A stretch of 20,000 nt of DNA, taken from IMG/VR virus record IMGVR_UViG_3300042287_000536; one strand, given 5' to 3'. Every line of letters begins with the position of its first letter. Positions within the stretch are counted from its first letter, which is position 1. Origin of the DNA: an uncultured virus (IMG/VR IMGVR_UViG_3300042287_000536). Its lineage: Duplodnaviria > Heunggongvirae > Uroviricota > Caudoviricetes. A model generated the notes under the pieces. It was not told the DNA's origin. It saw nothing but the letters and a program-made list of their open reading frames with translations, and made no database searches. The translations under genes and the position numbers were made by a program. Below, one piece after another: positions 1-20,000 of the stretch.

Positions 1-894
1 TGCAAAGTTAGGAGTATTTACAATACTTTTAGCATAATTTCTTGCAACTTTTAATCTTTGTTCAACTAAATTTAATTTAGCTGTAACAGGTTCATCATTC
101 ATTAATAAGTTTTCAAGTATTCTTTGCTTAACTGCATACTCATAATACTCATTAATTTCTGGATGATCTGGCACTAGTAAGTTACCATTATCATCTTCTA
201 ATTGTCCTTGATAAGTAATATATACTTTACCATTTTCAAAATTAGTAAATAAGAAACCATCTCTGATCCAAGCTTCTTCTGCAGATCTAGCATATAAATT
301 AGGACAATCACAATCAATACTTTGAGCATTGTTAATCATTCTTAATGGCCATAATCTTTTATAAGTTCTTTCTTGAGATTTAACTACTTGAACAAGTTCA
401 TAAGTATCACCTTTACAATTTATTTGTATTTTAGGTTTAACACAGTATTGAGTCTCAGGAGGATTAACACATGCAGCAGGACTTGATGCACAATTACATC
501 CACCACAAGCAGTTCCACAAGTTTGACAATTAACTGATCCATCAGTACAAGGACTAATTATATCAGGTGTTTGTCTATATGTTGGAGTAAGTCTAACTTC
601 CTCAATATGAGTACCTTGACTAACTGGTTCATGTATAGTAACTTCATCACAAATTAATGCATAGTTTAATACAAAAAAATCATCTGGTAATTTTACTCTA
701 TTCTTTTTAACATCAAGCATGACTTCTTTAGTCATCATGATTCTTAAACCTAAATCATAAGTAACTCTCTTAGCAACCTTGATAAGTTGTTGAGGTTCAA
801 TCATGTTCTGTAAAGACAAGTTTTGAAAATCAACTTGAACATCATCAAGTAGTTGATCAAAGGTTCTATATTTTATAGTATAATTATATGACAT
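1..894 (-). CDS. Tail tubular/ring protein (crAss-like Ttub/R1 type), 3'-truncated at the window edge; absent from the ORF track
   Basis: Read by hand: ATG at 894-892, open for 298 codons to position 1 (MSYNYTIKYRTFDQLLDDV...VKLPDDF...WIRDGFLFTNFENGKVYITYQGQLEDDNGNLLVPDHPEINEYYEYAVK...). The LPxDF and TNFExGxVxIxY...DxxG...PD motifs and the position after an IHF-like and a ring gene resemble crAss-like ring proteins. Confidence 0.7.
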   Translation of the reverse strand, partial: MSYNYTIKYRTFDQLLDDVQVDFQNLSLQNMIEPQQLIKVAKRVTYDLGLRIMMTKEVMLDVKKNRVKLPDDFFVLNYALICDEVTIHEPVSQGTHIEEVRLTPTYRQTPDIISPCTDGSVNCQTCGTACGGCNCASSPAACVNPPETQYCVKPKIQINCKGDTYELVQVVKSQERTYKRLWPLRMINNAQSIDCDCPNLYARSAEEAWIRDGFLFTNFENGKVYITYQGQLEDDNGNLLVPDHPEINEYYEYAVKQRILENLLMNDEPVTAKLNLVEQRLKVARNYAKSIVNTPNFA

Positions 895-899
895 GACTT

Positions 900-1571
900 T
901 TAGGTTCTAAGTGGATTTTGATTATCATCATTATTTTCAATAGGTACTTGCATTAGCATTCCTAAATCTTTCATTACAAATTGTTCTATTTCAGAAAATA
1001 AGTATTCTGGTATATGAGTATCACTATCTTGTCTTGGCATACAAACATCACCATCACATAAATACATCTGAATACTCTCAGCCCATAATCCTTCAATAGA
1101 AACAGCTTCCCAAACTATATTAGGAAAATATAAGTAACCACCTAAATACCAATAGTATGAATTTTTATTGTATTTATAAGATGGTAAGTTAGCCATATTT
1201 GTATAAGTACTTGGGTAAGTTTTATAACACTGAATAGATCCATCAATAGAACTGATAGTTCTGAATAAGGGCCCATAAGCTCCTTCTAATACTGTTGGCA
1301 ATTTATCTTTAGTTCTCATGATAGTACAGTTAGTCTTGATACCACCACAGCAAGCTTCAATCTTATCTATCTCAATAAGTTCAACACAAGGAAGTTTTTC
1401 AAATAAACTTTGAAACCTCATAATCTTGTTTTCATTATCTTGTCTTCTAATCAAAGACTTTGCATACTTTAATACTAAAGAATATAGAAACCTGTCTGTA
1501 AGAAAGGCATCTTCTTTGACACCCTTTACAATGTTTCTTAATCTTGATACTGTATCCCCAATTGTAGTCAT
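900..1571 (-). CDS. Putative tail ring protein (crAss-like R2 type)
   Basis: 223-aa ORF with an N-terminal helical pair, a CVELIEID...C...RTKDKLP beta region, a YWYLGGYLYF motif and a C-terminal IPEYL helix. It lies between the IHF-like gene and the Ttub-like gene. Confidence 0.55.
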   Translation of the reverse strand: MTTIGDTVSRLRNIVKGVKEDAFLTDRFLYSLVLKYAKSLIRRQDNENKIMRFQSLFEKLPCVELIEIDKIEACCGGIKTNCTIMRTKDKLPTVLEGAYGPLFRTISSIDGSIQCYKTYPSTYTNMANLPSYKYNKNSYYWYLGGYLYFPNIVWEAVSIEGLWAESIQMYLCDGDVCMPRQDSDTHIPEYLFSEIEQFVMKDLGMLMQVPIENNDDNQNPLRT

Positions 1572-1577
1572 GTTGTA

Positions 1578-2168
1578 TTAATTTAAATCAAATTCATTAT
1601 ATAAAGAATCAACCACATAATTTTCAGCTATGTTTTTGAACCAATCATTTTTAAGAGCATTTCTTAAATACTTAGTTATATGTTTACCATTCTCAACTTG
1701 AATAAAAATCTTCCACTTTTCAGGATAAACTTTTGCTACTCCTCTTTTAAATTCTCTTACTCCAGTGAAAGACCACAGATCTCTATGTTTAAACTTATAT
1801 TTTGCAGCATAATTAGTATAGAAGATTTTAGCTAGGAAATTATCTGATTCAAAGTTTCTATGTCTTAATCTAGTATCATTTTTTATAGAACCACCAAAAT
1901 CAGTATTATACTTCTTTGGGCTAAAACAAGTACCAATAAATAAGAAACCTAAACTTTCAGGTAACTCAACACCATCTCTATTATTTATAGCATGATTCCA
2001 TAATTTAGAATGAAAAGAATTAAGAATTTTTCTTACATCAGCTATGTCCAAGTTTTTATATTGAGGATGTTTTTCTACAAACTCAGCTACAAACTTTTTA
2101 TTCAGCACTGTATGAACCTTTTCTCTACATCTTGGTGCATTAAGATCAGGCTTCTTGAATTCTTTCAT
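1578..2168 (-). CDS. Divergent IHF/HU-like DNA-binding protein of the crAss-like structural module
   Basis: Basic ORF with a helix-helix-GVELPESLGFLFIG beta pattern resembling the HU/IHF fold, next to ring genes as in crAss-like phages. The start may be 2168 or 2174. Confidence 0.55.
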   Translation of the reverse strand: MKEFKKPDLNAPRCREKVHTVLNKKFVAEFVEKHPQYKNLDIADVRKILNSFHSKLWNHAINNRDGVELPESLGFLFIGTCFSPKKYNTDFGGSIKNDTRLRHRNFESDNFLAKIFYTNYAAKYKFKHRDLWSFTGVREFKRGVAKVYPEKWKIFIQVENGKHITKYLRNALKNDWFKNIAENYVVDSLYNEFDLN

Positions 2169-2182
2169 AATCATATCACCTA

Positions 2183-2212
2183 TAAATATACAAAATATTT
2201 TTCAAATTTTAA
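2183..2212 (-). promoter_or_regulatory. Candidate Bacteroidota-type promoter
   Basis: Minus-strand TATATTTA (2183-2190) is 7/8 to TAnnTTTG and lies just downstream of a terminator and upstream of the IHF-like gene. The -33 element is weak. Confidence 0.4.
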
Positions 2213-2252
2213 AGATAAACTTTTATTATCTGTTATGCAACTACTATATAGT

Positions 2253-2283
2253 AAAAACCCCCAGTATATATTTAACTGGGGGC
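2253..2283 (-). terminator. Rho-independent terminator
   Basis: Minus strand CCCCCAGT-TAAATATAT-ACTGGGGG-TTTTT: an 8-bp GC-rich stem plus U tract, downstream of the 231-aa gene. Confidence 0.85.
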
Positions 2284-2294
2284 TCACTTGTTAG

Positions 2295-2321
2295 ATCACG
2301 TTTAAACCAACAAACCGTGAT
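2295..2321 (-). other. 3'-UTR hairpin with a GUUGGUUU loop (candidate sRNA seed)
   Basis: Minus strand ATCAC-G-GTTT-GTTGGTTT-AAAC-GTGAT, located between the stop at 2334 and the terminator. Confidence 0.5.
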
Positions 2322-2333
2322 ATTACAATATTT

Positions 2334-3029
2334 TTAGCAAGAACCTATATCAGTAATAGTAAGAACAAGATTATTGACAGCATAAGTTAATGAATCTTTT
2401 ACCATACATATATCTAATGGAAGATCTGTATCTGTTATAGGTAAAACAGTAAATTCTCTTGTTGTACAATTTATATAATATAATGTACCTACAGGCATCA
2501 TTCCTGTATTTATACCTGTAATTCTATAAGTATTACAAGTATAACAACAAAGATTTGTAGGTGTAACATCATAGTCAGTTACAATACCTGCTGGCATGTT
2601 AGATATACCACATAAGTTAATAACTTGGCCGGCTACTAGTTGTGTAGCTGGTCTTACTGTTCCATTACAGTTTAAACCTAAATCAGCAGAAGATAAATCA
2701 GCAACTAAGTCTGTTGTATTAGTTAATCTATAACCAGTACAAGTTGGTGTTGGTGTATAAGTAACTTCAAAAGGAACTCTATCAACAAGACTACCTTCTA
2801 CATTACATGTAGCTTGAATGTATCCTTCAAAAATTATAGGATCACAACTTTCTGGATCAACCATTACTGAAACAATTGTTGAACACATGTTTCCTCCACC
2901 TACACATGTAACTATGTTAGTACAAGCATAAGTACCTGGAGTTATTAAATTTTGAACTCTCCAACACACTCTGTGTTGACCTGCATAATTTGCTATAAAT
3001 TCTACATTTATTGTTGCTGGTGTTAACAT
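2334..3029 (-). CDS. Cys/Thr-rich beta-structured virion protein (fibre or appendage candidate)
   Basis: 231-aa ORF. Its C-terminal CxxYxI...YINC...IC modules resemble the C-terminal modules of the 1062-aa protein. Confidence 0.5.
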   Translation of the reverse strand: MLTPATINVEFIANYAGQHRVCWRVQNLITPGTYACTNIVTCVGGGNMCSTIVSVMVDPESCDPIIFEGYIQATCNVEGSLVDRVPFEVTYTPTPTCTGYRLTNTTDLVADLSSADLGLNCNGTVRPATQLVAGQVINLCGISNMPAGIVTDYDVTPTNLCCYTCNTYRITGINTGMMPVGTLYYINCTTREFTVLPITDTDLPLDICMVKDSLTYAVNNLVLTITDIGSC

Positions 3030-3040
3030 ATTTTTTTATT

Positions 3041-4255
3041 TTAAGTTAGTGAACAAGGTACATAGCATAAACATCCGCTCTGTGCAGCTGTTAAAAAAGT
3101 AATATAAGTATCTACACTAGATATAACAGTAGCTTCTGGGCGGCATTGAACTACAAAACCTTTATTTAAGAATGCTATTAATATAGCAGATTTATTGGCT
3201 TCTGTTAAAATTGCTGGTAAATTATCTAAAAAGTTAGAAACTATACACATATCAGTTAAGCCTGTAAAAGTAGATTCTTCTACAACACCAGCTGTATTTA
3301 ATATAGTAGTTATTTGAGTAGGAAACTGATCTTTAACTTGTTGCATACACTCATTAAAGTTAGTACCACAACAATTAGTTATAGGTGGTACAGCAGCAAA
3401 AGCAGCAGCTAATGTAAGAACTAAAGGATCAGGAGTTGTACTCATAGCAATAATACTAGCATCAACTTCTATACAACATGGAGGTGTACAAGTTGAACTG
3501 TATACTGAAGTATAATATAAAGCATAAGTTGAAGCAGATGCTAAAACATATCTATTTGTTGTTGTACAATCTGGACAACAGAAATTACAGTTAGTTAAAA
3601 ACTCACCATTATCTAAAGCAGTTTCAATTATAGTTATAATACCAGCTGATGTAGGAGGACTAAGTGCTTCAATATTAATGTTTATTTTATCAAAAAAGTT
3701 TGTTAAAGGATTAACACATATATCTGCTTTTGTTGTAAAAGAAAAAGTAGGACAAACATTAGTTGTAGCCCCTGCTGCATTCTTTGAAACAATCTTCCAG
3801 TAGTAAGTAGTATTTGGTAATAAAGGATAAAGAGGAGTATAAGTAGTTAAGATTTGACCTAATGAAACTAAAGGCATTGATATGCTACTAGTTCCAAAGT
3901 AAACATCATAAGATGTTGCACCGGCTACCATGTTCCAAGTTAAAGTTTGATCATAAGCAATATTTGTAGCAGCATTTGCTGGTACAGCTAAGCTTGGACA
4001 TTCAAGACATAAAAATGGAGTAAGTTGTAAAGCTAAGCTTTCAATAACTTCTTCTACAGTCAGACCACTTTCAATATTCATACATGCAATCTCAGCTCCA
4101 GTATAATATACACATTTGCTATCAAATGTTTCATTACATGGACTTGGGTCAGGACATGATGGTAAATCAGCAGGACAATAATTTGGGGTTGTTAGACCTT
4201 GTGGAATACATCCGCAATCTCCATCACAACTATTTGTACAACTTGTGCAGCTCAT
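3041..4255 (-). CDS. Cys-rich tail fibre-like protein with a fibronectin type III-like domain
   Basis: Likely start is MSCTSC at 4255 (A-rich leader, no overlap with the upstream gene) rather than 4297. FN3-like signature LTWNMVAGATSYDVYFGT...LLPNTTYYWKIVSKN...FSFTT. The N-terminal SKCVYYTGAEIAC motif is shared with the adjacent gene. Confidence 0.6.
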   Translation of the reverse strand: MSCTSCTNSCDGDCGCIPQGLTTPNYCPADLPSCPDPSPCNETFDSKCVYYTGAEIACMNIESGLTVEEVIESLALQLTPFLCLECPSLAVPANAATNIAYDQTLTWNMVAGATSYDVYFGTSSISMPLVSLGQILTTYTPLYPLLPNTTYYWKIVSKNAAGATTNVCPTFSFTTKADICVNPLTNFFDKININIEALSPPTSAGIITIIETALDNGEFLTNCNFCCPDCTTTNRYVLASASTYALYYTSVYSSTCTPPCCIEVDASIIAMSTTPDPLVLTLAAAFAAVPPITNCCGTNFNECMQQVKDQFPTQITTILNTAGVVEESTFTGLTDMCIVSNFLDNLPAILTEANKSAILIAFLNKGFVVQCRPEATVISSVDTYITFLTAAQSGCLCYVPCSLT

Positions 4256-4266
4256 ATTTTTATTTT

Positions 4267-5754
4267 TTAAAGGGTTGTTTCTACTGTAAATGCACATGTA
4301 GTTATTACATTTGCTATATCTATTGTAACTCTAAGTTTGTATGTTGTTGCTGTAGTCAATCCTACAAATGAACCAGTATAAGTATTTACACCAACTGATA
4401 TAAAGGATTGACTTGAAATAATAGCTACACCAAAAGCATCCCATATTTCAACTGTATAAGTTTGAGTATTTGCATCACTAATAAATGAGAATGCTATATT
4501 AGTTGCTGCTGGTGTATAAGTTACTACAGGACAAGATCCTTGATTTACAATAGTATAAGATAATACAGATTGACATTGAGAACCACTTGCTGTATTAGTA
4601 AAGTTAGGTTGAGCAAGAATAGATAAATTTGTTAATCCATTTAATAAAGTATTACCTAAAGTAATATTAAAGCCACCTTGTGTATTAATAATACTAAGTA
4701 TATCAATGTTAGTTGTTGTTGATGCATTATTAGTATCTGTAATTGTAAAGGGAGTTCCTGCATTATAAGTATTTACAAAGCCCATTGGTATAGTTCCATT
4801 AACATATACAGTGACTGAGTTTGATCCTGAATCATAAGTTCCAAACATAGTTAAACCTATACTTGAACATACACTAGGGATATAATTATTTACAATGTTT
4901 TGTACTGCTAATCTCATATCAGAAAGAGTAACCCATATATTACTAATAGTGTCAGATTCATTTTGAACTGTACTAACAAATCCAGGCAAAGCACTCATTA
5001 CTGTTAAAGGATTAGCTAATGAAGGTGAATTTGCTAAACCTGCAGGTTGTTGACCTAAGCTAGTAAATATTTGATTAGGTGTTCCTGTAGCAGTTCTTAA
5101 TTGACAAAATTGTTGTTCTAAAGAAGCTAATACTAAAGTTATAGTTGTACTAACTTGAGGTAATACACATACTGGAGTTATAGTAGGTATTACAAATACT
5201 GGAGCTGGAGCAAGTTCTAATGCTGTAATTCTAGTATTGTATTGTATTAAAGTACCTTGAATAGCTGTGATAGTTGTTACCAAACTGTTTACTTTATTAC
5301 CAATAGCTATTACATAATCAGTAAGAGGCATCATAGTAACTAAGTCACCAAATTGATTAGTATAATAAAATACTGGTGCAATAGGAACTATAGTGTCCCC
5401 TGGTAGACTGTAAGATGTTAAGGCAGCTCCTACAACTGGTGTAGTAGCACAAGGATAACAATCATCCTTACAATCTGAACAATTTTGTATAAAACAAATT
5501 TTGTTTATTACTAATTGCATTAAAGCTTTAAAGTCTGCAGGATTACAAGGGCCTGAACCAAAACAACCAAGATCATAATTATCTAAGTTAAATGTATCCA
5601 TTACAGTACAAAGTTCAGTAGCCATTTTATAAACTACATCTGTAATTGAGTCTCCTTTACAAAGAGAAATACATGCAATGTCTGGACCTTGCCATACAAC
5701 ACAATTTGATGATGTATTAGTACATCCTGATTTATCTAGATTTAAAGGTTTCAT
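4267..5754 (-). CDS. Tail fibre-like protein: Cys-rich N-terminus, coiled-coil segment, C-terminal FN3-like domain
   Basis: 495 aa. N-terminal SNCVVWQGPDIAC, a heptad-like stretch VNSLVTTITAIQGTLIQYNTRITALE, and C-terminal YTVEIWD...FVGLTTATTYKLRV. Confidence 0.6.
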   Translation of the reverse strand: MKPLNLDKSGCTNTSSNCVVWQGPDIACISLCKGDSITDVVYKMATELCTVMDTFNLDNYDLGCFGSGPCNPADFKALMQLVINKICFIQNCSDCKDDCYPCATTPVVGAALTSYSLPGDTIVPIAPVFYYTNQFGDLVTMMPLTDYVIAIGNKVNSLVTTITAIQGTLIQYNTRITALELAPAPVFVIPTITPVCVLPQVSTTITLVLASLEQQFCQLRTATGTPNQIFTSLGQQPAGLANSPSLANPLTVMSALPGFVSTVQNESDTISNIWVTLSDMRLAVQNIVNNYIPSVCSSIGLTMFGTYDSGSNSVTVYVNGTIPMGFVNTYNAGTPFTITDTNNASTTTNIDILSIINTQGGFNITLGNTLLNGLTNLSILAQPNFTNTASGSQCQSVLSYTIVNQGSCPVVTYTPAATNIAFSFISDANTQTYTVEIWDAFGVAIISSQSFISVGVNTYTGSFVGLTTATTYKLRVTIDIANVITTCAFTVETTL

Positions 5755-5769
5755 ATTGTTATTTTATAG

Positions 5770-5801
5770 TTAATATACATAAATTATTTCTTATTTGCAA
5801 T
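5770..5801 (-). promoter_or_regulatory. Candidate Bacteroidota-type promoter
   Basis: Minus strand ATTG-N20-TATATTAA, compared with the consensus TTTG-N19-21-TAnnTTTG. Confidence 0.4.
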
Positions 5802-5804
5802 CTT

Positions 5805-8800
5805 TTAAGGTAAACATTCACAACTGCTGCTAAATGTATAATAAATTGGAAAAGGAGCAACACTAGTAGCCCAAGGTGTACCAATTGCACATACAGTTAC
5901 AAAATCTGTAACAGTTACATTAATTATATCTCCATTACAATTTTTATAAGCAATGTCAAATGTTCCAGAACCTCCTATTAATTCAATATTTACACATCTA
6001 CAAGCAACATTACTTATACATGGTATATCAGCACAGTTTCCTACAAGAGCAACATCTATATTTAAGTTACTTACAATAGGCATTGTTCTAGAGCAAAGAA
6101 GGTACAAAGTTCTATTACGAATTGGACTAATTCTAATTGCATTTCCATAACAGTCAATTGATGTTGAATATGTTCCTGTTGCTGCTTGATTATTATATAA
6201 TGAATAACAATAACAAGGTGTAGGTAATGGTGGTGGAGGAAATGGAGGATCACAAGTTTCATCACCACAAGTTCCAGTAGCAGAAATTACTAAAGGCTCT
6301 ACATCATAATTAACAGGAGGAAATAAAGCACAGAATTGTACTGCATCTGTTATAGTACTTGTTTGTAATTTACAACAACAATCTATATAAACAATAGTAA
6401 TTGGAGATATTGGTGCAGCTACTGAATAACAGTTACAGTCAACAGGAGTTACTTCAACAACTATTTCTCCACTAACAAATACAGGAGCTCCACAAAGCGA
6501 GTCTATATAAGATGAAGTAATGATTGGTGGATAACAAGTTGCACCTAATATAAATGTAGCACTAACTAAACAAGGTTTTTTACAAGTACATATTGTAGAT
6601 TTACATAAAGCCGGATCTGTTAATAGTTCAAAGTCTAGACCTTGTTTTTTAATAGACCATTGATCAAGATCATTATCACAACATACAGTAACACCATATC
6701 TTTTTATAATCATTTGATTATAAACTTCTAATGCAAAAGTACAGTTTACTCTTTCAATATACTCAGTAGTAAGACATGAGTTAGTACTAAAGTATCCTGG
6801 TTTAATTCTTCTTGAATGTAAAACTAAAGGATCTGGAATTGGTGGTACAGGTAAACAATCTAAACAAGTTTCAAATTCTGTAATAAGTCCATTAAGACAG
6901 ATACTATTATCACAAGTATCAGATAAAGTAACCAACCAACATGTGTCTCCACAGCCTTCAATCTTAATTACTAAATCAAGATATATATCTAAATCATTAC
7001 CACATACAATAAATGGATCAACTATATCTTGACAGTCAGTTAACAAATAACATGTTGGAGGTGGTGGTAAACAAGTAAGACATGTTGCTGTAATAGGACC
7101 TAATGTTACAAGTTCAATAGATCCATCACATGATGTAGCTTCTGATATTGTAAAACATACACAGTCTAGTAATTCAGGTATTATGATTACACCACATGGA
7201 AAAACATCCATACATGGTCCACAGTTATCATAAACATAACCACCAGTTAAGTCAAGAAGACCCATTGATGTTCCAACAGTTGTAAATTTTGTAACTGTCC
7301 AACAATTATTACCTAATATAGGTAAAGTAATTATTTGATCTATATAAGCTTCTAATGTATTTGCTACAATAAGAATATTTAAAGGATCACAACAGTTTGT
7401 AAGATTGTATTGAGATATACCAGGATCTCCAATTATTATATCAATTGGTACTCCTGTGTTAATACCTGTAGGGGTAGGATCAGGTAAGTCACTAGGACAG
7501 ACTTTTATTATTTGACCTAATGATAAACTTAAATCATTACTTACTACAAAAGATATTCCACTGTCTGTACACTCATCTGTTAATAAATAACAAGGAGGTA
7601 CTGAAGCTGCACATGTTGTACAATTAGAAAAAGATTGAATTACTGTTACTTCTAAAGCTCCAGCACAGCTAAGAGATACATCTACTACTAATAAACAACC
7701 TGGTATTTCATTAAGGTTTACAGTTAAACCAATATAATCTGATAAATCTGTACTAACAATATAATTTGCTCCTGACTCACAATCTTCTAATAAATAACAA
7801 CAAGGTAATCCTGGAACTTGTGTAGTTTGTGTACAAACAATACCATCACATGTAGACAATAAATAACCTGGAGGACATGTATAACCACTTGTTTGACCTA
7901 CATCAAAGAAAGATACAGGATTAGGTGGTAATAAATTTTTAGTACTAAATACAATATAAGGTAGTAAATCAAATTGAGTATTAACAGCTAGTATTTCAGT
8001 TGGTGTAGCATTATATATTTCTGCTCCAAATCCTGCAAAAAGACCATCATTATAACCTTCAAGAGTTATTATGTTTGTTCCAGCATTTAAAGTAAGTGGT
8101 ACAATATGCCATACAGTAAATGAAAAAGAAGTACCTGCATCAAATGTAACATTTAATACACCATTAACACTAAATCTCATTCTGTTATCAGCAGCAAGAC
8201 CTATACAATAAGTTTTTGTTTCAGGTACTATCACACAAACACTAAAACCTATCCATTGATTATAAGGAGCCCAACCGCCAGCTGTTGTCCATACAGCAAC
8301 ATCAATTAATCTTTGTTGCCATAAAGGATAAAAACTAGGAAATGGAAACTGATTTGTAGCAGTAAGTATTGTTCCTGCACCATTATTATCATAAAGAGCA
8401 GAACCTACTTGAGCAATAGGAAGAGTTTTTGCTGTTATATCTTCATATATATTAGCACCATAAGTTCCGGCTGATACTGAAACTTCCCCTGGCCCAACTT
8501 GATATATAGTAGGAGTAGCTGTAGCTGCAACAGTTAATATTTGTTGACAAGTTACACCATCAGGTAATAACACATAACCATCTGGACAACCACAACCTGG
8601 TGTACAACTACATGGTGTCATACCAGTAACTTCAATTGTATCAGTGCATAAAAAAATATCTGTATTACCTACTACTGTAAAGCATTCTCCAGGATATTCA
8701 GTTACTGAAATAGTTGATCCAATATAAGTTATTAAATTAGTTATTACATTTACACTTATTGTAGCATCACAATTAGTTAAAGTAAAACAAGAAAAATTGG

Positions 8801-8993
8801 GGGCTAAACATCCTTTACAACCTAATACAGGTAATGCAATAGTAACTATTGGTGAAAGGGGAGAAGGAACCAGTTCTCTACTCCAACATATCCCATTATA
8901 AAATATAATACTAGCACTTGTAGATAAATTAGTATCTGTATACAATATACTTGTAGAAGGAGCACATGCAGTTAATTTATAATAAATGGGCAT
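5805..8993 (-). CDS. Large modular Cys-rich virion protein (repeats plus a PA14/carbohydrate-binding-like beta-sandwich)
   Basis: 1062 aa with about six CYxLxxC...DLxxYIG...CWxV...CxxC modules. An AADNRMRFSVNG...LTLNAGTNIITLEGYN domain is bracketed by CPDGY and CPPGY. Pro-rich linkers separate the modules. Confidence 0.6.
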   Translation of the reverse strand: MPIYYKLTACAPSTSILYTDTNLSTSASIIFYNGICWSRELVPSPLSPIVTIALPVLGCKGCLAPNFSCFTLTNCDATISVNVITNLITYIGSTISVTEYPGECFTVVGNTDIFLCTDTIEVTGMTPCSCTPGCGCPDGYVLLPDGVTCQQILTVAATATPTIYQVGPGEVSVSAGTYGANIYEDITAKTLPIAQVGSALYDNNGAGTILTATNQFPFPSFYPLWQQRLIDVAVWTTAGGWAPYNQWIGFSVCVIVPETKTYCIGLAADNRMRFSVNGVLNVTFDAGTSFSFTVWHIVPLTLNAGTNIITLEGYNDGLFAGFGAEIYNATPTEILAVNTQFDLLPYIVFSTKNLLPPNPVSFFDVGQTSGYTCPPGYLLSTCDGIVCTQTTQVPGLPCCYLLEDCESGANYIVSTDLSDYIGLTVNLNEIPGCLLVVDVSLSCAGALEVTVIQSFSNCTTCAASVPPCYLLTDECTDSGISFVVSNDLSLSLGQIIKVCPSDLPDPTPTGINTGVPIDIIIGDPGISQYNLTNCCDPLNILIVANTLEAYIDQIITLPILGNNCWTVTKFTTVGTSMGLLDLTGGYVYDNCGPCMDVFPCGVIIIPELLDCVCFTISEATSCDGSIELVTLGPITATCLTCLPPPPTCYLLTDCQDIVDPFIVCGNDLDIYLDLVIKIEGCGDTCWLVTLSDTCDNSICLNGLITEFETCLDCLPVPPIPDPLVLHSRRIKPGYFSTNSCLTTEYIERVNCTFALEVYNQMIIKRYGVTVCCDNDLDQWSIKKQGLDFELLTDPALCKSTICTCKKPCLVSATFILGATCYPPIITSSYIDSLCGAPVFVSGEIVVEVTPVDCNCYSVAAPISPITIVYIDCCCKLQTSTITDAVQFCALFPPVNYDVEPLVISATGTCGDETCDPPFPPPPLPTPCYCYSLYNNQAATGTYSTSIDCYGNAIRISPIRNRTLYLLCSRTMPIVSNLNIDVALVGNCADIPCISNVACRCVNIELIGGSGTFDIAYKNCNGDIINVTVTDFVTVCAIGTPWATSVAPFPIYYTFSSSCECLP

Positions 8994-9014
8994 TTGTATA
9001 TGTTTTAGTAGTTA

Positions 9015-9200
9015 CTATGGCTTTTGATATATTATATTTTTATTTGGTATTGCATTAGGTACAGTAGTCCCTGCTAACTTAGCAGCTTTTAATTTAATTT
9101 CATATGCAGCTAAACAAGTGCTGCATGTATTTTTACCATCAGTAGCTACTCTTTTTTGACAGCCACATGATAATTTATTTCCACAATTTAAACAGTTCAT
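9015..9200 (-). CDS. Small Cys-rich protein (CxxC...CGC...CxxC), possibly metal-binding
   Basis: 61 aa (MNCLNCGNKLSCGCQKR...TCSTC), tightly packed in the operon. Confidence 0.7.
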   Translation of the reverse strand: MNCLNCGNKLSCGCQKRVATDGKNTCSTCLAAYEIKLKAAKLAGTTVPNAIPNKNIIYQKP

Positions 9201-9218
9201 AGTTGGTTTATTTTTAGT

Positions 9219-9782
9219 TTAACAGGTTTTACAGGAAGAACCACAAGACATCTTATCTAATAATTTGACAGCATATCTATATAATTCCATTCCTCTATTT
9301 GGATCTCTACAATCTTCTACATAAGCTTTAGCAGCTAATAAGTACTGTTGTATTAATCTTATTTGATTTAATTTATCTTTAATATTTGCTGGAGGATCAC
9401 ATGCTCCTAGCTGTAAGTCACAATAAATAGCCTTAACTTTATCATTAGCACAAGTAATACGCAAGTGATTATATTCAACATATACAAGATCCTTAGGCTC
9501 AACACTGTATTTTATAATATATATTCCATCAGGAACATTATAAAAAGTTGTACCACAATCAGATGTTTGTAATTCTAAATCACAAGCAGTTATATTTAAG
9601 CTAAACCCGGGAGTTACCGAAGGTGTAGAAAAGTTCACAGGATGCATAAATCCTGGAGCTGTAATTTGTAATAGTGGACATGTAACAGGAATACCAGTAG
9701 CATAGACACTTGTGTCTACTACTCTTAGTATACATTTGTTCATTGTATCAGGTATTTCTAAACTTAGAATATGTTTTGACAT
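9219..9782 (-). CDS. Conserved structural protein, tail hub candidate
   Basis: 187 aa with a beta N-terminal half (VPDGIYIIKYSV) and a helical C-terminal half. Its position after the auxiliary-capsid-like gene suggests the function, which is an inference only. Confidence 0.45.
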   Translation of the reverse strand: MSKHILSLEIPDTMNKCILRVVDTSVYATGIPVTCPLLQITAPGFMHPVNFSTPSVTPGFSLNITACDLELQTSDCGTTFYNVPDGIYIIKYSVEPKDLVYVEYNHLRITCANDKVKAIYCDLQLGACDPPANIKDKLNQIRLIQQYLLAAKAYVEDCRDPNRGMELYRYAVKLLDKMSCGSSCKTC

Positions 9783-9796
9783 AATTTTTTATATTA

Positions 9797-9804
9797 CAAA
9801 TATA
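9797..9804 (-). promoter_or_regulatory. Bacteroidota -7 promoter element
   Basis: Minus-strand TATATTTG is an exact TAnnTTTG match, directly after the terminator U tract and 14 nt before the ATG at 9782. Confidence 0.55.
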
Positions 9805-9805
9805 C

Positions 9806-9838
9806 AAAAAAAAAGGGAAGAAGTTAATCTCCTTCCCT
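9806..9838 (-). terminator. Rho-independent terminator
   Basis: Minus strand AGGGAAGGAG-ATTAA-CTTCTTCCCT followed by a T run, downstream of the 539-aa gene. Confidence 0.9.
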
Positions 9839-9858
9839 CTTTTATTAAAAGTTAATTA

Positions 9859-11478
9859 TTAATCAGGAACAACAGTACAATAAGTACAGCCTTCAGTTTC
9901 TAATGTAACACAATCAACACAAGAATCTAACCAGTAACCTAAGAAAGAATCTAAAGCAGTATTTCCTACTGGAACTAATGGATTAGCTTCTGGTACTACT
10001 ATCTCTAGTAAGTAACGGTCATTGTCAAATACACCTGTTGGGTTGTTAAATCTTGGTACACTATGTAACAAGAAGTATCTTGTATATAATGCATTTCTGT
10101 TAACAGAGTTCAAGATGTCAAAACCTTGAGTGATCTCTCTAATTCTGATATCAGAGTGGAAGAAGTTTTGTAAGTAAGATTCAGCTTTAATTAAATCTCT
10201 TACTACTTGCTCACCAAAGCCCATACCTTGTAATCCTAAACAATCTGTGTAAACACAAATTCCTTCAAATACACATGGATCTCCTGTGTAATCAACCATT
10301 GAAGCATAAACCTTAATTGGTTCTTTTTCAAAGAAGTCAGTTACTTGGAAAGAACAGTTACCAAATTTAGTCTCTACAAAAGCACCAAATAAACGTAAAC
10401 CTGCACATAAACCTACTCCATGACCTGGAGATATATAAGCATCCCACCATTGAGTAGAAAGAACTGGAGTTGAAAGACCATCTAATGATACAGTAGTTCC
10501 TGGAGCATACCAAGCAACACCTAATTCATCAAATACAACTGGAGCAACAAATCCATTTAAGTAGTTGTTGATTACTAAAGCTTTAGCCCATTCAATCATT
10601 ACTAAAGTTGAATCAACTGCAGTCGGAACTACACCTGAACAACATCCTGTATAAGCAGATAATGTTTGGTAAGCATTATGGTTAAGTACACGTAATACTG
10701 GAGAACCTTTAACATCAATTCTTAAGTAGTAAGTTTCACCACATAAAAATTCAAAACAACAAGTTGCATCAGTTGTACCACCTTGGAAATTATTAGAATT
10801 TGTTACAGCAACAGTTACTACAGTTACAGTTGTATCAGCAGCACCACCTACAGCAGTTAATATATCACCGATAGTGTAACCAGTACCAGCTTGAGAAAGA
10901 ACAGCTGCTGTTGCAGTACCTAAAGCACTAACAGTTACTGATAACATTGCTCCAGCTCCAGTACCACCTGTAACAGGAACTATAATTGTATAAATAGAAC
11001 CTGTGATAGGCCATGAAGCGGCAGTACCTGCAACAAAAGTACCAATACTAGCAGTACCAGAACCAGTTTGTGGAGTGTTACCTACAGAAACTACAGTTTG
11101 TTGAGGTACACAAGTAGTTACTTTGTATGCACGTTGTACATATTTAGGGTTAATTGTTTTAGACTTGTTAGTCTCTTTGTAACCACCATGAAAAGGACCA
11201 ATTTTGTCATTAGCTAATAAAGAAGAACTAGCTAAGATTAATGGACAACATCCATAAGTAGTTAAAGTTGGGTTAATTGATTGATAGTTCTTATCAAAAA
11301 ATCCAAAGTACCCCGGAGCTAATGTTGATAATGTAGCTGTAGTTGTACCTGTTGTAGTGATAAATCCACCTGTTGAAGCAGGATTTGTAACACTAATTGG
11401 AGCTCCTGTAGAGGGAGCAGTTCTTGTTGTACCTGTTCCTAAGAACATCTTGGTAAACGCGTGATTAAAATAAGCCAT
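9859..11478 (-). CDS. Abundant virion protein, auxiliary capsid protein candidate (crAss gene 73 position)
   Basis: 539 aa with codon usage like the MCP gene (CGT, TTC, AAC) and its own candidate promoter and terminator. It follows the ring gene as in crAss-like modules and contains a Gly/Thr-rich inserted domain. Confidence 0.5.
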   Translation of the reverse strand: MAYFNHAFTKMFLGTGTTRTAPSTGAPISVTNPASTGGFITTTGTTTATLSTLAPGYFGFFDKNYQSINPTLTTYGCCPLILASSSLLANDKIGPFHGGYKETNKSKTINPKYVQRAYKVTTCVPQQTVVSVGNTPQTGSGTASIGTFVAGTAASWPITGSIYTIIVPVTGGTGAGAMLSVTVSALGTATAAVLSQAGTGYTIGDILTAVGGAADTTVTVVTVAVTNSNNFQGGTTDATCCFEFLCGETYYLRIDVKGSPVLRVLNHNAYQTLSAYTGCCSGVVPTAVDSTLVMIEWAKALVINNYLNGFVAPVVFDELGVAWYAPGTTVSLDGLSTPVLSTQWWDAYISPGHGVGLCAGLRLFGAFVETKFGNCSFQVTDFFEKEPIKVYASMVDYTGDPCVFEGICVYTDCLGLQGMGFGEQVVRDLIKAESYLQNFFHSDIRIREITQGFDILNSVNRNALYTRYFLLHSVPRFNNPTGVFDNDRYLLEIVVPEANPLVPVGNTALDSFLGYWLDSCVDCVTLETEGCTYCTVVPD

Positions 11479-11516
11479 TTTGTTTTTGTTTTAAGTTTAT
11501 AAATAAATAGATGATA

Positions 11517-11548
11517 CTAATATATGTAATTATTTTTGATTATACAAA
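11517..11548 (-). promoter_or_regulatory. Candidate Bacteroidota-type promoter
   Basis: Minus strand TTTG-N20-TATATTAG upstream of the 539-aa gene. Confidence 0.55.
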
Positions 11549-11549
11549 T

Positions 11550-12005
11550 TTATTTTAAGAAAAGTAATTTATACTTACCTGAGTTTATTGTAGACTTGAT
11601 AGTATCTAAGTCATTTACAATTTCAGAATAAGGCATTTTAGCTTGTAAGCCATCTACCATCTTAGTCATGTCTTTTAAATAATCAATTGCTTCTGCTACA
11701 CTGTTTAATGTTTTAGGTGCTACTTCAGTATAAGTAAGTAACTTTTCTGAAGCTCCTTGGAATCCTTCAGCTAAATCATCAGCATGTCCAGGTAATGCAT
11801 CATACAATTCATTAAGTGCTTTGTGAGCAGCATAAGATCCTGATCCTGTTATCTTTAAGTGTAACTTATGAATAGCTGTTCCAGCATTCATTAACTCAGA
11901 TACACAAGCTGATACCATAGAATCTAATGATCCTGTAGAAGGTGCACTGTAGCTTTTTGTAGCTGGCCCACTTTCTCTTTTTAAAAATCTTGATTTCTCT
12001 TCCAT
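11550..12005 (-). CDS. Dps/ferritin-like four-helix-bundle protein (DUF5856-like)
   Basis: HKLHLKITGSGSYAAHKALNELYDALPGHADDLAEGFQG matches the Dps-type H...H...D...E ligand pattern; the protein ends in KYKLLFLK. Confidence 0.75.
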   Translation of the reverse strand: MEEKSRFLKRESGPATKSYSAPSTGSLDSMVSACVSELMNAGTAIHKLHLKITGSGSYAAHKALNELYDALPGHADDLAEGFQGASEKLLTYTEVAPKTLNSVAEAIDYLKDMTKMVDGLQAKMPYSEIVNDLDTIKSTINSGKYKLLFLK

Positions 12006-12022
12006 TATTTCTTTTTTATATT

Positions 12023-12727
12023 TTAATTATTATTTTCTACTGCTTGAGTCATTCTTTGATACTGGTTCATAGATTCAATATCTCCAGCTAATATCTTAAC
12101 TGCTTCATCTACAAATAGTTCCACTAAATCATCTTTAAATTCAGATGGTACATCAACAGTAGAAGTTATTCCTGTATAAGGATTAGCTACTCCTGCAATT
12201 TGAATATAAGTTGGTTGTCTGTAGTAATGCAATCTTGATTCAGTTATGTCAAATAAGTTATTAGTATATAACTGAACTTGATTATTAGAAACAGTTGCAA
12301 AAGTTTCACCCCACTCATAGCTTGGTTGCTTATTCTTATCTCTAAGAAGTTCATCCACATTGGCAACTTCACCTAGATATACAACCATAATTTTTGGAGT
12401 AGGACAACAGTTTTGAGCAGCTTTAACAGAGACTCTTTTCCACTGTAAGTAATTAGTAGGAAAGTTAGTACTCTCATAATAGGTTTGCTTGTTGTTAAGA
12501 GTTAACAATGTTGAACCCAATAATATTTGCAAATCATCTATTCTTCTAGTAGACTGTTCATCACCTTCTTTGGTCATATTAGTACCATGAAGATTTCTCC
12601 GGCACCAATCTACTTGACCCTTGTTAAAAGCTTCAATAATCTGCCAAGCTTCTATGTTGTCATAATCGTTTGAGGCCAACTTGTTCAACCTCTGTTTCAC
12701 TTTTATTAATATGGTTGAATTAAGCAT
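12023..12727 (-). CDS. Tail ring/adaptor protein (crAss gene 74/R3-like)
   Basis: 234 aa with a KLASNDYDN...FNKGQ...EQSTRRIDDLQIL...YYRQP...ELFVDEAVKILAG pattern, located downstream of the MCP as in crAss-like modules. Confidence 0.65.
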   Translation of the reverse strand: MLNSTILIKVKQRLNKLASNDYDNIEAWQIIEAFNKGQVDWCRRNLHGTNMTKEGDEQSTRRIDDLQILLGSTLLTLNNKQTYYESTNFPTNYLQWKRVSVKAAQNCCPTPKIMVVYLGEVANVDELLRDKNKQPSYEWGETFATVSNNQVQLYTNNLFDITESRLHYYRQPTYIQIAGVANPYTGITSTVDVPSEFKDDLVELFVDEAVKILAGDIESMNQYQRMTQAVENNN

Positions 12728-13226
12728 TGTTTAAATAAGTTATAAGGTTTAATAATATATTTTTATCATCTTTAATTAATCCTAAAGCTTTATTACAGCT
12801 ATCACAAAGCAAGCCTCTTATTTTTCCTGTTACATGACAATGGTCTACACATAAATCTCTTTTTAATAAAGATCTATGTTGGTTACAACCTAAACAACAT
12901 TCTTTTTGTTTTATAAACATTTCATTATATTTTTCTAATGTTATGTTATATATTGCTTTTAAATGAGGCTTAGTTTCTTTTAGTTTTAACCATCTTTCTT
13001 TATTATAATCTCTTGTCTTTTCTTTATTATCAATTAAATATTGTTTTCTGGTTTCACTTTTACCAAACTTCACAGCTCTTTCTTTATATATACTTATATT
13101 AGCTTTATAATGAGCTTTTTTATAAGCAGCAACTTTCTCTTTATTTTTATGATACCATTCCAAAGATCTGCTTTTTTTAGGAGCAGTTTGTATTTTATCA
13201 CTTATGAGAATAGTTGAATTTAACAT
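12720..13226 (-). mobile_element. Free-standing homing endonuclease, endonuclease VII-type HNH
   Basis: C-terminal YNITLEKYNEM...CLGC...LCVDHCHVTGKIRGLLCDSCNKALG is the Endo VII His-Me finger, preceded by a basic helical region. Its first 8 aa are identical to those of the downstream gene, and its stop overlaps that gene's ATG. Confidence 0.85.
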
Positions 13227-13232
13227 TTACTA

Positions 13233-13403
13233 TTATTTTTTCTTTTTAGCCTTAGCTTTTGGGTTAAAAAATTCTTGCATTACTTCAACTCTAGGTTGTT
13301 TCTTTTTTTTATTATTGTCTTCTACATTTTTATTGTAGATGCCAATCATCTTCTTATCAGTAGATAAGACAGACTTTCCTTTTACACTTGCTGATTTTTT
13401 CAT
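13233..13403 (-). CDS. Small Lys-rich protein (56 aa), absent from the ORF track
   Basis: Hand translation MKKSASVKGKSVLSTDKKMIGIYNKNVEDNNKKKKQPRVEVMQEFFNPKAKAKKKK. It has an A-rich leader and fills the gap exactly. Confidence 0.75.
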   Translation of the reverse strand: MKKSASVKGKSVLSTDKKMIGIYNKNVEDNNKKKKQPRVEVMQEFFNPKAKAKKKK

Positions 13404-13413
13404 AGTTTTTATT

Positions 13414-13665
13414 TTAACATTTCCATTTTCTCAAAGACTTATTGATTCTTGAATCAGGATCATTAGCAGTCTTTGCACTAGTTAATTTTTTCTTCATACC
13501 TTTCATCCTTGCACAAAAAGAATCTTTTCTAGAACCTCCTTCTGGTTGAGGAGCTTTAAGGTTTGATCCTGGATTAGCTTTATTATAAGAAGCTCTTCCT
13601 TTTGCATTAAGACCTCCACTAGGAGCCTTACCTTCTTTTCTTTGCCAAGCTGGACTCTTTGCCAT
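13414..13665 (-). CDS. Small basic phage protein (SFCARM family, DUF6321-like)
   Basis: The GGLNAKGRASYN...SFCARMKGMK...DPDSRINKSLRKWKC pattern is recognisable from small proteins of aquatic phages. Confidence 0.75.
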   Translation of the reverse strand: MAKSPAWQRKEGKAPSGGLNAKGRASYNKANPGSNLKAPQPEGGSRKDSFCARMKGMKKKLTSAKTANDPDSRINKSLRKWKC

Positions 13666-13814
13666 TATTTCTTAGTTTTAGATTTAATCTTTTTTTCTTG
13701 TTTAAGCATCTCCTTACTAGGAGCTTTTCCTGATCCTTTATTAGCTCTGATATTATCCCACAAACCTCTTTGTGAAGTACTACCATCTTTTCTTTTGATC
13801 ATTTGCTTAGCCAT
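13665..13814 (-). CDS. Small basic protein (49 aa), absent from the ORF track
   Basis: MAKQMIKRKDGSTSQRGLWDNIRANKGSGKAPSKEMLKQEKKIKSKTKK, with a TAATG stop/start overlap with the next gene. Confidence 0.8.
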   Translation of the reverse strand: MAKQMIKRKDGSTSQRGLWDNIRANKGSGKAPSKEMLKQEKKIKSKTKK

Positions 13815-13820
13815 TGTTTC

Positions 13821-14468
13821 TTAGTTTTTTGTTGGTATTGGTGTTCCTACAGGATAGGGTGCACCTTTCTTAGCTGCAGTAATTGAAGTTTCTCCATTTT
13901 TAACTGGGATAGCAATTCTTAATGGAAGAGCATCTTCATTTAATGGACCATATACTTTAGCAAGAATGATACCTGTTGAAGTTGTATCAAATATAATTCC
14001 AGGCATTCCAAACATATTACTTTCACTAGTTTCAGGATGACTCATGTCAATAGTAAACTTACGGTTTACTGGTGATAATAATTCCCAAGATTTTGATTCA
14101 GGGTTAAACTGTGGAATTACTGTAGTTGAATCATAATACCAAAACAAAGACCAAACTGTAGTGTTAGTTCCATCAGGAGTTTGAAAATTATTTTCAATAT
14201 TAAAATCTCCCCATGTTCCACCTGAACCATACATAGCCAAGTTAGAGATTGAAGGACCTTCTAATACAGGACAAATAGCACAACCTTCATTATACTCTAC
14301 ACCTTGTATCATTATTTTCTTACCTGTTGGTACTGCACCAGATGCTCCACAAAATGCAAATTTGCTTTTATGAATTCTTAGTACACTTCTTTCAGGAAGC
14401 TTAGTTGATTCAGTACTGCAACTAATTATTAAGCTGCTTGCAAATATTAAAAATATTAAGTTTTTCAT
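13821..14468 (-). CDS. Predicted lipoprotein of unknown function
   Basis: MKNLIFLIFASSLIISC is a signal peptide II with lipobox Cys17, followed by a soluble domain (FAFCGASGA...CAICPVLEGPSI). Confidence 0.7.
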   Translation of the reverse strand: MKNLIFLIFASSLIISCSTESTKLPERSVLRIHKSKFAFCGASGAVPTGKKIMIQGVEYNEGCAICPVLEGPSISNLAMYGSGGTWGDFNIENNFQTPDGTNTTVWSLFWYYDSTTVIPQFNPESKSWELLSPVNRKFTIDMSHPETSESNMFGMPGIIFDTTSTGIILAKVYGPLNEDALPLRIAIPVKNGETSITAAKKGAPYPVGTPIPTKN

Positions 14469-14472
14469 AGTT

Positions 14473-14625
14473 TTATTTTTTAGCTTTAGCCATTTTTTTA
14501 AAAGTAATTGCCAAAGCTTTTCTCTTTGGTGTACAAGTAGCTTTAGTCATTGGAGTACAATAACCCTTATGAGCAGGATTAACTGCTTTTTGAATCCACT
14601 TCTTGTCTTTCTTTTCAGCAGGCAT
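14473..14625 (-). CDS. Small basic protein (50 aa), absent from the ORF track
   Basis: MPAEKKDKKWIQKAVNPAHKGYCTPMTKATCTPKRKALAITFKKMAKAKK, which fills the gap between its neighbours. Confidence 0.8.
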   Translation of the reverse strand: MPAEKKDKKWIQKAVNPAHKGYCTPMTKATCTPKRKALAITFKKMAKAKK

Positions 14626-14627
14626 TA

Positions 14628-14828
14628 CTATTTCTTTTTAGTTGTTTTAACTGTAGGTTTAGGTGATCCACCAAACATCATTTTGTTTAATGAGTCCATA
14701 GATTTTTTAACACCTCCCATTAAAGCTTTATCTTTACGGATAGCTTCAGCTCTTTGAAGAGTTCTCATTGCATCTTCAATTTCCCATTGTCTGTCAGGGC
14801 CACTTAAGGCTACTTTAATTTTTGCCAT
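14628..14828 (-). CDS. Small basic protein (66 aa)
   Basis: Packed ORF with a WEIEDAMRTLQRAEAIRKD helix and a Lys-rich tail. Confidence 0.75.
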   Translation of the reverse strand: MAKIKVALSGPDRQWEIEDAMRTLQRAEAIRKDKALMGGVKKSMDSLNKMMFGGSPKPTVKTTKKK

Positions 14829-14830
14829 GA

Positions 14831-15247
14831 TTATTTCTTTTTAGTTGAACCACCCATTTTTTTCTTAGCACCTGCAATTTTATCTGCAAATGTTACTTTA
14901 TTATAAGGAGGTGCTAACTTAGCAAACTTAGAAGTTGCTCCACCTTTTTTTGCCACAGGTCTATTACTATAAGTTGCAGTTGGAATAACAGCCTTTTTTG
15001 AAACAGCATCTGGAGCATAAGTTCCACTTGGACCAGAAGTTCCTTTAACAGCTTTTGATGGACCAGCATAACCTGATTTACGAGTATACACAGCCTCACC
15101 TGCAGGATTTGTAATACTAGTTTTTCTGTAGTTAGGATTTTGTGCTACATCCATATCTATTTGCTTAGCTTTTATAGTGTTAGCTGGAGTTGAATCAACA
15201 CCTCCATAATTTTTTTTAACTAATTTTTTTACTACTTTCTTTGCCAT
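14831..15247 (-). CDS. Lys/Gly-rich low-complexity protein (138 aa)
   Basis: Packed ORF with NYGG, KKGG and KMGG motifs and LAPPYNKVTFADKIAGA near the C-terminus. Confidence 0.75.
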   Translation of the reverse strand: MAKKVVKKLVKKNYGGVDSTPANTIKAKQIDMDVAQNPNYRKTSITNPAGEAVYTRKSGYAGPSKAVKGTSGPSGTYAPDAVSKKAVIPTATYSNRPVAKKGGATSKFAKLAPPYNKVTFADKIAGAKKKMGGSTKKK

Positions 15248-15265
15248 GTTTTTATTTTTTATAGA

Positions 15266-15463
15266 TTAACACTTAGATTTTTTAGAACCACCCATTTTCA
15301 TCTTCATAGGTACAGCTCCTTTTGGAGGTGTATTAACACCACCAGAAGATTTAGGTTTAATACTAGTTTGTACTTTAGCAGTGCCATTAGTACCACCTTG
15401 CTTACCTGTAGCTTTAGAAGCTGCAGTAGCTTTAGGATTTGCAGATTTCATTGTTCCAGCCAT
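15266..15463 (-). CDS. Small basic protein (65 aa), probable paralogue of the upstream 56-aa gene
   Basis: Starts MAGTMKSAN, has two GGxN-ended units and ends MKMGGSKKSKC. Confidence 0.75.
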   Translation of the reverse strand: MAGTMKSANPKATAASKATGKQGGTNGTAKVQTSIKPKSSGGVNTPPKGAVPMKMKMGGSKKSKC

Positions 15464-15469
15464 GTTTTC

Positions 15470-15640
15470 TTATTTTTTTAATTTACCATTAGGTACATCA
15501 CATGCAGCAATGTTCATGCCTCCAGTGTATCTTGTTGGATTAGTTACTACTATAGGGTATGCATTCATACCTCCTTTGTATCTTGTAGGAGTTGTTACTA
15601 CTACAGGAAAAGTGTTTGCGGTTTTCATTTGTCCAGCCAT
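15470..15640 (-). CDS. Small protein (56 aa) with a 17-aa tandem repeat, absent from the ORF track
   Basis: MAGQMKTAN-TFPVVVTTPTRYKGGMN-AYPIVVTNPTRYTGGMN-IAACDVPNGKLKK. Confidence 0.8.
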   Translation of the reverse strand: MAGQMKTANTFPVVVTTPTRYKGGMNAYPIVVTNPTRYTGGMNIAACDVPNGKLKK

Positions 15641-15671
15641 GATATTTATTTTTTAGTTTTAATTATTAATA

Positions 15672-16688
15672 TTATGCATTCCAATATCTCTCAACTGTTT
15701 TAGTTAACTGTAATAGAATACTGTCATTTAAAGGATTCTTTAAAAACTCTATACAGTCAGCTGCAGTTCTTCCCATTAGTGCACTTGTCTCAGTATGGTA
15801 AATAAAACCATCAGACTTGGCAATAATGAATTTGTAATAAGTTGAATCTTTAACTAAAGCTTTAATTTTCAATGTTTCCATATCTAAATTACAAGCATCA
15901 ATAAACTGTTGTGCAGCTCTCTTGATATTTGATTCAACACCTTCTCCTCTGATATACTTATCCATGTTATCATAAACAACATCATTAGGAGTAGATTTCT
16001 TATATTGAACACTATTAGCATCTACAGCTTTTGCTACATAGAATAACTTGTTTTGATTCTTATCAAATAACTTAGTAAGTTCAGAGACAGCTTTGTTTCT
16101 TAATTTACTAACTTCAGTTTTAGTAGAAACTGTATCAACAAATTTATCTAAATAAAACTTAGGAGCTACTGATCTACTTCTTGCATCATCAAAACTTTTT
16201 GAGATTAAAGAGAAACCACCATTTTCAATTGCATAAATCTTAATAAGATCTAATGCATCTTTAGTAGGATCTAAGTATAATGGTTCATTACCACATCTGA
16301 TAGTTAGCTTACTCCAAAAATCATCATTGTTAGGTTGTAACAAAACAACTTTATTCCAGAAATCAGGATCTTCAGGATTAACCATATTTGCAGCTAACTC
16401 TCTTTCAAGTTCTGATACAACTTTTCTAATCTCTTTAATTTTTGCTTCTCTCTCTTCTGGGTCTTTAATTAATTTTACTTCAGGAGCAAATTCATTTAAT
16501 CCTGTTAAGTATCTCTTAATCCCATTTCTTTCTATACATGCTAATTGTTCTTCATGAAATACCCCATCAAACAAAGCCATGCCATATTTTTCAAGGCCTA
16601 GATTAGATTTGTTAGGGTCAAAGAACGGTTTAACAGATATACTGCCAGTTTTTGCTGTTTCAGCTAATGATACAATTGAATAACTCAT
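15672..16688 (-). CDS. Conserved protein downstream of the MCP (crAss gene 75-like position), function unknown
   Basis: 338-aa charged, helical ORF (YLTGLNE...DDFWS...LDPTK...FLKNPLND). The assignment rests mainly on gene order. Confidence 0.55.
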   Translation of the reverse strand: MSYSIVSLAETAKTGSISVKPFFDPNKSNLGLEKYGMALFDGVFHEEQLACIERNGIKRYLTGLNEFAPEVKLIKDPEEREAKIKEIRKVVSELERELAANMVNPEDPDFWNKVVLLQPNNDDFWSKLTIRCGNEPLYLDPTKDALDLIKIYAIENGGFSLISKSFDDARSRSVAPKFYLDKFVDTVSTKTEVSKLRNKAVSELTKLFDKNQNKLFYVAKAVDANSVQYKKSTPNDVVYDNMDKYIRGEGVESNIKRAAQQFIDACNLDMETLKIKALVKDSTYYKFIIAKSDGFIYHTETSALMGRTAADCIEFLKNPLNDSILLQLTKTVERYWNA

Positions 16689-16718
16689 GTGTTGGTTTTT
16701 TGTTGGTTTATGTTTATG

Positions 16719-16749
16719 TAAAGGTAATAATTTATTTGGATAAAGTAAA
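16719..16749 (-). promoter_or_regulatory. Candidate Bacteroidota-type promoter
   Basis: Minus strand TTTA-N19-TACCTTTA upstream of the 338-aa gene. Confidence 0.4.
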
Positions 16750-16755
16750 AATTTA

Positions 16756-17340
16756 CTAAATTAGTTTATCTTGACCAGTATAAATTTGTAAGTTAATATA
16801 CATGTTATCAATAACTGTAGCATCTAAAGATTGTGTTAAACTATTCCAAGTAGTAATTGTATAACTATATTCATCATAAAGACCTACTCTAACAATTTCA
16901 TTTAAATTACAACCTACAGAATATTTACCATGTTTAGGGTTTGAAAAAAATACTCCTATTCCATTTGCTGATATATATTTAGTTCCAATAACAAGTTGAT
17001 AAATACCAGGAGCTCCTTCTGTAAAACTTTTTATTATAAAAGGTGACTGTTTATTATCATTACAGCCTGCTTTATGTGTACAATCACAACCAATATCAGC
17101 AGGCATTTTAGGACAAGTACAAGTTGTATCACAACCATCTCCATAAAGATGAGAAGTTATGTATGGACCACCTTGTTCTCCACCAGGATTAGTTATTAAA
17201 TAAGCATAGTTAACATAAGCTACAGTATTATTAATATACTGAGTTACATTATTAATATCTTCTAAAGTTGCTAATTTATTTGCACCAATTAGTGTATTGA
17301 AAATTCTATTTTTTGTAGCAGTTAATAAAGGAATATTCAT
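16756..17340 (-). CDS. Hypothetical virion protein with a Cys cluster (head fibre/decoration candidate)
   Basis: 194 aa directly after the MCP: a short N-terminal helix (KLATLEDINNVTQYIN), a CDTTCTC...CDCTHKAGC loop and a beta-rich C-terminus. Confidence 0.45.
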   Translation of the reverse strand: MNIPLLTATKNRIFNTLIGANKLATLEDINNVTQYINNTVAYVNYAYLITNPGGEQGGPYITSHLYGDGCDTTCTCPKMPADIGCDCTHKAGCNDNKQSPFIIKSFTEGAPGIYQLVIGTKYISANGIGVFFSNPKHGKYSVGCNLNEIVRVGLYDEYSYTITTWNSLTQSLDATVIDNMYINLQIYTGQDKLI

Positions 17341-17374
17341 TGTTTTAATTTTAGTTTTAGTTTATATTTATTTG

Positions 17375-17467
17375 TCCCATATATGAGTTGCGAGCTCAAC
17401 AAAAGTCTTACACTTAATATGGGAGGAAGTACATGTGGCCAGGATGTTTATAACCCTGGCCTTGTAC
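17375..17467 (-). other. Structured intergenic element downstream of the MCP gene
   Basis: Inverted repeats GGCCAGG/CCTGGCC (17437-17443/17455-17461) and TCCCATAT/ATATGGGA (17375-17382/17417-17424), the second enclosing a TGAG/CTCA hairpin. Confidence 0.55.
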
Positions 17468-17475
17468 AAGTTTGA

Positions 17476-19101
17476 TTAGAATGATCCTCCAGTGATTGGG
17501 TTTCTCATTACAATCTTTAACACCTTAGTTGGATCTTTAACCCAAATAGCTGGCATTGTTTGTGTCATCATTACACGGTATCCATTGAAGTTACCATTTG
17601 ATTGGAACCCTTGAGTTCTTCCCATGTAATCCATAGTACCATTTTGGTAGAACCATTTTAATTGGTTATCCCAAGATAATTTTAACATGAAGATGTTATC
17701 ATTTCCTGTATCAGTGATATCAAATATAACAAATGAGTAAGAACTTAATGGGTTACCATCAATAATTGGGTTCTCAATATCATTAGTATGTAAGTTATCA
17801 AATGCTGGATTTAATACAAACTTCACATTTGCTAAGAATGGAATCACATAAGATGTGAAAGCAAATCCAAAGTTTAAGTCCATTCCTTGACCAGAGATAG
17901 CACCAATACCATTGTTGCTTGCAGCTTGGATTACTAAACCAGAGTTAACAGCTTCACGCTTGATAGCCTCATTTACTAATCTCATACCACCCATACCTGT
18001 TTGTACAATTAATTGTCTCTTAGGATCTGGACCTTGAAATTCAACACGACCTGCATAGAAGTTATATAATTCACTTCTGAACAACTCTAAGCTGAAACTA
18101 GATTTGTTATATACTCTCTTGTAAGAGTTATCTAACTGTTTCCATAAACCTACAGATAATCTCATATCATCTGGACCATCTTGCTTAATTCTACCACCAT
18201 GACCCCACATTAAGTAAGTTTCAATGTCAGTAGCAATTTTAGTTAAGTGAGCAGATTCCATGCTAGTTAAGAAAGTTCTTGTTAAAGTACCATTTCCTAC
18301 TGCACGCTTCATGTAGTCTTTACCCATTTTAGATGCAACATCTTCAATTTTAGAAATAGAAGGATCTACATTCTTATCAAAGTTTCTCCAGATCTCAGTT
18401 ACAGGAACTGTACCATCTGCATTCATTCCACCTTTTAACATTAAGTCAGCTCTTGAAGAGATTGAATAATGTACATGAGCTTCAGCACCACCTACAAAGT
18501 TATAGAATTCACGGAACCCTGATCTAGTTTGAATATCAGAGAATCTTTCTCCATACTCACCTCTAGCAGAACCTTTTCTAAATAACTTAGTTTGAGGAAC
18601 TAAATACTTGTTCTCTAAAAACTTGTAGTTATCATTGTTTACTAATTGTACAGTGTAGATAAAACCATCACCCATTGGTAAGATATCATCAGCTGTAATG
18701 TACATCTCAACACCATTGTATTTGTCATAAGTGATGATATCACCATGTCCAAATTCTCTTTTGTTGATTTTGATTTTGAAGGTTGTACCATCAATACCTT
18801 TAGTAGCATTTCCTGACTCAATATCTTCCATGATATATGGTAAATCTTGAGATACTGGAGTTTGCCATTTGTACTCACCACGTGCATTATCTACATTGAT
18901 GATGTTCTTACCACCAAAAGATGATAATTGGTAAAGAGGCATCTCTACTTTTTGAGACATAGCCCAAATGTCCACTGGACCTAAATCCATTGGTTCTGCA
19001 TCTTTTAACATGTTTACTAAGTGGTAAGAATCCACATGAGAACTAGCTTGGTAGTTTGTATCACGTAGGAATATACCATTGTTTAATACTGGAGTTGACA
19101 T
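17476..19101 (-). CDS. Major capsid protein (crAss-like, HK97 fold expected)
   Basis: 541 aa with highly expressed codon usage, downstream of an acidic scaffold-like gene. Motifs include EYKW, YTVQL, LMWGHGG...GLWKQL, TGMGGM, FGFAFTSY and a C-terminal IWVKDPTK. Confidence 0.85.
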   Translation of the reverse strand: MSTPVLNNGIFLRDTNYQASSHVDSYHLVNMLKDAEPMDLGPVDIWAMSQKVEMPLYQLSSFGGKNIINVDNARGEYKWQTPVSQDLPYIMEDIESGNATKGIDGTTFKIKINKREFGHGDIITYDKYNGVEMYITADDILPMGDGFIYTVQLVNNDNYKFLENKYLVPQTKLFRKGSARGEYGERFSDIQTRSGFREFYNFVGGAEAHVHYSISSRADLMLKGGMNADGTVPVTEIWRNFDKNVDPSISKIEDVASKMGKDYMKRAVGNGTLTRTFLTSMESAHLTKIATDIETYLMWGHGGRIKQDGPDDMRLSVGLWKQLDNSYKRVYNKSSFSLELFRSELYNFYAGRVEFQGPDPKRQLIVQTGMGGMRLVNEAIKREAVNSGLVIQAASNNGIGAISGQGMDLNFGFAFTSYVIPFLANVKFVLNPAFDNLHTNDIENPIIDGNPLSSYSFVIFDITDTGNDNIFMLKLSWDNQLKWFYQNGTMDYMGRTQGFQSNGNFNGYRVMMTQTMPAIWVKDPTKVLKIVMRNPITGGSF

Positions 19102-19151
19102 TTTTTTTGTTTTTTTGTTTTTAGTTTATACTTATTAATTTATTTGTTTGT

Positions 19152-20000
19152 TTATCTTTTAAAGAAGCTGCCACCTGTAGGTCTTGCAACTCCTGTTGTT
19201 TTTCTTTTTTCTTGAGAATCATGATCTTCACTTCCTACACCTGAAGTAATTTTATTACTTTGTTCAGTTTTAAGTTGTCTTACTGTTTTTTCTACAGCTT
19301 CTTTTTTCCCACCTTCTTTTACTTTACTTCTGTATCCTTCAGGATCAGATAATAACCAAAGAGCTTCACTAATCAATTCATGATTTGGTTCTGCATATTG
19401 GTACTTTTCTAGTAGATGACCTAATAAATTTGTAGCTCTACCAGACATTGATGGATAGTTAGCTTGAGTTAAACCAGCAAATAAAGTATTCTGAGTTTTC
19501 TTATCAAGTTTCAATCCATTTAATTCACCTGGTGAAAGAGCTTTATAAATATTATCTGTATACTTCTGAGCCTGAGCTTGTTGCTGTTTTCTCATTTGCT
19601 CTTGTTGCTGTAATTGTCTAGCAACAATTTGCTCCTGCATAGCATCTAATTTAGGTTTGAATTTATTAGCTTTAGCTTCTAACTCATCTCTATCTTTCCA
19701 AGCTTCAATCTCTTCTTCAATTTCATCAGCATCACCAAAATTAGTAGCATGTAAGTAGCTTCTAACAATTTGTTCTTGGCTAGTTTCATCTTTAGTATCT
19801 AACTCTCTGATTTCTTCTACTGCTGCTAAAGATCTAAATAAACTTTTTAGATCAGTACCACCATTAGCTACATAGTGAGCAGCTACTTGAAGTTCATTAG
19901 GTAAAGCTTCAAAGAACTCAGCAGATACATCTTCTTTAGTTTTTATAGTTTTATCATTTGTATTAGCTTCAAATAACTCTTCAAAATCTTTAAGACTATA
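19152..20000 (-). CDS. Acidic helical protein upstream of the MCP (scaffold-like, crAss gene 77 position), 5'-truncated
   Basis: The frame stays open for 120 codons upstream of the tracked Met at 19640, to the window edge (YSLKDFEELFEAN...ALPNELQVAAHYVANGG...DEIEEEIEAWKDRDELEAKA...). Confidence 0.7.
   Translation of the reverse strand, partial: YSLKDFEELFEANTNDKTIKTKEDVSAEFFEALPNELQVAAHYVANGGTDLKSLFRSLAAVEEIRELDTKDETSQEQIVRSYLHATNFGDADEIEEEIEAWKDRDELEAKANKFKPKLDAMQEQIVARQLQQQEQMRKQQQAQAQKYTDNIYKALSPGELNGLKLDKKTQNTLFAGLTQANYPSMSGRATNLLGHLLEKYQYAEPNHELISEALWLLSDPEGYRSKVKEGGKKEAVEKTVRQLKTEQSNKITSGVGSEDHDSQEKRKTTGVARPTGGSFFKR

What the first reader, a model, noticed from the sequence alone, without database searches (positions are those of the whole stretch)
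12599..13226. Homing endonuclease that takes over a structural gene's start and rebuilds it with a recoded 5' end
Seen: the HNH ORF and the downstream ring gene both begin MLNSTILI. The DNA is ATG TTA AAT TCA ACT ATT CTC ATA (13226-13203) versus ATG CTT AAT TCA ACC ATA TTA ATA (12727-12704), so 6 of 24 nt differ and all changes are synonymous. The ring ATG overlaps the HNH stop (AATGCTTAA). Ring codons 10-24 are anomalous: 11 of 15 end in G/C (GTG AAA CAG AGG TTG AAC AAG TTG GCC TCA AAC GAT TAT GAC AAC) in a genome that prefers A/T endings, and rare CpGs occur up to TGC CGG at about codon 43. Inference: the element inserted after about nt 25 of an essential virion gene and took its translation start. 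It avoids inactivating the gene, with no intron or intein, by carrying a recoded, cleavage-resistant replacement N-terminus that is translationally coupled. A similar gene-end-regenerating strategy is known for fungal mitochondrial homing endonucleases; I cannot confirm whether it is described for Endo VII-type genes in phage tail modules.
Basis: partly seen in the sequence, partly recalled or inferred. Interest (0 to 1): 0.85.

Follow-up and report, generated by a model that had tools for sequence, protein, structure and literature searches.

The report
Homing endonuclease borrowing ring-gene start
A selfish DNA-cutting-enzyme gene sits inside the first eight codons of an essential tail-ring gene of a lake-water crAss-like phage: it is read from that gene's own start, and the ring gene restarts at an ATG built into the enzyme gene's last codons, so no intron or intein is needed.

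Summary
The Endo VII-type HNH ORF (12720-13226, minus strand) and the ring gene (12023-12727, minus strand) both begin MLNSTILI. The two copies differ at 6 of 24 nt, all synonymous, and the ring ATG lies inside the HNH stop region (8-nt overlap).

An HNH-free relative (L002, ring 99% identical) shows the insertion. Its leader and ring nt 1-17 equal the HNH start copy, and nt 18-23 equal the downstream copy.

The same 499-nt layout occurs in 13 of 13 HNH-bearing sequences from five lineages. On the ring tree it needs at least 4 gains or losses. HNH synonymous divergence (0.31-0.62) is below the ring gene's (1.0-2.5) in 10 of 10 pairs. I therefore read the element as mobile.

The GC3-rich codons 10-24 are native ring sequence (10/15 in empty L002) and are not carried by the element. 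In four other lineages a donor-type ring 5' end of about 40 nt does seem to travel with the HNH.

Two GIY-YIG genes in related phages capture a gene start and a gene end in the same way.

Cleavage, immunity and translational coupling are untested. The scan has noted this layout before on other phage DNA; my searches found no phage paper describing it.

The parts
13227..13244 (-). Native ring-gene leader, now in front of the HNH ORF
   Evidence: The 18 nt upstream of the HNH ATG are identical to the 18 nt upstream of the ring ATG in the HNH-free allele L002. It also contains the 12-nt repeat at which the window lacks the 86-aa ORF of L001.
13203..13226 (-). R1: captured ring start (ATG plus codons 2-8), used as HNH codons 1-8
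   Evidence: Nt 1-17 are identical to the ring start of empty L002. In lineage D this copy uses the AGT Ser4 codon typical of that clade's own ring genes.
12720..13226 (-). Endo VII / DHHRN-type HNH homing endonuclease ORF, 168 aa
   Evidence: PF02945 at E 3.2e-22. PHROG endonuclease VII families. Nearest solved relative is Hpy99I. Intact at 168 aa in 13 of 13 copies. dN/dS 0.17-0.49.
12726..12965 (-). Endo VII catalytic domain (residues 88-167) with D128, H129, H131, R137, N145
   Evidence: One search gives the domain range. One search shows these residues invariant in three lineages. One search aligns them to Hpy99I.
12720..12727 (-). 8-nt overlap ATGCTTAA: the ring ATG lies inside the last HNH codon and stop
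   Evidence: Present in 13 of 13 occupied sequences, with the ring ATG always 499 nt after the HNH ATG.
12704..12727 (-). R2: second copy of ring codons 1-8, the working ring start
   Evidence: It differs from empty L002 at nt 4, 6, 15 and 24, which is 4 of the 16 differences in the 705-nt gene.
12023..12727 (-). Ring / head-to-tail adaptor gene, 234 aa
   Evidence: phrog_29507 virion structural protein. Weak tblastn match to a 'ring protein' of phage csAssE-Sib. Fold match to the phicrAss001 tail barrel 7qoj.
12656..12700 (-). GC3-rich ring codons 10-24: native sequence, not part of the mobile element
   Evidence: 11/15 GC3 here against 10/15 in HNH-free L002, with nt 25-68 identical.
13233..13403 (-). 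Upstream 56-aa Lys-rich ORF, last member of a variable cassette region
   Evidence: The neighbours differ between the window, L001 and L002.

Best explanation
This is a mobile, free-standing homing endonuclease gene of the Endo VII / DHHRN (F-CphI-like) kind, lodged inside the first 24 nt of the essential ring (head-to-tail adaptor) gene of a freshwater crAss-like phage.

Shown:
- The insert is 499 nt.
- The HNH ORF has no start of its own. It is read from the ring gene's native leader, ATG and first 8 codons (R1).
- A second copy of those codons (R2) begins the ring gene, and its ATG is embedded in the last HNH codon and stop.
- HNH-free alleles exist in near-identical phages.
- The element has a patchy distribution and is younger than the ring genes it sits in.

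Inferred:
- The enzyme cuts HNH-free ring alleles near the 5' end.
- Break repair copies the element in. R1 serves as the left homology arm and R2 plus the ring gene as the right arm. Both arms therefore lie in the conserved gene, although the upstream neighbours are hypervariable.
- R1 ends up recipient-derived, and the first 9 to about 40 nt of R2 donor-derived.
- The ring protein is made by re-initiation or independent initiation at the embedded ATG. That ATG is preceded by a very conserved AT-rich HNH 3' end.
- The occupied allele is immune because the target is split by the insert, possibly helped by the few synonymous differences in R2.
For: - Anatomy.
- Empty allele: in L002 the leader plus nt 1-17 equal R1, nt 18-23 equal R2, and the ring protein is 99% identical (16 of 705 nt differ).
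- Distribution: the HNH lies upstream of the ring gene in 2 of 23 ring loci from viral contigs. Further occupied lineages were found with the HNH as query. In all, 13 of 13 occupied sequences in five lineages have the same 499-nt spacing and ATGCTTAA overlap.
- Mobility: on a 20-row ring tree the HNH needs at least 4 gains or losses. The sister pairs W/L002 and L051/L004 differ in occupancy, and L046 sits in a separate deep clade of empties.
- Age: window against L046 gives HNH 87% nt and 83% aa identity, but ring 65% and 58%. The HNH tree joins them (88/92). dS is 0.31-0.62 for the HNH against 1.0-2.5 for the ring in 10 of 10 pairs, and HNH dN/dS is 0.17-0.49.
- R1 is resident: lineage D uses AGT for Ser4, like its clade's empties, where other lineages use TCA.
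- Co-conversion: identity between occupied alleles is 96% at ring nt 1-9 and 76% at nt 10-30. Occupied-to-empty identity is 74% and 56%. From nt 31 on there is no difference. Codon 12 is Q/E in 15 of 15 empties and in the window, but N/S in lineages B-E. L046 shows a run of 6 donor-type sites at nt 18-34 against a 27:18 native:donor background.
- Natural polymorphism: lake-water contigs hold both forms. X5 has a 23.8-kb contig with the HNH. X18 has a 3.6-kb contig that joins 12670 to 13409 and carries the 16 L002-type differences.
- Same logic in relatives: a GIY-YIG gene takes the first 17 nt of the DUF6321 gene, and another takes the last codons of the muzzle gene.
Against: - No enzyme activity, cut site or immunity has been measured, and the donor of any transfer is unsampled.
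- Window against L003 shows the HNH only modestly more alike than its flanks (84% against 78% nt). Part of the pattern could therefore be vertical descent with losses.
- L002 could equally be a precise deletion between R1 and R2. The direction cannot be told from the sequence.
- The window's own ring 5' end beyond nt 24 is the empty-type haplotype, so a carried tract is not visible in this lineage.
- The co-conversion statistics are modest: run probabilities are about 0.004 (lineage D) and 0.03 (lineage E) by my own rough count.
- Both copies carry the lineage-specific codon 5 (Thr or Ala) and, in D, Val7. A simple one-cut repair model does not explain this.
- dS in a gene with 24% GC may be under-estimated.
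- All relatives are metagenomic assemblies.
Confidence: 0.8

Rival explanations
1. An old, vertically inherited nuclease gene that is no longer mobile. It would have been inserted once in an ancestor and later lost repeatedly by deletion between the R1 and R2 repeats. The similarity of the HNH copies would reflect constraint, not transfer.
For: L002 has exactly the structure expected from R1/R2 deletion. Window against L003 has similar identity for the HNH and its flanks. The ORF is intact and under purifying selection.
Against: Synonymous divergence of the HNH is 2.5- to 6-fold lower than that of the ring gene in 10 of 10 pairs. Lineage D has a ring gene only 58% identical to the window's but an HNH 83% identical, and its R1 uses that clade's own Ser codon. 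The HNH tree groups the window with L046, against the ring tree.
Confidence: 0.1
2. One reading: the element carries a long (about 43-codon) recoded, GC3-rich, cleavage-resistant replacement N-terminus.
For: GC3 of codons 10-24 is 11/15, the maximum in the gene. A carried ring 5' end of about 40 nt is seen in lineages B-E.
Against: HNH-free L002 has the same codons (10/15; nt 25-68 identical) and the same two CpGs. Empties L018 and L023 have 9/15, and occupied L050 and L051 have 5/15. The haplotype that travels with the HNH elsewhere (codon 12 N/S, codon 13 CGY) is absent from the window.
Confidence: 0.03
3. Immunity comes only from the insert splitting the recognition site. The synonymous differences in R2 would be by-products: CTT is forced by the HNH stop codon and the rest is drift or allelic difference. 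They would not be a selected 'recoding'.
For: Codon 2 CTT is present in 13 of 13 occupied alleles and is part of the HNH's final GCT-TAA. CTT also occurs in empty L005. The other R1/R2 differences match ordinary ring-allele variation, for example ATA CTC ATA in L004 and L005.
Against: R2 restores 26 of 30 nt of the empty site, so a split-site explanation needs recognition to extend upstream of the ATG. That region is not conserved between lineages. 4 of the 16 window-L002 differences fall in the first 24 of 705 nt.
Confidence: 0.4
4. A self-splicing intron or an intein that removes the HNH from the ring gene's RNA or protein.
For: The position inside a conserved essential gene is typical of introns and inteins.
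Against: No Rfam family matches at E<=1 in 12300-13600. The HNH ORF ends with a stop, and the ring gene has its own complete start copy, which a spliced element would not need.
Confidence: 0.02

Closest known systems
F-CphI / DHHRN family (Endo VII-motif homing endonucleases of phages; PMC6083498: abstract and passages read)
   Same: Same catalytic domain (PF02945) with the conserved D, H, H, R, N residues. Phage-borne and free-standing. Sits next to a conserved gene that it presumably targets.
   Different: F-CphI lies beside psbA and relies on an intron in psbA for immunity ('collaborative homing'). Here there is no intron, and the gene is fused to its target's first 8 codons while the target restarts inside the nuclease gene's end.
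Free-standing seg/mob homing endonuclease genes of T4-like phages, 'intronless homing' (review PMC2988022: passages read)
   Same: Optional nuclease genes between or beside essential genes. They overlap neighbouring ORFs, translational coupling has been suggested for them, and expression signals for the downstream gene are embedded in the nuclease gene.
   Different: The passages I read describe overlaps with the upstream ORF and embedded promoters. They do not describe capture of the downstream gene's start codons with a duplicated replacement start.
WHO elements of Torulaspora/Lachancea yeasts (PMC7282813: passages read; bioRxiv 10.64898/2026.08.13.744650: abstract read)
   Same: A homing element with neither intron nor intein. 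It keeps an essential host gene whole by bringing its own copy of the gene's end, and it uses the duplicated fragment as a homology arm.
   Different: WHO replaces the 3' half (about 400 bp) of FBA1 and leaves the old end as a decaying fragment. Its nuclease is a LAGLIDADG/intein relative. Here the 5' end is involved, only 24 nt are duplicated, and the displaced native copy is reused as the nuclease's own start.
Mobile endonuclease ORFs ('mORFs') forming gene hybrids in fungal mitochondria, e.g. Allomyces atp6 and Glomus atp6/atp9/cox2/nad3 (PMC3630166: passages read)
   Same: An endonuclease ORF in phase with the host gene, plus a duplicated terminal part that differs mostly at synonymous sites. 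The native copy matches close relatives and the inserted copy is foreign.
   Different: These are C-terminal duplications in organelles with LAGLIDADG or GIY-YIG nucleases. In this phage group the muzzle-gene GIY-YIG (L065) is the direct 3'-end counterpart, and the window's HNH is the 5'-end mirror image.
ShiLan-type hidden HNH insertions in actinophage methylase genes (PMC11855218: abstract read)
   Same: An HNH homing element living inside a phage gene without splicing.
   Different: ShiLan is read through in frame as an extra loop of the host protein, and the HNH is in another frame. Here the host gene is not read through the insert.

Membership tests
Endonuclease VII / DHHRN (F-CphI-like) nucleases | Match to the Endo VII catalytic domain above the curated threshold | tested here: met
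   PF02945 at 78.7 bits against a cut-off of 23.6, residues 88-167. PHROG endonuclease VII families at E 1.7e-26.
Endonuclease VII / DHHRN (F-CphI-like) nucleases | Conserved D-H-H-R-N catalytic residues | tested here: met
   D128, H129, H131, R137 and N145 are invariant in three lineages and align to Hpy99I. The family definition comes from PMC6083498.
Endonuclease VII / DHHRN (F-CphI-like) nucleases | Site-specific DNA cleavage | not testable with these tools
   Needs the purified protein and DNA substrates.
Free-standing homing endonuclease gene (intronless homing) | Optional presence at one fixed site among close relatives | tested here: met
   2 of 23 ring loci are occupied. The sister pairs W/L002 and L051/L004 differ in occupancy, and at least 4 changes are needed on the ring tree. 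13 of 13 copies sit at the same position.
Free-standing homing endonuclease gene (intronless homing) | The element is younger than, or incongruent with, the host gene | tested here: met
   dS is lower in 10 of 10 pairs. The HNH tree joins the window and L046 against the ring tree.
Free-standing homing endonuclease gene (intronless homing) | Co-conversion of flanking host sequence | tested here: inconclusive
   Identity among occupied alleles is raised only at ring nt 1-30. The codon 12 N/S variant occurs in 4 of 5 occupied lineages and 0 of 15 empties. The runs of donor-type sites are short, and no tract is visible in the window's own lineage.
Free-standing homing endonuclease gene (intronless homing) | Cuts the element-free allele and spares its own | not testable with these tools
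Gene-end-regenerating homing elements (WHO / mORF type) | The nuclease gene is flanked by a duplicated terminal piece of the host gene: the native copy matches empty alleles and the working copy differs | tested here: met
   R1 plus the leader equal L002 over 35 nt, and R2 differs at nt 4, 6, 15 and 24.
Gene-end-regenerating homing elements (WHO / mORF type) | The displaced native piece is left as a non-coding or decaying fragment at the 3' side | tested here: not met
   Here the displaced piece is at the 5' end and is kept open and in frame as HNH codons 1-8 in 13 of 13 copies.
Gene-end-regenerating homing elements (WHO / mORF type) | The carried copy confers resistance to the nuclease | not testable with these tools
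   Needs cleavage assays.
Group I/II intron or intein | A ribozyme core, or an in-frame protein-splicing domain | tested here: not met
   0 Rfam matches at E<=1. The HNH ORF ends in a stop, and the ring gene has its own ATG.
crAss-type ring / head-to-tail adaptor protein | Fold of the phicrAss001 tail-barrel ring proteins | tested here: met
   Model pLDDT 76.4. 7qoj_E, 7qoj_D and 7qoj_F match at E 4.8e-9 to 1.2e-8 with TM 0.61-0.71, followed by podophage adaptor proteins.

The most novel reading that the evidence does not exclude
'Terminal-codon capture' may be a general third way for homing endonuclease genes to live inside phage genes, beside introns/inteins and intergenic sites. It would be independent of nuclease family (Endo VII-HNH and GIY-YIG here) and would work at either gene end. 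The element fuses itself to the host gene's native start (or stop) codons and signals, and it supplies a replacement copy for the host gene. The short duplicated piece would do two jobs. First, it gives a homology arm inside the conserved gene even where the neighbouring DNA is hypervariable. Second, through its few synonymous differences, it gives immunity to the element's own nuclease. This would be the phage counterpart of yeast WHO elements and fungal mitochondrial mORFs.
Probability: 0.45. Interest if true: 0.75.

Novelty: new variant of a known kind. Interest (0 to 1): 0.62.

Why it matters
Homing endonuclease genes are thought to survive inside essential genes only when an intron or intein removes them, and otherwise to sit between genes. 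This locus shows a cheap alternative in a phage, supported by natural empty and occupied alleles. About 24 duplicated nucleotides and an overlapping stop/start let the nuclease take a late structural gene's expression signals while the gene stays whole.

Three consequences follow:
- It explains a class of confusing annotations in which two adjacent ORFs share a start peptide.
- It gives a simple search rule for finding active homing elements and their likely targets in metagenomic phages.
- It provides a clean test system for how few synonymous changes can protect a target site.

It also marks the ring-gene start as a recombination hotspot bordering a hypervariable cassette region in freshwater crAss-like phages.

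Tried and rejected
- Longer duplication: HNH nt 18-60 against ring nt 18-60, own or empty alleles, 9 comparisons. Shuffled sequences reached the observed score in 367 to 1968 of 2000 trials, so no homology is detectable beyond about nt 24.
- GC3 as a mark of the element: rejected.
- Intron: no Rfam match.
- Promoter and terminator scan of 11900-14000: counts no higher than in shuffles (8 against 8.9; 2 against 0.9), nothing usable.
- Phage GenBank collection: no close relative. Only a weak ring-protein tblastn match (26% identity) and matches to the DUF6321 and HNH parts.
- Distant Endo VII homologues: 0 of 20 loci examined share a start peptide with a downstream ORF, and 9 of them had such an ORF. 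L034 and L058-L061 were left out as a duplicate or partial matches.
- Two other GIY-YIG genes (L063, L064) show no terminal sharing.
- The window's own assembly is not held. The nearest record, G001, has one HNH copy.
- RNA evidence: no RNA holder listed.
- In run X18 no contig covers 12710-13195. Contigs cannot prove absence.
- Literature: searches returned no phage paper describing a nuclease gene fused to its target's first codons with a duplicated start. These are full-text searches of open-access papers only, and supplements were not read.
- The earlier-findings look-up by place returned nothing.
Full report
**What is in the window.** All large ORFs lie on the minus strand. The major capsid protein gene (17476-19101) matches the Crassvirus capsid family (PF23898, E 4e-31). 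Public runs that hold the stretch are lake-water or freshwater metagenomes. The window is therefore part of a freshwater crAss-like phage.

The finding concerns two adjacent ORFs. ORF 12720-13226 (168 aa) matches Endonuclease_7 (PF02945, E 3.2e-22, residues 88-167) and PHROG endonuclease VII families. Its nearest solved relative is the ββα-metal restriction enzyme Hpy99I. ORF 12023-12727 (234 aa) has no Pfam family, but it matches a PHROG of virion structural proteins. Its AlphaFold model (17-sequence alignment, pLDDT 76) matches the tail-barrel ring chains of phicrAss001 (7qoj_D/E/F, E about 5e-9, TM 0.61-0.71), followed by podophage head-to-tail adaptors. 'Ring gene' is a fair name.

Both proteins start MLNSTILI. 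The two 24-nt copies differ at 6 positions, all synonymous, and the ring ATG lies 8 nt before the end of the HNH ORF. The R1 ATG is the only plausible HNH start. The next Met is near residue 103, and the in-frame TTG at codon 22 is CTA, CTT, TTA or CTT in the other lineages.

**Relatives with and without the nuclease gene.** A search of viral contigs with the ring protein gave 23 loci. Reading the DNA upstream of each ring gene showed the HNH in 2 of 23 (L001, ring 100% identical; L003, 81%). The other 21 have none.

Searches with the HNH added L025 and ten full-length copies from metagenome contigs (L043-L052; L050 is the same contig as L025). With the window this makes 13 occupied sequences. 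By their HNH and ring sequences they fall into five lineages:
- A: window, L001, L043
- B: L003
- C: L025/L050, L048, L049
- D: L044-L047
- E: L051, L052

In 13 of 13 the HNH is 168 codons long, the ring ATG lies 499 nt after the HNH ATG inside ATGCTTAA, and the HNH begins with the ring gene's first eight codons.

**The empty allele.** L002 has a ring gene that differs from the window's at 16 of 705 nt (99% protein identity) and has no HNH. Its 18-nt leader and ring nt 1-17 are identical to the leader and start of the HNH ORF in the window. Nt 18-23 are those of the downstream copy.

The same holds in lineage E. Its HNH has the leader of empty L004 and shares the first 20 nt of L004's ring gene apart from one synonymous third-position difference. 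In lineage D, R1 uses AGT for Ser4, as that clade's own empty ring genes do (AGT/AGC), where other lineages use TCA. R1 is thus the resident ring start in each lineage.

**What is not carried.** The count is right (11/15, the maximum of 221 windows). But HNH-free L002 has 10/15, is identical over nt 25-68, and has the same two CpGs. Empties L018 and L023 have 9/15, and occupied L050 and L051 have 5/15. This stretch is native ring sequence.

In the window's lineage the working copy differs from L002 only at nt 4, 6, 15 and 24. That is 4 of the 16 differences in the first 24 of 705 nt, where about 0.5 would be expected if they were evenly spread. Nt 4 and 6 turn TTA into CTT, and this codon supplies the HNH's last codon and stop. 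CTT is found in 13 of 13 occupied alleles.

**Is it mobile?** On a maximum-likelihood tree of 20 ring genes (5 occupied representatives and 15 empties; near-duplicates left out), HNH presence needs at least 4 gains or losses. The pairs W/L002 and L051/L004 are sisters that differ in occupancy. L046 lies in a separate, well-supported clade whose other four rows are empty.

HNH copies are 80-88% identical in DNA, while the ring genes they sit in are 64-78% identical. For window against L046 the figures are 87% against 65%. The HNH tree joins these two (88/92). Nei-Gojobori synonymous divergence is 0.31-0.62 for the HNH and 1.0-2.5 for the ring gene in 10 of 10 pairs. HNH dN/dS is 0.17-0.49. The nuclease gene is therefore younger than its hosts' divergence and is under purifying selection, as expected of an active homing element.

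Contigs of lake-water runs hold both forms. A 23.8-kb contig in X5 carries the HNH, plus about 250 extra letters at 13233-13244. A 3.6-kb contig in X18 carries the 16 L002-type differences and jumps from 12670 to 13409. X15 holds a second HNH variant with 13 differences in 164 nt.

**What travels with it.** Across the five lineages, high conservation runs from about HNH codon 16 to ring nt 8. HNH codons 1-15 are the most variable part (20 of 42 nt invariant, against 24-34 of 42 in the other eleven bins).

Among ring alleles, occupied-to-occupied identity is 96% at nt 1-9 and 76% at nt 10-30. Occupied-to-empty identity is 74% and 56%. From nt 31 on the classes do not differ. Codon 12 is Gln or Glu in 15 of 15 empties and in the window, but Asn or Ser in lineages B-E. 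Codon 13 is CGY there.

In L046, sites that separate its own clade's empties from lineages B, C and E read native at nt 13. They then read donor-type at nt 18, 20, 27, 28, 30 and 34. After that they are mixed (27 native, 18 donor-type). I read this as a short co-conversion tract: a donor ring 5' end of about 40 nt came in with the HNH. The support is modest, and the window's own lineage shows no such tract beyond nt 15-24.

**Mechanism proposed.**

Shown:
- An in-frame fusion of the nuclease ORF to the ring gene's native leader, ATG and eight codons.
- A second start copy whose ATG overlaps the nuclease stop.
- Presence/absence polymorphism.
- Horizontal spread.

Inferred:
- The enzyme cuts empty ring alleles near the 5' end.
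- Repair uses R1 as the left homology arm and R2 plus the ring gene as the right arm.

This would explain why R1 is recipient-like and the start of R2 donor-like. It would also explain why a duplicated piece of the conserved gene is useful. The DNA upstream of the ring gene is a hypervariable run of small Lys-rich ORFs that differs even between the window, L001 and L002, so it offers no reliable homology.

Ring translation would follow by re-initiation after HNH termination, 5 nt past the ATG. Alternatively it could start independently on the AT-rich, highly conserved last ~45 nt of the HNH gene.

Not explained: both copies carry the lineage's own codon 5 (Thr or Ala), and in lineage D both carry Val7. 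That needs either a real duplication of recipient sequence or conversion between the copies. Whether L002 is ancestral or arose by deletion between R1 and R2 cannot be told.

**The same trick elsewhere in this phage group.**
- In L014-L016, a GIY-YIG + NUMOD3 gene (PF01541 from residue 8) starts with the leader and first 17 nt (MAKTAA) of the DUF6321 gene as found in L018, L020, L023 and L006. The DUF6321 gene restarts with an unrelated N-terminus from an ATG 35 nt inside the GIY-YIG 3' end.
- In the 85-kb contig of lineage C (G005, locus L065), a GIY-YIG gene follows the gene for a crAss muzzle-like protein (PF25731). Both proteins end in KNLLSPR. The GIY-YIG copy closely matches, in DNA, the native 3' end and downstream junction of the element-free genomes, best in G001. 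The muzzle gene's own end is spelled differently in 5 of 7 codons. This is the 3'-end arrangement known from fungi.
- Two other GIY-YIG genes (L063, L064), one further Endo VII gene (L017) and 20 distant Endo VII homologues show no such sharing.

**Comparison with what is known.** The enzyme belongs by sequence to the Endo VII-motif (DHHRN) family founded by F-CphI (PMC6083498). D128, H129, H131, R137 and N145 are conserved.

As a way of life it is a free-standing homing endonuclease gene, like the T4 seg and mob genes. The T4 review (PMC2988022) describes overlaps with upstream genes, possible coupling, and host promoters embedded in nuclease genes. In the passages I read it does not describe capture of the target's start codons.

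The closest described logic is in eukaryotes. WHO elements replace the 3' end of yeast FBA1 and use the duplicated piece as a homology arm (PMC7282813; bioRxiv 2026 abstract). Mitochondrial mORF 'gene hybrids' have duplicated C-termini that differ synonymously (PMC3630166). The window's case is the 5' mirror image, with a much shorter duplicate whose displaced copy is reused as the nuclease's own start.

Five literature searches gave no phage paper describing this. They cover open-access full text only.

Earlier notes of this scan report the same layout on other phage DNA (e1-3545696, e1-5381350, e1-5855289, e1-279714). They are unchecked AI notes and I did not test them. One of them led me to the WHO paper.

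**Verdict.** The feature is real and well documented. It is wrong about the extent and the GC3 signature of the rebuilt part. Cleavage specificity, immunity and coupling are open. I class it as a new variant of a known kind, with moderate to high interest because natural empty and occupied alleles and two parallel cases make the strategy directly testable.

Noticed in passing
L014:490-1459, L015:1585-2554, L016:272-1241: A GIY-YIG + NUMOD3 homing endonuclease gene begins with the leader and first 17 nt (MAKTAA) of the DUF6321 gene as seen in relatives. The DUF6321 gene restarts with an unrelated N-terminus from an ATG 35 nt inside the GIY-YIG 3' end. This is a second, independent case of start capture.
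   Followed up: partly
L065:12-2211 (record G005, the contig of L025): A GIY-YIG gene lies directly after the gene for a crAss muzzle-like protein, and both proteins end KNLLSPR. The GIY-YIG copy closely matches the native 3' end and junction of element-free genomes G001-G004, best in G001. The muzzle gene's own end is synonymously respelled. This is a WHO/mORF-like 3'-end capture in a phage.
   Followed up: partly
window 13227-13244; L001:2235-2495: The window lacks an 86-aa Lys-rich ORF that the otherwise near-identical L001 and a 23.8-kb contig of run X5 carry between the 56-aa ORF and the HNH. The junction is a 12-nt direct repeat at the ends of both ORFs, so this looks like deletion or insertion by short-repeat recombination.
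   Followed up: partly
window 13233-15640 and the upstream 1.5 kb of L001-L023: Between the capsid-side genes and the ring gene lies a hypervariable run of small, very Lys-rich ORFs. Most end in KKK(K) with an abutting or overlapping next ATG, and their number and order differ between close relatives. It looks like a cassette region shuffled at short conserved junctions. The function of these proteins is unknown.
   Followed up: no
window 13821-14468 (minus strand): A 215-aa ORF with a signal-peptide and lipobox-like start (MKNLIFLIFASSLIISC...) is present in the window and L001 but absent from L002, where about 600 nt are missing. It has no Pfam or PHROG match.
   Followed up: no
L017:1418-1987: Another Endo VII-type ORF (189 aa, PF02945 E 6e-15) sits free-standing in the same cassette region of a relative. 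It shares no terminal peptide with a neighbour.
   Followed up: partly
window 12023-12727 against L002:3001-3705: Of the 16 differences between the two ring genes, 9 are C in the window against T in L002 and only 2 go the other way. Most are at third codon positions. This directional bias accounts for the window's slightly higher GC3.
   Followed up: no
window 12839-13002 in run X15: One lake-water run holds two HNH variants: one identical to the window and one with 13 differences in 164 nt. Several HNH alleles therefore co-occur in one sample.
   Followed up: no
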